Assembly (NCBI GenBank): GCA_964604155.1
Contig: CAZRXY010000117.1
Location: 3,945-67,944 of the forward strand
Origin: an uncultured Candidatus Cloacimonadota bacterium
GTDB lineage: Bacteria > Cloacimonadota > Cloacimonadia > Cloacimonadales > TCS61
Length of the DNA: 64,000 bases
Direction: 5' to 3'
Shown: positions 1 to 64,000 of the stretch, piece after piece
Numbering within the stretch: the first letter of the stretch is position 1
How the letters are laid out: the number at the start of each line of letters is the position of its first letter
Notes under the pieces: model-generated
Told to the model about the DNA's origin: nothing
The model's database searches: none
Seen by the model: the letters and a program-made list of their open reading frames with translations, nothing else
Translations under genes and position numbers: made by a program

Positions 1-587
1 CTACTGCAGACCTTGCCGGTATGGAAGCACTTGAAGGATGTCTGGTACGCATTGATGATGTAACTGTAACTCAGGCACAGGATGGCTATGGTCAATGGTA
101 TGTTACAGATGGCAGTGGACCTTGTCAGATAGATGACAGCTTTTTCTATCTTGACAACGTGGACCCACCCATCGAGATCAATGTTGATGATTTCTGGGGT
201 AGAATCGTAGGAATGGTTAATTATTCTTACAGCGAATATGAGCTCAACCCCCGTTATCCGGAAGATATGTACCCGGATTCTAATTATGATAATGCACTTC
301 TTAAGATGAGTGAAGTGAGTCTATGTGGAAATTATCCAAATCCTTTTAATCCTGTAACCACGATTGAATATGCCCTGGAGAACCCAGCCTCAATAGATTT
401 GGCAATCTACGATATATCCGGCAGACGGGTGAAGACGCTTTTTTGCGGCAGCCAGGTAATCGGAGAGCATCTTGCAGTGTGGGACGGAGTAGATAATAAT
501 GGTAAGGCAGTGGCAAGTGGTATATATTTCAGTAGATTATCACATTCTAATGGAGTGGAGACCACAAAAATGTTGCTCTTGAAATAG
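1..587 (+). CDS. C-terminal part of a secreted protein with FlgD-Ig / T9SS-type C-terminal sorting domain (5'-truncated by window edge)
   Basis: Frame is open from the window start (TADLAG-MEALEG...). It ends in the typical GNYPNPFNPVTTIEY...IYDISGRRVKTL...WDGVDNNGKAVASGIYF...KMLLLK domain, preceded by an OB-fold-like EGCLVRIDDVTVT segment. Confidence 0.8.
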   Translation, partial: TADLAGMEALEGCLVRIDDVTVTQAQDGYGQWYVTDGSGPCQIDDSFFYLDNVDPPIEINVDDFWGRIVGMVNYSYSEYELNPRYPEDMYPDSNYDNALLKMSEVSLCGNYPNPFNPVTTIEYALENPASIDLAIYDISGRRVKTLFCGSQVIGEHLAVWDGVDNNGKAVASGIYFSRLSHSNGVETTKMLLLK

Positions 588-614
588 GCAAAAAGTCTAA
601 AATTGTAATTATAA

Positions 615-648
615 GTCCCGGGATATTTATATTCCGGGATTTCTTTTT
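615..648 (+). terminator. Rho-independent terminator
   Basis: GTCCCGGGATAT / ATATTCCGGGAT hairpin (two G-U pairs) followed by TTCTTTTT, 27 nt after the stop codon. Confidence 0.75.
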
Positions 649-762
649 ATATCTGAGATCAAAACCTAAATGGAATAATACAGGCTGCCAAGAGTATATG
701 AAATATTATCCTGCGGGTATGAGGTAGAGATAGGGGAGAAGAGGGGAAGATGGGATTGAAAA

Positions 763-794
763 TCGAAGGTTAGAAAGTTCGAAGGTTTGAAGAG
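763..794. repeat. Degenerate octamer tandem repeat (4 units)
   Basis: TCGAAGGT TAGAAAGT TCGAAGGT TTGAAGAG. Confidence 0.55.
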
Positions 795-823
795 ATGGGG
801 TGAGAATATTTCGAAAATGTGAT

Positions 824-879
824 CGTCTAACGTCCTACTCCTCACTTCTCACTTCTCACTTCTCACGCCTCACGTCTTG
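824..879. repeat. Heptamer tandem repeat (8 units, consensus CKYCTCA)
   Basis: CGTCTAA CGTCCTA CTCCTCA CTTCTCA CTTCTCA CTTCTCA CGCCTCA CGTCTTG. Confidence 0.85.
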
Positions 880-1034
880 CTTGATTCCAATTCCATTAAA
901 CATTATCCCATCACTCCAGCAGGTTTGTTTTAGCTAAGGATAAGAAATATTTCGGGGGTATACTATAATTCATATAGTAATAATTGACAATTTGAAGTAG
1001 CAATTGATATTAGGACAAAAATTAAGGAAGAAGC

Positions 1035-2894
1035 ATGAAACTGAAAAAAGAGCTGGGATTGATAGACGTGTTCGGTATTGCCGCCGGAGCTATGATATCC
1101 TCGGGATTATTTATTTTACCGGGCTTAGTTTATATGAAAGTGGGACCAATAATTATTGTGGCTTATTTATTCGCCGGCTTGCTAATGCTGCCTTCATTAT
1201 TCAGCCAGATAGAGCTATACTCGGCACAATCGAGTGCGAAAGGCGAGTATTACATAATCCAAAGCAGCATGGGTTCCGGATTGGGGACGATTGCGGGGAT
1301 AGCAGCCTGGCTAAGCCTTGCCCTAAAGAGTGCTTTCGCATTTCTGGGCATTGGTATTTTCACAACGATTTTATTTCCCAGTATCAGTTATAATCAAATC
1401 AGGCTGATAGCTTTATTTTTTTGTTTGTTCTTTATGTTTATAAACATGATAACCGGTAAGCATTCGAACAGGCTTCATTCATGGCTGGTGATCCTGCTTT
1501 TGGTAATACTGGCGGCTTTTGTCTTGCTCGGAATTGACAGATTACAATTGAATAATTTTTCTAATTTTAATAGAGGTAGTTCGCGTGATCTTTTTGCCAC
1601 AGCAGGTTTTGTTTTTATAGCATATACGGGTTTATCAAGGATATACAGCATAGCGGAAGACATAAAGAATCCGGATAAAAATCTGCCTTTGGGAATGATA
1701 CTATCCTTTGTAGTAGTAGCATTCATCTATATTTTGGTGATATTCACCGCTATCGGTATCCTCGGTGACAGAATAATACTACCTGGTGGGAATGGGTCAC
1801 TTACACCAATTTCTGATGCTGCCCAGGTTATTGGTGGAAGATTGGGAATGATAATTCTCGCAATAGTAGCGGTTTTTGCCTTTATCTCTGCGGGAAATAG
1901 CGGTCTCAATGCTGCTTCGCTAATCCCCTCTGCCATGAGCAAAGATAAGCTTCTACCACATTTCCTTAGTAAAATCAATAGTGATTACCAAACTTCGCAT
2001 TTAGCTATTATCTGCACTGTTGCAGTTATGGCAATTTCAATTGTCTTTCTTGATCTGGAATTGCTTATTATCATTGCTTCCACGATTAGTCTGATACTTT
2101 TTACTATCATTAATCTGGCTATTATAATATTGCGGGAAAGCAGAATCCAGAATTATCAACCAAAGTTCAGGTCTCCATTATATCCCTGGTTACAAATCTT
2201 TGCAATAATTACCTATGTATTCCTTATTTATGAGATGGGCAATATTTCCATTTTAATCTCGATAGTATTTATATCCGGCAGTTATATCTGGTATCAGCTC
2301 TACGGTAAAATTCACTCAAATCGCGAAAGTGCCCTGCTTAATATCGTCAGAAAGATAAAATCTTCAGAACTGGATTCTGCAGATTTTGATAAGGAGATAC
2401 GGGAAATAATCAGCGAAAGAGAATTTGTTAATAAAGATAGATTTGACGAGGTGATAGAAAATTGTCCGATACTTGATATTGAAAAGAGTGAGAGCAAAGA
2501 AGAATTTTTCGCCAGAGTCGCCGGGGTTCTTTGCCAGCCGCTCAATTGTGGCGAGCGGGAAATATTTGTGGGATTAATCAATAGAGAAAATGAAAGCTCA
2601 ACTGTACTTTCACAAAACCTGGCAATTCCTCATGTGGTTCTGGAGGGTGAAAAGAAATTTGAAATCGTACTTGCTCGCTCACAGATGGGCGTATTTTTCT
2701 CCGAAGCAGCTCCCACGATCAGGATAATTTTTGTGATAGCAGGCACGAAAGATGAACGTCAATTTCACCTGCAATCTCTATCTGCCATTGCGCAGTTAGT
2801 TCAGCAGCCAGATTTCCAGAAAAAATGGCTAAAAGCTCAAAATATAGATGAACTCAGAAAGGTGATTTTAATGGCAGAACGGGCCAGAGACTAA
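1035..2894 (+). CDS. APC-family amino acid permease fused to a C-terminal PTS EIIA (Ntr/Fru-type) domain
   Basis: N-terminal LKKELGLIDVFGIAAGAMISSGLFILPG APC motif and about 12 hydrophobic segments. C-terminal RENESST...LAIPH EIIA motif with the phospho-His retained. Confidence 0.85.
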   Translation: MKLKKELGLIDVFGIAAGAMISSGLFILPGLVYMKVGPIIIVAYLFAGLLMLPSLFSQIELYSAQSSAKGEYYIIQSSMGSGLGTIAGIAAWLSLALKSAFAFLGIGIFTTILFPSISYNQIRLIALFFCLFFMFINMITGKHSNRLHSWLVILLLVILAAFVLLGIDRLQLNNFSNFNRGSSRDLFATAGFVFIAYTGLSRIYSIAEDIKNPDKNLPLGMILSFVVVAFIYILVIFTAIGILGDRIILPGGNGSLTPISDAAQVIGGRLGMIILAIVAVFAFISAGNSGLNAASLIPSAMSKDKLLPHFLSKINSDYQTSHLAIICTVAVMAISIVFLDLELLIIIASTISLILFTIINLAIIILRESRIQNYQPKFRSPLYPWLQIFAIITYVFLIYEMGNISILISIVFISGSYIWYQLYGKIHSNRESALLNIVRKIKSSELDSADFDKEIREIISEREFVNKDRFDEVIENCPILDIEKSESKEEFFARVAGVLCQPLNCGEREIFVGLINRENESSTVLSQNLAIPHVVLEGEKKFEIVLARSQMGVFFSEAAPTIRIIFVIAGTKDERQFHLQSLSAIAQLVQQPDFQKKWLKAQNIDELRKVILMAERARD

Positions 2895-2915
2895 ATGTAA
2901 AAAAAAACAGGAAAT

Positions 2916-4208
2916 ATGAAATATTATATTGAGACATACGGCTGCCAGATGAATGTGGCAGATAGTGAACTTGTCATGACCATATTGGAAGATAATGGTT
3001 ACCTTAGAGCAATCTCAATCAGTGAAGCTGATGTGATAATATTTAATACCTGCTCTGTGCGTAAGCATGCGGAAGAACGGGTGCTGGGAAGGATCAGTAA
3101 TGAGATGAGACACAAGACAGATTCTCATCTGATCATTGGTGTGATCGGCTGCATGGCACAAAGACTGGGAAAAGAACTATTCGATCTAAGTGCTGGAGTA
3201 GATTTTGTGGTTGGAGTAGATCAATACAATAATCTACCTGAGATAATTGAGACTGCCTATAGCAGAAAGCTGGTTTATAATACAAAAGTGGATAAGGATC
3301 AGGTGTATTCCGGCACTATTCCAAGACATCAGGATGTTCATAAAGCCTATATCACGATCATGAGAGGTTGCAATAATTTTTGCAGCTATTGTATTGTCCC
3401 TTTCACGCGGGGCAGAGAACGCAGCAGAACAGATAAGGATATTTTGGAAGACGTGAGAATCGCTGCCGGGCAGGGAAGAAAAGAGATTATGCTTCTAGGT
3501 CAGAATGTGAATTCTTATCAATATAAGAATATTGATTTTCCTCAATTGCTAAAGATGGTTAATGAAATAGATGGCATAGACAGGATTAGATTTACTACCT
3601 CGCATCCTAAAGACCTGTCCGATAAATTGATAGCTGCAATGGCAGAAAGCTCTAAAGTATGTGAACATTTTCATCTGGCGATGCAGTCCGGAGATAACAG
3701 GATATTGCAGAGTATGAATCGTGGCTATACTGCCGAAAGTTATTATAAATTGATTGCGAAACTGCGCTCTGCCATACCCGATATAGCAATTACCACAGAT
3801 GTGATTGCGGGTTTTCCAGGTGAGACCGAAGAACAATTTATGAGGACTTTTGATCTGATGAAAGAGATAGAGTTTGATTATGCCTTTATGTTCAAATATT
3901 CGCCGCGTTCCGGCACAAAGGCGGCAGAATTTTCTGACCAGGTCCCTGAGGAAATAAGATTGAACAGATTGCAAAGGCTTATTGAGCAGCAGGAAAAGAT
4001 CACAACTAAGAAATATCGCGATAAGATAGGGAAGAGGTGTGAGATATATGTGGAAGGTGTGAGCAGGAAATCTAAGCAGGAAGTTGCCGGGAAAACCCGC
4101 GATTTTAAAGTTACAGTATTTCCGGGGGAGATTGCTCTCATAGGAAAGTCGATCGAGGTGGAAATAATCGATGCTGCAGGCTGGACCCTGAAAGGGAAAC
4201 AGCTTTGA
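2916..4208 (+). CDS. miaB: tRNA-i6A37 methylthiotransferase MiaB
   Basis: YYIETYGCQMNVADSE, NTCSVR, GCMAQR, radical SAM motif CNNFCSYC, C-terminal TRAM domain. Confidence 0.95.
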   Translation: MKYYIETYGCQMNVADSELVMTILEDNGYLRAISISEADVIIFNTCSVRKHAEERVLGRISNEMRHKTDSHLIIGVIGCMAQRLGKELFDLSAGVDFVVGVDQYNNLPEIIETAYSRKLVYNTKVDKDQVYSGTIPRHQDVHKAYITIMRGCNNFCSYCIVPFTRGRERSRTDKDILEDVRIAAGQGRKEIMLLGQNVNSYQYKNIDFPQLLKMVNEIDGIDRIRFTTSHPKDLSDKLIAAMAESSKVCEHFHLAMQSGDNRILQSMNRGYTAESYYKLIAKLRSAIPDIAITTDVIAGFPGETEEQFMRTFDLMKEIEFDYAFMFKYSPRSGTKAAEFSDQVPEEIRLNRLQRLIEQQEKITTKKYRDKIGKRCEIYVEGVSRKSKQEVAGKTRDFKVTVFPGEIALIGKSIEVEIIDAAGWTLKGKQL

Positions 4209-4217
4209 TAGTTTTAT

Positions 4218-5015
4218 ATGGATAAAATATCTCGAGTAGTAAAACAGGATATTACCCATCCCGCTTTTGCCGATATCTATGAATGGGAGTTTGGTATTGT
4301 AGCCGGCAATAGGCAGCAGGAAATAAAATTCTGGATTGCTTTTGCCGAACAGTATGGCAGCAACCTGTTAGAATTGGGTTGTGGCACCGGATATATTACT
4401 ATTCCATTGGTGACAAGAGGTTATAATCTATTTGCTATTGATAATTCATCCCGGATGATTAATGCCTTAAAATCTAAAATCCCACCCGAAACAGAAAGGA
4501 CTAAGCTGATATTTATGCTCGCAGACATGCAGGATTTTCATCTTAATTATGTATTTGATGCCTGCTTTATTCCATATTCTGCCTTTCAATATCTCCGTGG
4601 ACACGAAAGCCGGAAAAATTGCCTTATAGCAATTCATAGGCATCTGATTACCGGTGGTATCTTAGGTATAGACCTTGATAATTCCCTGCTTGACCCCCCC
4701 GCTTCTATGCCGCCCACTTTGCTGTATAGCGAATATAATCCCCAAATAAAAGCTAAAATTACTATGCTTACTTCATGGCAGACCGATCCTGATAATAATA
4801 TAAGAACCTGGTTAGATAGATACCATCTGGTTTATTCCGATAATACTACTTATTCTTTTAAAAATACAATTAGCCTTGAGAATATATCGCTACAATACAT
4901 CACGAATTTACTCAGAGAATCAGATTTTGAGATATTGAATATCTATGGTGATTATCACTTGAATCCATACGGTAGTGATTCTGATAGACTAATCATTATC
5001 GCCCGGAGAAATTAA
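4218..5015 (+). CDS. Class I SAM-dependent methyltransferase
   Basis: LLELGCGTG motif I, ADMQDF motif. Confidence 0.85.
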   Translation: MDKISRVVKQDITHPAFADIYEWEFGIVAGNRQQEIKFWIAFAEQYGSNLLELGCGTGYITIPLVTRGYNLFAIDNSSRMINALKSKIPPETERTKLIFMLADMQDFHLNYVFDACFIPYSAFQYLRGHESRKNCLIAIHRHLITGGILGIDLDNSLLDPPASMPPTLLYSEYNPQIKAKITMLTSWQTDPDNNIRTWLDRYHLVYSDNTTYSFKNTISLENISLQYITNLLRESDFEILNIYGDYHLNPYGSDSDRLIIIARRN

Positions 5016-5398
5016 TAGGTAAGCAGTGTTTTGGTGTGCTTTGCTTTATGAGATGCAGTTATTATTAATTTTTGTGGTACACAGATTATCGGCTGGTCTT
5101 TAACCCAGCCTTGTTTTACACAATATTGCTCGGAACAAACGGATTCCTGCAATCTATATTGGTTCATGGATATTTCGAGGATAGTGCCATCATTGATCAT
5201 GATTATCTGATCTTTGCTGAGATCATACCTGCCGAATAACTTGTTATCCAAATACACTTCCAAGTAATCTGCCTGTTTACCGGGCAATTGGGCTATTGTA
5301 AGTAATACAGCCACTATTATCAGAATCATAATGAAGATAATGTCTGCCTTTTTTAATATCTTAAGAGTGTCTCTAATTTTTATGCTGCCAGACTCCAT
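5012..5398 (-). CDS. NusG domain II (Lin0431/DUF1312-like) membrane-anchored protein
   Basis: LKKADIIFIMILII anchor and ESVCSEQYCVKQGW...IICVPQKLII three-Cys pattern. Start uncertain; ORF track begins at 5437. Confidence 0.75.
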   Translation of the reverse strand: MESGSIKIRDTLKILKKADIIFIMILIIVAVLLTIAQLPGKQADYLEVYLDNKLFGRYDLSKDQIIMINDGTILEISMNQYRLQESVCSEQYCVKQGWVKDQPIICVPQKLIITASHKAKHTKTLLTY

Positions 5399-6359
5399 AA
5401 TTCTTATGATTGCACAAAGGACATCTGCCATCATCAATTTCTATCGGGAGATTATAACTTCTTTTAACGATCTTTGTGTGGCAATTCTCGCAGGTAAGCC
5501 AGTTATCGAAAGGGATATTTCCCAGATATACATGATGAAGCTTCTCTTTTGCCCTCGTATATGCATAATATAATCTCTGAATATCTGTGGCAGGTTTTAT
5601 TAATTTATAACAGGGATAATAGCGTGAAAAGTGTAATGGTATTCTGTTATCCATCTCTGAAACAAATTCTATCAAATCATTTATATCTTCATCGCTGTCA
5701 TTTTCACCGGTTATTAATAAATTCGTGATCTCAAGATGGCAGCGATCCTTAACTAATTCTATTGATTGCAATACCGGAGCTAATGTCCCCAGGCAGTTTC
5801 TCACATAAAAATCATTTCTGATTGATTTTAAATCTATATTCATCGCTGTGATGTAGGGGAGAAGCTCTTCCAGAGGCTCCCGGTTTATATAGCCGTTTGT
5901 TACCAGAATAATGTTATAACCCATATTTTTCAAATACTTAGAAGTATCATAGATGAATTCATACCAGATTGTCGGCTCAGTATAGGTGAATGCCACAGAA
6001 CCTATTTTGTATTGCTCAAGTAAACTGACTAGATCCTCTTTGCATAGCTCGCCCGTTGATGCCGTTTTTTGAGAAATTTCGTAATTCTGGCAGTAATTGC
6101 AATGCAAATTGCAATAATTGGCTCCCAAAGACAAAACCCTGCTCCCTGGTAAAAAATGGTATAAGGGCTTTTTCTCTACCGGATCATAGGGGTTTATTGA
6201 AACCACCCTGCCATAATTTATTGCGTATAATATGCCGGAAATATTTTTCCGTGACCTGCAACGCCCAAGATTACCCGGCGAAATATTGCAGCCCACGGGA
6301 CACAAGGTGCATCTTACATTATCTTCAGGTAATCTTTCATAGTACTTTGCTTCTTTCAT
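5373..6359 (-). CDS. amrS: AmmeMemoRadiSam system radical SAM enzyme
   Basis: N-terminal CTLCPVGC...CRSR, DPVEKKPLYHFLPG, CNLHCNYCQN, AFTYTEPT, C-terminal Zn ribbon (CENC...CPLC). Confidence 0.9.
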   Translation of the reverse strand: MKEAKYYERLPEDNVRCTLCPVGCNISPGNLGRCRSRKNISGILYAINYGRVVSINPYDPVEKKPLYHFLPGSRVLSLGANYCNLHCNYCQNYEISQKTASTGELCKEDLVSLLEQYKIGSVAFTYTEPTIWYEFIYDTSKYLKNMGYNIILVTNGYINREPLEELLPYITAMNIDLKSIRNDFYVRNCLGTLAPVLQSIELVKDRCHLEITNLLITGENDSDEDINDLIEFVSEMDNRIPLHFSRYYPCYKLIKPATDIQRLYYAYTRAKEKLHHVYLGNIPFDNWLTCENCHTKIVKRSYNLPIEIDDGRCPLCNHKNYGVWQHKN

Positions 6360-6476
6360 GCTCCCATGTCAAATTTATCTATCTGAAATGTCAATAGATA
6401 ATTTCTCCTGCCGGCATATCCCTGAAAATTATATGGCTAATGGTTCATAAATCACACTGCAGGGGTGATGGAATAA

Positions 6477-6504
6477 TTTTGAATGTTGGATTTTGAAGAT
6501 TGAA
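6477..6504. repeat. Degenerate heptamer repeat (TTTTGAA-like, 4 units)
   Basis: TTTTGAA TGTTGGA TTTTGAA GATTGAA. Confidence 0.55.
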
Positions 6505-6608
6505 TGAATAGCCCCGTGCTTTTAGCTCGGGGTTTCAAAGACCGCCCGGAAGTACGCTACAGGATCACCGGGATTGAATGGATAGCCCCGTGCTTTTAGC
6601 TCGGGGTT
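6498..6608. repeat. REP-like palindromic direct repeat doublet (two 37-nt copies, 37-nt spacer)
   Basis: GATTGAATGRATAGCCCCGTGCTTTTAGCTCGGGGTT at 6498-6534 and 6572-6608 (one mismatch). Each copy holds a CCCCG...CGGGG hairpin. Confidence 0.85.
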
Positions 6609-7130
6609 GGCGATGTCCTCCTTATTGGGATTTATACCTTAATTCATGTGGATGAAAGAACAGCAGTAGAAATTCATGGGAGCAGCCTGTGCAATCTCAT
6701 TTGTACAAATAAACTGCCAGCCATGTAAATTGGAAAGGGAAGCCCGATATTTTCTCCTGCCCATATTTCTATTTTATAATTTGCCCCTCATGCAAAAAAT
6801 CACTCTTTTCCCGCTAAACGATTAAGTAGAAAAAATGAAATTTTATAAAAGCTGATATAAATGACTACGGCTATACCATAAACCATTTTAGCGTGCCTTA
6901 TATAAGTTTACATAATATATCTTATGATGAATGCGAACCGCAGCCCGGTCGGGGAGAGCAGCAGATCTCTTAACCGCCTGTATGGTTGGGCATCCAGATG
7001 ATTAACGTGTCTTAGAAGCGATATTTGGCAGTCTGGTAAAACAATACATTTCATAATAAATGATGAAGCCGGAGATAAAACATTGACTAAATTCCCGCAT
7101 GAGCTTTTTTTTAAATCATTGGAGGCATAA

Positions 7131-8006
7131 ATGCGAAGTATGACCGGTTATGGAAAATCAGTTTATTCTGGTGAAGATTTTATCCTGGAATTTGAGATAA
7201 AATCCGTAAATAGCAGATTTCTTGAGATCAGGCTTTCTGTACCAAGAGAGCTTACATTTCTTGAGATTGAGATCAATAACAAGATCAAAGGTACTATTAG
7301 CAGGGGCAAAATATCCGGGAAGTTGAATTTAGTATCGTTTGAGCCCCCTGAATTAATCATAAACAGAAGCAAATTAGCTTCCTATCTAAAAGTGATGCAT
7401 GAAATCAAGGATATCACCGGCAATCAGGGCGATATCCCTTTGGATTTTTTTTTACAGAATGAAGAGATTTTATATCATAATGAAGATCTATCTGGGCATT
7501 CGATACTGAAGGAAAAAGTATTTTATGTGATAGAGGAAGGTCTTAATGAGCATCAAAGATCAGCCAGAAATGAAGGCGAATCTATGCGAAACTTCCTGGT
7601 TTCATCAAGTTTGCAGATGCACAAATCATTAGATATCATAAAAGGATCATTTCCTGAATACAAATCCGAAATCTCAAGCAGAATGCAAAATGCTGCGAGT
7701 AATCTATATAAGGGAAAATTGTGCGATGAAGATATGAACCGCATATCTTTAGAGATTGCCTTTTATATTGAGAAAGCAGATGTCACAGAAGAGATCATCC
7801 GGCTTGAGCATCACATAAAAAAATTCAGTGAAGCGATACTGGCTGCCGAAGACATCGGAAAAACCTTGAATTTTCTTTTGCAGGAAATGCATCGAGAGAT
7901 AAATACTATTGGCTCCAAGTACAGCCATAATTCGATATTTGAAGAGATTATACTGATCAAAGAAGAAATAGAAAAGTGCCGTGAAATGGTGCAGAATGTT
8001 ATTTAA
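7131..8006 (+). CDS. yicC: YicC/YloC family endoribonuclease
   Basis: MRSMTGYG, EIKSVNSRFLE, DVTEEIIRL..H, GKTLNFLLQEMHREINTIGSK, EIEKCREMVQNV. GGAGG SD upstream. Confidence 0.93.
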   Translation: MRSMTGYGKSVYSGEDFILEFEIKSVNSRFLEIRLSVPRELTFLEIEINNKIKGTISRGKISGKLNLVSFEPPELIINRSKLASYLKVMHEIKDITGNQGDIPLDFFLQNEEILYHNEDLSGHSILKEKVFYVIEEGLNEHQRSARNEGESMRNFLVSSSLQMHKSLDIIKGSFPEYKSEISSRMQNAASNLYKGKLCDEDMNRISLEIAFYIEKADVTEEIIRLEHHIKKFSEAILAAEDIGKTLNFLLQEMHREINTIGSKYSHNSIFEEIILIKEEIEKCREMVQNVI

Positions 8007-8018
8007 GGATTAATATTA

Positions 8019-8459
8019 ATGACGCAAAGCGAAATAAGACTCAGTTGGACTTCCCACCCACTTCTTGATGATCTGCCGAGGACAATATTTTTAATCATCA
8101 TTATTATACTTGTTTCATTGATCCTTTATCAGACAACAATTATTAACTGGCAGGCTCCTCTTTACTTTTTTCTGGGAATGCTCTTTTTTCTCGGAAGTAT
8201 GATCACCTGGTTTATACCCACTACCTATTCTATTTATGATGATAAAATTGTTATCAAATATCCATTTTTTGCCATTGAGAAAAAATGGGGAGTTTTTGGC
8301 TGCTGGTATGCCGACAAAAAGGGTGTGATGCTGGGAACATTTAAGAGACCTCGCCGGCTTGATAATTTCAGAGGGCAATCTCTGCGATTTAGTAAAGATA
8401 AAAGTGAAAAAGACGCTTTATTTGCCATATTAAACGAAAAAATAGGGAATAATTACTAA
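8019..8459 (+). CDS. Hypothetical membrane protein (2 TM plus a small beta-rich domain)
   Basis: Two hydrophobic segments; stop overlaps the rnr start (TAATG). Confidence 0.7.
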   Translation: MTQSEIRLSWTSHPLLDDLPRTIFLIIIIILVSLILYQTTIINWQAPLYFFLGMLFFLGSMITWFIPTTYSIYDDKIVIKYPFFAIEKKWGVFGCWYADKKGVMLGTFKRPRRLDNFRGQSLRFSKDKSEKDALFAILNEKIGNNY

Positions 8460-10570
8460 TGTATGATAGTAAATTAGCAGACCGGATTATCAATTTTTTA
8501 TCTCAGAATCAGAAAACGGATTTTAAAAGCGGAGATATTGCCAAAGCCTTACATCTTAAGAAGCATAAACGCAGAGACTTGGAAGATACATTAAGACAGC
8601 TCAAAAGACAAAGAAAAATCTCAGGTAAAAACAAACGGTATTATATTGATACCTCTTCCCCACCTCAGGAATTCACGGGTAAATTCGATGCCAGACCTCT
8701 GGCTCAGAACAAATCATTTGCTTTTGTCATCCAGGAGAAGTCTGATATTTATATATCACGCGAAGACGTTATGAATGCCTATCATGGAGATGAAGTCGCA
8801 GTAGCCATCAAGTATGAAGGGAAAGATACTCTGCACGGCTATATCACCGCTGTGCGTTCCCGGGCTCGTGAAAACGTGGTAGGTAGATTGGAAAAACATC
8901 AGGGTAGATACTATCTCATTCCAGATGCTTCGATTATACATAATGATTTTGAGATATATGACACGGGAGATGCCAAAACTGGTGAAAAAGTAGTTATCAA
9001 GGTTACAAACTGGGGAGACCCTGATAGAAGGCAATTGCCCGGGGGCAATGTCATCGAGATTTTGGGTAATGCAGGTGAACCTGATGTAGAAATAATGTCC
9101 GTTATTCGTGCTTACAGTCTTCCTTTGGAATTCCCGCAGGCAGTTATTGCAGAATCGCTTTCCCTGGATGAAGAGATAAGTGATATGGAAATCAATTGCA
9201 GGGCAGATTTCAGAAAGATGTTTACTATCACTATTGATCCAGCTTCTGCAAAAGATTATGATGATGCTATTTCGCTGCATAAAACAGAAGATAATATTTA
9301 TGAACTATATGTCCACATTGCGGATGTGGCTCATTATGTAAAACCAAATGGTGCAATATTTGCAGAAGCCTGTGAACGCGGCAATAGTTACTATTTTCCG
9401 CGTAAGGTGATCCCCATGCTGCCGGAAAAACTTTCTAATGGAATCTGCTCTCTGAGACCACAGGAAGATAAACTTACATTGACAGTGATTAGCAGATATA
9501 ATGCTGAGGGCTCAATTATTTCACAGGAAGCAACGGAATCGGTGATCAGATCAGATAATCGTCTTACCTATTCGGAGGTTGATGCTTTTTTTGAGAATAG
9601 CGAGCAATTTTTAGATCAGGACACTCAGAATATGCTGTTACTAATGCGTGAATTATCCTCAGTTCTGCAGAAAAACCGTCTCAAAAGGGGTTACTTGAGT
9701 CTTAATCTGCCGGAAACGGAGTATATTTTTGATGAAGAGGGGCATGTGACAAATCTGGAAAGGTCTCTTGAGACAGAATCGCATCAAGTCATAGAGAACT
9801 TCATGCTCTCAGCTAATGAATACATGGCAAAACTTCTGGCGGATGCAGACACGCTTTATAGAGTTCACGAAGCTCCAGACCCCGACAGTATAGATGATTT
9901 GAAGAGATTGGCAACAGTGCATAATTTCACATTTGACCTGTCGCATACAATTAATGAAGCTTTTCAGATCGCCCTGGAATCTCTGGAAACAGAAGAAAGA
10001 CATCGCGTGTTTGATAGAATGATCCTCCGTCACCTGCAAAAGGCAAAATATGATATCATAAATAGAGGGCATTTTGGCTTGGCATTATCGAACTATACTC
10101 ATTTTACTTCGCCTATTAGAAGATTATGTGATCTGGTGATTCATCATCAATTAAAGGACAGATTAAAACATAATAAATCCGGCAATCGTGATGGCATTTT
10201 TTCCAGAATGGAGCTAAATAAATTTGCCGCCACAGCTACGGAACGCGAAATTCTGGCAGATAATTCTGAAAGAGAAGTAGATCTCAAAAATAAAATGATA
10301 TTCATGAAAAAGAAAATCGGCGAGGAATATAACGCCCTGGTGATCGCCATCAAAGAAAAGATGCTGATTGTAGAATTGGACGAGTATCCGGTTACCGGTA
10401 TAATCCCCCTCTCCAGTATTACTGATGATTATTATGAATATCATGCCTATTATGACACATTGCTGGGTACTCGCAAGGCTCAGGCGATCCGTCTTGCAGA
10501 TAAATTTAAGGTAAAACTGGTTCGTGTGGATAATGATATTATCTTTGATATTATTGAAAAGAAGATATGA
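8459..10570 (+). CDS. rnr: Ribonuclease R
   Basis: TIDPASAKDYDDAIS, VHIADVAHYV, IENFMLSANE, YTHFTSPIRR; N-terminal HTH and cold-shock domains, C-terminal S1. Confidence 0.93.
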   Translation: MYDSKLADRIINFLSQNQKTDFKSGDIAKALHLKKHKRRDLEDTLRQLKRQRKISGKNKRYYIDTSSPPQEFTGKFDARPLAQNKSFAFVIQEKSDIYISREDVMNAYHGDEVAVAIKYEGKDTLHGYITAVRSRARENVVGRLEKHQGRYYLIPDASIIHNDFEIYDTGDAKTGEKVVIKVTNWGDPDRRQLPGGNVIEILGNAGEPDVEIMSVIRAYSLPLEFPQAVIAESLSLDEEISDMEINCRADFRKMFTITIDPASAKDYDDAISLHKTEDNIYELYVHIADVAHYVKPNGAIFAEACERGNSYYFPRKVIPMLPEKLSNGICSLRPQEDKLTLTVISRYNAEGSIISQEATESVIRSDNRLTYSEVDAFFENSEQFLDQDTQNMLLLMRELSSVLQKNRLKRGYLSLNLPETEYIFDEEGHVTNLERSLETESHQVIENFMLSANEYMAKLLADADTLYRVHEAPDPDSIDDLKRLATVHNFTFDLSHTINEAFQIALESLETEERHRVFDRMILRHLQKAKYDIINRGHFGLALSNYTHFTSPIRRLCDLVIHHQLKDRLKHNKSGNRDGIFSRMELNKFAATATEREILADNSEREVDLKNKMIFMKKKIGEEYNALVIAIKEKMLIVELDEYPVTGIIPLSSITDDYYEYHAYYDTLLGTRKAQAIRLADKFKVKLVRVDNDIIFDIIEKKI

Positions 10571-11799
10571 TCGCATTCGGAATATATCTCGTATTTATCA
10601 CGCTTCTGGAGATTTTGCTTTATCTGCCTTTAAAGCTGATATTCTCAAAACAGAAATCTTTGTCGAGATTAGGTTATTATCCATCAAAATCCTCAAAAAC
10701 TATTTGGTTCCATGCCGCTTCCCTGGGTGAAGTGAATGCTCTTAAACCGCTTTTGCAAAAAGTTATCTCTGAATATGGCGCTCAAAATATCGTGCTCACA
10801 ACTATGACATCTACCGGTCAAAATGCCGGCAGGCAGATAGATAAAGAGCTTTCCGCAGGATATATCCCTCTGGATTTCCCCTTTGCTATTGCTCGCTTTT
10901 ATCAGAGTATCAAGCCTGCACTGATAGTGATTATGGAAACGGAATTCTGGCCCCAGATGCTGTATCAGGCATTCATAAGAAAAATCCCTGTGATTGTGAT
11001 TAATGGCAGACTTTCTGAAAAATCATGGGATAATTACCACAAAACCAGATATTTCTGGAAAATTCCATTTGACGCTATCAAAGAAATTAATGCCCAATCT
11101 CCCTATGATAAGTCCCGGTTTGAACAGCTTGGATTCCCACTCGTGCATAGCAAAGGCAATCTAAAATTTTCGCTCAATCTCACGCTGCATAACCCAGCCC
11201 AAAAACGCAAGGATTACGGCATTAATAGTGGCGATTTCGTCCTCACTTTTGGCAGTTCCAGACCCGGTGAAGAAGCTATGCTGGCAGGAATATATCAGCA
11301 ATTAGCAGCAAACATCCCTCATCTCAGGCTTATCATTGCCCCTCGACACCTCAAACGGCTACCTGAGATTAACGAAGTGTTATCTGACCTCGATTTTGTG
11401 CTTTATTCAGAATTGAAAATCAAGCCTCATGCCAAAGTGATAATCATAGACGAAATAGGTTTATTGACCGAGATATACAGTTTTTCTGACCTGGTAATCG
11501 TGGGGGGAAGCTTTAAAAATTTTGGAGGTCATAACCCTCTGGAACCAGCTTTTTATGCCAAACCTGTTATCATGGGTCAATATTATTCCTCCTGTTTAGA
11601 CACGGTTAATAAACTCAGAAATGGAGAAGGAATAACCATTACAAAAGAAGAAAACCTCGCTAATATTATATTGAAATTTTATAACGACAGCCACCTTCGC
11701 CGGATGCAGGGAGAAAATGCCAAAAATATCCTGGAAAAAAATTCCCTCGCCTTACAAGATAACTTAAATACAATTAAGACTTATCTAAATTCACAATAA
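10567..11799 (+). CDS. waaA: 3-deoxy-D-manno-octulosonic acid (Kdo) transferase
   Basis: IWFHAASLGE, METEFWP, NGRLS, GNLKF, APRH, GGSF..GGHNPLEPA. Confidence 0.93.
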   Translation: MIAFGIYLVFITLLEILLYLPLKLIFSKQKSLSRLGYYPSKSSKTIWFHAASLGEVNALKPLLQKVISEYGAQNIVLTTMTSTGQNAGRQIDKELSAGYIPLDFPFAIARFYQSIKPALIVIMETEFWPQMLYQAFIRKIPVIVINGRLSEKSWDNYHKTRYFWKIPFDAIKEINAQSPYDKSRFEQLGFPLVHSKGNLKFSLNLTLHNPAQKRKDYGINSGDFVLTFGSSRPGEEAMLAGIYQQLAANIPHLRLIIAPRHLKRLPEINEVLSDLDFVLYSELKIKPHAKVIIIDEIGLLTEIYSFSDLVIVGGSFKNFGGHNPLEPAFYAKPVIMGQYYSSCLDTVNKLRNGEGITITKEENLANIILKFYNDSHLRRMQGENAKNILEKNSLALQDNLNTIKTYLNSQ

Positions 11800-11822
11800 C
11801 TTCCGGCTATTCGCGATAACAG

Positions 11823-11854
11823 AAAAAGGTGCAGTAAAAAAATTACTGCACCTT
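11823..11854 (-). terminator. Rho-independent terminator between convergent operons
   Basis: AAGGTGCAGTAA-aaaaa-TTACTGCACCTT 12-bp stem with the U-tract on the minus strand. Confidence 0.8.
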
Positions 11855-11865
11855 CAAGAATATTT

Positions 11866-13218
11866 TCAGATATTCAGCATCACCCGCTTTTCCACAAGTT
11901 CTTTGATCTCCTGCAGACGCTCTGCAGTTTCTGCTTCAAAACGAAGAACAAGAACCGGAGTGGTATTTGAAGCACGGCAGAGTGCCCAGCCATCCGCAAA
12001 TGTGATCCGCATTCCGTCAATGTCATTTACATCATAGCCCTCTTTTATAAAGTAATCTCGCACTTTCGCTACAACTTCAAATTTTGTTTCATCCGTGCTG
12101 GCAATATGAAGCTCAGGGGTGTTATACATTTTTGGCTGATCTGCCAGCATCTCGCTGACAGGCTGATCACTCTTTGATACAATCTCCACAAGCCTGGCAC
12201 CCACATATATTGCATCATCATAACCTAAATATCTATCTTTCAAAAAGATATGTCCGCTCATCTCACCTGATACTTTAATGCCTTCCTCTTGCATTTTCAT
12301 TTTTATATTGGCATGCCCGGTTTTGTACATGATGGGAATGCCTCCATATGATATGATATCATCAAAAAGATTTTTGGAGCATTTAACATCAGCAATAATT
12401 TTCTCGCCCCTGTTTTTTCCCAGGAAGTCACGAGCAATGATATTTAATATCTGATCACCATACAGCATATTACCTTTTTCATCGATAACCCCTATGCGAT
12501 CAGCGTCTCCATCCATACCCAGACCAATCTCAGCCTTCTCTTTGATAACCAGTTTGCTAAGATCTACCATATTTTCTACTTTTGTGGGATCCGGATGATG
12601 ATTTGGATAGGTGCCGTCCAGATCGCAATATATTTCCGTAACCTCACAGCCAAGGCTTCTCAGTATCTTTGGCAAATAAGGACCTCCCGCTCCGTTGCCG
12701 GCATCTACAACCACTTTAACGGGCCTCTTTAGTTTAAGATCCTTCAGCAGATAATCAATGTAAATCCGGTCAATATCGCTATTGATGGATTTTGATCCGG
12801 AACCCTGTTCAAAATCCCGACTGTTGATCAATTGCAAAATTTCCTGGATTTGAGAGCCAAACACACTGGCTAAACCAAAGTTCATTTTTATTCCATTATA
12901 TTCCGAGGGGTTATGACTGGCTGTGATCATCACTCCTCCATCAGTATGCAGTTTCCAGATAGAAAAGTATAATACAGGAGTGGCAACAATCCCGATATCC
13001 GTAACATCTAATCCGGTATCCATTAGTCCTCTGGTGAATTGCTGCTTGTATTCAGGAGTAGATAAGCGGGCATCTCCCCCGATCACGCATGAACGGGCTC
13101 CCTTCCTTTTTATATATGTCCCATATCCTCTGCCAATTAGATAAAGTATCTCCGGAGAAAGGTCCTTATCCACCACACCCCTGATATCATATTCTCTGAA
13201 AATTTTCTGATTTATCAT
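11866..13218 (-). CDS. Phosphomannomutase/phosphoglucomutase (AlgC-like)
   Basis: IFREYDIRG, TASHNP, DGDADR, GEMSGH, RASNTTP. Confidence 0.93.
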   Translation of the reverse strand: MINQKIFREYDIRGVVDKDLSPEILYLIGRGYGTYIKRKGARSCVIGGDARLSTPEYKQQFTRGLMDTGLDVTDIGIVATPVLYFSIWKLHTDGGVMITASHNPSEYNGIKMNFGLASVFGSQIQEILQLINSRDFEQGSGSKSINSDIDRIYIDYLLKDLKLKRPVKVVVDAGNGAGGPYLPKILRSLGCEVTEIYCDLDGTYPNHHPDPTKVENMVDLSKLVIKEKAEIGLGMDGDADRIGVIDEKGNMLYGDQILNIIARDFLGKNRGEKIIADVKCSKNLFDDIISYGGIPIMYKTGHANIKMKMQEEGIKVSGEMSGHIFLKDRYLGYDDAIYVGARLVEIVSKSDQPVSEMLADQPKMYNTPELHIASTDETKFEVVAKVRDYFIKEGYDVNDIDGMRITFADGWALCRASNTTPVLVLRFEAETAERLQEIKELVEKRVMLNI

Positions 13219-13826
13219 TTTGCCTCCATTTCTTCTTTCTCTATTAATTCCCTGATAATTGCTATCATTTTGCGAAAGGCTTTGCCACGGTGACTTATCA
13301 AGTGCTTTTCATCCGCATCCATTTCACCAAAGGTTTTTCCCGTCTCGCTGCAAAAAAATATGCTGTCATAACCAAAGCCCTGTACGCCAATTTCCTGTTC
13401 TGTTATTTTGCCCGGTACACAACCCTCGGTGGTGGCAAGCAATTCACCCGCTGTATCTGCCAAAGCTACTACAGTCCTAAAGCTGGCAGACCTCTCCGTT
13501 ATGCCTTCCAATAAATGTAACAGCTTTTCCCTGTTATCGCGGTAGCTGCAATTCTCTCCTGCAAACCGGGCAGAATAGACCCCCGGCTCCCCGCCCAGCG
13601 CATCCACAAATAAACCCGTATCATCTGACAGAGTGTATATACCGGAAATACCAGCTAATTCACAGGCTTTTTTTATCGCATTATCCCTTATAGTTTCTTT
13701 ATCTTCAATTACGTCTGGTAAGTCAGGATTATCTCCCGCAAAAAGCAATTCCATTTTTAGCTCTGAGAGAATGTCGGCTATCTCCGCATACTTATCTTTA
13801 TTACCTGTGCCGATTAATATCTTCAT
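13215..13826 (-). CDS. rdgB: Non-canonical purine NTP pyrophosphatase (RdgB/HAM1)
   Basis: TGNKDK, DDTGL.VDAL.GEPGVYSAR, GFGYD, SHRGKA. Confidence 0.93.
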   Translation of the reverse strand: MKILIGTGNKDKYAEIADILSELKMELLFAGDNPDLPDVIEDKETIRDNAIKKACELAGISGIYTLSDDTGLFVDALGGEPGVYSARFAGENCSYRDNREKLLHLLEGITERSASFRTVVALADTAGELLATTEGCVPGKITEQEIGVQGFGYDSIFFCSETGKTFGEMDADEKHLISHRGKAFRKMIAIIRELIEKEEMEAK

Positions 13827-14356
13827 GCCTTTCCTTTACCAGAAATAGAATTGAATAATGAAGATATCTTATTAATCACGTTACGGGAAAGAAATCTCTC
13901 GGCTATGGCAATAGTGTTACCTATTGTCTGTAATAGATCATCATCACCGCTCCAGTGTTCCTGCAAAATCTCTGTATCTATCTCATTGAGTATGGCATTA
14001 AGTCCATATACCACCAGCAAGAGATCATCAACCAGCCCCAGTACGGGTATAAAATCCGGCAGTATATCTATTGGTGAGATCACATACAAAATTATGCCGC
14101 CGATCATTAATTTCTGCGTGGAAGGTACTCTTTTATCTCGGGCAAGACGCACCAGCAACGCCATAAAATCCGGTAAAATCAGTAGATAATCTATCACTTC
14201 CCCATACTTCCCGCGAAATCTCTCGCTCTTAAACGAATTTACTTTCTTACGAATGTTGTCATAGATATCATTACCTCTTTCGCTGTTTTCAATTAATTCT
14301 TCTATGATTACTTCGTTCTCATTCTTTGTTTCATCGCTCATCTTTTCCTCCTTCAT
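13823..14356 (-). CDS. DUF1232/YkvA family membrane protein
   Basis: YVISPIDILPDFIPVLGLVDD signature. Confidence 0.88.
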   Translation of the reverse strand: MKEEKMSDETKNENEVIIEELIENSERGNDIYDNIRKKVNSFKSERFRGKYGEVIDYLLILPDFMALLVRLARDKRVPSTQKLMIGGIILYVISPIDILPDFIPVLGLVDDLLLVVYGLNAILNEIDTEILQEHWSGDDDLLQTIGNTIAIAERFLSRNVINKISSLFNSISGKGKA

Positions 14357-17004
14357 TTTAAGCCCTCAAGTAATTCAAGTGTGCCGTTATAGGCAGTGAG
14401 TACTTCGGTATATTTTTCTTTTTCTCGTGACACTATTTGCTCAGGGGCACTTTGCAAAAATTTCTCATTTTGCAATTTTGCGGTTATCTTGTTAAGATCC
14501 AGCTCTATTTTACCAAGCTGTTTCTGCAGGCGGTATCGCTCTGCCTCAATATCTATCAATCCGCTTAATGGCAGATATACTTCCATATCTTTAACTACAT
14601 CAGCTATACTACCGGAAGGCTTGATGAGGTGATTGCCAGTCTGTAATTCAGCTACATTTGCCAGTTTACGCAGATAGGGTATATTATCCTGTAATAGCTT
14701 TTCCTGCCCAGACTGAGGCGTCTTTATGATCACCTTGATCTCCTTGCCGGGTGATAAATTCACCTGCTTTCTTAAATGTCTGATCACGGTTATCGTTTCC
14801 TGAATCAGATTCATCTCACTTTCGATCTGCTCGTTTATTAATTCCTTATCTACCAAAGGATAAGCAGCTATCACAACGGATTCTTCAAGCTCGGGTATAT
14901 AGGGAATGATATTCTGCCAGATTTCCTCTGCAATAAAGGGCATCAAGGGCTGCAAGAGACGCATGGAATTCTGCAGCACCAGCAAAAGCACGTATTTCAC
15001 CGTCTTCTGACCTCTAGGATTTGTCTCATCATAAATCCTGTCTTTAGATAATTCCAGATACCAACTGCAAAATTCCTTCCAGATAAAGTCCTGAGTGATC
15101 AAGGCAGCTTCATTCAATCTCAGGTTTTCATAGCTTACTGCCGCCTTGGCTGCTGTTTGCTGTAATCTGCTCAAAATCCATCTATCCGCAAGTTCCAGCT
15201 CCAATTCACTTTCTGCCAATGACCCCTCGATTTTCTGCACATTCATCATGATAAATCTATAAGCATTCCATATCTTATTAGCAAAATTTCTGCCGGTTTC
15301 CAAGATACCGTCGCTGTAGTAGCTGTCCTGACCTTTAGGTGTATTAAAAATGATGGAAAAACGCAAAGCATCTGCTCCCACAGTATCTATGATATCAATA
15401 GGATCAGGTGAATTGCCAAAACTCTTGGACATCTTTCTCCCCGTCTCATCCAATACCATCCCGTGAAGAAATACTGTGTTAAAGGGAATAACATTACAAA
15501 ATTCCAAAGTGCTCATAATCATTCTTGCCACCCAGAGATAGATAATTCCCGGGGCAGTAACTAAAAGGTCTGTCGGCAGAAAATAGCGTAATTCTTCTGT
15601 CTCACGGGGCCAACCCAAAGTGCTGAAGGGCCATAACCAGCTACTGAACCAGGTATCCAGAACATCTTCATCTTGTCTGAATTCACCATAACCGCAATTT
15701 GTACATCTTTCCGGCTGGCTTCTTCCTACTGTCATCTCTCCGCAATTCTTACAATAGTATGCCGGTATCCTGTGTCCCCACCAGATTTGCCTCGATATGC
15801 ACCAGTCCCTGATGTTTTCCATCCAATGAAGATATACTTTCATCCATCTTTCCGGCTGGAACTTTATCTCACCGCTTTTTACAACTTCTATTGCCCTTTT
15901 TGCCAAAGGCTCCATTTTAACAAACCATTGATCAGATAAATACGGCTCTATCACGGTCTCGCAGCGATAGCAATGTCCCACAGAATGATTGTGATGCTTT
16001 ATCTCACCCAAAAGACCCAAAGCATCCAGATCTTGGATAATCTCCCCTCTGCACTCATATCTATCCATACCACGATATTTCCCGGGCACTTGCTCATTCA
16101 TCCTGCCATGCTCATCAATCACCAGCACCTGCTCAAGTCCATGCCTCTGCCCCACTTCAAAATCGTTAGGATCGTGTGCCGGTGTTATCTTCACGCACCC
16201 CGAACCAAAACCCATCTCCACATATTCATCTCCAATCACCGGGATTTCTTTATTCATTAAAGGCAATACTACCTTTTTCCCAATTATGTTCTGATATCTG
16301 TCATCATCAGGATGAACGGCTATTGCCGTATCTCCCAGCATAGTCTCAGGCCTGGTGGTCTCCACTGTTATATAACCCGAGCCATCGCTAAATGGATACC
16401 TGATCTGCCATAATTTTCCTTCTTCATCCTCGTGCTCTACTTCATCATTTGCCAAAGCGGTCACGCAGCGGGGACACCAGTTTATTATCCTTTTTCCCTT
16501 ATAAATAAGACCTTTCTCATAAAGCCGGATAAATACTTCCTGTACTGCTTCGGATAATTGCTCGTCCATTGTAAATCTCTCTCTACTCCAGTCACACGAC
16601 GCACCCATTTTCTTGAGCTGCTCTATGATCCTGCCGCCCTTAGCTTCCTTCCATTCCCAAATCCGCTTGAGAAGTTCCTGCCTGCCTATATCATGACGCG
16701 TCTTATTCTCTTTGGCAATTTGTTTCTCAACCACGTTTTGAGTGGCTATCCCGGCATGATCCACGCCCGGCAGCCAAAGCGTGGGAATCCCTCTCATTCT
16801 CTTATAACGGATCATCACGTCCTGTATCGTATTATTGAGCACATGACCCATATGCAAATGACCCGTAACATTGGGCGGAGGAATCAATATCGTATAAGGC
16901 TGCTTTGTCTTATCTATGATCGGTGTAAAATACCCCTTCTTTATCCAGTGGTCATACCACTTCTTCTCTATTTCGCCCGGAACGTAATTTTTGCTTATTT
17001 CCAT
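14353..17004 (-). CDS. valS: Valine--tRNA ligase
   Basis: PPPNVTGHLHMGH (HIGH), DWCISRQIWWGH, KMSKS, C-terminal coiled coil with NEKFLQSAP. Confidence 0.97.
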   Translation of the reverse strand: MEISKNYVPGEIEKKWYDHWIKKGYFTPIIDKTKQPYTILIPPPNVTGHLHMGHVLNNTIQDVMIRYKRMRGIPTLWLPGVDHAGIATQNVVEKQIAKENKTRHDIGRQELLKRIWEWKEAKGGRIIEQLKKMGASCDWSRERFTMDEQLSEAVQEVFIRLYEKGLIYKGKRIINWCPRCVTALANDEVEHEDEEGKLWQIRYPFSDGSGYITVETTRPETMLGDTAIAVHPDDDRYQNIIGKKVVLPLMNKEIPVIGDEYVEMGFGSGCVKITPAHDPNDFEVGQRHGLEQVLVIDEHGRMNEQVPGKYRGMDRYECRGEIIQDLDALGLLGEIKHHNHSVGHCYRCETVIEPYLSDQWFVKMEPLAKRAIEVVKSGEIKFQPERWMKVYLHWMENIRDWCISRQIWWGHRIPAYYCKNCGEMTVGRSQPERCTNCGYGEFRQDEDVLDTWFSSWLWPFSTLGWPRETEELRYFLPTDLLVTAPGIIYLWVARMIMSTLEFCNVIPFNTVFLHGMVLDETGRKMSKSFGNSPDPIDIIDTVGADALRFSIIFNTPKGQDSYYSDGILETGRNFANKIWNAYRFIMMNVQKIEGSLAESELELELADRWILSRLQQTAAKAAVSYENLRLNEAALITQDFIWKEFCSWYLELSKDRIYDETNPRGQKTVKYVLLLVLQNSMRLLQPLMPFIAEEIWQNIIPYIPELEESVVIAAYPLVDKELINEQIESEMNLIQETITVIRHLRKQVNLSPGKEIKVIIKTPQSGQEKLLQDNIPYLRKLANVAELQTGNHLIKPSGSIADVVKDMEVYLPLSGLIDIEAERYRLQKQLGKIELDLNKITAKLQNEKFLQSAPEQIVSREKEKYTEVLTAYNGTLELLEGLK

Positions 17005-17023
17005 ATAGCCTCTATCTTTATTT

Positions 17024-18463
17024 TTATATTATCACTTTAATATTTATTTTCACAAGTTTATTGCCGGCAGAAATATATACGCATTTTTCCAGTTGATCAT
17101 ATTCACTCATGAATTCTATCTTCCGGTCATGCTCATATTCCGCCATCAATTCTCCAGTCTTCACGTGAGCCACACTTAATTTATCTCCTGCATACATCAA
17201 AAATACACTGTCGTCTAATTGCCTGTATTGATTCAAACTAATTTGGCTCAAACTGCTCTGCCAGGTATCACCTCTGGCTATTTGATAATCTTTCTGCCAG
17301 ATTTCTTCTCCATTATCTCTATTAAGGCATAAAAGACGATCATCAGATAGATATACCAGAATGCGATTGGCATCCACCAATCGCAGCACCTCCACCTTCG
17401 CTTGATATTTATTTTCCCACCTGATTTCAGAACCCCTTTTATCTATGGCAAAAACACGATGTACGCCAGTTAAATAAATCCTCCGATAATCAAACAAGGG
17501 TATATCGCTTATAGGAATAGGAGTTTCTATCTGCCAATCCGAATCAAGCTTGAGCACTTGACGTGGAAATAATTCTATATTTATATTCATGTCCTGACGG
17601 GATAATTCCTTTAAAAGATCCTGTGCCTGTTCCTGCAACAAAAAAAATTGCTCCTTAAGCTCATTTCGCGTAAATTCCGAACCCCTGAACTTGAGCCCGC
17701 TGAATAGATCATCCAGAAGATTCTTCCCATAATACACATAAACAGCGCTCAATATTATCAATACCAAAAATATGGTCGCTGTTTGATTTACTCTGCGTCT
17801 CCGAAGCCAGGGACTGGTATTATGAGCAGATTGACGAAAATTCTGCAAAAGAGCATACCCAAATCTCTCTTTTCTCTTTATCTGATGAAGATGCTCATTT
17901 ATACTCAAGCTGTGCAAACCAAGTTTCTGTAATTTTATGGCAGCTTTACTCTCAATTGCAATGAAGTAGCTATTCTCTCTCAGTGAAAAATTTTCTATCT
18001 TTACGTGGATATCCATATCACGTGAACCCAGAAGCTGGATATCGGATAAAGATTTCACACTAAGATCCTGCCATTTGCGCCCTAATTCACTAAAACTGTC
18101 TTCCAATAGCTCACCCATGAAATATCTGCCAAATTGTACTGCATAAGTGCGGCTTTGCTCCATTACAAGCAATAATAATGATATGCCTCGCTCCAAATCA
18201 TGTCGCTGGGTAAAAAGTGAATATATCCGCCAGTTTATCTCAACAAAAAAATTCTCAAGGGCAGGCTTGATCTGCTCCTCCGGCATGCTCTCCAAATCAA
18301 GATTTATCAATTCGCTGAGAACTCGCTCCAAAATCTGCTCGGCAAAACTATCATCAGAATAATGATTCATCAATAGAATCATATTCCTTTGCTGACCCGG
18401 AAAATGATCACAATAGGTATAATTTCCACTAAAGCTGCCCGAGTAATCTATCAGTTTTATCAT
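17024..18463 (-). CDS. Membrane protein: degenerate PP2C-like N-terminal domain, single TM, C-terminal PQQ/BamB-like beta-propeller
   Basis: PP2C-like pattern (ALENFFVEINWRI...GISLLLL...YAVQFG...LLG) without the DG motifs; RRRR-preceded TM; VFAIDKRGSEIRW and LLCLNRDNGEEIW propeller repeats. Confidence 0.6.
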   Translation of the reverse strand: MIKLIDYSGSFSGNYTYCDHFPGQQRNMILLMNHYSDDSFAEQILERVLSELINLDLESMPEEQIKPALENFFVEINWRIYSLFTQRHDLERGISLLLLVMEQSRTYAVQFGRYFMGELLEDSFSELGRKWQDLSVKSLSDIQLLGSRDMDIHVKIENFSLRENSYFIAIESKAAIKLQKLGLHSLSINEHLHQIKRKERFGYALLQNFRQSAHNTSPWLRRRRVNQTATIFLVLIILSAVYVYYGKNLLDDLFSGLKFRGSEFTRNELKEQFFLLQEQAQDLLKELSRQDMNINIELFPRQVLKLDSDWQIETPIPISDIPLFDYRRIYLTGVHRVFAIDKRGSEIRWENKYQAKVEVLRLVDANRILVYLSDDRLLCLNRDNGEEIWQKDYQIARGDTWQSSLSQISLNQYRQLDDSVFLMYAGDKLSVAHVKTGELMAEYEHDRKIEFMSEYDQLEKCVYISAGNKLVKINIKVII

Positions 18464-18475
18464 GATCTTACCTGC

Positions 18476-19558
18476 TTAATTATACCATTTTATATAACTT
18501 CTGATGAATACACGCCAAAGTATGCCAAAATCCATCAGCATATTAGTATAACCGGCATTTGCCAGGGGACACCAGCATTCTTTGTTCTTTATGGAGCGCC
18601 TGTCCAGCTTTGCCAAAGTGCTCTGCCAGATTTTCTTGAAATTATAATCATTTTCTCTCAAATTGCCCCAGGAATTCGCTTTAACGCAGCATGGCCAAAT
18701 ATCGCCTTCCGGTGAAATCTGTACTGATGCTATCCCCGAATAGCACGGGATCACCTGAATCTTATCCCGCATGACCAATTTCACTAAGTGATAGTATTCT
18801 ATCCTGAAAGCCTCAGTGATCTTGGCAATTCCCTTGTATTTTCCGTTTTTTATGCGGTGAATCAAAAAATCTATCGCCGCTTTATATGAAACCAGATCCG
18901 GCGTGATTTCGCTCTCCATTGTATCAAGCTCCACCCGCTGCTCAGCTATCTCGGTAATATAACTGTCAGGCTCGTAACGCATTAATTCACTCGCGATACT
19001 GGAAAATTCTTTTACATTAAAAGACGAGATCACGGTGTGGATACCAATCGATAAATTCTTCGCAGTTATTTTTTTTAACCCCCTAAAGGTTGCTATCACT
19101 TTGTCATAATTGCCCTCTACATTGCGGATGGCATCATGCTGTGCTCCCACTCCATCTATAGAGAGATTGATCACAAACTGGGTGTGAGGGCAATTTTTGG
19201 TCATCGCTTCCACTTGGCTGATGATTGTCTCCGTTAGTATGCCATTTGTGGGAATATTTATGATTCGAGGTCTGCACTGATCATAAGCTGCCTTACAGAT
19301 TTCTGCAATATCTTCACGCAAAAACGGTTCTCCTCCACTAAAAGTAATCCAATATGGCGATTTGCCCAGATGTTTGAAAATTGTCCGGTACTCCGACAAT
19401 GTGAGATTCTTTGCCTTCTTCTTGTATATATTACAGGTGGAACAACGAGAATTGCAACTGTAGAGTAGGCTTATTGTGTAATTTATGGGCATAGGCAGGA
19501 AAAGCCCAGTCGCCCTGGCAATCTTGTATTTGATTATCTTTGGTAGTAATTCCAGCAC
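18476..19558 (-). CDS. Radical SAM protein with SPASM/twitch-like C-terminal domain
   Basis: CNSRCSTC, FSGGEPFLR, LSIDG; C-terminal CYSG...PEGDIWPCC...CWCP. GTG start. Confidence 0.9.
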   Translation of the reverse strand: MLELLPKIIKYKIARATGLFLPMPINYTISLLYSCNSRCSTCNIYKKKAKNLTLSEYRTIFKHLGKSPYWITFSGGEPFLREDIAEICKAAYDQCRPRIINIPTNGILTETIISQVEAMTKNCPHTQFVINLSIDGVGAQHDAIRNVEGNYDKVIATFRGLKKITAKNLSIGIHTVISSFNVKEFSSIASELMRYEPDSYITEIAEQRVELDTMESEITPDLVSYKAAIDFLIHRIKNGKYKGIAKITEAFRIEYYHLVKLVMRDKIQVIPCYSGIASVQISPEGDIWPCCVKANSWGNLRENDYNFKKIWQSTLAKLDRRSIKNKECWCPLANAGYTNMLMDFGILWRVFIRSYIKWYN

Positions 19559-19562
19559 TTTT

Positions 19563-20459
19563 TTATACTTCCCTTTTTATATTTTTACTTGTCCTGGCTA
19601 TGTCCCACTTAAAAGGATTTTTATGTAGTATATGCAAATCCCACCAACCCAAAAATCTGCTTAACGCTTCTATCTTCACTGTCAATATCAAATAAAACAG
19701 TTCTCCAGGATTTTCTGTAAGCTTTTTTAATATTATATTCAAAAGCAGCCCGGAATCCTGGGAGGCTACTGCGTAATTCTGATTTGCCTTCAACCATAAA
19801 TGTCCACTGGCTATCCGCCGCCGCTGACTGATATATTCCTTTAGATTCTCAGGTCCCTTATTATATACTATCGCCTCCGGTTCATATTTTAATTTATACC
19901 CTCTCTCCCTGATCTGTGCCTCTATACTGGCTTCATCTACTGCACTCTCAGAAGGTATGGCTTCTATCACATTTCTAAATGCTATCATCTCACCCAGTTT
20001 TGGTGATCTAAGTGCCATCAAATGATGCATCTCCCATAATATATGAACAAGATGTCCGCTGATGCCCTTCCGCAAATTTTCAGGTACAGGTCTTCCTCCA
20101 CAAGCACCCACGCTGCTGTCTTCGAATGCCGTCACCAGCTTCTCTATCGTATCCTTTGCAGGAAGGGTGTCGCCACTTTCTATGATCAAATATTCACTAG
20201 CGGCAACCTGTAAAAATTTGTTGATAGCTGCAGACTTGCCGTTCCGCTTTTGCTCTACTATCAATTCTATCCTGCTGTCATATTGCATCTCACTCTTCAC
20301 TATCTCATCTGTGCCGTCTTTACTCGCACTCGATACCACAATTATCCTGTCTATCTCTACCCGCTGCAATTCCTGCTTCCGAATCGCCTGCAGTAACCTG
20401 CCTATGTTTTCTGCCTCATTATAGACAATTATCCCTATGGAACAGTGAAAAATATTCAT
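19563..20459 (-). CDS. Glycosyltransferase family 2
   Basis: IIVYNEAENI, SASKDGT, GKSAAIN, ESGDT, VDEA, QRRRI. Confidence 0.9.
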   Translation of the reverse strand: MNIFHCSIGIIVYNEAENIGRLLQAIRKQELQRVEIDRIIVVSSASKDGTDEIVKSEMQYDSRIELIVEQKRNGKSAAINKFLQVAASEYLIIESGDTLPAKDTIEKLVTAFEDSSVGACGGRPVPENLRKGISGHLVHILWEMHHLMALRSPKLGEMIAFRNVIEAIPSESAVDEASIEAQIRERGYKLKYEPEAIVYNKGPENLKEYISQRRRIASGHLWLKANQNYAVASQDSGLLLNIILKKLTENPGELFYLILTVKIEALSRFLGWWDLHILHKNPFKWDIARTSKNIKREV

Positions 20460-20466
20460 ATCCGGT

Positions 20467-20919
20467 TTATTCTATTTCCTTCTTTGTTGAATTCGCAATC
20501 GCATTTAATACCCCATTAACGTATTTACTTGAGCTTTCCGAACAGTAACGCTTTGCTATCTCTATGATCTCATCCATTACTATGGCGGAAGGCGTCTCAG
20601 TATATAATATCTCATAGGTGCCTATCCGCAAAAGTGATCTGTCCGTAACCGCAAGCCTGTCTATGCTCCAGTTCCTGGAATGCTCACCGATCTGAAGGTC
20701 TATCTCTTCTAATTTTAATATGGTATTGCGGATAAGATATTCCGCAAATTCCTGTGCCCGTTCATCTGACTGCTTCTCAAAATCATGCATTATGTCGTTC
20801 AATTTCTCCGGATAATGCTCCAAAAGCTCAAGATTTCCCAATATCTCGTTTTTTTCCGTGTATTCCAAACTGTATAACACTTTGAATGCTATTTCGCGAC
20901 TCTTTCGCCTAAGTCCCAT
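20467..20919 (-). CDS. nusB: Transcription antitermination factor NusB
   Basis: RRKSREIA, NWSIDRLAVTDRSLLR, DEIIEIAKRY, YVNGVL; directly after ribH. Confidence 0.95.
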   Translation of the reverse strand: MGLRRKSREIAFKVLYSLEYTEKNEILGNLELLEHYPEKLNDIMHDFEKQSDERAQEFAEYLIRNTILKLEEIDLQIGEHSRNWSIDRLAVTDRSLLRIGTYEILYTETPSAIVMDEIIEIAKRYCSESSSKYVNGVLNAIANSTKKEIE

Positions 20920-20922
20920 AAA

Positions 20923-21387
20923 CTAAAGCTCTCCCAGCAGATTGCACATCTCTATGGCAGATAAGGCTGCATCCCAACCCTTATTACCTGCTTTTGTGCC
21001 GGAACGCTCTATTGCCTGCTCCAGAGAATCCGTTGTCAATACTCCAAATATCACCGGCTTGCCATGCTTTAGCGAGACCTGAGCAATACCTTTGCTCACT
21101 TCGGCACTCACATAGTTAAAATGAGGGGTGCTCCCCCGTATGACTGCTCCTAAGGCAATAACGGCATCATAATCCTGACCGCATAACTTGTCTGCCACCA
21201 AAGGCATCTCAAATGATCCCGGTACCCAAAATATATCTATCTCTTCTTCCTTTACTCCATGACGAATCAAACAGTCCTCTGCACCGGATAACAACTTGCC
21301 AGTAAACAATTCATTAAACCTGCTCACAATAATAGCATAACGCTTACCACTGCTGATCAATTTTCCTTCCACGGTTCGCATCACCAC
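20923..21387 (-). CDS. ribH: 6,7-dimethyl-8-ribityllumazine synthase
   Basis: [34 protein letters not shown]. Confidence 0.96.
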
Positions 21388-21591
21388 CCCCTTTGTCTTT
21401 ATTATAATTTCTGAGCCATTAATATTATCTTTTTCTATCAGGCAAGATATTTTTCCGCTAACTTGCTTTTTCTAATCATACCGGTTAATCCCAAAATCCA
21501 AAATTCCGAAATTTACCCCTTAACACGAATTTGTTGACAGAACTTACCACCCGCAGGCAGTGATTCCTATAAAAAATAATAAGGAGTTCTG

Positions 21592-23064
21592 ATGATATAT
21601 ATAGGCGGTGGGTTGAAGGCAGTTTGCCTTTTTATATTTGCTCTATCATTTTCTTCCTGTTCACAAAGCCTCGATCAAAAAATTAATGACTTGATTGAGA
21701 TTGGTGAGCATCAGCAGGCAAGAAATCTGCTCAGTAATGAGGCACCAAATGGATTGCAGCCGGAAAAAATTGCAGTACTGATGATGATGTCCTTTCGTAA
21801 AGAATTTTTTCCTTCCTATACCGAGCAAAATTTCAGATCACCCCTCGAAGGTATCTGGGTCATGTTCCCGGCTAAAGAAATGACCAGCATAGACAGCGTT
21901 CTGAAAATTGCTCAAAATGCTCACGCTGCAAATTTTTGGAATGATGATCTTGCAGGCGAGTACTACTTTCTACTACTCTATTCATTTTACCGCTATAAGT
22001 ATAAATCTCAGGCAGAATATAAAGATGTGTTCTCTGATATTGTTGAGCTTTTGAATGCAGAAAAATCCACCTGCAGCGACCTGGCAGCTTTCTGGAAAAT
22101 ATACGCAAATCAGGGATTCACTATTAATTTCGATTGGCAAATTCTGGATTCTTTCTTTGAAAAGTTTCCGGTTTCTAAATTGGCAAAACTAAAAGAACTT
22201 AAGATGCTTTTTAAAGAAAAAAATGATGATCCATTTTTCATTGATCACAATCTGCTCAGTGATCTGCATCAATTTTCCCTGAGTTACCCCGATCTCGCTG
22301 TCTATGCCGATAGCCTCTTTATTTATCAAAATATCGCTGATATTCTCAATCTTTCAGAATCACCGGGATTCGACAAAGACCAAATAGAAAATTATCTCCG
22401 CTCACTCCTGGCAGAAAACATGAGTACCGCTATTAACCGCTATATTTTATGGGAACTGGGAAAAATTGAACTCGAAAAAGGTAATCAGACTCAAGCCCTT
22501 AATTCACTTAAAAAAATCGTTGACCTTGAACAGGATAAATATAAGAGAACAAAGCTCAATAGAGAACTGGGACACCTCGCCTTTAGAAAAACAAATTTCG
22601 GCTTGGTGATCAGCAGTTTAAGACAAATTGATACTCTTGATCCGGAAGATATGCAAAAATTGTGGATCGCCTATATGGAATTAGATAATGAAATCGAAGC
22701 TGATAAAATTTTTGAAAAACTCGCATCAAAGCTTCCGCCAAAAAATATTGAAATACTGCAAAAACAAAAATATAATTACCAACTGAAAAAACTTATCCTT
22801 TCTGACCTTAATCTCGTCTGGAGCCCGGACGCAGTGACAATTCAAGGCAGTATTAAAAATATCTCCGGTAATATTTATCAAAAAATCACCATATTGCTCT
22901 CACTCGAAGATAAAAATAGCAATACTAAAATAAATAAAGAAATTATGCTGGATAAATTATACCCGAATAAAGAAGATAAATTCAATACCTTTATCAATTT
23001 CCAAGGCAATTATAAAGACACTAAGATTACAGGAAAAGTTATTAATTTTAAAATTGCGTCATAA
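21592..23064 (+). CDS. Hypothetical TPR-like lipoprotein with C-terminal FxLYD-like beta domain
   Basis: Hydrophobic signal ending SFSSC, helical repeats (LGKIELEKGNQTQALNSL), C-terminal IQGSIKNISG...LYP segment. Confidence 0.6.
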   Translation: MIYIGGGLKAVCLFIFALSFSSCSQSLDQKINDLIEIGEHQQARNLLSNEAPNGLQPEKIAVLMMMSFRKEFFPSYTEQNFRSPLEGIWVMFPAKEMTSIDSVLKIAQNAHAANFWNDDLAGEYYFLLLYSFYRYKYKSQAEYKDVFSDIVELLNAEKSTCSDLAAFWKIYANQGFTINFDWQILDSFFEKFPVSKLAKLKELKMLFKEKNDDPFFIDHNLLSDLHQFSLSYPDLAVYADSLFIYQNIADILNLSESPGFDKDQIENYLRSLLAENMSTAINRYILWELGKIELEKGNQTQALNSLKKIVDLEQDKYKRTKLNRELGHLAFRKTNFGLVISSLRQIDTLDPEDMQKLWIAYMELDNEIEADKIFEKLASKLPPKNIEILQKQKYNYQLKKLILSDLNLVWSPDAVTIQGSIKNISGNIYQKITILLSLEDKNSNTKINKEIMLDKLYPNKEDKFNTFINFQGNYKDTKITGKVINFKIAS

Positions 23065-23156
23065 TAAATATCCTGTTATACTTTGCCCGAGCTGAAATCG
23101 AATCACCTCAATCCTCTGCACCCCAATACCCCCCGCTCATATTATAAGAAATCTCT

Positions 23157-23218
23157 CCCCATCCGGACACACCACGCCATAACAAAATAATGTTATGGCG
23201 TGGTGTGTCCGGATGGGG
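23157..23218. repeat. Perfect 28-bp inverted repeat (6-nt loop)
   Basis: CCCCATCCGGACACACCACGCCATAACA-AAATAA-TGTTATGGCGTGGTGTGTCCGGATGGGG. Confidence 0.95.
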
Positions 23219-23276
23219 TGTTGTTGGGCGGTGGTTAGCAGGTTTCCGGGGGATGGGGTGAAGAATCAAAATCTGC

Positions 23277-23303
23277 TTGACACTATGTTAAGCAAGTTAA
23301 AAT
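23277..23303 (+). promoter_or_regulatory. Putative sigma70 promoter of the AOR gene
   Basis: TTGACA at 23277 and TAAAAT at 23298. The spacer is only 15 nt, so the -10 is uncertain. Confidence 0.45.
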
Positions 23304-23419
23304 GGACTTTGTCGCCTTTAGGATTTGCAGCATGATTCCTACCCTTCAGGGATTATCTACCGTCTGCTGAGAGCAGCCGGGGAAGTATGGATTTATAAAT
23401 AAAGATAAAGGAGAATTTC

Positions 23420-25582
23420 ATGGAAGAGAAAGCAAGACACAGATTGCTGAAATCATTTGATTATGAGGTATCACAGCTTCAGCGAGGATATGCCGGCAAG
23501 ACTCTGTATATCAATCTTGATGATAACACAGTGAGAGAGAAGGCGGTGAGTATTGAGATGAAAGAGAAATTTATTGGTGGTAAGGGCTTTGGTTTAAGGC
23601 TGCTTTGGGATGGCACGCGTCCGGAGACCAAGTGGGATGATAATGATAATGAGATAATAATATCCGGGGGACCAATTTGTGGTGTCACGCAGTATGCGGG
23701 CGCGGGTAAAAGTCTGGTGGTATCCATCTCTCCTACTACGGACGTAGTGATAGACAGCAATGTGGGTGGTTATTTTGGACCTTACCTGAAATTCAGTGGT
23801 TATGATGCCATAGAAATCCAGGGCAAGGCAAAAAAGGATGTGATCATCGTAGTAGATGGCACCACCGGCAAAGTAACAATAGAAGAAGCGGGTGATGAGG
23901 CTTATGACAGCCATATTTTGGCAGAAGAGCTCACGGATATGTATTCTGATAGTGATAAGCCAATAGACAAGATGAAGGTGGCGGTAGTGAGTGCGGGTTC
24001 TGCTGCTGCCCACAGTAATATAGGCATGCTCAATTTTAGTTTTTATGATATCCAGAGAAAGGTATGCCGTCTGAAACAAGCTGGTCGTGGTGGCATTGGC
24101 ACAGTATTCCGTGATAAGAAAATCAGGGCAATTGTAGCAAAAAGTCATGGCGTTAAAGGTGATATGAATCATGTAGTGGATATGGATATTATCCAGCAGC
24201 GGGGCAAGAAATTCACGAAAGAAATGAATGATTTTGATGATGAGCAGTGTCAGATGCGAAAAGTGGGGACAGCCCATTTGATGGAGATCATGGATGCTTA
24301 CGACCTGCTGCCCACGCACAATTTCCAGTACGGTTCGGCGAAAGATGTAAAAAAAGATATCAAAAAGATAGATAGTTCCGTATGGACTGCCAAATTCACG
24401 CCACGCAGCAGTGATGGTTGCTGGCTGGGCTGCACAATGGCTTGTGCCAAAGTTGCAGAAGATTTTGCACTTCGCACGGGACCATATAAGGGGAAGGTGG
24501 TTCACGTTGATGGGCCGGAATATGAATCTGCTGCCGGGCTGGGTTCTAATATGGGGATTTTTGATCCTGATTATATTTTGGAATTAAATTTTTATTGTGA
24601 TACTTATGGTATAGATACCATTTCGTTTGGCACAATGACAGCCTTTGCCATGGAATGTTTTGAAAAAGGCATAATCAATAAAGAGATTACGGGTGGTATC
24701 GACCTGCAATTTGGCAATGCAGAAGCCGCCTTGGAATGTATGCACCAGATGGCAAGGGGTGAAGGTTTTGGTCTGATACTGGGAAAAGGCACTAAGCAGA
24801 TGAGCAAAATATTTCATGAGCAGTATGGTGGTGATCTGGCATTTATGCAGGATATCGGCATGCAGAACAAAGGCTTGGAATACAGTCAGTATGTATCCAA
24901 GGAATCACTTGCCCAGCAGGGCGGCTATGCTATGACTAATAAAGGTCCGCAGCATGACGAAGCCTGGCTTATTTTCATGGATATGGTCAATAATCAGATA
25001 CCTACATTTGAAGACAAGGCAGAAGCTTTACATTATTTTCCCATGTTCCGCACCTGGTTCGGTTTGATGGGACTATGTAAATTGCCGTGGAACGATGTGG
25101 AGCCTGCTGACAATGCCGCGACTGATGAGCCGGCAAAAGTGCCGGAGCATGTGGATAACTATGTAGCTATCTACAATGCGGTAACAGGTAATAATATCGA
25201 TAAATTTGAGCTGGTGCGTCAAAGTGAAAGGGTATATAATTTCCAGAGAATATTTAATATCAGAAGGGGTTATGGTCTTAGAAAGCATGATGCCCAGCCT
25301 TACAGGGCTTGCGGTCCTGTCACGGAGAAAGAATATCTCAGCCGAGAGGAGCGTTATGATAAGGAACTTTTGGAAAAGCTCAAACTCGATCCAGCCAGTA
25401 TGAGCATAAAAGAAAAGATGTCTGCTTTGCGTAAATATCGAGAAGACCGTTACGAACAGCTATTGGATGCTGTTTATAATCGGAGAGGCTGGAGCAAAAA
25501 TGGTGTACCCAAAATTGAGCACTTAAAAGACATCGGCATGGACCTTCCCGAGCTCATAGAAGTGATCGCACCTCTGCAATAG
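23420..25582 (+). CDS. Aldehyde:ferredoxin oxidoreductase family (tungstopterin WOR) enzyme
   Basis: FIGGKG, SNVGGYFG..LKFSGYD, QAGRGGIG, CWLGCTMAC, GPEYE, CDTYGIDTIS, GLCK. Confidence 0.92.
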   Translation: MEEKARHRLLKSFDYEVSQLQRGYAGKTLYINLDDNTVREKAVSIEMKEKFIGGKGFGLRLLWDGTRPETKWDDNDNEIIISGGPICGVTQYAGAGKSLVVSISPTTDVVIDSNVGGYFGPYLKFSGYDAIEIQGKAKKDVIIVVDGTTGKVTIEEAGDEAYDSHILAEELTDMYSDSDKPIDKMKVAVVSAGSAAAHSNIGMLNFSFYDIQRKVCRLKQAGRGGIGTVFRDKKIRAIVAKSHGVKGDMNHVVDMDIIQQRGKKFTKEMNDFDDEQCQMRKVGTAHLMEIMDAYDLLPTHNFQYGSAKDVKKDIKKIDSSVWTAKFTPRSSDGCWLGCTMACAKVAEDFALRTGPYKGKVVHVDGPEYESAAGLGSNMGIFDPDYILELNFYCDTYGIDTISFGTMTAFAMECFEKGIINKEITGGIDLQFGNAEAALECMHQMARGEGFGLILGKGTKQMSKIFHEQYGGDLAFMQDIGMQNKGLEYSQYVSKESLAQQGGYAMTNKGPQHDEAWLIFMDMVNNQIPTFEDKAEALHYFPMFRTWFGLMGLCKLPWNDVEPADNAATDEPAKVPEHVDNYVAIYNAVTGNNIDKFELVRQSERVYNFQRIFNIRRGYGLRKHDAQPYRACGPVTEKEYLSREERYDKELLEKLKLDPASMSIKEKMSALRKYREDRYEQLLDAVYNRRGWSKNGVPKIEHLKDIGMDLPELIEVIAPLQ

Positions 25583-25610
25583 AGTAAGTTTTACATTAAT
25601 TGAATAAGTT

Positions 25611-25643
25611 AAAAGAGAAGCTGGTATCCGGCTTCTCTTTTTT
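25611..25643. terminator. Bidirectional Rho-independent terminator
   Basis: AAAAGAGAAGCTGG-tat-CCGGCTTCTCTTTTTT between convergent genes. Confidence 0.85.
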
Positions 25644-25694
25644 ATAGTATTTGATTTTGGGATTTTTTTGATACAGCTTTCTTACTACAGGAAA

Positions 25695-26720
25695 TCAAAT
25701 GCCCAGGATAATTCCTGAAAGCCCTATGACCAGTCCGACAATCAGATTAATCAATTTCACTGCAATAAAGCCTTTTTTACTCTCAGCCAGCATAGGGATC
25801 ATACCGTGTCCATCCTGGACGATAGAATTTGCCAGTAAGATACTGAAGGGGATATTTCCGCTAATAAATAAGCTGACAAATATCAGATGCGGTCCCGATT
25901 CCGGAATTAGTCCTACCAGTACGGCTACCAATAAAATTGTAATTATATTAGCATCTATCCAGGTATTGATATCAATATAGTCCATAAGCAGATGGATCAC
26001 CAGTAAAGTGCCAAAAGTCCAGCAGAATATCCGCGGAATGTGAATCCTCACGATATGTTCCCAGAGATGCTCAGAAAGAAAGTGTTCCGGCACAGTGATG
26101 ACAATGAGAAGCGATATCAGGGCAGTGATCAGGACAGTAGTTTTCATCCAGTCTTTCATATCGCCCGCAATAACGCCGGAGAATATTGCAATCATCATCA
26201 GCGAGATTAAAATGATCAGCAGGACGCGTTGCATAGAGGGATGTTTTATATGCGAAAAAAAGCCATTATGTGGAATACAATCACATTTTTCTTCCTTATG
26301 AATTGGCAGATTTTCAAATTTATTAAGTTCAGATAATTTTGGGAAGATTTTATCAGTGAGAATGCCGGCGATAATACCGATAAAAAATGTAATGCCGATA
26401 ATAATGAGAGCCTGTTGCGGAATTGCTGCCAGCATAACGAATGCTTCATCTCCACTTGTGGCGATCATAGCGGCGACTACTGCGCCCATAGACACAATCC
26501 CGTGCGAGAAAAGCGTAACCACTGTGAAAGCACCCAGACATCCTGGAACCGCCCCTAAAGCGGCGGCGAACACATATTGCAGGATGTCGTTACGGTTAAA
26601 GAGATTCTGCCACATCCCTTTAGTCTGCACGTTTATATACTCTATCACCAGCATCATAACAAAGACAAAGCCCGTGATTATACCAGCATGACGTAAAACC
26701 TCAATTACAATTTCTGCCAT
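25695..26720 (-). CDS. Putative metal (Mn/As) transporter, DUF2899-like permease
   Basis: LGAVPGCLGAF, IATSGDEAFVML, GLIPESGPH, NSIVQDGHG; many TM helices. Confidence 0.75.
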   Translation of the reverse strand: MAEIVIEVLRHAGIITGFVFVMMLVIEYINVQTKGMWQNLFNRNDILQYVFAAALGAVPGCLGAFTVVTLFSHGIVSMGAVVAAMIATSGDEAFVMLAAIPQQALIIIGITFFIGIIAGILTDKIFPKLSELNKFENLPIHKEEKCDCIPHNGFFSHIKHPSMQRVLLIILISLMMIAIFSGVIAGDMKDWMKTTVLITALISLLIVITVPEHFLSEHLWEHIVRIHIPRIFCWTFGTLLVIHLLMDYIDINTWIDANIITILLVAVLVGLIPESGPHLIFVSLFISGNIPFSILLANSIVQDGHGMIPMLAESKKGFIAVKLINLIVGLVIGLSGIILGI

Positions 26721-26921
26721 ACAAACCTCTAAATCTTTAAGAAAACAAAATAAACTGTATTGCTGAGAAAGGCAAACTAAAATTTTTGCGGGAGTGCAAA
26801 ATTGATGCTAAACCGGGCATCTCCTCCGTAACCGCCTTTGAGCCAGAAAAATTCTTTGACATAATTAAATGAGGAGGAATTTTAGTTAGGGAAAGAAATA
26901 AAGAGAATAAAGGAGTATTTT

Positions 26922-27125
26922 ATGGCGAGAATGACGGTTGATCCCAATTACTGTAAGGGTTGCGGACTATGCATTGCAGCCTGTCCCAAGAAGATCATCA
27001 GATTTTCTGAAAAGATTAATATTAAAGGTTATCATTATGCAGAGTGTTTTGATCAGGAAGCGTGTATAGCCTGTAAGATGTGTTATACAACCTGTCCTGA
27101 TGTGGCAATAACGATAGAGAAATAA
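26922..27125 (+). CDS. 2x[4Fe-4S] ferredoxin-like delta subunit of 2-oxoacid oxidoreductase (VorD-like)
   Basis: CKGCGLCIAACP and CIACKMCYTTCPD. Confidence 0.9.
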   Translation: MARMTVDPNYCKGCGLCIAACPKKIIRFSEKINIKGYHYAECFDQEACIACKMCYTTCPDVAITIEK

Positions 27126-27134
27126 GGGGGAACG

Positions 27135-28217
27135 ATGACAGAAAAAGTATTAATGAAAGGAAATGAGGCAGTAGCGGAGGCGGCAATACGAGCAGGATGC
27201 CGTTTGTACTTTGCATATCCCATCACTCCCCAGAGCGAATTGATAGAATATATGGCAAGAATGATGCCCAAAAATAATGGAACATTTGTCCAGGCAGAAA
27301 GCGAAATAGCCGCGATAAATATGGTATATGGAGCTTCAGGCTGTGGCAGGCGGGTGATGACGTCTTCTTCATCACCGGGGATAGCCCTTAAGCAGGAAGG
27401 CATTTCTTATCTGGCGGGGGCAAATTTGCCTGCAGTGATCGTAAATGTAATGCGTGGCGGTCCTGGTCTTGGAGATATTCAGCCGGCGCAGGGTGATTAT
27501 TTTCAGGCGACTCGTGGGGGTGGAAATGGTGATTATTACACACCGGTATTAGCGCCCAGTACGGTACAGGAATTTGCAGATATGGCAGATTTGGCATTTG
27601 AGCTGGCAGATAGATATCGCAATCCTGTATTAATCCTCTCAGATGGTTTACTGGGTCAGATGATGGAGCCTGTGGAATTTAAACCTGCCAAAACGGCAGA
27701 AGAGCTGGATGCATTGAATAATCAGCATTTAGAATGGTGCTGCCACCCTAATGAAGACGAGCCAAATCACCATCATCATGAGATAAATTCTCTGGAGATA
27801 GACCCCGTAGTACTTGAGCAGCACGTACTTAAGCTGGGCAGGAAATACGATAAAATCCGGGAAAACGAACAGCGTTGGGAAGATTACAATATTAATGAAG
27901 ATAATGAAATACTGGTAGTAGCCTTTGGCACTGCCTCCAGAATATGCAAATCTGCCATAGATGAGCTGAATGAAGCCGGGCATAATATTGGTTTGGTGCG
28001 TCCAATCACAGTGTGGCCCTATCCTTATAAGGCAGTTGCTGATGCAGTAGGGAAAAACGTGAAGAAAGTGATCGTCTTTGAATTGAATCTTGGTCAGATG
28101 GTTGAGGACGTGAAGCTGGCAGTTAATGGCAGGGTACCTGTGGATTTCATGGGAAAAGTGGGAGGTATACTATTTTCCACGGACGAAGTGAAAGCCAAAA
28201 TCGAAGAGAATTTATAG
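27135..28217 (+). CDS. vorB: 2-oxoisovalerate/2-oxoacid:ferredoxin oxidoreductase alpha subunit (VorB-type)
   Basis: MKGNEAVAEAA, YPITPQSE, QAESEIAA, TSSSSPG, RGGPGLG.IQPAQGDY. Confidence 0.85.
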   Translation: MTEKVLMKGNEAVAEAAIRAGCRLYFAYPITPQSELIEYMARMMPKNNGTFVQAESEIAAINMVYGASGCGRRVMTSSSSPGIALKQEGISYLAGANLPAVIVNVMRGGPGLGDIQPAQGDYFQATRGGGNGDYYTPVLAPSTVQEFADMADLAFELADRYRNPVLILSDGLLGQMMEPVEFKPAKTAEELDALNNQHLEWCCHPNEDEPNHHHHEINSLEIDPVVLEQHVLKLGRKYDKIRENEQRWEDYNINEDNEILVVAFGTASRICKSAIDELNEAGHNIGLVRPITVWPYPYKAVADAVGKNVKKVIVFELNLGQMVEDVKLAVNGRVPVDFMGKVGGILFSTDEVKAKIEENL

Positions 28218-28224
28218 GAGGAAA

Positions 28225-28977
28225 ATGATGCAAGTAATAGCAACCAGACCAAAATCTTTAACAGACCTTAATTTCACATATTGTCCCGGATGTCTGCACG
28301 GAGTAGCTCACAGATTAATAGCAGAGGCGATGGATGAATTGGGGATGCGTAATAAAATGATGGGCGTAGCTCCGGTAGGCTGCTCGGTTTTTGCCTATAA
28401 ATTTTTCAATTGCGATATGCAGGAAGCTGCACATGGCAGAGCCCCTGCTTTGGCGACGGGGATGAAGCGTGCCCGTCCAGATATGCATGTATTCACCTAT
28501 CAGGGTGATGGTGATCTGGCAGCGATAGGAACCGCGGAGATAGTACATGCGGCAAATCGTGGAGAGCACATCACGGTATTTTTTGTAAATAATGCAATTT
28601 ATGGCATGACTGGCGGGCAGATGGCGCCTACCACATTGCCGGGGATGAAGACAACCACATCACCATATGGCAGGGATGTAGATGATATAGGCTATCCGAT
28701 CAGGGTATGTGAATTACTCAATTCTCTCAAATCGCCCTATTTTATTGAGCGAGTAAGCCTTTTATCACCGGCAGAGATCATGAAGGCAAAAAAAGCGGTA
28801 CTTAAAGCGATGCAATACAACAAAGAGGAGCGAGGATTCACTTTTGTAGAATTTGTATCCACCTGTCCCACGAATTGGGGATTTGATGCACTGGAAGCCA
28901 GGGACTGGGCACGTGAGAAAATGTTGCCATATTTTAAGGTGCAGAATTTTCGTGATAAAGGGATAGAGGAGGTATAG
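28225..28977 (+). CDS. 2-oxoacid:ferredoxin oxidoreductase beta (TPP-binding) subunit
   Basis: YCPGCLHG, APVGCS, HGRAPA, YQGDGD, NNAIYGMTGGQMAPT, STCPTNWG. Confidence 0.92.
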   Translation: MMQVIATRPKSLTDLNFTYCPGCLHGVAHRLIAEAMDELGMRNKMMGVAPVGCSVFAYKFFNCDMQEAAHGRAPALATGMKRARPDMHVFTYQGDGDLAAIGTAEIVHAANRGEHITVFFVNNAIYGMTGGQMAPTTLPGMKTTTSPYGRDVDDIGYPIRVCELLNSLKSPYFIERVSLLSPAEIMKAKKAVLKAMQYNKEERGFTFVEFVSTCPTNWGFDALEARDWAREKMLPYFKVQNFRDKGIEEV

Positions 28978-28978
28978 A

Positions 28979-29515
28979 ATGAAGGCTGAAATGATATGTG
29001 CAGGATTTGGTGGACAGGGAGCTTTGACGATTGGAAAATTTATTGTGAAAGCTGGAATGGATGAAGGGAAAAATGTATCATGGCTGCCATCTTATGGTCC
29101 AGAGATGCGAGGTGGAACTGCCAATGTGGCGGCAGTTGTTTCCGATAAGCCTGTAGGTTCTCCGGTGATTTCTCATCCTGATATTGTGGTAGCTCTCAAT
29201 CAGCCTTCCATAGATAAGTTTTGCCCGATGCTCAAACCGGGTGGACTCTTGATTTATAACGAGGATATGTGTCCTCATGGAACAGACCGAGATGATATTA
29301 CGATTATAAGTGCGCCGATGACTTCAATAGCGAAGGAGATAGGCAATCTTAAAGTGGCAAACATGGTAGCAATTGGCATGATCATAGGCAAAACGGGGCT
29401 GGTAAAAAAAGAGACCATGCTATCTGCTATAGAGCCCCTTAAGAAAAAAGCACCGGATTTGTATGCTTTAAATTTAACAGCCATAGATAAGGGTTGTGAA
29501 ATCGGGGAAAAATAA
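28979..29515 (+). CDS. 2-oxoacid:ferredoxin oxidoreductase gamma subunit
   Basis: AGFGGQG, PSYGPEMRGGTA, ANMVAIG. Confidence 0.92.
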   Translation: MKAEMICAGFGGQGALTIGKFIVKAGMDEGKNVSWLPSYGPEMRGGTANVAAVVSDKPVGSPVISHPDIVVALNQPSIDKFCPMLKPGGLLIYNEDMCPHGTDRDDITIISAPMTSIAKEIGNLKVANMVAIGMIIGKTGLVKKETMLSAIEPLKKKAPDLYALNLTAIDKGCEIGEK

Positions 29516-29529
29516 TTAATTGATATTTG

Positions 29530-29561
29530 GGGGTAGTTATAGCAGGAGCTTATACTACCCC
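29530..29561. other. Intergenic hairpin without U-tract
   Basis: GGGGTAGT...ACTACCCC stem between the vor genes and the lipoprotein trio; followed by a purine-rich RBS region, not T's. Confidence 0.6.
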
Positions 29562-29579
29562 TGAAAGAAAGGAGGAGTA

Positions 29580-30188
29580 ATGAAAAGAATAATTCACTTT
29601 ACTTTCGTAGTGATAGCGTTGATAATTTTAGCCGGTTGTGCTTCAACCGGTCCACAGGTGACGCGGTTGAGTGACGATGAGATTCCTGATCTATCAGGAA
29701 GATGGAATGCCAATGACAGTAGAGACGTATCCAGGCAGATGATCATGAGTATGCTGTCATCCCCCTGGTTAACAAGTTTTCATTCAAATGAAGATAGACC
29801 TCCCCGCATCATCTTAGGCAGAATAGAAAATCTATCCAGTGAGCATATAGAGACGGGTGTTTTTATGAAAGACATAGAGCGTGAGATCACTAATAGTGGC
29901 AAAGCCAGATTTGTATCATCGAGTGATGATCGTCGGATGCTGCGTGAAGAGCGCTTAGATCAGCAGGGCTATGCTTCAGATGAGACCGTGAAGGCACTGG
30001 CGATGGAAAGTGCCGCAGATTTCATGCTGATGGGGAGCATTAAATCTATGCGTGACGCAGTAGGTGGAAAAGAGGTCATGGTTTATCAGGTGGATTTGGA
30101 ATTGGTAAATATAGAAACCAATGAAAAGGTCTGGTTAGAGACATTGCCGAAAAATAAGATGATCTATCGTAAGAAAGCCAGATTTTGA
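29580..30188 (+). CDS. LpoB-like (penicillin-binding protein activator family) lipoprotein
   Basis: Lipobox LAGC, DLSGRWNAND, ENLSSEHI, ADFMLMGSI, YQVDLELVNIETNEKVW. Confidence 0.8.
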   Translation: MKRIIHFTFVVIALIILAGCASTGPQVTRLSDDEIPDLSGRWNANDSRDVSRQMIMSMLSSPWLTSFHSNEDRPPRIILGRIENLSSEHIETGVFMKDIEREITNSGKARFVSSSDDRRMLREERLDQQGYASDETVKALAMESAADFMLMGSIKSMRDAVGGKEVMVYQVDLELVNIETNEKVWLETLPKNKMIYRKKARF

Positions 30189-30190
30189 CC

Positions 30191-31585
30191 ATGAAACATT
30201 GTTCTGTCTGCTTATCAGTATTTCTGGCAGTTTTATTTATAGTAGGCTGCTCGTATGTATCTACTAATAATAAATTTTTTGAGGAAACATCCCTGAAAGC
30301 CTATAATGGCAATTATCAAGGAGCAATAGCATCGGTAACGGGAGCTAAAGAAAGTATCTACAAATTCAAAGACCGGGTGATGTATTACCTTGATCTGGGG
30401 ATGCTTTACCACTATAGTGGCGATTATGCCAAAAGCAATGAGATGCTTACTGCGGCAGAGGAAGCAATTTATGAGCTTTTTACAAAAAGTGTTTCCAAAG
30501 CGGCTTTATCTCTTCTTTTAAATGATAATACGCTGGATTACGGGGGTGAAGATTACGAAGATATTTACCTTAATGTATTTAAGGCACTCAATTACATCAA
30601 GCTAAAAGATAGCGATGCAGCATTTGTGGAAGTGAGAAAAGTAAATGACAAACTGGCGGAACTGGAAGACAAATATTCCGATCTCAGTAAGAAGATGAAT
30701 TCATCTAAGGATGCAGCGATAACCTTAAAGCCTGGAGACACCAAATTTCATAATTCTGCCTTAGCTCGTTATATCAGTCTTTTATTGTATAGAGATAAAA
30801 AGCGGTGGGATGATGTCCGCATAGATTCTGAGAAGTTTGCCGAAGCCTGGCTAATGCAATCGGGTGTGTATAATTTTGCCAGACCTGATCTATCTGAGAG
30901 CTTAGACAGGGCTGCTGAGGGGAGATTAAATATCCTTAGCTTCACGGGTAGATCACCGGCAAAAAGAGCTCGGACTCTCTGGATACGCACATTTAAGGAT
31001 CACATATTTATTGGTACCAGCCGTGAAAGCCTTTCTGGAGAAAAAGTGACAAATTATCTGGATATGTATTACTGGAAAGATATACCCGATAATCTCTTTT
31101 TTAAATTTCAATTTCCTGTGATGGAAAGTCGCAAATCTGAGGTGTACAGCATAAAAGTGCAAATAGACGGCAAGGTCTATGAGCCGGCATTAGTGGAAAG
31201 TATCGATAATGTGGCAACTTCTACCTTTGAGATAAAAAAGGATATGATTTATCTGAAAACCATAATCAGGACAGTAACAAAGGGATTACTATCCAAGCAG
31301 GGAAAAGATAAGATAGATGAGCAGGTAGGAGATGAGTTTTTATCTTCGCTTTTAAATCTGGGGGCAGATCTGGCAATATCCGCAACTGAGCAGGCAGATT
31401 TAAGGGTATCACATTATTTTCCCAAACTTGCCCATATCAGCGAAATCCATCTAACACCTGGGCCTCACGACGTAAATATAAGTTATTATAATAAGTATGG
31501 CAATATAATATATAAAGAAGATCTTGGTATAATAAACATAGAAAAAGACCGCCTGAATCTGGTGGAATCTTTCTGTTTGCAATAG
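30191..31585 (+). CDS. COG3014-like TPR lipoprotein
   Basis: Lipobox IVGC, YYLDLGML, NDNTLDYGGEDYE, ALNY...AFVEVRK, EQADLR..YFP. Confidence 0.7.
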   Translation: MKHCSVCLSVFLAVLFIVGCSYVSTNNKFFEETSLKAYNGNYQGAIASVTGAKESIYKFKDRVMYYLDLGMLYHYSGDYAKSNEMLTAAEEAIYELFTKSVSKAALSLLLNDNTLDYGGEDYEDIYLNVFKALNYIKLKDSDAAFVEVRKVNDKLAELEDKYSDLSKKMNSSKDAAITLKPGDTKFHNSALARYISLLLYRDKKRWDDVRIDSEKFAEAWLMQSGVYNFARPDLSESLDRAAEGRLNILSFTGRSPAKRARTLWIRTFKDHIFIGTSRESLSGEKVTNYLDMYYWKDIPDNLFFKFQFPVMESRKSEVYSIKVQIDGKVYEPALVESIDNVATSTFEIKKDMIYLKTIIRTVTKGLLSKQGKDKIDEQVGDEFLSSLLNLGADLAISATEQADLRVSHYFPKLAHISEIHLTPGPHDVNISYYNKYGNIIYKEDLGIINIEKDRLNLVESFCLQ

Positions 31586-31594
31586 AGGTGAATT

Positions 31595-32632
31595 ATGAAA
31601 AGAATATTGATATTATTTATCCTTGTGACATTTCTGGCTGCGTGCAGTGGAAATAAAGGATTAGTAAGGGGGGCAAGACCTGCCTGGCTGGATAATGCGG
31701 AGATAAGATATCCGGGTAACACCTATATATCTGCCGTAGGCAGCGGTTTTTCTCGTGCTGATGCTGAGAAAGATGCAGCAGCAAGGTTATCGCGTATTTT
31801 CCGCACAGAAATTCAGGCAACTGAAAGCATGCAAAAGAGATATGAAGAACTCACGCGGGGTAAAGAGAGCTTTATTGAAGATTTTGCCGCTTCCGAAAAG
31901 AATGTTACTCTAAGTTCGCGGGAATCTCTTATCAACCTTCAATATGGTGAATCATATACCGATAATAACGCCAGAGTGCATATCCTGGCTTATATGAACC
32001 GTTTTGAGACCGGCAGTATATATGAAGAAATGATAACAGCCAATGACAAGCAAGTACTTTATTATTTGGAAAAGAGCCAGGGATATAGTGATCCTCTTGA
32101 TAAATATGCCTATAGTGGAGCAGCAATTGCCATAGCTGAGCGTAAACAGGATTTTTTGCGACAATATCGCATAATTTCACCGGAAATGAGCTCGATGTAT
32201 GAACCGCCTTATGACATGACAGATTTGAAGAATCTACATATAAAAAATGCCCGTAAGATTACTTTTACCATAGATATCAAAGGTGATGATGCAGGTAGAG
32301 TGAATAATATCCTCAATCGCCTGATTACTTCGGAGGGGTTTCAAACTGCTTCTGATGGCGGGTATATAATAATGGCTGGTTCAATAAACATGAATCCCAC
32401 AGATTTGGCAAGAGCAGACGGTACAGTGTTTTACCGTTGGGAATTAAATCTGGAACTTAAAAAACCTGATGGCTTGACCATTTTAAGCTTAAATCCTTCC
32501 GGCAGGTCTGGCTCTATATCGGATGAAGAAGCGAAGTCACGTGCTTATATAGACATAGAAAAGAGCCTTGATAAAAATCTCTTAAAAAATATTAATGCCT
32601 GGTTTGATAATATTGTAATATCCGGCAAATAA
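31595..32632 (+). CDS. LPP20-family lipoprotein
   Basis: Lipobox LAAC, RPAWL...YISAVGSG...AEKDA.ARLS. Confidence 0.75.
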   Translation: MKRILILFILVTFLAACSGNKGLVRGARPAWLDNAEIRYPGNTYISAVGSGFSRADAEKDAAARLSRIFRTEIQATESMQKRYEELTRGKESFIEDFAASEKNVTLSSRESLINLQYGESYTDNNARVHILAYMNRFETGSIYEEMITANDKQVLYYLEKSQGYSDPLDKYAYSGAAIAIAERKQDFLRQYRIISPEMSSMYEPPYDMTDLKNLHIKNARKITFTIDIKGDDAGRVNNILNRLITSEGFQTASDGGYIIMAGSINMNPTDLARADGTVFYRWELNLELKKPDGLTILSLNPSGRSGSISDEEAKSRAYIDIEKSLDKNLLKNINAWFDNIVISGK

Positions 32633-32685
32633 TTATATTCAGCAGCAGTCTCTGATCCCTAATACTACACATTATATAATTATTT

Positions 32686-33393
32686 TTAGGCATCGATGAT
32701 CTCTCGAAGGTCTCTAACTGCCTGACTGAGTCCTGAGAAGATGGATCGAGCTACAAATGCGTAGCCAATGCGAAACTCATTGATTTCTTTAATTGCAGCC
32801 AGGTCTCTTATATTTTTGTAATCCAAGCCATGTCCTACGGCACAATGCAATTTTGCTTCATGAACAAATTCGGCAGATTTTCTAATATTATTTAGTTCTT
32901 TATTTTTTTCTGCAAGAGAAGTGATCATGGTATAATTTCCGATGCAAATCTCTATAGCCTGAATATCTAATTTAAGAGCTTGCTTAATCTGCAGGGGGTC
33001 TGGTTCTATCAGCAGGCAGATTCGGGTGCCATTTTCCCTGAGTCCGGCAATAGTGTCCTGCAGGTTTCTATTAAGTTTTAAGCCGGACTGCATGAGATTA
33101 CCTTCCTGAAAGGCAGGAATAATAGTATAAAGATCGGGTTGGTATTTCTGGGCTAAAGTGAGGCAATCCTGCCTGTTTGGTATTTCCAGGTTCAATTCGG
33201 TCTGTACGATTTGTCTCAGAAGTTTGATATCGCGGGGTTGCACGGAGACCTGTTCGGTTCTAAGCCGTACAGATATACCATCAGCGCCATTAAGTTCGCA
33301 AATAACAGCCGCTGCTACAGGGTCTGGCTCCAGAGAATTCCTCAATTGCCTGAGACCTGCAATCCGATCTAATTTAATATTCAATTTACGCAT
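32686..33393 (-). CDS. pdxJ: Divergent pyridoxine 5'-phosphate synthase (PdxJ) homologue
   Basis: PDPV, GADGI, NLE, IEI, GHGLDY.N and IG..AR scaffold match PdxJ, but several active-site residues are substituted (see findings). Confidence 0.75.
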   Translation of the reverse strand: MRKLNIKLDRIAGLRQLRNSLEPDPVAAAVICELNGADGISVRLRTEQVSVQPRDIKLLRQIVQTELNLEIPNRQDCLTLAQKYQPDLYTIIPAFQEGNLMQSGLKLNRNLQDTIAGLRENGTRICLLIEPDPLQIKQALKLDIQAIEICIGNYTMITSLAEKNKELNNIRKSAEFVHEAKLHCAVGHGLDYKNIRDLAAIKEINEFRIGYAFVARSIFSGLSQAVRDLREIIDA

Positions 33394-33545
33394 ATTTAGA
33401 CACTCCTTAAGCGGAATAAAAATCTATGTAGCTATTATCTGTAAAGTCAAAAAGATTAAATTTAATATTTCTCAAGAAACTGCCTGTAATCAGTTTTTGG
33501 CAAGTTACCGGCGCTATGTAGTTAAGTGATATGAGCTTAGAGGGA

Positions 33546-34394
33546 CTAGGTGTTATCGGATTGAATATATTCAATATGAGCTTTCTCTCTTAATTCATTC
33601 AGATATTTTTCCACGTTCAATTCCTGCATAATATCTTTGTGATAATCACTCAAAAAATCTCGCACTTCATCAAATTTCAGCAACTTTGAAGGTATAATTT
33701 CGGTTACCAGTAAAATATGGTGACCATATTCGGTATTGATCACATCACTAATTTCACCAGTTTTTAATTTAAAGGCAACTTCATCGAGTTCGGGAATAAG
33801 TTCACCAGGCAGAAGATAGCCCAGATCGCCATTTTGGATGGAGCTTGGGCAACTTGAGGCAAAAGAAACGTATTTATAAAAATCTTCGGGAGAGAGAATC
33901 TCTTTTCGCAGCTCTTGGGCGCATGCACGGGATTCTTCGCTGTTTCCTTCAATCAAGATGTGGCTTAATCTGATTTTTTTATCAGTGGTAAATAATTCAC
34001 TATTTGTTTCGTAGAATATCTTAAGTTTTTCCTCGCAGGAATCATCTTTACACTCAAATTTGCCAGCTAGAAATTTACCCACCCTCACGTGCATCTCGAG
34101 TCTTTCTCTCAGTTCTGCTTCGGTTATCTCAACTTCTTTAAGCTTGGAGAAATAATTTTCTTTATCACTGAAATATGAGAGAAAGCTAACGAGTGCTTCG
34201 TCAACCTCATTTTCCTGCACAAAAACACCGTCTTTTTCAGATTGTTGCAGGATAATAGCAGCATCAATCAAGTTCCTGAGAGCCCTTTTGTATAAGCTAT
34301 CCTGATCAAGGTTCTTGTACTTCAGGCTTATAAAATCTTTTTCTCTTCGCAATTGCTCTTTAGTGATCCTTACACCGTTTACTATAGCTACCAA
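33546..34394 (-). CDS. Parvulin-type peptidyl-prolyl isomerase (SurA-N plus PpiC), no signal peptide
   Basis: VAIVNG, SHILI, SSCPS..NGDLGY, GEISDVINTEYGHHI. TTG start after AAGGAG. Confidence 0.88.
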   Translation of the reverse strand: MVAIVNGVRITKEQLRREKDFISLKYKNLDQDSLYKRALRNLIDAAIILQQSEKDGVFVQENEVDEALVSFLSYFSDKENYFSKLKEVEITEAELRERLEMHVRVGKFLAGKFECKDDSCEEKLKIFYETNSELFTTDKKIRLSHILIEGNSEESRACAQELRKEILSPEDFYKYVSFASSCPSSIQNGDLGYLLPGELIPELDEVAFKLKTGEISDVINTEYGHHILLVTEIIPSKLLKFDEVRDFLSDYHKDIMQELNVEKYLNELREKAHIEYIQSDNT

Positions 34395-34405
34395 TTTTCA
34401 CTCCT

Positions 34406-35326
34406 TTAACTTAGAAATTTACTAATATTATCTCTTAACGTTGATAAGTTAAGGTCATTCATGGTCAATGTCAAATTGAATTCCTGCTTTCTATACCAGG
34501 TTAATTGTCTTTTTGCATAATTTCGGGTATGTTGTTTGGCAATATCGATTGCCTCCATATAAGAAATCACTCCATCAAGCCAGGGATAAAACTCTCTATA
34601 GCCGACAGTTATCATACCTGGATCATTTTGTTTGTAGCCCCTATCCAAAAGAGATCTGATTTCTCCAATCAATCCCATATTCAGCATTTCATCAATTCGG
34701 GTTGAGATTTTATTATAGATAAATTCTCTATCAGCGGTCAATAAAATATTCAAGCAATCATAATTTGGATTAGATATCGTTTCCTGCCAGTATGAGGAAA
34801 GAGGTTTTCCACTGCTTTCATAGACTTCGAGGGCTCTCTGTTGGCGGTGCAGATCATTTTTCTCGATACGCAAAGCAGAAACAGGATCTACCTTCTGCAG
34901 ATAATTATAGATAGTAGCATGATCGGATTTATGGATAAATTCTGCAATTTTTTGCTGAGCTTTTTTAGTGACCGGTGGGACAGGTGCCAGTCCTTTGATG
35001 AGTGAATTGATATAGAATCCGGTGCCGCCTGCAATAAAAATCGGTTTATTACGTTGGTGGATTTCTCTAATGCAGTTAGCGGCATCTCTGCGAAATTGTC
35101 CGGCGCTGTATTTTTGATCCGGATTGATAATATCTATCAGATGATAGCTGTAATTTCTGAGAGTATTCTTATCAGGTTTGGCAGTTCCGATATCCAGGTA
35201 GCGATAGACTTGTCGTGAATCAGCGGAGATGATTTCAGCGTCAAATTCTGCCGCCATCTCTTCTGCTATAGAGCTTTTACCAATTCCTGTAGCTCCTTGA
35301 AAAATTACCAGTTTAACCTTTTCCAT
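34406..35326 (-). CDS. miaA: tRNA dimethylallyltransferase
   Basis: GATGIGKS, ISADSRQVY..LDIGTAKP, GGTGFY, TRNYAKRQLTW. Confidence 0.96.
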   Translation of the reverse strand: MEKVKLVIFQGATGIGKSSIAEEMAAEFDAEIISADSRQVYRYLDIGTAKPDKNTLRNYSYHLIDIINPDQKYSAGQFRRDAANCIREIHQRNKPIFIAGGTGFYINSLIKGLAPVPPVTKKAQQKIAEFIHKSDHATIYNYLQKVDPVSALRIEKNDLHRQQRALEVYESSGKPLSSYWQETISNPNYDCLNILLTADREFIYNKISTRIDEMLNMGLIGEIRSLLDRGYKQNDPGMITVGYREFYPWLDGVISYMEAIDIAKQHTRNYAKRQLTWYRKQEFNLTLTMNDLNLSTLRDNISKFLS

Positions 35327-37176
35327 CAGCTTTCAATGCGTTTAAATCTTTTTTCAAATTCAGTTACAGTTAATTTTATGATAGCCGGTCTTCCATGTGG
35401 ACAAAAGAAAGGCACTTCGCAGGCAAAGAGATCATTGATAAGCGAAAGCATCTCGCGGCGTGACAATTTTTTTCCGGCTTTGATTGCTGATTTGCAGGCT
35501 ACAGACTTAGACATACTGTCTCTAAAATCCTGGGTTTCTGAGAGTTCATCAGATAGATGCCTTATAATATCCAGGAACACCTCTCCCCCATCCCAGTTCT
35601 CTAATTCTGCCGGGATTTCATCTATCACAATAGAATTATTGCTGAAAGTTTTAATTTTAAAACCAACTTTTTCAAATTCTGAGATGTTTTCTTCTACAAG
35701 CTGAGGGACAGTAGTCTTCATATATGGTGGTAGTTCCAGAACAAGCGGAAAGAGAAGTTTTTGGCTTTGGGCAGGGGCACCATGAAGTCTCTGGATAATT
35801 TTTTCATAAACCACCCGTTCGTGCGCGGCATGCTGGTCTATCACGAGCACGCCATCTTCAGTTTGAACAAATATATAGCTTTGGTGCAATTGCCAGGGGT
35901 TAACGATTTCCTCTTCGCGGGGCAAAAGGTCTCTGCGGTTACGCACAATGCTTTCATCCTGCATCTCATGCAATAGTTTTTCATCATCAGTTCTTTCGCC
36001 TTTAAAAAGATCAGGCTGATACACATCCTGAAGATCTTTTCGCAGGTCTTCATAGCGTTTTTTATCTGTTTTTTTACTAAAAATCCTGTTCTCAAAATCG
36101 TCAAACCCGCCTTCTTCGGAGGTTGTCTGGCGAAGGCGTCTTTTAATTTCGCTGTATTTTGCTTCTTCATAAGCCAGGAGTTTGCTTGTGAGCACGCTTT
36201 TAATAAATTGATGAACGATCTGAGGGTCTCGAAACCTGATTTCCAGTTTGGCAGGATGAACGTTGTAATCCACTGATGAGGGGTCTATTTCCAGAAACAG
36301 GATATAGGGAGGTAATTTTCCCTGCTGGAACATACGGAATTTTTTTATGAAGGGGTCATAAGCACTATTAATGCTGTGGGTAACAATCCGGTCTTTGATA
36401 TATCTGCCATTCACAAAAACGTAGTGTTGATCATAGATAGCTTCCTGTTCTTCCAGTCCGCTGATATAACCATATAGATGTAAACCATTGCGGCTTTCAT
36501 CCACCTTCATTCTATTACTACTAAAAAATCGTTTACCTAATACCAGCTTAATGCGGGATTCCTGGTTTTTCACGCCCGGGTAGTTTAATTTTTCATTATC
36601 ATTAACAATAAGCCTGATAGATAATTCATAATGAACTATTGATTGATAATGGATATACTGCAGAATGTGCCTGAATTCCACAGGGTCAGTTTTCAGGAAC
36701 TTCTTTCTGGCAGGGATATTTGAGAATAGCTGCCTTACTTCGACCGAAGTTCCGGGATTGGCGGAGACTTTGCAGACGTTAGAGAGCTTTCCTCCTTTAA
36801 ATTCCACTTGCGTTGCCAGTTCTGAATCTCTATCGCGGGTTGTCATGACCAGATGACTTACCGAAGCAATACTGGGTAGTGCTTCTCCTCGGAATCCAAG
36901 GGTCTGGATGCTGAAGATATCTCCCACAGTTCTAATTTTGCTGGTGGCATGACGTTCAAAAGCCGTTAAGGCATCATCCTCAGTCATTCCTATGCCGTTA
37001 TCAATAATTTTTATAAGTTTTTTCCCGCCATTCTCGATGAATATACAGATTTCGGTGGCACCCGAATCTATGGCATTTTCCACTAATTCTTTTACAACCG
37101 AAGCAGGTCTTTCTATCACTTCACCGGCTGCAATTCTATTACTAACTTCTTCAGATAAAATCCGGATTTTTCCCAT
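35326..37176 (-). CDS. mutL: DNA mismatch repair endonuclease MutL
   Basis: IAAGEVIERPASVVKELVENAID, GFRGEAL, DQHAAHER, ACKSA, CPHGRP. Confidence 0.97.
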   Translation of the reverse strand: MGKIRILSEEVSNRIAAGEVIERPASVVKELVENAIDSGATEICIFIENGGKKLIKIIDNGIGMTEDDALTAFERHATSKIRTVGDIFSIQTLGFRGEALPSIASVSHLVMTTRDRDSELATQVEFKGGKLSNVCKVSANPGTSVEVRQLFSNIPARKKFLKTDPVEFRHILQYIHYQSIVHYELSIRLIVNDNEKLNYPGVKNQESRIKLVLGKRFFSSNRMKVDESRNGLHLYGYISGLEEQEAIYDQHYVFVNGRYIKDRIVTHSINSAYDPFIKKFRMFQQGKLPPYILFLEIDPSSVDYNVHPAKLEIRFRDPQIVHQFIKSVLTSKLLAYEEAKYSEIKRRLRQTTSEEGGFDDFENRIFSKKTDKKRYEDLRKDLQDVYQPDLFKGERTDDEKLLHEMQDESIVRNRRDLLPREEEIVNPWQLHQSYIFVQTEDGVLVIDQHAAHERVVYEKIIQRLHGAPAQSQKLLFPLVLELPPYMKTTVPQLVEENISEFEKVGFKIKTFSNNSIVIDEIPAELENWDGGEVFLDIIRHLSDELSETQDFRDSMSKSVACKSAIKAGKKLSRREMLSLINDLFACEVPFFCPHGRPAIIKLTVTEFEKRFKRIES

Positions 37177-37182
37177 AAATAT

Positions 37183-38724
37183 CTATTCTCCTTCCAGAGA
37201 CTGCATTTTGAATTCCCAGCTATGCTCTGCCCCGCTGAGAGTCAACTTGTAATTATAGATAACCGCATTTTCGTGCAGATCAATATTTACTTCCTCAATT
37301 TCACCCCAGTGCCAGCCTTCTTGAGGACAATCGGGATATTCTTCTATATAAGAGCCCTCGCCTAATAAAGCTGCTGTATAGATCCTTTCCACTTTGCCGA
37401 CAGCGAGATTAATCTTCTGTTGGGCAGATTCTTCTGTATAACTTCTGGTTAACAACCTGTAATCAACAGGCTTCATACCCAGCCATACGCCAGAAATTTT
37501 GTGATCTAAATCAGTCTGCACAACCATATTGGTGATAGAGAGAAGACCATGGGCAAATTCTATCTGGACGTCAAATCCCCGCCAGATATTGCCATCCGGG
37601 GTTTTTATTCGTTTAATGCGGTTAACCAGATAGAGATTTTTTAGATTTAATTGCTTCAGTAGTGCCGTGAAATTATTTATGGCAGCATAATCACTAAAGA
37701 TAGTGGAATCTACTACGGTTTGCCATTCCAGGCAATTTATAAGGCTTTGCAGATTGGAGTTAATCAGGTGTTTATCATTCTCATCTTCAGGCAGGAGTAC
37801 TTTTATACTATTCCAATCTGCCTCATCAAATATGATTTCTCTTAGTGGAATGGTTCGATATGCTTCATATCCAGCCATACCGGTAATAGCCCCGAGTCTT
37901 TCTACTTCATCTCCCCAGACACCGGTAGCTTTGTCCTGAATATCTATTTGCAGCGTGATATTATTAATAAATTCATAATCAAAACCGAATAAATCTGCCT
38001 GAACATATCTTTCAGATAAGGAATAGAATTTATATTCATCACCAGCCAAAATTCCAATCCTGAGATCATTGACGGGTCTCCTATTATAGAGCATCTGTAA
38101 AATCAATCTTCTATTACCATTGGAATATGAATTTCCCACAACTTTTACCTTTAAATCTTCGACTACAAGGGCAATATTTTTGATCAATTGCTCATTATTC
38201 CAAGCCTGGTCATCAATCTCGACAATTTGTCCAGCCAGAAGGTCTATTTCTACAAGAGCCCAGTAGAAATATCTGAAAAAAAGTCCGAGTTTATTCTGTT
38301 CCAGAGCTTCTTCTCCTCGCCTGATCAATTGATAAATCTCTTTATACTTAGTTTCATAAATATCTTGCATTGTGTATTTATCTATATAAATCAGTACCTG
38401 GTATTTATCTTTTCCGGGTTTTTCTAAGATGGTGAGATAATCAATGAAGCTATCCATCCAGACTCTCACCAGGCGTTGATACTGGTCACGTTTGCCATAG
38501 CTTAATTGTCCTGCTATCCCCAGATTGTTCAATTGCCAGGAACTGATAGACTGGGCAAGTTTCTCTTTTGCAGAATTTCTCACTTGTTCAAGCTCTATGC
38601 CCTCACTGAATCCGGTAATGAGGTCGGTTCTTTTCTTCAGTGTATCCATTCTGCTTACAGATTTAGCCTGCGAAACCGAGCAAGCTAAGACAGATATCAG
38701 CAAAAAAACAAAAATCTTTTTCAT
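37183..38724 (-). CDS. Hypothetical exported protein (possible LPP20-like N-terminus)
   Basis: N-terminal signal with VLAC; AKEKLAQSIS and FFRYFYWAL segments; head of the mutL-miaA run. Confidence 0.55.
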   Translation of the reverse strand: MKKIFVFLLISVLACSVSQAKSVSRMDTLKKRTDLITGFSEGIELEQVRNSAKEKLAQSISSWQLNNLGIAGQLSYGKRDQYQRLVRVWMDSFIDYLTILEKPGKDKYQVLIYIDKYTMQDIYETKYKEIYQLIRRGEEALEQNKLGLFFRYFYWALVEIDLLAGQIVEIDDQAWNNEQLIKNIALVVEDLKVKVVGNSYSNGNRRLILQMLYNRRPVNDLRIGILAGDEYKFYSLSERYVQADLFGFDYEFINNITLQIDIQDKATGVWGDEVERLGAITGMAGYEAYRTIPLREIIFDEADWNSIKVLLPEDENDKHLINSNLQSLINCLEWQTVVDSTIFSDYAAINNFTALLKQLNLKNLYLVNRIKRIKTPDGNIWRGFDVQIEFAHGLLSITNMVVQTDLDHKISGVWLGMKPVDYRLLTRSYTEESAQQKINLAVGKVERIYTAALLGEGSYIEEYPDCPQEGWHWGEIEEVNIDLHENAVIYNYKLTLSGAEHSWEFKMQSLEGE

Positions 38725-38993
38725 ATATCCTTCCTGTTATAACCATAAGGCAGTATATGCTACCGGAGATATCAAGCAAAAACAACATTTCCTACTCACG
38801 GTCTTCATATCCCATCCCCCTAATCACACCTTTGTTTGGCAAGTAAAAAATTGAGGCTTTAGTCTGGCAATCGATTATTAATGAGGAGAAAAGATTTTAA
38901 GGGATAGATAGAGGCGGGGGTATCCGGTGCCCGGGAGAGAGAATTTGACGAGGGGGGCACTCAGGTAGAGCATATCAAATTGCTATCAATAAA

Positions 38994-39039
38994 GTCATTG
39001 GGTTCGCATCTGATATCAGGTAATAGCAAACCCAATGAC
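38994..39039 (-). terminator. Hairpin/terminator closing the NifX-ATPase operon
   Basis: GTCATTGGGTT...AACCCAATGAC stem (14 bp on the minus strand with one G-U) followed by TTTATT. Confidence 0.6.
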
Positions 39040-39076
39040 AAGTGGCATCAATCTAACTTGTATAATTGATTAAGTC

Positions 39077-39415
39077 TTAGTGATCACAGAAGTTCTCGCT
39101 GCAATCGAGCTTATCCTCAAGGTAGTCACGAATCAGGTCATGTGGTGATTTGGCAGAGGCGCCGCAGATCACTTCAATATCATTCTGCTGAAAAATTGAT
39201 TGTGCGTGCTGTCCCATACCACCGGCTATAATGAGATTTACGTTTCTTTCGGCAAGCCAGCGAGGGAGCAGTCCTGGTTGGTGAGGTGGTGAGTCGAGCA
39301 CGGTTTCATCGAGAATTTTCTTTTTGTCATAATCGATATCAAAGATCAGGAAATTCTGACAGTGACCGAAGTGCATACTAAGTTTGCCGTCTACAACAGG
39401 CATTGCTATACGCAT
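39077..39415 (-). CDS. NifB/NifX (dinitrogenase FeMo-cofactor domain) family protein
   Basis: MRIAMP, HFGHC, IAGGMG, C-terminal CSENFCDH. Confidence 0.9.
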   Translation of the reverse strand: MRIAMPVVDGKLSMHFGHCQNFLIFDIDYDKKKILDETVLDSPPHQPGLLPRWLAERNVNLIIAGGMGQHAQSIFQQNDIEVICGASAKSPHDLIRDYLEDKLDCSENFCDH

Positions 39416-39451
39416 AATTTTTCTCCTATAAATCTTATTCAGATCATATTT

Positions 39452-40339
39452 TTAATCGTTTTTAATAAAAGGCAGTAAATTTGTCCAGATTGTTTTTATA
39501 TTTTCTGCTGCCGGTGAATCTGGGATTTCTACTACTGCTTTGGCATTTTCCTGAGCCAGAGTTACATTTTTATCATAAACTATCCTACCCAGTGAAGTAA
39601 CATTCATTTTGCCTGCCAGATTTTCAATGCGACTGGTCATCTGTGAATTGATATCCCATTTATTGACAATCAGCATAGTTTTTATACCGAAGTGATTTGT
39701 GAGCGAGAGAACTCTTTTCAAGTCATGTTCGCCGGATAGAGTGGGTTCGGTGACAATAATCACGAGTGAAGCTCCTGTTATAGAGGCAATAACCGGGCAA
39801 CCGATTCCGGGAGGCCCATCGATGATAATAAGATTGTTTTTTTGATCAGAAGCAATTTTACGGGCATTTTCACGGATCAGACTCACCAGTTTACCGGAGT
39901 TTTCGGCGCCGGCGGACATTTTTGCGTGCACCATCTTTCCAATTTTTGTATCTGAGATAAACCATTTTCCGCAATTCCGCGGGGTGAATTCTATTGCTTT
40001 CACGGGGCAGAAATGCACACAAACCTTGCAGCCATCGCAGGCAAGTGGATCTATAGTATAAATATTTTTTGTAAAATTGTTCTGGCGGTTTACAGCTCCA
40101 AAGCGACAGATATCATAACATTTACCACAATTATGGCATTTCGCCTGGTCAATAAATGCCACGTGCCCAGAGATAAATTCATGAGAGACAGAATTGCGGG
40201 GAGAGAGCACCAGATGCAGATCGGCAGCATCCACATCGCAATCAGCCAGCACTGCATTATCTGCGAGGAGAGCAAAGGAAGCTGTCAGGCTGGTTTTTCC
40301 GGTTCCACCTTTTCCACTGATAATAACAATTTCATTCAT
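39452..40339 (-). CDS. MinD-superfamily P-loop ATPase with inserted 2x[4Fe-4S] ferredoxin domain
   Basis: SGKGGTGKT, DCDVDAADL, CHNCGKC...C, CDGCKVC...CP, ENSGKLV, DGPPGIGCPV. Confidence 0.92.
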   Translation of the reverse strand: MNEIVIISGKGGTGKTSLTASFALLADNAVLADCDVDAADLHLVLSPRNSVSHEFISGHVAFIDQAKCHNCGKCYDICRFGAVNRQNNFTKNIYTIDPLACDGCKVCVHFCPVKAIEFTPRNCGKWFISDTKIGKMVHAKMSAGAENSGKLVSLIRENARKIASDQKNNLIIIDGPPGIGCPVIASITGASLVIIVTEPTLSGEHDLKRVLSLTNHFGIKTMLIVNKWDINSQMTSRIENLAGKMNVTSLGRIVYDKNVTLAQENAKAVVEIPDSPAAENIKTIWTNLLPFIKND

Positions 40340-41199
40340 ATAGCACTTCCGAGAGGTTTTTTGTTTTCAATATTTTCTCTGATACCCGAGAGGATGTTTC
40401 GTAGAACTGGAATAAGTTCCGGCTTTGCTTGCAGGAGGTTATTACCATTAGAGCAGCTTTGCGCAATCTCACGTTCTTCCGGTATCTGCAGAAGTACGGG
40501 AATATCATTTTTCTCACAAAACTGAGTGATAATATTATCTCTGGCATTGATGCGGTTTACAATAACAGCGAAGGGGATTTTCATACTGCGTACAGTTTCT
40601 ACAGCGAGCGAGAGATCGTGCCTGCCAAAGGGAGTGGGTTCAGTGATGAGGATCACAAAATCAGCATCAGAAACAACTTCTACGAAGGGGCAGGATGTAC
40701 CGGGGGGAGCGTCCATAATTACAAGTTCTGCGTCACTGATCTGTTTTTTCACAGCTTTGATGAGTGGAATAGCTATAGCCTGTCCCACATCGAGCCTGCC
40801 GGTAACCAGCTTCAGATCACGGTGAGAAGATTTCTCTAATATCCCAATACGAAAGGCTTTTTCTGAGATAGCCTGAGCAGGACATATCATGGTGCAGCCA
40901 CCACAGCTATGGCAGAGATCATGAAAAATCAGAGGAGTAGAATTGATCGAGATAATTGCATTGAACTGGCAAATCTGGCTGCATAAACCATTATTATCGC
41001 ATATGTTTTCATCGACTATGGGTTTAAGAACCTCAACAACAGATTCCGTTTTATCGTTAAGATTAAGAAACAAATGGCAATTGGGTTCTTCTACGTCACA
41101 ATCCAGCAACTGAGCGGTTCCTGGTGCTGCGAGAGCAAGAGCAACCGAAAGGGTGGTTTTGCCTGTGCCGCCTTTACCTGAAGCTACAGCAATTTTCAT
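40336..41199 (-). CDS. MinD-superfamily P-loop ATPase with inserted ferredoxin domain (partner subunit)
   Basis: ASGKGGTGKTT, DCDVEEPN, CHSCGGC...CP, DAPPGTSCP, TEPTPFG.HDL. The first cluster motif reads CDNNGLC (one Cys replaced). Confidence 0.92.
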   Translation of the reverse strand: MKIAVASGKGGTGKTTLSVALALAAPGTAQLLDCDVEEPNCHLFLNLNDKTESVVEVLKPIVDENICDNNGLCSQICQFNAIISINSTPLIFHDLCHSCGGCTMICPAQAISEKAFRIGILEKSSHRDLKLVTGRLDVGQAIAIPLIKAVKKQISDAELVIMDAPPGTSCPFVEVVSDADFVILITEPTPFGRHDLSLAVETVRSMKIPFAVIVNRINARDNIITQFCEKNDIPVLLQIPEEREIAQSCSNGNNLLQAKPELIPVLRNILSGIRENIENKKPLGSAI

Positions 41200-41216
41200 G
41201 TATAATCCTTTGTTAG

Positions 41217-42071
41217 TTAGTTAGATGAAGTAATAACCCAGTCGCCAATATTGCCTTGCAAATCTCGGGCAATGATCTGGCATTTTATCTGAGTAAGGAA
41301 AAAGATATTTTTTTTCACATCGCAGAGCGTCTCATAATTAGCCTGACCCTTTGCGATGATCAAATCCGCATTATCAAATTCATTCAAAAATTCTTGTGAG
41401 CAGATTGAAAGCACTGTCCCTGCTGAATCTGTGCCATTAGTGATTATAGTGCCAAGTTTATCTATACCTGCTATCAGGGCATCAGAAATGAGGGCGTCAT
41501 TAATAACTGGAGAGCTTTTAACGGCGTAAACAATTTTGCGGGGAAGCAATTGCTCTATTAATAGGGAATCGAAGATAGTTTCCCCGGCATTGTCTGCGAG
41601 GTAGAGAATTTTATCAGCTTTTTCTAAAGCAGATCGTAATCTTTCCATTTGCTGGGGATCGATATATTTTTTAGTAGCATCATCGAGGCATTTTTGAAAG
41701 CGGTTATCGTCCCAGCCGTTATAAATAGCAAAGTCCAGAATATTTCCGGCGATAGCAAATTTTACAGCCTGCTGAAGAGGATTATCTGCTTTGAGAATTT
41801 GATCTCGTGATTGTGACATAACCTTAAGCGCAGTGTTATTTGCTTTAGACTTTATTTCGCTATAGGGGTCAGTATTTTGGGTCTCTTTTCTGATGAGAGC
41901 ATGGATTTCTCTTCCAATCATAGCTGGTGGCTGGTTATAATCAATTTTTGCCGCAAGAGAAAGGGCATGCCGTAGAACACTTTCAGCCAAGGCATCATCA
42001 GCAGATATTTGCCTTACAGCTTGAATTGCTTGTCTCATCTGGCAAGGTATGCAATCAAGGAAAGTTTTCAT
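41217..42071 (-). CDS. DUF89 / ARMT1-like damage-control phosphatase
   Basis: MK..DCIPC, DPY..K, AIAGNILD, DNAGE..FD, INDA, KGQANYE, KC. Start set at MKTFLDC. Confidence 0.88.
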   Translation of the reverse strand: MKTFLDCIPCQMRQAIQAVRQISADDALAESVLRHALSLAAKIDYNQPPAMIGREIHALIRKETQNTDPYSEIKSKANNTALKVMSQSRDQILKADNPLQQAVKFAIAGNILDFAIYNGWDDNRFQKCLDDATKKYIDPQQMERLRSALEKADKILYLADNAGETIFDSLLIEQLLPRKIVYAVKSSPVINDALISDALIAGIDKLGTIITNGTDSAGTVLSICSQEFLNEFDNADLIIAKGQANYETLCDVKKNIFFLTQIKCQIIARDLQGNIGDWVITSSN

Positions 42072-42072
42072 A

Positions 42073-42435
42073 TCACAGCCAGTGCGAGCTAGTATTTGCA
42101 GAATTTGCTTCCGGGAGTTCGCCATTTTTATATTGGTTTATGGCATCCTGGATAGAGGAAGCTGAAGTATTATATATTTTTATACCGGCGGCTTTAAGGA
42201 CGCTGAATGCTTTGGGTCCGCAATTACCTGTGATAAGTGCGTGAACGCCAAGAGAAGCTACATTTTGGGCAGCTTGTACTCCGGCACCCTGAGCAGCCTG
42301 CAAATTTTGGGCATTACTTACAATTGTGAAGCTGTCATTATCGAGGTCATAGACCAAAAATTGAGCAGCCCTTCCAAAGCGGTTATCTACCGGATCGTTC
42401 AACGTAAGTCCTGAGGCAGTTATTGCAATTTTCAT
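42073..42435 (-). CDS. NifB/NifX family protein, Orange protein (ORP)-like
   Basis: MKIAIT, DNRFGRA, GAGVQAAQ, ITGNCGPKAF, C-terminal SHW. GGAG SD upstream. Confidence 0.88.
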   Translation of the reverse strand: MKIAITASGLTLNDPVDNRFGRAAQFLVYDLDNDSFTIVSNAQNLQAAQGAGVQAAQNVASLGVHALITGNCGPKAFSVLKAAGIKIYNTSASSIQDAINQYKNGELPEANSANTSSHWL

Positions 42436-42468
42436 AATTTCATTTTCTCCTTTTTTTGATATAATAAC

Positions 42469-42490
42469 GGGAGCGGAAAAATCCGCTCCC
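42469..42490. other. Intra-operon hairpin
   Basis: GGGAGCGGA-aaaa-TCCGCTCCC perfect 9-bp stem; no clean U-tract in the transcribed direction. Confidence 0.65.
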
Positions 42491-42502
42491 AAAAAATTCA
42501 GG

Positions 42503-42796
42503 CTATTTGTTATTTTTGGCAGAAATAAGCTGTTCTATTCTTTGTGAAATACTTTCGAGCTGATTCTGCAACCAGGATTGCTGCTGCCTGAGAGCGTCTT
42601 CTTCCTGGACGTTAGTGGATGGAGCATTGTAGCCGGCACCTCCAATAAAATTGCGACCAAAGCCACGATTTCCAAAAAATCTGCCTAAGCCTCTACCCCA
42701 CCTTGGAGCAGGTTGCTCATTTCCGGCACAGTAACCTGCACCGCGTCCTGTCATAGGTCCTTGACCATTAGGTCCACTTCTGTCGAAATTCGGCAT
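42503..42796 (-). CDS. DUF5320 family Gly/Arg-rich protein
   Basis: MPNFDRSGPNGQGPMTGRGAGYC signature, GRG-rich middle, C-terminal coiled coil. GGAGGTG SD. Confidence 0.88.
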   Translation of the reverse strand: MPNFDRSGPNGQGPMTGRGAGYCAGNEQPAPRWGRGLGRFFGNRGFGRNFIGGAGYNAPSTNVQEEDALRQQQSWLQNQLESISQRIEQLISAKNNK

Positions 42797-42800
42797 AATA

Positions 42801-43217
42801 TCACCTCCTTGTGAATTTATTTTTATCAATATTGCCACGTTTACCAAGCCGGTTACCATACCCCTTTTCATGACAAAATCCTCGCCTTCTGCAACCTGGC
42901 ATAAAGCTCTGATCCTGCAATTCGCCTGATATCCAGTTATGGATAATGGTATCCACTTCACCATTGACAAACGGGATCACCATCACGGCCTGCATCTCTG
43001 CTTTATTTTGTAAATAACGTGAGATAGCTCCGCAAATTACTATCTGCACTTTGGCTTCTATGAGCTGATCTATCTTGCCTTCGGGAGAAGATGGCTTAAG
43101 TATCAGTTCAGATGAAGACTCAATCACGCCGTCTTCCAAACTTATCAATCTGAAGTGCAGAGCCTCGTCAAAAACCGGCGAAACTCTCTTGTTCCATTCA
43201 GGTACGGCTAAAAGCAT
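42801..43217 (-). CDS. NifB/NifX family protein
   Basis: RVSPVFD, VICGAIS, PFVNGEV, FMPGC followed by a basic tail. Confidence 0.85.
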   Translation of the reverse strand: MLLAVPEWNKRVSPVFDEALHFRLISLEDGVIESSSELILKPSSPEGKIDQLIEAKVQIVICGAISRYLQNKAEMQAVMVIPFVNGEVDTIIHNWISGELQDQSFMPGCRRRGFCHEKGYGNRLGKRGNIDKNKFTRR

Positions 43218-43269
43218 AAAAACTCCTAATCAACTATTGCAGCCAGTTATTGGCAGCACTTTATCAGGA

Positions 43270-43286
43270 TGCAGAAATCGAGCCAA
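43270..43286 (-). promoter_or_regulatory. Sigma54 (-24/-12) promoter of the NifX/ATPase operon
   Basis: Minus strand TTGGCTCGATTTCTGCA = GG-N10-GC, 53 nt upstream of the first gene and next to a sigma54 activator gene. Confidence 0.8.
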
Positions 43287-43361
43287 AGAAGATAAAAAAA
43301 CTTAAAGTATTATATTGCAGTTAGATGAATTATATAAACCAAAGTTCCGCAATTGCTATAT

Positions 43362-43410
43362 GGTGGCAAAATAAATACGTTCACTCCTTCACGGTTGCAA
43401 TTATGCTACC
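43362..43410. promoter_or_regulatory. Candidate tandem enhancer (UAS) sites for the sigma54 activator
   Basis: Imperfect palindrome GGTTGCAATTATGCTACC (43393-43410) and a related GGTGGCAAAATAAATACG (43362-43379), 31 nt apart, about 75-125 nt upstream of -24. Confidence 0.5.
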
Positions 43411-44782
43411 TTGGGGGCTTGTGTCTGGAATTTGGAAGTGAGATATTCAAGTTTTTAATTTTTCTATAGAGAGTAGTTTTATGGATTCCCAGTTCACGGG
43501 CTGCGGCATTGCGGTTAAAGTCATTTTTGGTCAGGGAAGCAATGATCAATTGCTTTTCGTTAATCTGGTTAAGAGCTTTAATTGAATCAATATTTTGATC
43601 AGTGTTGTGGCAGTCGAATTGTTCCGGCAGGTGAGAGATATCTATCTCGTCGGTCCTGCAAAGGACAAAGGCACGTTCTACAACGTTTTCTAGTTCTCTG
43701 ATATTTCCCTGCCAGTTATGAGCCATAAGGGCATTCATAGCAGAGGGTGTTACAGAAGCTATATTTTTATTCTGAAGTTTATTGAAGCGAGAGATAAAGT
43801 GTTCTACGAGTAGTGGGATATCTTCTTTTCTTTCTCGCAGAGGTGGCAATTTGATATTAATGACGTTTATTCTATAGAAGAGGTCTTGTCTGAACAGATT
43901 ATTTTTCACGAGTTCTAAGAGGTCTTTATTAGTAGCGGTAATAAAACGGGCAGAGGTAAATTCTGATTTAACGCTGCCAAGTGGTTGGAAGGAACGGTCA
44001 TTCATGACTCTGAGCAATTTAGCCTGTAAAGCAGGAGAGATATCGCCGATTTCATCGAGGAAGAGAGTACCTTTATCAGCCAGAGTGAATCTGCCGGGTT
44101 TATCTTGATCAGCGCCTGTAAAGGCACCTTTTTTATAGCCGAAGAGTTCGGATTCCAGGAGAGTATCGGGCAGGGCAGCACAATTAATGCTAATGAAGGG
44201 CTCATTTTTTCTGGGGCTCATGTTATGTACAGCTTTGGCGAGCAGTTCTTTTCCGGTACCTGTTTCACCTTGCAGTAATAAGGTGGAATTGCTGTCAGCG
44301 ACTACAGGGATAATCTGAAATACTTCTTTCATAGCAGAGCTGCGGGATATAAGATCGCCAATACGGTATTTCATACTCAATTCCTGTCTGAGTATCTGGA
44401 TTTCTCTTAGATCGCGAAAAGTTTCGGCTCCACCGCAGATATTTCCGTTTTTATCACGCAGAACCGCGGTGGAGACGCTTACGGGGATTTTTTCACCTTT
44501 TGCACTAATGATATAGCAGGATTTATTTATAACCGGTTTTTTATCTTCGAGAGTTTTTCTAAGGGGGCAATGATTTTCACAGAGGCTGGAACGGAATACA
44601 TCGGAGCAAAAATTACCCAGAGCTTCTGCGCGAGGTATAGCTGTTATCATTTCGGCGGCGTGATTGAAGGAAGTGATTTTCCAATTACTATCAACAGTGA
44701 AGACGCCATCTGAAATACTTTCCAGAATAGAGCTATAGCTCACTTCCGGCAGTTTTTTCTGATCGAGAGTATTTTTTGTCAT
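43406..44782 (-). CDS. PAS-domain sigma54-dependent Fis-family activator (OrpR-like)
   Basis: Cys-containing PAS (CSDVFRSSLCENHCP), GETGTGKE, ESELFG, GAFTGA, FLDEIG, GNIREL.N, C-terminal HTH. Confidence 0.92.
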   Translation of the reverse strand: MTKNTLDQKKLPEVSYSSILESISDGVFTVDSNWKITSFNHAAEMITAIPRAEALGNFCSDVFRSSLCENHCPLRKTLEDKKPVINKSCYIISAKGEKIPVSVSTAVLRDKNGNICGGAETFRDLREIQILRQELSMKYRIGDLISRSSAMKEVFQIIPVVADSNSTLLLQGETGTGKELLAKAVHNMSPRKNEPFISINCAALPDTLLESELFGYKKGAFTGADQDKPGRFTLADKGTLFLDEIGDISPALQAKLLRVMNDRSFQPLGSVKSEFTSARFITATNKDLLELVKNNLFRQDLFYRINVINIKLPPLRERKEDIPLLVEHFISRFNKLQNKNIASVTPSAMNALMAHNWQGNIRELENVVERAFVLCRTDEIDISHLPEQFDCHNTDQNIDSIKALNQINEKQLIIASLTKNDFNRNAAARELGIHKTTLYRKIKNLNISLPNSRHKPPR

Positions 44783-44802
44783 AATCTACTCCGTGAGCAT
44801 AA

Positions 44803-44833
44803 GAAAACAGCCTTTGCGGAGCAAAGGCTGTTT
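44803..44833 (-). terminator. Terminator hairpin after PFOR
   Basis: AAACAGCCTTTGC-gga-GCAAAGGCTGTTT 13-bp stem. Confidence 0.75.
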
Positions 44834-44852
44834 ATAGGGGCACAGCCGAAAC

Positions 44853-47800
44853 TTATTCTTCGGCAAGTTTTTTGAACTTATTGTATCTTTTGATCACATA
44901 GTCCTTAAAGAGAGCAACGTATTTATCTGAGTTTTCCGGGAAAGTGGTTTTCAGGCTGGAATAGCGTTTTTCGCCTTTCAGGAAATCAGCAACGTCGATT
45001 TTTATTTCGGGACTTTCGAATATAAATGGGTTTTTGCCTTCATCTATCCGTCTGGGATCATAGCGATAGAGCAGCCAATAGCCTGCATCAACGGCTTTTT
45101 TCTCTTCTTTCTGGCTCATACTCATATTTATGCCGTGATTAATGCAGGGTGAATAGGCAATTATGATAGAGGGTCCTTCATATTCTTCAGCTTCTCTAAG
45201 AGCTTTCATAAATTGGTTTTTATTAGCGCCCATGGCACAGGAAGCCACATAAACGTAGCCATATTCCATGATCATCTTACCAAGTTCTTTTTTGACTGTG
45301 GGTTTGCCTGATTCTGCAAATTTTGCCACAGCTCCGAGTGGTGAAGATTTGGATGCCTGACCACCGGTATTAGAATAAACCTCGGTATCCAGGACGAGAA
45401 TATTGATATTTCTACCAGAGGCGAGTACGTGGTCGACGCCGCCGTAGCCGATATCATAAGCCCAGCCATCGCCTCCGAAAGCCCAGATAGATTTATCTAC
45501 GAGGAAGTTTTTGAGTTCGTAGATTTTCTTCAGGATTGCTTCTGTATCTGGAGAAGCAGATTTAATTGCTGCCGGCAGTAACTTTTTGATATCAGCAGCA
45601 TTATCTTTTGCCTGATCATCTACAGATTTCCAATTATCAAGAGACCAGGTTAGCTTTTCTGACAGTTCACTGGAAGTGCCAAGTTCAAGAACTTGAGATA
45701 TCTTAGTTTTTAGTTGCTTGCGATTAGCATCTACAGCGAGTCTCATGCCCATGGCATATTCTGCGTTGTCTTCAAAGAGAGAATTTGCCCAGGCGGGACC
45801 AAGGCCATTCTTATTATGACAATAAGGAATAGTTGGGAAAGTGCCGCCATAAATTGAAGAACAACCTGTAGCATTTCCAATGAGCATACGATCACCGTAT
45901 AGCTGAGTGACAAGGCGAACGTAGGGCGTTTCACCGCAGCCTGCACAGGCACCTGAGAATTCAAAGAGAGGCTGTTTGAACTGGCTGCCTTTAACGGTAT
46001 ATTGGTCTGAGACTTTGGATAGAACATCATTTGGCAGATTATCAAAGAATTCCGCATTAATAGTTTCGCCCCTGTCGCGTTCTTCCTGGATAGGCTTCAT
46101 AACGAGGGCTTGCACGGGGCATTCATTAACGCACACGCTGCAACCCTGGCAATCTTCGGGATACACCTGGATTTTAAATTTCATGCCTTCGTCTTTGGAT
46201 TTGGCATCGAGGGTAACAAAATTTTCCGGTGCATCTTTGAGGTTAAGGGGGTCAATTAGTTTTGCGCGAATGGCAGCATGGGGGCACACGAATGAGCACT
46301 GGTTACACTGGATACACTTTTCGGGGATCCACTGCGGCACAAATGGGGCCACGCCGCGTTTTTCCAATCTGCTGGTAGCAGAAGGGATATAACCATCATA
46401 CGGCATGTGCGAAACCGGGATTTCGTCACCTTTTTCACGCATGATCTTTTCAATCACGTTGCGGGTGAATTCATCTGCATCATCAGGCACAAGCTTGTGC
46501 ATATCCATAGCCTTGCAACCACATTCGGCAGGCAATTCTATTTTTTGAATACTTTCTTTGGTTCTATCTACAGCCAGCAGGTTCATCTCAATAACTTTAT
46601 CCCCTTTTTTGGCAAATGTTTTATGGATGAAGTTCTTGATCATTTTAATAGCAGTATCTTCCGGCAGAATACCTGAGATGAGGAAATAGGCAGTTTGCAT
46701 AACAGAATTGATTTTTGTACCCAGACCAACTTCCTGAGCTATTTTGAGAGCATTGACATTATAGACCTTAATTTTTTTATCGATGATCTCACGTTGCATA
46801 TCGGCAGTGAGATTATCAAAAACTTCATCGGCAGACCAGATGGAATTCAGCAGAAAAACGCCATTTTCCTTGATACCTTCCAGAAGGTCGTACCTGCCGA
46901 TGTAAGCCTGATTGTGGCAGGCAATAAAATCAGCGGCTACAACTGTATATTCGCTTTGAATAGGGGCTTTACCAAATCGCAGGTGTGAACGGGTTACGCC
47001 ACCGGATTTTTTGGAATCATACTGGAAATAGCCCTGACAATACATATCGGTGCCGTCGCCAATGATCTTGATGGAGTTTTTATTTGCTCCCACCGTACCG
47101 TCGGAACCGAGCCCCCAGAATTTACAGGAAATAGTACCTTCCGGGATAGTGGGCAGGTTTTCTCCAACCGGAATAGACCTGTGTGAGACATCATCATTAA
47201 TTCCCACAGTGAAGCCATGGAAGCCATCATTTTCAAGGTGATCATAAACGGCTTTCACCATGGCAGGTGTAAATTCTTTTGAAGATAAGCCATATCTTCC
47301 ACCAATAATAATAAGGTCTTTTCTATCTTTAAGTGCTGCTACGGTATCAAGGTAGAGGGGTTCTCCCAGAGAGCCCGGCTCTTTTGTGCGGTCAAGGACT
47401 ACGATTTTCTTCACGGATTCAGGAATAGCTGCTGTGAAATCTTTTACTGAGAAGGGTCTATAGAGGTGGACAGAAAGGAGACCAAGTTTTTCGCCTTTAT
47501 TATTAAGATAAGATATAGTTTCCTGAATAGTTTCGCAGCCGCTTCCCATAGCGATAATGATTTTATCCGCCTGGGGATCGCCATAATAATTAAAGAGATG
47601 ATATTCTCGCCCGGTGAGATCGGAGACGGCTTTCATATATTCTTTAACAATATTGGGAGTTTCATCATAGAGTAGATTAGTGGTTTCTCTGCCTTGGAAA
47701 TAGACATCGGGATTCTGAGCTCCCACTTTTACGCGGGGAGCATCCGGATTAAGAGCACGGCTGCGAAAATCTTCCACGTATTTCATATCTACCATTTCTT

Positions 47801-48380
47801 TCATGGTATCATAATCAATTATGTCTATTTTTTGTATTTCATGAGAATTGCGAAAGCCATCAAAGAAATTGAGAAAAGGTACCTGGGATTTGAGAGTAGA
47901 AAGATGAGAAACAACGCCAAGGTCCATGATTTCCTGCAGCGAAGAAGCAGCCATCAAAGCAAAGCCGGTATTCCTGGCGGACATTACGTCGGAGTGGTCA
48001 CCAAAAATAGAAAGACTTTGAGCTGCGAGCGAGCGAGCAGAAACATGAAAAACCGTGGGCAGCATTTCGCCGGCAATTTTGTGCATGTTTGGCAGCATAA
48101 GCAATAAACCCTGCGAAGCCGTGAAAGTGGTAGTGAGAGCACCCGCAGTTAATGAGCCGTGAATTGCACCGGCAGCTCCAGCTTCAGACTGCATTTCCAC
48201 AACATCTACCTTTTCACCAAATATATTTTTTCTATTATTGGCAGCCCAGGTATCAGCGTATTCCCCCATCGTAGAGGACGGGGTGATGGGATATATTGCA
48301 GCCACATCACTAAAGGCATAAGCAACATGAGCGGCTGCTTGATTTCCATCAACTGTAGCCTTTTTAAATACTTTGGTCAT
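44853..48380 (-). CDS. nifJ: Pyruvate:ferredoxin (flavodoxin) oxidoreductase, single-chain
   Basis: YPITPSS, GLGSDGTVGANKN, CIQCNQCSFVCPH, FSGACAGCGE, GGDGWAYDIG, YSNTGGQ; 1175 aa. Confidence 0.96.
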   Translation of the reverse strand: MTKVFKKATVDGNQAAAHVAYAFSDVAAIYPITPSSTMGEYADTWAANNRKNIFGEKVDVVEMQSEAGAAGAIHGSLTAGALTTTFTASQGLLLMLPNMHKIAGEMLPTVFHVSARSLAAQSLSIFGDHSDVMSARNTGFALMAASSLQEIMDLGVVSHLSTLKSQVPFLNFFDGFRNSHEIQKIDIIDYDTMKEMVDMKYVEDFRSRALNPDAPRVKVGAQNPDVYFQGRETTNLLYDETPNIVKEYMKAVSDLTGREYHLFNYYGDPQADKIIIAMGSGCETIQETISYLNNKGEKLGLLSVHLYRPFSVKDFTAAIPESVKKIVVLDRTKEPGSLGEPLYLDTVAALKDRKDLIIIGGRYGLSSKEFTPAMVKAVYDHLENDGFHGFTVGINDDVSHRSIPVGENLPTIPEGTISCKFWGLGSDGTVGANKNSIKIIGDGTDMYCQGYFQYDSKKSGGVTRSHLRFGKAPIQSEYTVVAADFIACHNQAYIGRYDLLEGIKENGVFLLNSIWSADEVFDNLTADMQREIIDKKIKVYNVNALKIAQEVGLGTKINSVMQTAYFLISGILPEDTAIKMIKNFIHKTFAKKGDKVIEMNLLAVDRTKESIQKIELPAECGCKAMDMHKLVPDDADEFTRNVIEKIMREKGDEIPVSHMPYDGYIPSATSRLEKRGVAPFVPQWIPEKCIQCNQCSFVCPHAAIRAKLIDPLNLKDAPENFVTLDAKSKDEGMKFKIQVYPEDCQGCSVCVNECPVQALVMKPIQEERDRGETINAEFFDNLPNDVLSKVSDQYTVKGSQFKQPLFEFSGACAGCGETPYVRLVTQLYGDRMLIGNATGCSSIYGGTFPTIPYCHNKNGLGPAWANSLFEDNAEYAMGMRLAVDANRKQLKTKISQVLELGTSSELSEKLTWSLDNWKSVDDQAKDNAADIKKLLPAAIKSASPDTEAILKKIYELKNFLVDKSIWAFGGDGWAYDIGYGGVDHVLASGRNINILVLDTEVYSNTGGQASKSSPLGAVAKFAESGKPTVKKELGKMIMEYGYVYVASCAMGANKNQFMKALREAEEYEGPSIIIAYSPCINHGINMSMSQKEEKKAVDAGYWLLYRYDPRRIDEGKNPFIFESPEIKIDVADFLKGEKRYSSLKTTFPENSDKYVALFKDYVIKRYNKFKKLAEE

Positions 48381-48517
48381 ACAACCTCCTAAAAGAAATT
48401 ATTTTATGTCAATTTTGATAATTTTAAGTTTCCGTCAACCTGAAAAGTTAGAAGTTGAGAAAAAAAAGATAAATCTTAGAATTCGGAAATTTTTTAAGCC
48501 AATTCGTCTATAAAACA

Positions 48518-49477
48518 TTATTGATTTATGATGTCTTCCAGTCTGGGTGTAAAAAATTTAAAATATTGCTGATCGCTGTCATCATTTTCCCAGATCAATT
48601 TTTTTATATTATTTATTTCTGTATCGATAAGCACTTTTTCGAGTTCGGAAGCATGAGGTAAATAGTTTTCCAGAACGAACCAGGCTAGCATAAAATAGCC
48701 TTCATGAACCAGAAGCTGGGCAAGATTGGATACGATATCATACATATAGCTAAAATCGGGAAAGTATAGATAGAGTTTTAGCAGCGGGATCAAAGCTTTT
48801 GCCAAAAGGTCTTGAGCCTGATATCCAATGAACTGAATCACCAAAGCCTGCGGCATTTTAAGGCTGTCCTGCAGGGCTTCCGCTTTACCGGCAAAAGAAA
48901 CAGCTTCAGAATATTTTTTCTGAAATATCTGATTAGTGGCAATTTTGAGATATAATTGATGATCCTGAATAGCAAAATCACCTTCGAGCAGACTTATATA
49001 GATATCGTTAGCTTCGGCAAAGAGAAAATTATCTTCATAGAGTTCTGCCAGAAGGATAATCATCTTGAAATAAAGGGTATTATCCTTAATATTAGATACA
49101 ACTTCTACAACGATATCAATAGCGGTTCGGGGCTGGAGTTTTGGGACGATTTGTGCTAATTTATTAGCAGAGGCATAAAGCAGGCTGTCATTTTTTGAGA
49201 CGGCAAAGACTTTGGCATAGCCCTGAGCAGCCGCCGGCAGATCATTCTGGAAATAATAGAGCGAAGCAGAGAGCCAGGCGACAGAATCTGCTTTATTTTC
49301 ACTGAATTGTTGTGTTTCGATCACGTTTTTTGCTAATTCCAGTTCATTATGCCCCAGATAGTGCTTAAGCAGTTCAAAGGCATAGTCATCGGGAGTATTT
49401 TCTGATTGGGCGACAAGAGGAGCTATAAGCAGGCAGGCAAAAAATAAGAAGAATATCAATTTATTTTCTGGCATCAT
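48518..49477 (-). CDS. Hypothetical exported TPR-like protein
   Basis: Signal peptide (KLIFFLFFACLLIAPLVA) from MMPENK and helical repeats; start overlaps the end of the activase gene. Confidence 0.6.
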   Translation of the reverse strand: MMPENKLIFFLFFACLLIAPLVAQSENTPDDYAFELLKHYLGHNELELAKNVIETQQFSENKADSVAWLSASLYYFQNDLPAAAQGYAKVFAVSKNDSLLYASANKLAQIVPKLQPRTAIDIVVEVVSNIKDNTLYFKMIILLAELYEDNFLFAEANDIYISLLEGDFAIQDHQLYLKIATNQIFQKKYSEAVSFAGKAEALQDSLKMPQALVIQFIGYQAQDLLAKALIPLLKLYLYFPDFSYMYDIVSNLAQLLVHEGYFMLAWFVLENYLPHASELEKVLIDTEINNIKKLIWENDDSDQQYFKFFTPRLEDIINQ

Positions 49478-50243
49478 GATGTTCTGCGGCAAAAATTGCG
49501 GCACCGAGAGCACCGGTTATAAAGGGATTTGAGGGGACTTTTACGGGGACGCCGCATTCATTTTGCAAACAATTTACCATAGCACAATTGAGTGCTACGC
49601 CTCCGGTGAATACGATACTCGATTTTTTGGGGAAAGTGGCTATCATACCGGCAATGCGTGCAGCAATGGAGCGATGGACAGAATCGGCAATATCGGAGGC
49701 ACTATTACCCTGGGCAATTAAACCGATCATTTCGGATTCTGCAAATACTACGCAGGTACTGCTGATATTGAGTTTTTTTATCACTTTCATAGCCAGATTT
49801 CCTAATTCTGCAATATCTACCTCCAGGATATCGGCAGCTTTTTCAAGGAACCTTCCAGTTCCAGCGGCACATCTGTCATTCATCACAAAATCCAGCACTT
49901 TGCCACCGGAGCCAATACAAATACCTTTAGAATCTTGACCTCCGATATCAATTATAATTTCTGCCTGCGGGAAAAAATAATTCACGCCTTTGGCATGACA
50001 ACTAATTTCTGAGATTATTTTTCGGTTATCGCCAATCAGGTTTCTGCCATAGCCGGTAACGACTACCGGGATATGATTGATATTTATTACATTACACTGA
50101 TTAAGGGCATTTCTAAGGAGAATATCAGCGGTTTTCAGGGGTGTTATACCCGTATTGATAACTTGAGAATAGATAATTTTATTATCCTCAAAAAGGACAA
50201 TTTTGGAAGTTTTAGAGCCCGAATCAAGACCGCACGAAATCAC
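49461..50243 (-). CDS. 2-hydroxyacyl-CoA dehydratase activator (HgdC/HadI-type ASKHA ATPase, archerase)
   Basis: GLDSGSKTSK, VTGYGR, DIGGQDSK, MNDRCAAGTGRFLE, SSTCVVFAESE, FTGGVA, GALGAA. GTG start with GGAGG SD. Confidence 0.9.
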   Translation of the reverse strand: MISCGLDSGSKTSKIVLFEDNKIIYSQVINTGITPLKTADILLRNALNQCNVININHIPVVVTGYGRNLIGDNRKIISEISCHAKGVNYFFPQAEIIIDIGGQDSKGICIGSGGKVLDFVMNDRCAAGTGRFLEKAADILEVDIAELGNLAMKVIKKLNISSTCVVFAESEMIGLIAQGNSASDIADSVHRSIAARIAGMIATFPKKSSIVFTGGVALNCAMVNCLQNECGVPVKVPSNPFITGALGAAIFAAEHHDARK

Positions 50244-50314
50244 CGGGCACCTCCTGCCGGTAACAGTAAAAGTAGAAGTAAAAAATTTAGTTTTAAAGAA
50301 TCACTTATAAACAT
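50240..50314 (-). CDS. Putative 24-aa Leu-rich leader/small peptide MFISDSLKLNFLLLLLLLPAGGAR
   Basis: ATG 2 nt after the M16 peptidase TAA; TGA overlaps the activase GTG; seven consecutive Leu codons (TTA CTT CTA CTT TTA CTG TTA). Confidence 0.45.
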   Translation of the reverse strand: MFISDSLKLNFLLLLLLLPAGGAR

Positions 50315-50316
50315 AA

Positions 50317-52854
50317 TTACTTAAGTATCTGGATAAAAAAATTATCCTTATGTAAGAATTCACGAGCAACAGACTGAACTTCCTCTTTAGAGACTGCCAG
50401 AATCCTTTGGCGTCTGGTCAAATAATTTTCCATGCCCAGACCAAGTGCTATTTTTCGGCTGATTGAAGCGGCAATGGAGGATACGCTTTCTTCTTCTTGG
50501 AGTATTTCACCGATAATGTGATTTTTGATTTTAGTGAGCTCCAGATTTGAAATGCCTTCTGAGACTATCTGGCTGAAAAGCTGTTTTATCATCTTCAAAC
50601 CGATAGCAGTATTATCTCTATCTACAACGGCAGCAGTGATATACATTCCGGTTTGCCTACCGGCAAAATATTCCATTTCCACAGAATAGGCAAGTCCATT
50701 TTTTTCACGCAATTCGTTGAACAGGCGGGAATTGGTATCACCACCCAGAATCTGGCAGAGAACGTTCATAGCCAAAGCTCTTTTTGTATCTTGAATTCCG
50801 GGAGCATAACCGCCAATAATAATTACGCCCTGGCTGGATTGCCTGTCAGAAATTTTATACCTGTTTATGGCAGGATAAACCTCATTAAAAGTAGGCATTT
50901 TGGCAGGATATGATATCTTATCTGCAAAATATTTATTTACCATTTCATCAACAGAGGAAAAATTAAGATCACCGGCGACAACAAGAGTAAGATTGTCCGG
51001 AGTATAAAAGGTCTGATGCCATTTTTTAAGGCGGGACAGCGAGAGATTAGCAAAATCCTTTCGTTTCCCTTCGCGGTTATAGAGATTGCTTTTGGAGCCA
51101 AAAATCTGCTTTCGCCATAACATCATAGCCTGTTGCTGCGGATAATCTTTGATGCGGTGCATCGAACTGAGAATGGAATTTTTTACATTCTGGAAATGTT
51201 CACGGGGAAATTCCGGCTGAAAGATCACATAAGAGAGCATTTCCAGAGCAAGCGGCAAATCTTCCTGGAAGCATTTGCATTTGATAGTGGTGATATCCAT
51301 GAGGGGGCTCACACGTATCTGTATGCCATGCATGAGACAGAAATCCAGAAATTTGTCATAACTATGCAATCTATTGCCATAAAGCAACATAGCTCCTGTG
51401 AGGTAATTAGCACCCCGGAATCCTGGAGGTTCATAAAGCTGAGAGACCCTTATGGTGGCAGCAATACCAATTGTGGGTTTGCCAATTATTTTTTTATAGA
51501 TTATGCTGGCACCGTTATCGAATTTCCTTTCCAGGTAGTCGACACGCTTCTGATCAAATCTTATAGTCTCTTTCTTCTGGAATAAAGAATAAATCAGGGA
51601 GGAATCAACATTTGCAGAACCTTTGTAGAAAATATTAATATGCTTCTCATCGAGCCATTTATCGAGGCATGATCTAATGTCCTGGCGTGAAATCTTTTTT
51701 AACCTACCGGGAAAACTATAATAATTTCTATAATCAGAATATATTTCTTCTGAGCCAAGATTAGAGGCATAAGATTCCATGTACTCCCGGGAAATGCGGA
51801 AAGAATTGAGGATTTCTGCCGTATGCTGCATCAATTGAACGGCGCTTATACCTCGGCATCTAAAATCATGCCAGCAATCCCGGAAGCCTTTGATAACCTC
51901 CAGGGGAGAAACTCCCTGCTTAGGAAAAAGCAGTAAAATGGTCACCCCGTCATGAATTCCGCTGATCCCGTTGACTTTAATATTATCTATAAGTTTTTTC
52001 TTTTTGAATAATTCATCGTAAAGATATGAATTTTTTTCCATAAAAAAGGCTTTATAAAGAACAGACAGGGCGATGGAATCAGGGTGATTCTCTGCTAAAT
52101 CAGGCAAGGCAACCGCAATAACATCAGATTGAGATTTGTGTTTTACAGTAGTGAATTTGAATTGTTGAGGATGACCGCCAAACTGGGAAGGACGATCTCT
52201 TCTCGGCTTATTTTGCCAATCACCAAAAAAGCCGGATATCCACATATCAAGTTCACTTCTTTGATAATCACCGGCGATTACCAAGAAACTATTGCCTGGA
52301 AAGTAGTGGTCCGAAATAAATTTTCTAAGTTCCGCAGCAGTTGCCCTTTTAAGATTCTGACGATTGCCAATAATGGGATTCTTGTAAGGGTTATCCGTGA
52401 GATACAAGCCGGCAACAGTTTCGATAAAACTATCCTCCGGATCATTTTCGGCTTCCTTAAGCTCTTCAAAGATCACTTTACGCTCAGAGAGAAAATCTTT
52501 CTCGGTGAAATTGGCATGGATGATAAGATCGGAAAGCACTTGAAGTGCTTCTTTTATATATTCGCTGGAAATATCCAGATAGTAGCAAGTGCTGTCATAT
52601 TCCGTATAGGCATTAATGGAACCTCCCAGAAAAGCAATTCTATCTATAATGTTACCTTCGGGATAATCGTGATGGCTTTTAAATACAAGGTGCTCGGAAA
52701 AATGTGAGAATCCCGCCTCATCACTGCTTTCCCAGGCTGAGCCCGTGAGAATATATAATTGGATACTAACTAAGGGATTAGAGTGATCGGGCGCATAAAT
52801 TACTTTAAGTCCATTCTCTAAAATACTATGTTCTGCTTGTTTAATATTTTTCAT
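50317..52854 (-). CDS. M16 (insulinase/pitrilysin) family zinc peptidase, two-domain fusion
   Basis: HFSEH (HxxEH), NAYT, SRLFNELREKNGLAYSV. Confidence 0.92.
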   Translation of the reverse strand: MKNIKQAEHSILENGLKVIYAPDHSNPLVSIQLYILTGSAWESSDEAGFSHFSEHLVFKSHHDYPEGNIIDRIAFLGGSINAYTEYDSTCYYLDISSEYIKEALQVLSDLIIHANFTEKDFLSERKVIFEELKEAENDPEDSFIETVAGLYLTDNPYKNPIIGNRQNLKRATAAELRKFISDHYFPGNSFLVIAGDYQRSELDMWISGFFGDWQNKPRRDRPSQFGGHPQQFKFTTVKHKSQSDVIAVALPDLAENHPDSIALSVLYKAFFMEKNSYLYDELFKKKKLIDNIKVNGISGIHDGVTILLLFPKQGVSPLEVIKGFRDCWHDFRCRGISAVQLMQHTAEILNSFRISREYMESYASNLGSEEIYSDYRNYYSFPGRLKKISRQDIRSCLDKWLDEKHINIFYKGSANVDSSLIYSLFQKKETIRFDQKRVDYLERKFDNGASIIYKKIIGKPTIGIAATIRVSQLYEPPGFRGANYLTGAMLLYGNRLHSYDKFLDFCLMHGIQIRVSPLMDITTIKCKCFQEDLPLALEMLSYVIFQPEFPREHFQNVKNSILSSMHRIKDYPQQQAMMLWRKQIFGSKSNLYNREGKRKDFANLSLSRLKKWHQTFYTPDNLTLVVAGDLNFSSVDEMVNKYFADKISYPAKMPTFNEVYPAINRYKISDRQSSQGVIIIGGYAPGIQDTKRALAMNVLCQILGGDTNSRLFNELREKNGLAYSVEMEYFAGRQTGMYITAAVVDRDNTAIGLKMIKQLFSQIVSEGISNLELTKIKNHIIGEILQEEESVSSIAASISRKIALGLGMENYLTRRQRILAVSKEEVQSVAREFLHKDNFFIQILK

Positions 52855-53648
52855 ATTTCTATAAAATTTTTGCTCCAGACGCCGGCGTAGGCGTTATGAT
52901 CGTGGATAGATTCCTGATTTACGGTTTCAATTTTGAAACTATCTATTCTACTATCCGCTCTTAATTTCAAAGTGATATCACGCACGATATCTTCGGCAAA
53001 GTGCGGATTATTATAGGCATGTTCGGTGACAAATTTCTCATCTGATCTTTTTAGCAGAGGGAAAATCTGACAACTGGCAGAGGCTTCCACCATTTCAATT
53101 AATTCTTCCAGCCAGACAAATTCTCTGAGAGTTACCTGGATATTAACATATGATCTCTGATTATGAGCACCATATTCACTGATCTCTTTGGAGCAGGGGC
53201 ACAATGTGGTGATAGGGACATTTACGCCAATCACCAGGGTGTAGTGATCACTAAGCGAAGCTTGAAAATGGCAGTTATAGGCAAGCAGAGATTTACTTTT
53301 ACTCACTGGAGCCGTTTTTTCCATAAAGTAGGGAAAATCAATAACAATAAAGGAAGTTTGTGATCCCAGAGATTTTCGTAATTCAATAAGAAAGCTCTCA
53401 AGATTATCGATTAGGTCTTCCTTATGGTACTTATTAAGCACTTCCAGAAATCTGCTCATGTGAGTACCCCGTTCTTTATCCTGCAATTCCACATACATTG
53501 CTATATCTGCCACAGTCTGCTGCTGCAGATTAGCACGGTCTTCTACTACGATCGGATAGCAGATATTACGTACACCCACACGGTCTATAGTTACTTTTCG
53601 CTCATCTCGTTGACTTTGCACGTCAATATGCTCTTTCATTTTTCTCAC
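52851..53648 (-). CDS. folE2: GTP cyclohydrolase I type B
   Basis: DVQS, GTHMSRF, TTLCPCSK, GAHNQRS, KRSDEK, ESIHDHNA. Confidence 0.94.
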   Translation of the reverse strand: MRKMKEHIDVQSQRDERKVTIDRVGVRNICYPIVVEDRANLQQQTVADIAMYVELQDKERGTHMSRFLEVLNKYHKEDLIDNLESFLIELRKSLGSQTSFIVIDFPYFMEKTAPVSKSKSLLAYNCHFQASLSDHYTLVIGVNVPITTLCPCSKEISEYGAHNQRSYVNIQVTLREFVWLEELIEMVEASASCQIFPLLKRSDEKFVTEHAYNNPHFAEDIVRDITLKLRADSRIDSFKIETVNQESIHDHNAYAGVWSKNFIEI

Positions 53649-54640
53649 TCCAGATAGTTTTTGGCATTACTGCTAAGGGTTCGCGTTAGATTATCCTGCT
53701 GATCATAGTGATATATAATAAGAGCAGCATCGAAAAAAGAATCAGCCAGTTTTACTGCCGCACTCACGGGCATCAGAAAAGCCGCTGTAGATAAGGCATC
53801 TGCAGTCTGAGCATCATCTGCTATAGCGGTAACGGACACGCAATTACGGGCTGGATATCCGGTATTGGCATCGATAATGTGATGATATCTGATACCATCA
53901 AGTTCAAAATATCTTTCGTAGTCCCCAGAGGTAACTACTGCTTTATCCGTTACTCTGAGCCGGTCTATAATTTCACCACGGGTTCTGCGAGGATGCTGGA
54001 TACCTATCAAGATTTCACCCATGCCATAAGTTCTAATATCACCCCCCGCATTCACAAGAATTTTATCTACTCCGCAGTGAATGAGCCTTTTGATTATTCT
54101 GTCAATCACATAACCTTTGGCAATGCTGCCGAGATTGATCTTGCAGCCTGCAGGTTTGGATAATATATTGCTATCATATATGATATTTTCGAATCCTACA
54201 AAATTAAGGGCGGCGGCAATATCATCATCCTGGGGTACCACCTCAGATGAAATATCCCAGATATCGGTGAGGGCACCAATACTAAGATCATAGCTGCCGG
54301 AGCTTTCGCGGTAAAAATAATCTCCAGCTTTCAGTAATTCATAAAATTCCGGCTCTATATTGATCTTCTGATCTGAGGCAGCATTAATCCTGCTAAGCAT
54401 ACTGTCAATTTTATAGTAAGAAAATTTTTGCTCATAGGCAAAGGCTTCAGTAATCACACTATCAAGAATAGTCGATAAATCCGAATGTTTGCCGGAAATC
54501 TCGATCTGAAATACAGTATCCATGAGAAATTCATCAATTGCTGCAGTATGAAGCCTCACGCTTTGGTTCCACACCCCTATTCCAATAAGGATAAGGATAA
54601 ACAGAACCTGTAAAATATAACTTTTCTTTTTTATACTCAT
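53645..54640 (-). CDS. apbE: FAD:protein FMN transferase ApbE
   Basis: LMDT, LGSIAKGY, NAGGD, VTSGDYERYF, YHHIID..TGYP, ADALSTA. Start probably MSIKKK; the ORF-track TTG at 54676 coincides with a TTGACA box. Confidence 0.9.
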   Translation of the reverse strand: MSIKKKSYILQVLFILILIGIGVWNQSVRLHTAAIDEFLMDTVFQIEISGKHSDLSTILDSVITEAFAYEQKFSYYKIDSMLSRINAASDQKINIEPEFYELLKAGDYFYRESSGSYDLSIGALTDIWDISSEVVPQDDDIAAALNFVGFENIIYDSNILSKPAGCKINLGSIAKGYVIDRIIKRLIHCGVDKILVNAGGDIRTYGMGEILIGIQHPRRTRGEIIDRLRVTDKAVVTSGDYERYFELDGIRYHHIIDANTGYPARNCVSVTAIADDAQTADALSTAAFLMPVSAAVKLADSFFDAALIIYHYDQQDNLTRTLSSNAKNYLE

Positions 54641-54678
54641 AATAAACAAAATTTTCGGGTACAGATTATTTGTCAATT

Positions 54679-55431
54679 TTACAGCAAATAACCTTTGAGA
54701 CTTTTCAAGTGAAAGTGATTATTGAAATGAAGATTGAGATGCTTTAGTAATGTCATAGTGATATTTCTGGCAGCCGAATCGGATATTTCCAGTGAATCCA
54801 AATATTTCCCAATAGAGGGAAGAATCTTCAGCAGTTTCTGCTCTTCGGTAGTAAAGCTTGCAGAAATCTGTTGCAGACCTGAGGTGCAATTTTGGCACAA
54901 AAAGCCCTGCAGGTCGGCATAATAAGACTCTATAATATCAAGTGCTCCGCCACAGGCTATGCAATGGGTGAAACTGGGTGAAATGCCATTGAGGGCAAAA
55001 AGCCTGATCAATAATCTCCAGAACAGGGCCAGGGAGTTCTTTTTTATATGCTGGGTGTAATTGAGAAAATTTTTTATTAGATCATAGAATAGATGAGCTT
55101 CATTTTTCTGTATCTCATGCTGAATAAATAATTCACAGCCAGCCTGGAGCACTTGAGTAGTTTGTAATTTATCACTGGCATAGGTCTGTATTAGTTCGGC
55201 AGTTTTCAGGATATGCCACTCTGAATTTTTTTTATTATGTAGAGAAAATTCCAGCTCAGCCATATTTTGCAATAAACCATAATTTGGACTGTCTGGCTTT
55301 CTTATACCTTTGGCAAGCAGTTTAATTTTACCCACTTCGGGAGTGATAATCTCGCAGATCAGGCTGGTTTCTCGAAAATATACTTTTTGCAGTACGATAC
55401 CTTGATATACTTTATCAGCCAGGTAGCGCAT
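54679..55431 (-). CDS. recO: DNA repair protein RecO
   Basis: N-terminal OB fold (GIVL...RETS...GKI.LLAKGIRKP) and CIACG...CQNC Zn finger. Confidence 0.88.
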   Translation of the reverse strand: MRYLADKVYQGIVLQKVYFRETSLICEIITPEVGKIKLLAKGIRKPDSPNYGLLQNMAELEFSLHNKKNSEWHILKTAELIQTYASDKLQTTQVLQAGCELFIQHEIQKNEAHLFYDLIKNFLNYTQHIKKNSLALFWRLLIRLFALNGISPSFTHCIACGGALDIIESYYADLQGFLCQNCTSGLQQISASFTTEEQKLLKILPSIGKYLDSLEISDSAARNITMTLLKHLNLHFNNHFHLKSLKGYLL

Positions 55432-57457
55432 CGGAATCTTTATCCTCTTTATTATATCCGTGGATAGCCAGGGCGATACAATAGAGAATTGCCATAGATA
55501 AAATCAAGAGCCAGGCAGGTACCATATCAGTGATCAGTATGTTTTTGATCAAAGGGATATTTTCACCCCATTGAGAGATAAGCACTGTCGATGAATTATG
55601 AAGAGCATGAGCGATCATAGGCACAAATATACTTTTGGTTTTCAGCAATAGGTAACCCAGCCAGATACCCATCAGGGTAGTGGGCAGCAGTCGGAAGAAA
55701 TCAAGATGAAAAATTCCGAATAGAAGACCTGAGATTAAAACTGCTTTCCAGATGCCAGATTTTTCGAAGGCTCTTATCAGATAGCCGCGGAATAGCATTT
55801 CCTCGCATATGCCTGGTAGTATGCCAATGATAAGTAGAAGGAGTGGCAGAGGTAAATCATTAAGTACCATCAATTTCTGCATACCCTCAAGGTAGTTTTC
55901 CGGAAGCGGATAGAGGAAATTTACCAATTGCATGGAAGAAATGGTGATGATTAATGCCGGGAAGGCTGCAAATATTGCCAATATGAAATTGAGTAAAGGC
56001 GTTTTTACGATTCTGGCTGCGTCTTTTATACTGGTTTTTGAGATGCGGTAGAGAATAATCACAGGAAGCAGCACGAGCAGTATCTCTGTTTTAATCAGCC
56101 CTGCCACCAGATCTTTTGACTGCCAGGAAGAACCCAGATAATAGAAAAGCAAAAGAATGAGAAGGAAGATGGCAAAAGCGAAACCGGGAGAAAAAATATT
56201 CTTCTTTCCAGAACCCCAGAATTTAAGACTTTTTCCCTCTTCAGTCCTGAAAAGCACACTTTCCTTTTTAAATAGATTTATGCTCGCCCATAAACCCGCA
56301 ACAGCTATCAGCAGGGTAGATGATATCACTACCAGAAAATGTCCGGTGTGGAAATTGCCTATGAGAATTTCCTTCAGGAGCAAAGAGAAGTTAATGATGG
56401 GAATAAGAGCATATCCGTAATTAAGCTCAAATCCAGGGAATACGCTGATCATGGAAAACATCATACCGATTATCAATAGGGGCGTTTGATAGGAGGAGCA
56501 TTCTTTCACATTACGTGAATAAGTAGATAAAGAGAGCTGGATGGAGGCAAATAAAATGGCAAGGGGTACCATGGCAAAAAAGATAAGCAGAAAGCTGATA
56601 ACTGGTAATTGAACCTGACTCATATCCACTTCTGCCATACCAAGTATATGCCGGGTGGATATATACATACTCAAGAGATTCATAAATACTGTGATAAAAG
56701 AGAAAGTGATAATAGTAAGAAATTTACCGCCAACCAGTTCCAGCCTGCTGGCAGCACTCACAAGTATGGTCTCCAGAGTACCTCTTTCCTTTTCTCCTGC
56801 CACCAGGTCAGAAGCCACTACTGCGCCACTGGAAATTGTGAGTACAATCAGCATATACGCCAGGAATTTTCCCAGAAGCGCACCCAGTATCTGTTGAGGT
56901 GGTGCCACATTGCTGCTTTGCACTTCCAGAGCAGAAAGAATATCTGATGAAATATTTATATCATCTAATCTTCCGCTCACAATTTCCCAATTTGTATCGT
57001 CTATTATAGCTCGTAAGTCATAAAATGTCTTCTGGCTTTTTTCATCTGTATTATTGTAATAGGCAGTAATAATCAATTTGTCGTAATTACTTGCCATTGT
57101 ATCTCGTATTGTGAGAAATGCCTGAACGTCATTATTTTCCAGCAGCACTTTGTAATGCTTATTCCAGCCATTCAGGATATCGGTCTGCACCTTAAGAATT
57201 TCGTTTTCTTTAATAGCTTTGATCAAAATACCAGATTCTTTATTTTTTACCTGATCGTACACAAAGACAATCTTCGCTGCTTCCTCAATCTTACTCTCCT
57301 GCCTGGAAGCAATGGTCGCGACAAAAATACTGATAAAGGGATAAAGTATGATAGGTAAAATGATGGAAGTAATAATCGTCCGCCTGTCTCGAAACAGGTC
57401 AAGCATCTCTTTTCTGAAAATTATCAGGATTTTAGCCCAGCTCATTTTCTGCTTCAC
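55415..57457 (-). CDS. NatB-like ABC-2 permease fused to CPBP (Abi/CAAX) intramembrane protease
   Basis: KEMLDLFRDRRT, AGEKERGTLETIL; C-terminal EEMLFRG, FGIFH, HALHN. Confidence 0.88.
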   Translation of the reverse strand: MKQKMSWAKILIIFRKEMLDLFRDRRTIITSIILPIILYPFISIFVATIASRQESKIEEAAKIVFVYDQVKNKESGILIKAIKENEILKVQTDILNGWNKHYKVLLENNDVQAFLTIRDTMASNYDKLIITAYYNNTDEKSQKTFYDLRAIIDDTNWEIVSGRLDDINISSDILSALEVQSSNVAPPQQILGALLGKFLAYMLIVLTISSGAVVASDLVAGEKERGTLETILVSAASRLELVGGKFLTIITFSFITVFMNLLSMYISTRHILGMAEVDMSQVQLPVISFLLIFFAMVPLAILFASIQLSLSTYSRNVKECSSYQTPLLIIGMMFSMISVFPGFELNYGYALIPIINFSLLLKEILIGNFHTGHFLVVISSTLLIAVAGLWASINLFKKESVLFRTEEGKSLKFWGSGKKNIFSPGFAFAIFLLILLLFYYLGSSWQSKDLVAGLIKTEILLVLLPVIILYRISKTSIKDAARIVKTPLLNFILAIFAAFPALIITISSMQLVNFLYPLPENYLEGMQKLMVLNDLPLPLLLLIIGILPGICEEMLFRGYLIRAFEKSGIWKAVLISGLLFGIFHLDFFRLLPTTLMGIWLGYLLLKTKSIFVPMIAHALHNSSTVLISQWGENIPLIKNILITDMVPAWLLILSMAILYCIALAIHGYNKEDKDSDALPG

Positions 57458-58202
57458 TTAGACAATTTGCGGAATTTTTTACGTAATGAATAAAAATATC
57501 ATCAAGATCATAAAGTCCTGTCTCTTTCTTCATCTCTTCCCACGATCCTTCTCTTAGCAATCTACCTTCATGGATCATCACTATTCTATCTGCAATCCTT
57601 TCCGCTTCTCGCATAATGTGAGTGGAAAATAGGACGCATTTACCGGTACTGCGGCAGGAATGGATAAAATTAATAATATTTTTAGCAGTGAGGATATCTA
57701 ATCCTGCAGTAGCTTCATCAAGGATCATTACCGGCGGATCATGAATGATAGAGCGGGATATAGAAACCTTCTGTCTCATCCCTGTAGATAAGCTATCTAT
57801 TCTTTTATCAATAAATTGCGACATATCAAGCATGGATACCATCATTTTTATCCTCTCATTGATCATAGATCGGGGCATATCATATAATCTGCCGAAATAG
57901 GTGATAAGTTCTCTTGCAGTGAGTCTGCGATATAATCCCGTATCTCCTGAAAGGAAGCCCAATCTGCTTCTAATCTCCTGAGGTTTATCAAGCAGATTAT
58001 AACCGCAGATTGTTGCACTTCCAGAAGTGGGACTAAGAACTGTGGACAGCATTCTCATAACAGTAGTTTTTCCAGCACCATTCACACCCAGCAGAACAAC
58101 TATCTCGCCGGCATCTGCTCTAAATGATAAGTCATCGACTGCGATTAAATTTTTATCGTTATGCTGGATAAATTCTTTGCAAAGTTTATCTACAATGATC
58201 AA
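57432..58202 (-). CDS. NatA-like ABC transporter ATP-binding protein
   Basis: GVNGAGKTT, LSTGMRQK, ILDE, STH. Confidence 0.9.
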   Translation of the reverse strand: MIIVDKLCKEFIQHNDKNLIAVDDLSFRADAGEIVVLLGVNGAGKTTVMRMLSTVLSPTSGSATICGYNLLDKPQEIRSRLGFLSGDTGLYRRLTARELITYFGRLYDMPRSMINERIKMMVSMLDMSQFIDKRIDSLSTGMRQKVSISRSIIHDPPVMILDEATAGLDILTAKNIINFIHSCRSTGKCVLFSTHIMREAERIADRIVMIHEGRLLREGSWEEMKKETGLYDLDDIFIHYVKNSANCLSEAENELG

Positions 58203-58213
58203 TCAATAGCCCC

Positions 58214-59482
58214 TTAATCGTTAAAGTATATTGCAGTGATAGGATTTATTTTACTTGCCTTATAAGCTGGATATGATCCGCTGATGATTCCTATCATAAT
58301 GGAAAAACCAAAACCTAGTACTAAGCCCTGCCAAGGCAATTCGAAAGATTGTTTCAGCATTGAAGATATAATCATGATCACCAGTTTGGAAAATAGAGTA
58401 CCCAAAGATGCGGCGATAAGTGCTAGAATGATAGATTCCGAAAGAAACAATAAAAAAATATCGGATTCTTTGGCTCCTATACTTTTGCGGATACCAATTT
58501 CCTTCATTCTTTCGCTGATCGAGATTAGTAACGTGCTAAATAAGCCGATCCCGCCCACGATGAGAGATATTGAGGCTATAGTAGATAAGGTGAGATTAAG
58601 TTTTTTCATCAGGTCTTTTAATTCGTCTGTGATCTTAAACATGAAGGCACCCACATCATTGAACTGAAAATCATGCGACATACTATGCTGACGCAGCATA
58701 TTCTGCCGGATATGTGTTTTCATAACAGGAAAATCTTCATCACTATGAGATTGAAAATATATATAGTCAATTGCCTGATCATTAGATAGATATCTGGCGG
58801 CAGTTGATAAGGGGATATATACTGCCTCAAGATCACGAGTTCGTTCCCAGCGATTAAAATCCATGCCCATCGAGTTCAATTTATCTTCACTTAATATTCC
58901 AATAACTTTCAGACGAAGATTACCAATTTTTACAAATTCTCCAAGTCCTCCATTGGGGAAGTGATTTCTGGCAAATCCGCTTCCCAGTATGCAAACTTTA
59001 AAGGCCTCGCTATCTTCCAGTCTATTAAAATATCTGCCCTCTGCCAGGTCATAAGTTTTTGAATAGAAAAAATCATTATTTGTGGCATTAAGGCGGAGCC
59101 ACTCCATCTTATTATCTTTCACTACGCGTTCCCAGCGCTGGATCATACCGTATGTATAACGAGTAGCCACTTCGCGAGAAAGAGCTTCATAATCTCCAAA
59201 AGAAAGAGGCTGCCTCGATCTGTTTATATACATGAATCTGCGGTGACGGCTCGAAATTGTGGAAGTGCTGTTACTCGCTTCAGTAGGATAAAGTATCAAA
59301 GAATTATTCCAGCCAAGTTGTTCCATATTTTTCATCACGAGGCTTTTTATGCCATTAACAGCGGAAAACATCGTGATCACGGCAAAAACACCTATCACAA
59401 TACCTAAAAGAGTAAGAGCAGAACGTAACTTATGCTGAAAAATGTTCTGCAGACTGCTGGAAACATTTTCCCTGAGGTGCAT
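58214..59482 (-). CDS. MacB/FtsX-type ABC transporter permease
   Basis: HKLRSALTLLGIVIGV, ISLIVGGIG, ERMKEIGIRKSIGA, YPAYKASKINPI. Confidence 0.9.
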   Translation of the reverse strand: MHLRENVSSSLQNIFQHKLRSALTLLGIVIGVFAVITMFSAVNGIKSLVMKNMEQLGWNNSLILYPTEASNSTSTISSRHRRFMYINRSRQPLSFGDYEALSREVATRYTYGMIQRWERVVKDNKMEWLRLNATNNDFFYSKTYDLAEGRYFNRLEDSEAFKVCILGSGFARNHFPNGGLGEFVKIGNLRLKVIGILSEDKLNSMGMDFNRWERTRDLEAVYIPLSTAARYLSNDQAIDYIYFQSHSDEDFPVMKTHIRQNMLRQHSMSHDFQFNDVGAFMFKITDELKDLMKKLNLTLSTIASISLIVGGIGLFSTLLISISERMKEIGIRKSIGAKESDIFLLFLSESIILALIAASLGTLFSKLVIMIISSMLKQSFELPWQGLVLGFGFSIMIGIISGSYPAYKASKINPITAIYFND

Positions 59483-61776
59483 TATCTTTTGCCCTTCCTT
59501 TTGGGCTTATCCACTTTAGCATTCATTATATCGCGGCAATCTGCCAGAGTGAGTTTTTCCGGTTGATATTCAGCGGGAATTTTATAATTCTTTTTGCCGC
59601 ATGAAATATAAGGACCATACTTACCGTTAAGCACTTTGAGCTTTTCGTCTTCAGAAAATTCTTTTATGATGCGGTTCTTTTTTTCCACATTCTGCTTCCG
59701 GATGAGATTAATTGCCTCGGTTATATCAATATCATCGATCTTTACGCCTTTTCCTAGCGAGTAATTATTCTTTCCGCATTTGACGTAGGGTCCATATCTA
59801 CCGGTAGCAAGAAAAACGTCATCACCCTCATATTCACCCAGTTTACGGGGATATTCAAAAAGCTTTAAAGCTTCTGCGAGTTCTATCTTCTCGAGGCTCA
59901 TATTTTTTGGCAAACTTGCAAAAAGAGGTTTTGTTTCTTCCTCTATCTCGCCAATCTGGATCATGGGACCATACCTGCCAAGCCTGGCAAAAACCTTACG
60001 CCCCGTTTCCGGATCGATACCCAGGTAACGGCTGCCTGTAAATTTTGGAGTCTCTTTACCAGTCTCTTCCACCTTTTCATGGAATGGAAAATAAAATTTC
60101 TGGATCATCTTTCGCCAATCTAATTGCCCTACGGCAATTTTATCAAATTCTTCTACTACTATCGCAGTGAAATTGTAATCCATGATCTCTTCGAAATATT
60201 TCATCAGAAAATCATTAACGATAATGCCAATATCGGTAGGAAAAAGTTTTCCTTTCTGCTGACCATATTTTTCTGATTTTTCTTTTTCTGTTATCTTGTC
60301 TCCGGTAAGCTCGATAACACTTATCATTCTCACAAGTGCCGGTTTATTTAATTTCTCCACGTATTTACGCTTCTGGATAGTAGATATTATGGGAGCATAT
60401 GTGGAAGGTCTTCCAATGCCAAGCTCTTCCAGCTTGCGAACCAGCATTGCCTCGTTATAACGGGCAGGAGGCTGATTGTATCTCTGAGTAGCTGTCATCG
60501 TATTGAGTTCTAAAAATTCTCCTTCGTGAAGCGGTGGGATCACCTGTATGGATTCCTTACCTGTGCTGTTATCATCATAAGCCATCAGGTAACCGGCAAA
60601 AGTGATCACCTCAGCACGAGCAATGAGATTCTCTTTGCGGCTGGAGATATCAATTGTCACCGTGGTTCTTTCCAGAATTGCATCACTCATCTGACTCGCC
60701 AGAGTCCTTTTGTGAATCAGCGAATAAAGCTTCTGCTGATCGGTATTGCCTTCGATCTGCCGAGAATTCATGTAGGTAGGACGAATAGCCTCGTGGGCTT
60801 CCTGTGCCCCTTTCGATTGTGTGCTGAACTTTCTCCGCTTATAATACTTTTCACCATATTCTGAGATTATTTCTTTTTTAATGTCATTAAGTGCATAATC
60901 ACTTAAGACCACGGAGTCTGTACGCATATAAGTAATCAAGCCATTTTCATATAGTTGCTGTGCCACAAGCATGGTTTTGGATACAGAAAAACCGAGTCTT
61001 CTACTGGCTTCCTGTTGCAGAGTGGATGTGGTAAATGCCGGTGAAGGTGATTTCCGGGCTGGTTTCTTTTCAATTTTTTCAACTTTATACTGTGCACCCA
61101 CGCAATCCTGCAAAAATGCCCGTGCCTCTCCCTGATGAGCGATATTATCGGTTCCTTCAGCTTTTAACACACTTTCCTTAACCTGGAATTCTGCCGTAAT
61201 TTTGAAATAATCTTGTTCGACAAAGTTCTTGATCTCGTTTTCACGGTCTACAATCAAACGCGTCGCCACAGATTGAACTCTGCCGGCACTGAGCTTTGGC
61301 ATCACCTTGCGCCAGAGCAGTGGCGAAAGCTCAAATCCAACCAGCCTGTCCAGTATCCTTCGAGCCTGCTGCGCATCAACCAGATTCTGGTCTATACGCC
61401 TCGGTGTCTTTATGGCTTCCTGAATAGCCGATTTAGTGATTTCATGAAACACTATCCGGCTGGTTTTGGCTTCGTCAAGGTCTAATGCCTGCAAAAGATG
61501 CCAGGATATTGCCTCTCCTTCGCGGTCTTCGTCTGTTGCCAGCCAAACTCTTTCTGCTGATTCAGCCGCCTCTCGCAATTCCTTCACCAGTTTCCGCTTA
61601 TCACTGCTTGTCACATATTCCGGTTCAAAATTTCGGGCGACATCCACGCCAAGCTTCTTCGATGGCAAATCCCTGATATGACCCATAGATGCCGAAATTT
61701 TATAATCACTGCCTAAAAATTTGGAAATCGTCTTCGCTTTCGCGGGGGATTCTACTATTACAAGATTTTTAATCAT
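59482..61776 (-). CDS. topA: DNA topoisomerase I with C-terminal repeats (no Zn ribbon)
   Basis: LVIVESPAKAK, ATDEDREGE, SAGRVQS, ITYMRTD, AHEAIRPT, GIGRPSTYA, GRYGP repeats. Confidence 0.96.
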   Translation of the reverse strand: MIKNLVIVESPAKAKTISKFLGSDYKISASMGHIRDLPSKKLGVDVARNFEPEYVTSSDKRKLVKELREAAESAERVWLATDEDREGEAISWHLLQALDLDEAKTSRIVFHEITKSAIQEAIKTPRRIDQNLVDAQQARRILDRLVGFELSPLLWRKVMPKLSAGRVQSVATRLIVDRENEIKNFVEQDYFKITAEFQVKESVLKAEGTDNIAHQGEARAFLQDCVGAQYKVEKIEKKPARKSPSPAFTTSTLQQEASRRLGFSVSKTMLVAQQLYENGLITYMRTDSVVLSDYALNDIKKEIISEYGEKYYKRRKFSTQSKGAQEAHEAIRPTYMNSRQIEGNTDQQKLYSLIHKRTLASQMSDAILERTTVTIDISSRKENLIARAEVITFAGYLMAYDDNSTGKESIQVIPPLHEGEFLELNTMTATQRYNQPPARYNEAMLVRKLEELGIGRPSTYAPIISTIQKRKYVEKLNKPALVRMISVIELTGDKITEKEKSEKYGQQKGKLFPTDIGIIVNDFLMKYFEEIMDYNFTAIVVEEFDKIAVGQLDWRKMIQKFYFPFHEKVEETGKETPKFTGSRYLGIDPETGRKVFARLGRYGPMIQIGEIEEETKPLFASLPKNMSLEKIELAEALKLFEYPRKLGEYEGDDVFLATGRYGPYVKCGKNNYSLGKGVKIDDIDITEAINLIRKQNVEKKNRIIKEFSEDEKLKVLNGKYGPYISCGKKNYKIPAEYQPEKLTLADCRDIMNAKVDKPKRKGKR

Positions 61777-61778
61777 AG

Positions 61779-62204
61779 TTAATGAACCTCATCATCAAAT
61801 TCTATTTCGTATTCATGCATAAAGAATAATTCTATCATCTCCTTGACAGACGCATCCTTTGCCTCAATAAATATTACAAAATTTAATACACTATCAACCT
61901 TTTTCTTATTCATTTTACGATTTGTGAAATATACTATCTGCATACATACTGCAATCACATGCTCAAATACATCCCGATTTATTGCACCGGATTGTAACAT
62001 GCTCAATAAATAAATTATTGCATCTTTTGTGAAATTCTCACGCTCCTCATTATTCAGGATACGCATATAAGAGGTGTTATCCTCATGCAGAATCCTCAGC
62101 AAATCCTCCGCATCATCTTCTGAAAATCCAATCTTTAAAAGACGTGATTTATTGAGCTTCTCACTAAATAACTGCTCTACTTTATCACCGATACTTTTCT
62201 TCAT
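61779..62204 (-). CDS. Smg/DUF494-like protein
   Basis: L..IGF...D...MRILNNEE..NF...AIIYLL.M.QSGAI....FEHVI pattern resembles Smg; immediately upstream of topA, as smg often is. Confidence 0.55.
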   Translation of the reverse strand: MKKSIGDKVEQLFSEKLNKSRLLKIGFSEDDAEDLLRILHEDNTSYMRILNNEERENFTKDAIIYLLSMLQSGAINRDVFEHVIAVCMQIVYFTNRKMNKKKVDSVLNFVIFIEAKDASVKEMIELFFMHEYEIEFDDEVH

Positions 62205-62212
62205 CTAACCCC

Positions 62213-64000
62213 TTAAAATTCTTCCTGCTGATACTTTCCACAGCAATTCTTATACTTCTTGCCACTACCACAGGGACAGGGCTCGTTCCTGCCCGGTTTC
62301 TTTTCAACCTGCCGTGGCATTATTTTTTCACCTCGAGGCTGATTATTGCCCTTATCAGGCTGATCCGTTGTCCCAGAACCCACCTGCTGCTTTGCCTGTT
62401 CAAATGCTGATGTGCCGCCATGCTGCATTTTTATCTGGCTCATCATCATATTATACTGCTCTTTTGTTAAAAGATAAACCGTAAATACTTTTTTTGTCAC
62501 ATTTTTATTTATATTAATGATTAATGACTGAAATAAATAGAATGCTTCTTTTTTGTACTCAATAAGTGGATCTTTTTGTGCATAAGCTCTGAAGCCAATA
62601 CCCTCGCGTAATAAGTCCATCTCGTGCAAATGATCTCGCCAAAGATCATCGACCACACTAAGCAGCGACCTGCGCTCAATCTCACGCATATGATCGTTTC
62701 CCAGCATCTCTTCTCGCCTTTTATAAGCTACCAGAACCTGCTCCAAAGTGTTCTCTACCAGATTCTCTTTGGTTATAGCTGAGATATCATTGATCTGAGA
62801 CTCGATGTTATACTCGGTTTTTAAGTACTGGCAGATAGCTTCCAGATTCCAATCTTCATAATACTTTTCCAAGCCTACTATCTCTTCCACTTTATCCGTA
62901 ATAGTCTCCCGGATCATTTCCAGTATCTCATTCTTGAGATCATAGCCTTTAAGAACATTGCGACGGTAACGGTAGATCACTTTACGCTGTTGGTTCATCA
63001 CTTCATCATATTTGATCAATTGCTTTCGTATCTCAAAATTATAGCCTTCCACGCGTTTCTGAGCGTTTTCCACTGCTTTATTCATCCACGGGTGCGTAAT
63101 CGCCTCACCACTCTTAAAGCCCATCTTCACCATCATAGGCGCTATCCTGTCCGAACCAAATAATCGCATCAAATCATCTTCCAGTGAAAGATAAAAACGC
63201 GAAGTGCCCGGATCACCCTGACGCCCGGAACGCCCGCGTAACTGTCGGTCTATCCTTCTGCTTTCGTGACGCTCTGTTCCTATCACATGCAAACCATCCA
63301 ACGGTAAGCCATAGGGGTGCTCATCCGTGAGATTCGAGGGCAATCCGCGATATTCTTCTTTGCTTCTTGTTACTACTCCGGGTCCTAATTTAATATCTGT
63401 TCCACGACCTGCCATATTTGTAGCTATCGTCACTGAGCCGGGCTCTCCGGCATTTTTTATAATCTCCGCCTCGCTTTCATGATATTTGGCATTCAGTATT
63501 TTGTGATTTATCTTTTTCCGTGTTAGAAGCCTTCCCAGCTTCTCCGATACTTCCACAGTAACAGTACCAACCAGCACCGGCTTTCCCATATTATGCCAGT
63601 ATTCTATCTCGGAGATTATTGCCTGGTACTTTTCGTTACGGGTTAAATAGATCAGATCATTGTGGTCCTGACGCGAGATCGGCTCATTAGTGGGGATCAC
63701 CATCACAGGAAGATCGTAAATCTCCAGAAATTCTCCCTCTTCAGTTATTGCTGTACCTGTCATTCCAGCTAATTTGTCATACATCCGGAAAAAATTCTGC
63801 AGCGTGATCGTCGCAAAAGTCTGGGTGGCTTCTTCTATTACACAATTTTCCTTTGCTTCCAGAGCCTGATGTAATCCATCCGAAAACCTGCGACCCTGCA
63901 TCATTCTGCCTGTGAATTCGTCCACAATCATTACTTTTTCATTTTGAACTACATACTCCACATCTCTCTCGAATAAGGTGTATGCCCGCAAAAGCTGCTT
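62213..64000 (-). CDS. secA: Preprotein translocase SecA (5'-truncated by window edge)
   Basis: VDEFTGR, GLHQALEAKE, ATNMAGRGTDI, GTERHESRRID.QLRGRSGRQGDPG, SEC-C motif GRNEPCPCGSGKKYKNCCG. Confidence 0.97.
   Translation of the reverse strand, partial: KQLLRAYTLFERDVEYVVQNEKVMIVDEFTGRMMQGRRFSDGLHQALEAKENCVIEEATQTFATITLQNFFRMYDKLAGMTGTAITEEGEFLEIYDLPVMVIPTNEPISRQDHNDLIYLTRNEKYQAIISEIEYWHNMGKPVLVGTVTVEVSEKLGRLLTRKKINHKILNAKYHESEAEIIKNAGEPGSVTIATNMAGRGTDIKLGPGVVTRSKEEYRGLPSNLTDEHPYGLPLDGLHVIGTERHESRRIDRQLRGRSGRQGDPGTSRFYLSLEDDLMRLFGSDRIAPMMVKMGFKSGEAITHPWMNKAVENAQKRVEGYNFEIRKQLIKYDEVMNQQRKVIYRYRRNVLKGYDLKNEILEMIRETITDKVEEIVGLEKYYEDWNLEAICQYLKTEYNIESQINDISAITKENLVENTLEQVLVAYKRREEMLGNDHMREIERRSLLSVVDDLWRDHLHEMDLLREGIGFRAYAQKDPLIEYKKEAFYLFQSLIININKNVTKKVFTVYLLTKEQYNMMMSQIKMQHGGTSAFEQAKQQVGSGTTDQPDKGNNQPRGEKIMPRQVEKKPGRNEPCPCGSGKKYKNCCGKYQQEEF

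Follow-up and report, generated by a model that had tools for sequence, protein, structure and literature searches.

The window analyzed here is a 64,000-nt stretch of a Cloacimonadota genome. On its minus strand, it carries a gene for an M16 peptidase of 845 aa with two M16 units (50317..52854; Pfam Peptidase_M16, 1e-38; Peptidase_M16_C, 6.3e-52), followed by a gene for a BcrAD/BadFG-family ATPase with an 'acyl-CoA dehydratase activase' domain (49461..50243; Pfam PF01869, 2.2e-52), referred to below as the activase. The C-terminus of the peptidase aligned through to its end in relatives. The GTG of the activase is the first start codon in its frame and is located 6 nt after a GGAGG, and the N-terminus ISCGLDSGS lined up with the N-termini of relatives. 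The next gene on the same strand encodes a hypothetical protein of 331 aa (48518..49513); it is a conserved downstream gene confined to the phylum Cloacimonadota, and its synteny was kept in 17 related loci. In Pfam, this protein matched nothing at E ≤ 0.001 and, at E ≤ 10, only one model at chance level; in NCBIfam, nothing above chance was obtained. Three of its eight homologues carried TPR Pfam domains, and it is not a dehydratase. The conserved neighbors of the activase were the peptidase, the TPR protein and, in many relatives, a sirtuin; in the window, the genes around it are those of the M16 peptidase, the TPR protein (TPR in relatives) and PFOR.

The activase was recognized by NCBIfam TIGR00241 (3.4e-74; 249.5 bits against a cut-off of 125.4), and in NCBIfam, it matched solely the generic acyl-CoA dehydratase activase domain model. 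Activators of the HadI/HgdC type are encoded together with a two-subunit HGD-D dehydratase and with the CoA-transferase and dehydrogenase of the pathway, and the known 2-hydroxyacyl-CoA dehydratases have two HGD-D subunits. Of these hallmarks, the BcrAD/BadFG ATPase fold was found and the dehydratase gene neighborhood was not. The genome (90.6% complete) contains a single HGD-D gene, located on contig C109 between genes for an ABC-F ATPase and a phosphoesterase, and no fermentation cluster was found around it on that contig. The initial annotation had linked the activase to leucine fermentation as a HadI-type activator; with a generic activase model, a TPR neighbor and a lone HGD-D gene on another contig, this link was not sustained.

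The 73-nt gap between the peptidase and activase genes is filled exactly by an ORF of 24 codons (50240..50314, minus strand), with the predicted translation MFISDSLKLNFLLLLLLLPAGGAR. The peptidase stop codon TAA (50319-50317) is followed by 'tt' and by the ATG of this ORF at 50314, which has no Shine-Dalgarno sequence of its own. At the other end, the TGA of the ORF (50242-50240) overlaps the GTG of the activase (50243-50241) in the sequence GTGA (50243-50240). The frame of the ORF contains no stop codon within the gap, versus three and one in the other two frames. When the gap was subjected to 20,000 dinucleotide shuffles, a gap-spanning ORF arose by chance in 2.3% (ATG) to 4.9% (any start) of them; this chance value of 0.02-0.05 belongs to a post hoc find.

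A scan of the gap revealed neither promoter-like nor terminator-like sites, and no Rfam family was found there (within 49900-50700, the opposite strand gave the only match, to a snoRNA model at chance level, E = 0.11). X5, a contig from an RNA library, showed no difference over 50511-50253, that is, from the 3' end of the peptidase gene through most of the ORF; contigs of public runs cannot show translation, strand or RNA ends, and the organism is an uncultured metagenome-assembled genome. In X2, a DNA contig from another study, the gap was identical and a single difference was located at 50190; the strain comparison of the gap consists of X2 alone, since X3 and X4 do not cover it.

Leucine codons and hairpin at the junction

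Leucine accounts for 9 of the 24 codons of the ORF, and seven of these are consecutive (codons 12-18: TTA CTT CTA CTT TTA CTG TTA; four codon types). A run of seven Leu codons was present in only 2 of the 21,763 small ATG ORFs of the genome. The DNA encoding it is a period-6 tandem repeat of 4.0 copies (50260..50283, minus strand; TTTTAC TTCTAC TTTTAC TGTTAC on the mRNA strand) with 83% matches, no indels and a score of 34 in Tandem Repeats Finder. With up to 3 mismatches allowed, no second such array was found in the genome. Because the run is encoded by such a repeat, it represents one event and not seven. Expansion of a hexamer adds whole codon pairs and therefore cannot break the reading frame. 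The repeat departs from its consensus twice, each time by a change that is synonymous for Leu, which has a chance of 0.077, and the Leu codons of the ORF are not notably rare, except for two CTA.

No Leu run was found in any of 179 related loci, including those of four genomes of the same genus, when at least 4 Leu were sought within 150 nt upstream of the activase. The initial annotation had named a Leu run not conserved in close relatives as grounds for refuting its model, and the leucine part of that model fails on this count. Activase identity to the nearest relatives available was only 60-68%; a scan of metagenomes and a scan of genomes yielded 80 loci each, with best identities of 64% and 68%, respectively. 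Relatives of 64-68% identity are too distant for testing synonymous change in the Leu run.

The start of the activase can be folded into a hairpin (50239..50264, minus strand; -12.0 to -12.5 kcal/mol) with arms at 50264-50255 and 50249-50239 and one bulged C. Its loop is the Shine-Dalgarno GGAGG (50254-50250), and the GTG is located in its 3' arm. The energy was -12.0 kcal/mol over 30 nt and -8.8 kcal/mol over the 22 nt originally named. The region from -35 to +15 of the activase start was within the most structured 3.9% of 2004 crudely called gene starts. A hairpin of -12.5 kcal/mol, in the lowest 3.9% of these starts, may close this ribosome-binding site when the upstream region is not translated, yet it was not above shuffles (z = -0.11; 43% of 300 shuffles folded equally well), and in the same-genus genomes G001-G003, it was absent or weak. 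A fold of 106 nt was matched in stability by 118 of 200 shuffles; outside the hairpin, it was weak, and it contained no alternative pairing or mutually exclusive structures, only the one hairpin.

When re-read on the minus strand, the sequence statements of the initial annotation (ORF position, GTGA overlap, Leu codons and hairpin) held. For the hairpin, this applies to its existence and to the placement of GGAGG in the loop and GTG in the stem; neither stability beyond that of shuffled sequences nor conservation was found.

Bridging ORFs in relatives and across the genome

In all four genomes of the same genus, an ATG at the peptidase stop was found to open a frame that reaches the start of the next gene. 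The gaps in these genomes are 28, 40, 40 and 147 nt long, with separate ORFs in three of them (40, 40 and 147 nt) and an in-frame extension in one (28 nt). In G001, a single nucleotide separates the peptidase stop from an ORF of 49 codons, which ends on the ATG of the sirtuin gene that follows; the gap contains no stop codon in the frame of the ORF, versus 7 and 4 in the others, and the chance of such an ORF was 0.0006-0.0023. In G003, the ATG is located 1 nt past the stop, in frame with the activase (chance 0.09-0.14). G002, G004 and the metagenome contig L035 contain a 15-codon ORF that runs from ATGA to TTGA (chance about 0.45-0.5). These 15-codon ORFs carry almost no statistical weight. 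Fisher combination of the values, with the window left out, gave p = 0.0017 (ATG) to 0.0077 (any start). No DNA similarity was detectable between the gap of the window and the same-genus gaps (p ≥ 0.22 in 5 comparisons). By eye, a GCAGGAG-N7-NTGA module is common to the window and the same-genus gaps.

Outside the genus, the gene behind the peptidase usually starts no more than 6 nt from the peptidase stop (14 loci), and tight coupling is therefore the norm at this junction. The bridging layout itself is not general there, because none of the seven loci of other genera with gaps above 40 nt and no intervening gene had a bridging ORF.

Bridging ORFs were also counted throughout the genome, at 214 co-directional junctions with gaps of 55-200 nt. 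Only out-of-frame ORFs ending on the next start were considered; in-frame cases, which are simply miscalled starts, were left out. ORFs beginning no more than 17 nt from the upstream stop numbered 24, versus 7.0 expected from a window-by-window shuffle test (approximately 3.4-fold), and control ORFs beginning 18-39 nt away numbered 15, versus 13.4 expected; the underlying gene calls were crude (ORFs of at least 100 codons, with starts picked by Shine-Dalgarno score). In 1.6 Mb of a closed genome of the same order, 9 such ORFs were found versus 2.6 expected, with controls of 7 versus 4.4. In G027, one control window was somewhat high (5 versus 1.8). The excess undoubtedly contains genuine genes for small proteins, among them a 50-aa hydrophobic ORF and a duplicated 34-aa ORF in G027; it is therefore evidence that many bridging ORFs are real genes, and not evidence that they are relays. 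The histogram of stop positions did not discriminate, since ORFs starting 10-20 nt further on peaked at the same place.

Possible translational coupling and alternative explanations

The arrangement of the junction suggests that the small ORF may act as a relay, or 'ribosome delivery', ORF, maintaining translational coupling of the activase to the peptidase over the 73-nt gap. From the sequence, we assign this reading a probability of about one half. A ribosome that ends the peptidase at TAA would restart 2 nt further on at the ATG without a Shine-Dalgarno sequence, read 24 codons and stop at the TGA overlapping the GTG of the activase. On the way, it would unwind the hairpin containing GGAGG and GTG, after which the same or a fresh ribosome would start the activase. 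The peptide itself would be functionless, and the Leu run would be a by-product of the expansion of the hexamer repeat.

The relay reading is favored because both ends of the ORF are located where coupling needs them (TAA-tt-ATG and GTGA) and because the layout, in which the start abuts the upstream stop and the stop overlaps the downstream start, recurs in all four same-genus genomes despite dissimilar gap sequences. It is also favored by the genome-wide excess of bridging ORFs (24 versus 7.0), by the activase ribosome-binding site being more structured than 96% of the 2004 gene starts, by tight coupling as the norm at this junction in other genera, and by a gap that contains no promoter-like or terminator-like site and that X5 enters from the 3' end of the peptidase gene, running through most of the ORF. 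The literature likewise argues for it, since in the available part of one report, reinitiation was almost abolished by a spacing of approximately 20 nt (PMC10666635), and short ORFs 'delivering' a ribosome, including mycobacterial MIRU ORFs (Brown & Wade 2025, PMC12548453; in part), and the opening of a sequestered ribosome-binding site by mgtQ from within an intergenic region (PMC8092293; in part) have been described. The relay reading is weakened by the strong GGAGG 6 nt from the GTG, with which the activase might start alone, by a hairpin neither conserved nor above shuffles, by the modest, post hoc chance value for the window and by the seven unbridged long gaps in other genera.

A strong rival, though less probable than the relay, is that the ORF arose by chance in a non-coding spacer. 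In that case, the hexamer would have expanded, the frame would be open by luck, the activase would be translated from its own Shine-Dalgarno sequence, and ORF and hairpin would be idle. This explanation agrees with the fraction of shuffled gaps (2.3-4.9%) that yield such an ORF and with its having been picked from approximately 60 junctions in the window, and it would also fit a Leu run that is a tandem repeat, a hairpin that is not above shuffles, a gap and a run that are not conserved, an ATG without a Shine-Dalgarno sequence and the lack of bridging ORFs in long gaps of other genera. Arguing against it are the recurrence of the layout in unrelated same-genus gaps, most strikingly the 49-codon ORF of G001, and the approximately 3.4-fold genome-wide excess with flat controls. 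A functional small peptide, for example a membrane-associated one working with the peptidase or the activase, is highly improbable. The predicted peptide has a hydrophobic core (FLLLLLLLPAGGA), and some bridging ORFs elsewhere in the genome resemble real small proteins, but this core is a DNA repeat, its unbroken hydrophobic stretch of 13 residues would be below the usual membrane span, and the same-genus ORFs differ in length (15, 24 and 49 codons), with DNA that has no detectable similarity to that of the window. The ORF could also be the scar of a sirtuin deletion that kept the sirtuin start beside the peptidase stop and the sirtuin stop over the activase start, an origin compatible with a relay. 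In G001, L031 and at least 10 further loci, a sirtuin gene intervenes between the two genes, and in most of these loci, its stop codon overlaps with or directly adjoins the start of the activase; the 185-nt gap of L014, L041 and L123 contains the visibly degraded N-terminus of a sirtuin, the only SIR2 gene of the window's genome is located elsewhere, and the LLP of the ORF is like the sirtuin tail (I/L)LP(E/K)L. Nevertheless, such a scar appears very unlikely, given that the tail match is just three residues, that the gap resembled neither the 3' end of the G001 sirtuin (p = 0.39) nor the G001 peptidase-sirtuin gap (p = 0.49), that at least two deletions would be needed, and that the 49-codon ORF upstream of an intact sirtuin in G001 would be left unexplained.

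The initial annotation had interpreted the ORF as a leucine-sensing leader. With ample Leu-tRNA, the ribosome would clear the run and melt the hairpin, and the activase would be made; upon shortage, the ribosome would stall upstream, and the intact hairpin would block the activase. The seven consecutive Leu codons, with 9 Leu among 24 codons, are as dense as the runs of classical attenuators, the first Leu codons (7, 9 and 12) would be far enough upstream for a stalled ribosome of the usual footprint to miss the hairpin, and the departures from the repeat consensus preserved Leu, though with a chance of 0.077. Moreover, the output of a relay, if real at all, must depend on the supply of Leu-tRNA. 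Despite this, leucine sensing is scarcely credible at this locus. The Leu run was missing from all 179 related loci, the same-genus genomes among them, and is accounted for by the 4-copy repeat; the hairpin is not conserved and has no alternative pairing; the activase fits only a generic domain model next to a TPR protein; the sole HGD-D gene is located elsewhere, versus two such subunits in known dehydratases; and the Leu codons are not notably rare apart from two CTA. In the available literature text, '2-hydroxyisocaproyl-CoA dehydratase' and 'leader peptide' co-occurred only in an acetogen genome survey. Thus, of the features of an attenuator, the codon run was found, and an amino-acid-linked target, alternative structures or a terminator, and conservation in relatives were not. 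Of the switch proposed in the initial annotation, the bridging layout recurs in the genus, and melting of the hairpin with reinitiation is plausible, whereas the leucine part was not supported, since the run is absent from relatives, is kept in frame by construction as a hexamer repeat and faces a hairpin that is not conserved. Because the nearest relatives available are no closer than 60-68% in the activase, there is also a slight chance of a newly born sensor limited to this species, in which expansion of the hexamer within an older relay ORF would have made throughput dependent on charged Leu-tRNA. If so, production of this ATP-consuming, ferredoxin-dependent enzyme would be coupled to the supply of leucine, and a catabolic, translation-level counterpart of biosynthetic attenuation would have been caught at its origin. 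As a lesson for annotation, one repeat expansion can be enough to give a tiny ORF a dense run of a single amino acid, and without conservation, such a run should not be taken as a sensor.

Relation to known systems

Relay coupling via a short ORF is an already known kind of device. In the tap-repA (plasmid R1) and repY-repZ (ColIb-P9) systems, translation of a leader ORF of approximately 24-29 codons is needed to open a structured ribosome-binding site. The ORF described here resembles these leaders in its length and in ending at the start of the main gene. However, theirs are located in a 5' leader that is the target of an antisense RNA, whereas the present ORF is located behind a long gene, with no antisense element known. 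The leader peptides of leu, his and phe operons are similar in that codons for a single amino acid are densely clustered in a short ORF just upstream of an RNA hairpin; in contrast to them, the ORF studied here is not in a 5' leader, its downstream gene is not tied to the amino acid of the run, neither a terminator nor an antiterminator alternative is present, and the run is not conserved.

The 8-codon ORF mgtQ, located between mgtC and mgtB of Salmonella, is likewise an intergenic small ORF in an operon, and when it is translated, a downstream ribosome-binding site is released from a stem-loop, as proposed here. According to the available part of that work, mgtQ uses ribosome-destabilizing acidic codons and alternative stem-loops (PMC8092293), whereas the present junction has one hairpin, with no alternative structure found, and an ORF that terminates on the start codon. 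Delivery ORFs, as presented in the accessible portion of PMC12548453, share with the 24-codon ORF its shortness, a stop that overlaps the next start by 4 nt and a role that would consist in translation itself and not in the product. With MIRU ORFs, it shares, in addition, repeated DNA inside an ORF between two genes of one operon; in contrast to MIRUs, its repeat does not belong to a mobile or dispersed family, as the hexamer array occurs only once in the genome. The present ORF differs from delivery ORFs in that it begins at the upstream stop, so that it would relay ribosomes from a large gene instead of initiating by itself, and in that it is known from its sequence. In the literature searched, nothing joining Cloacimonadota with translational coupling was found.

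If the relay reading is true, the junction would neatly illustrate how two genes in nature can remain translationally coupled while their spacer changes, with a gap of 28, 40, 73 or 147 nt across five genomes of one genus and a downstream gene that differs too. The excess of bridging ORFs in two Cloacimonadota genomes suggests that delivery ORFs can be counted from sequence alone, and this bears on a point left open in the available part of PMC12548453, namely, how widespread short 'delivery' ORFs are.

Organization of the peptidase-activase junction

The gene for the M16 peptidase (845 aa, Pfam; minus strand) ended with TAA at 50319-50317, and a small ORF of 24 codons (MFISDSLKLNFLLLLLLLPAGGAR), identified by frame reading, began on the same strand with ATG at 50314, 2 bases after this stop. 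Its TGA (50242-50240) overlapped the GTG at 50243 of the gene for a 260-aa BcrAD/BadFG ATPase, the activase (minus strand; PF01869, 2.2e-52), which also matched the TIGR00241 domain 'acyl-CoA dehydratase activase' with 249.5 bits. This GTG was the first start codon available in the activase frame, and the N-terminus ISCGLDSGS aligned with the N-termini of relatives. A Shine-Dalgarno sequence, GGAGG (50254-50250, minus strand), was located 6 nt upstream of the GTG. It lay in the loop of a hairpin with one bulged C (50264-50239, minus strand; -12.0 kcal/mol for 30 nt), whose 3' arm contained the GTG. The ORF, the overlap, the Leu run and the hairpin described in the initial annotation were all found again in the window.

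A site scan of the gap between the two genes revealed no promoter-like or terminator-like site, and no Rfam family matched there. A metatranscriptome-library contig was identical to 50253-50511, a stretch comprising the 3' end of the peptidase gene and the larger part of the small ORF. The contig, which carries no information on strand, ends or translation, would fit a single transcript. An 83-aa ATG ORF on the plus strand (50073-50324), antisense to the gap and the 5' end of the activase gene, is probably a shadow ORF.

Upstream of the peptidase were FolE2, ApbE and RecO, and downstream of the activase a 331-aa protein was followed by a 1175-aa pyruvate:ferredoxin oxidoreductase. Pfam and NCBIfam searches with the 331-aa protein gave no match above chance; its eight homologues were all hypothetical, and three of them had TPR domains. 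The longest frame of this TPR gene overlapped the 3' end of the activase gene by 53 nt (49461-49513, minus strand). Since its nearest database cluster was 319 aa long, the true start is probably about 12 codons later. The halves of the peptidase weakly resembled the YfmF/YfmH models, below the cut-offs of those models.

An activase match was found in 38 of the 41 genomes searched, including that of the window (2.94 Mb, 153 contigs, 90.6% complete), and the peptidase-activase order was widespread among related loci. A peptidase C-terminus preceded the activase in 52 of 190 loci, and 38 of the 52 had no more than 300 nt between it and the activase; both counts include the locus in the window and records retrieved in duplicate. 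In the remaining loci with an upstream peptidase, a sirtuin gene usually lay between the two. The order M16 peptidase, (sirtuin), activase, TPR protein (window 44853-52854, minus strand; loci L002-L030) was kept across many genera of the phylum as a conserved cluster without a dehydratase.

The Leu run and the proposed leucine sensor

The initial annotation had interpreted the small ORF as a leader peptide which, together with the hairpin, senses leucine and controls the activase via Leu-tRNA supply. Conservation of the Leu run was surveyed in 180 loci, including the window, for which the activase N-terminus was present together with 120 nt or more of upstream sequence. Within 150 nt upstream of the activase, a run of at least four Leu in any sense frame was found only in the window's locus and in none of the 179 relatives, and the run was absent from all four same-genus genomes (activase 58-68% identical). 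A closer relative was sought in two collections and none was found, the best activase identities being 64% and 68%. A DNA contig from another study was identical over the gap and therefore offered no variation to read.

The hairpin was not conserved either: the -35..+15 windows of relatives formed only weak folds (between -0.9 and -7.1 kcal/mol), which in no case exceeded shuffled sequence. The corresponding fold of the window, at -12.5 kcal/mol, was within the lowest 3.9% of 2004 crudely called gene starts (mean -5.06, sd 3.48) and had z = -0.11 relative to shuffles. The suggested tie of the activase to 2-hydroxyisocaproyl-CoA dehydratase found no counterpart in the neighbourhood, which contained no dehydratase-subunit genes. 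Known 2-hydroxyacyl-type dehydratases have two HGD-D subunits. The sole HGD-D (PF06050) gene of the genome (324 aa; contig C109, 27478-28422, locus L191) lay away from the activase locus, between genes for an ABC-F ATPase and a metallophosphoesterase.

Because neither the run nor the structure was conserved and the pathway context offered no link to leucine, the leucine-sensing interpretation fails on three counts and is not supported. A novelty confined to this species would be conceivable, since throughput of a translated small ORF must depend on Leu-tRNA, and, judging from the usual ribosome footprint, a ribosome halted at Leu codon 7, 9 or 12 would not open the hairpin, in line with the initial annotation. 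Even so, we consider a leucine sensor very improbable.

The Leu run coincided with a period-6 array at 50260-50283 (4.0 copies, 83% matches, no indels; Tandem Repeats Finder). On the mRNA strand it read TTTTAC TTCTAC TTTTAC TGTTAC, every unit encoding Leu-Leu in the small-ORF frame. The four codon types of the run were the two codons of the repeat unit plus two point changes, both synonymous for Leu (chance of that, 0.077). Hexamer expansion cannot break the frame, and therefore the open frame across the run is uninformative on selection. No second such array was present in the genome when up to 3 mismatches were allowed. Among 21,763 small ATG ORFs of the genome (15-60 codons), 7-Leu runs occurred in two and 6-Leu runs in four more. 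The Leu codons of the small ORF were TTA (four), CTT (two), CTA (two) and CTG (one), of which CTA was the sole rare one (6.5% of Leu codons).

Bridging frames in the genus and a possible translational relay

In each same-genus genome, an ATG at the peptidase stop opened a frame reaching the start of the next gene. The chance of such frames was estimated from 20,000 dinucleotide shuffles per gap with fixed flanks. For the window (gap 73 nt; 24 codons, TAA-tt-ATG to GTGA; no stops vs 3 and 1 in the other frames), it was 0.023 with ATG and 0.049 with any start. In G001, a 147-nt gap preceding a sirtuin gene was spanned by 49 codons that began 1 nt past the stop and ended with ATGA on the sirtuin start (no stops vs 7 and 4; chance 0.0006 and 0.0023). 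In G002, G004 and contig L035, a 40-nt gap was bridged by 15 codons, ATGA to TTGA (chance about 0.43-0.50). In G003 (gap 28 nt), the ATG, 1 nt past the stop, shared the activase frame and added nine codons to it (0.087 and 0.14). With the window left out as the case of discovery, the combined chance was p = 0.0017 to 0.0077. The gap of the window had no detectable DNA similarity to the same-genus gaps (p >= 0.22); therefore, the bridging cases do not go back to a single inherited sequence. Outside the genus, the following gene began in most cases no more than 6 nt from the peptidase stop (14 loci), and a bridging ORF was present in none of the seven loci with a gap of more than 40 nt and no intervening gene. 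The bridging ORF of G001 (locus L002, 630-779) was basic.

Reinitiation coupling drops steeply with distance and is nearly abolished by about 20 nt in E. coli and Haloferax (PMC10666635); unfolding of a closed ribosome-binding site is another route of coupling (PMC12548453). A 73-nt gap would thus break peptidase-activase coupling unless the ribosome were carried across. The ribosome could restart at the small-ORF ATG, 2 nt past the peptidase stop, pass through the hairpin holding the activase start and terminate on the activase start codon. We assign a probability of about 0.5 to this reading, the most likely one, that the small ORF is a relay coupling the activase to peptidase translation; the layout and its recurrence were observed, and translation of the small ORF and dependence of the activase on it are the parts we infer. 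Such a relay would be a known kind of device, resembling the tap-repA and repY-repZ leader ORFs, and the comparative support, from one genus, is suggestive.

A chance ORF without a role is a serious alternative, though less likely than the relay: the p-value of the window itself was modest and obtained post hoc, a strong Shine-Dalgarno sequence belongs to the activase itself, and the hairpin was statistically unremarkable. That the small ORF encodes a functional peptide seems most unlikely. Just as unlikely is a deletion scar of a sirtuin gene. Relatives carry sirtuin genes at the same position, and in loci L014, L041 and L123 a gap of ~185 nt before the activase held a decayed sirtuin N-terminus (VVLTG.G.SAESG, then frame lost), an indication that the sirtuin has been lost here more than once. 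However, DNA comparison gave a scar no support, and the bridging ORF upstream of the intact sirtuin gene in G001 would be left unexplained. The only SIR2 match of the window's genome (contig C113, 20829-21347, locus L192) lay away from the activase locus.

Gap-spanning ORFs across the genome

Genes of the window's genome were called crudely (ORFs of at least 100 codons, greedy non-overlap, starts by Shine-Dalgarno pairing score). Junctions between co-directional genes 55-200 nt apart were retained unless the downstream frame offered another start close to the upstream stop (n = 214). Out-of-frame ORFs ending no more than 4 nt from the downstream start were counted according to where they began relative to the upstream stop. 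Eight began at -4..+6 nt (2.9 expected) and 16 at +7..+17 nt (4.1 expected); in the control bins, seven began at +18..+28 nt (5.9 expected) and eight at +29..+39 nt (7.5 expected). The excess was thus found only among ORFs spanning the whole gap (24 vs 7.0 expected in 214 junctions; Poisson 4e-7). A looser count with gaps of 25-200 nt gave 18 in 299 junctions vs 6.0 expected. Examples of gap-spanning ORFs occurred on contigs C14, C136, C21, C99 and C45.

In 1.6 Mb of G027, a closed genome of the same order, nine were found in 108 junctions vs 2.6 expected (controls, 7 vs 4.4). Some of these clearly encode genuine small proteins, among them a hydrophobic one of 50 aa and one of 34 aa that occurs in two copies. 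What the excess indicates, therefore, is that bridging ORFs are often real coding units; it is not proof of relays. The 34-aa ORF (MILRKLGFTN...) is probably a real small gene, with two conserved copies, each across a 100-nt gap: one near 557047-557151 of contig C1 (plus strand) and the other at 1360006-1360110 of the reverse-complemented 1.6-Mb stretch (script coordinates).
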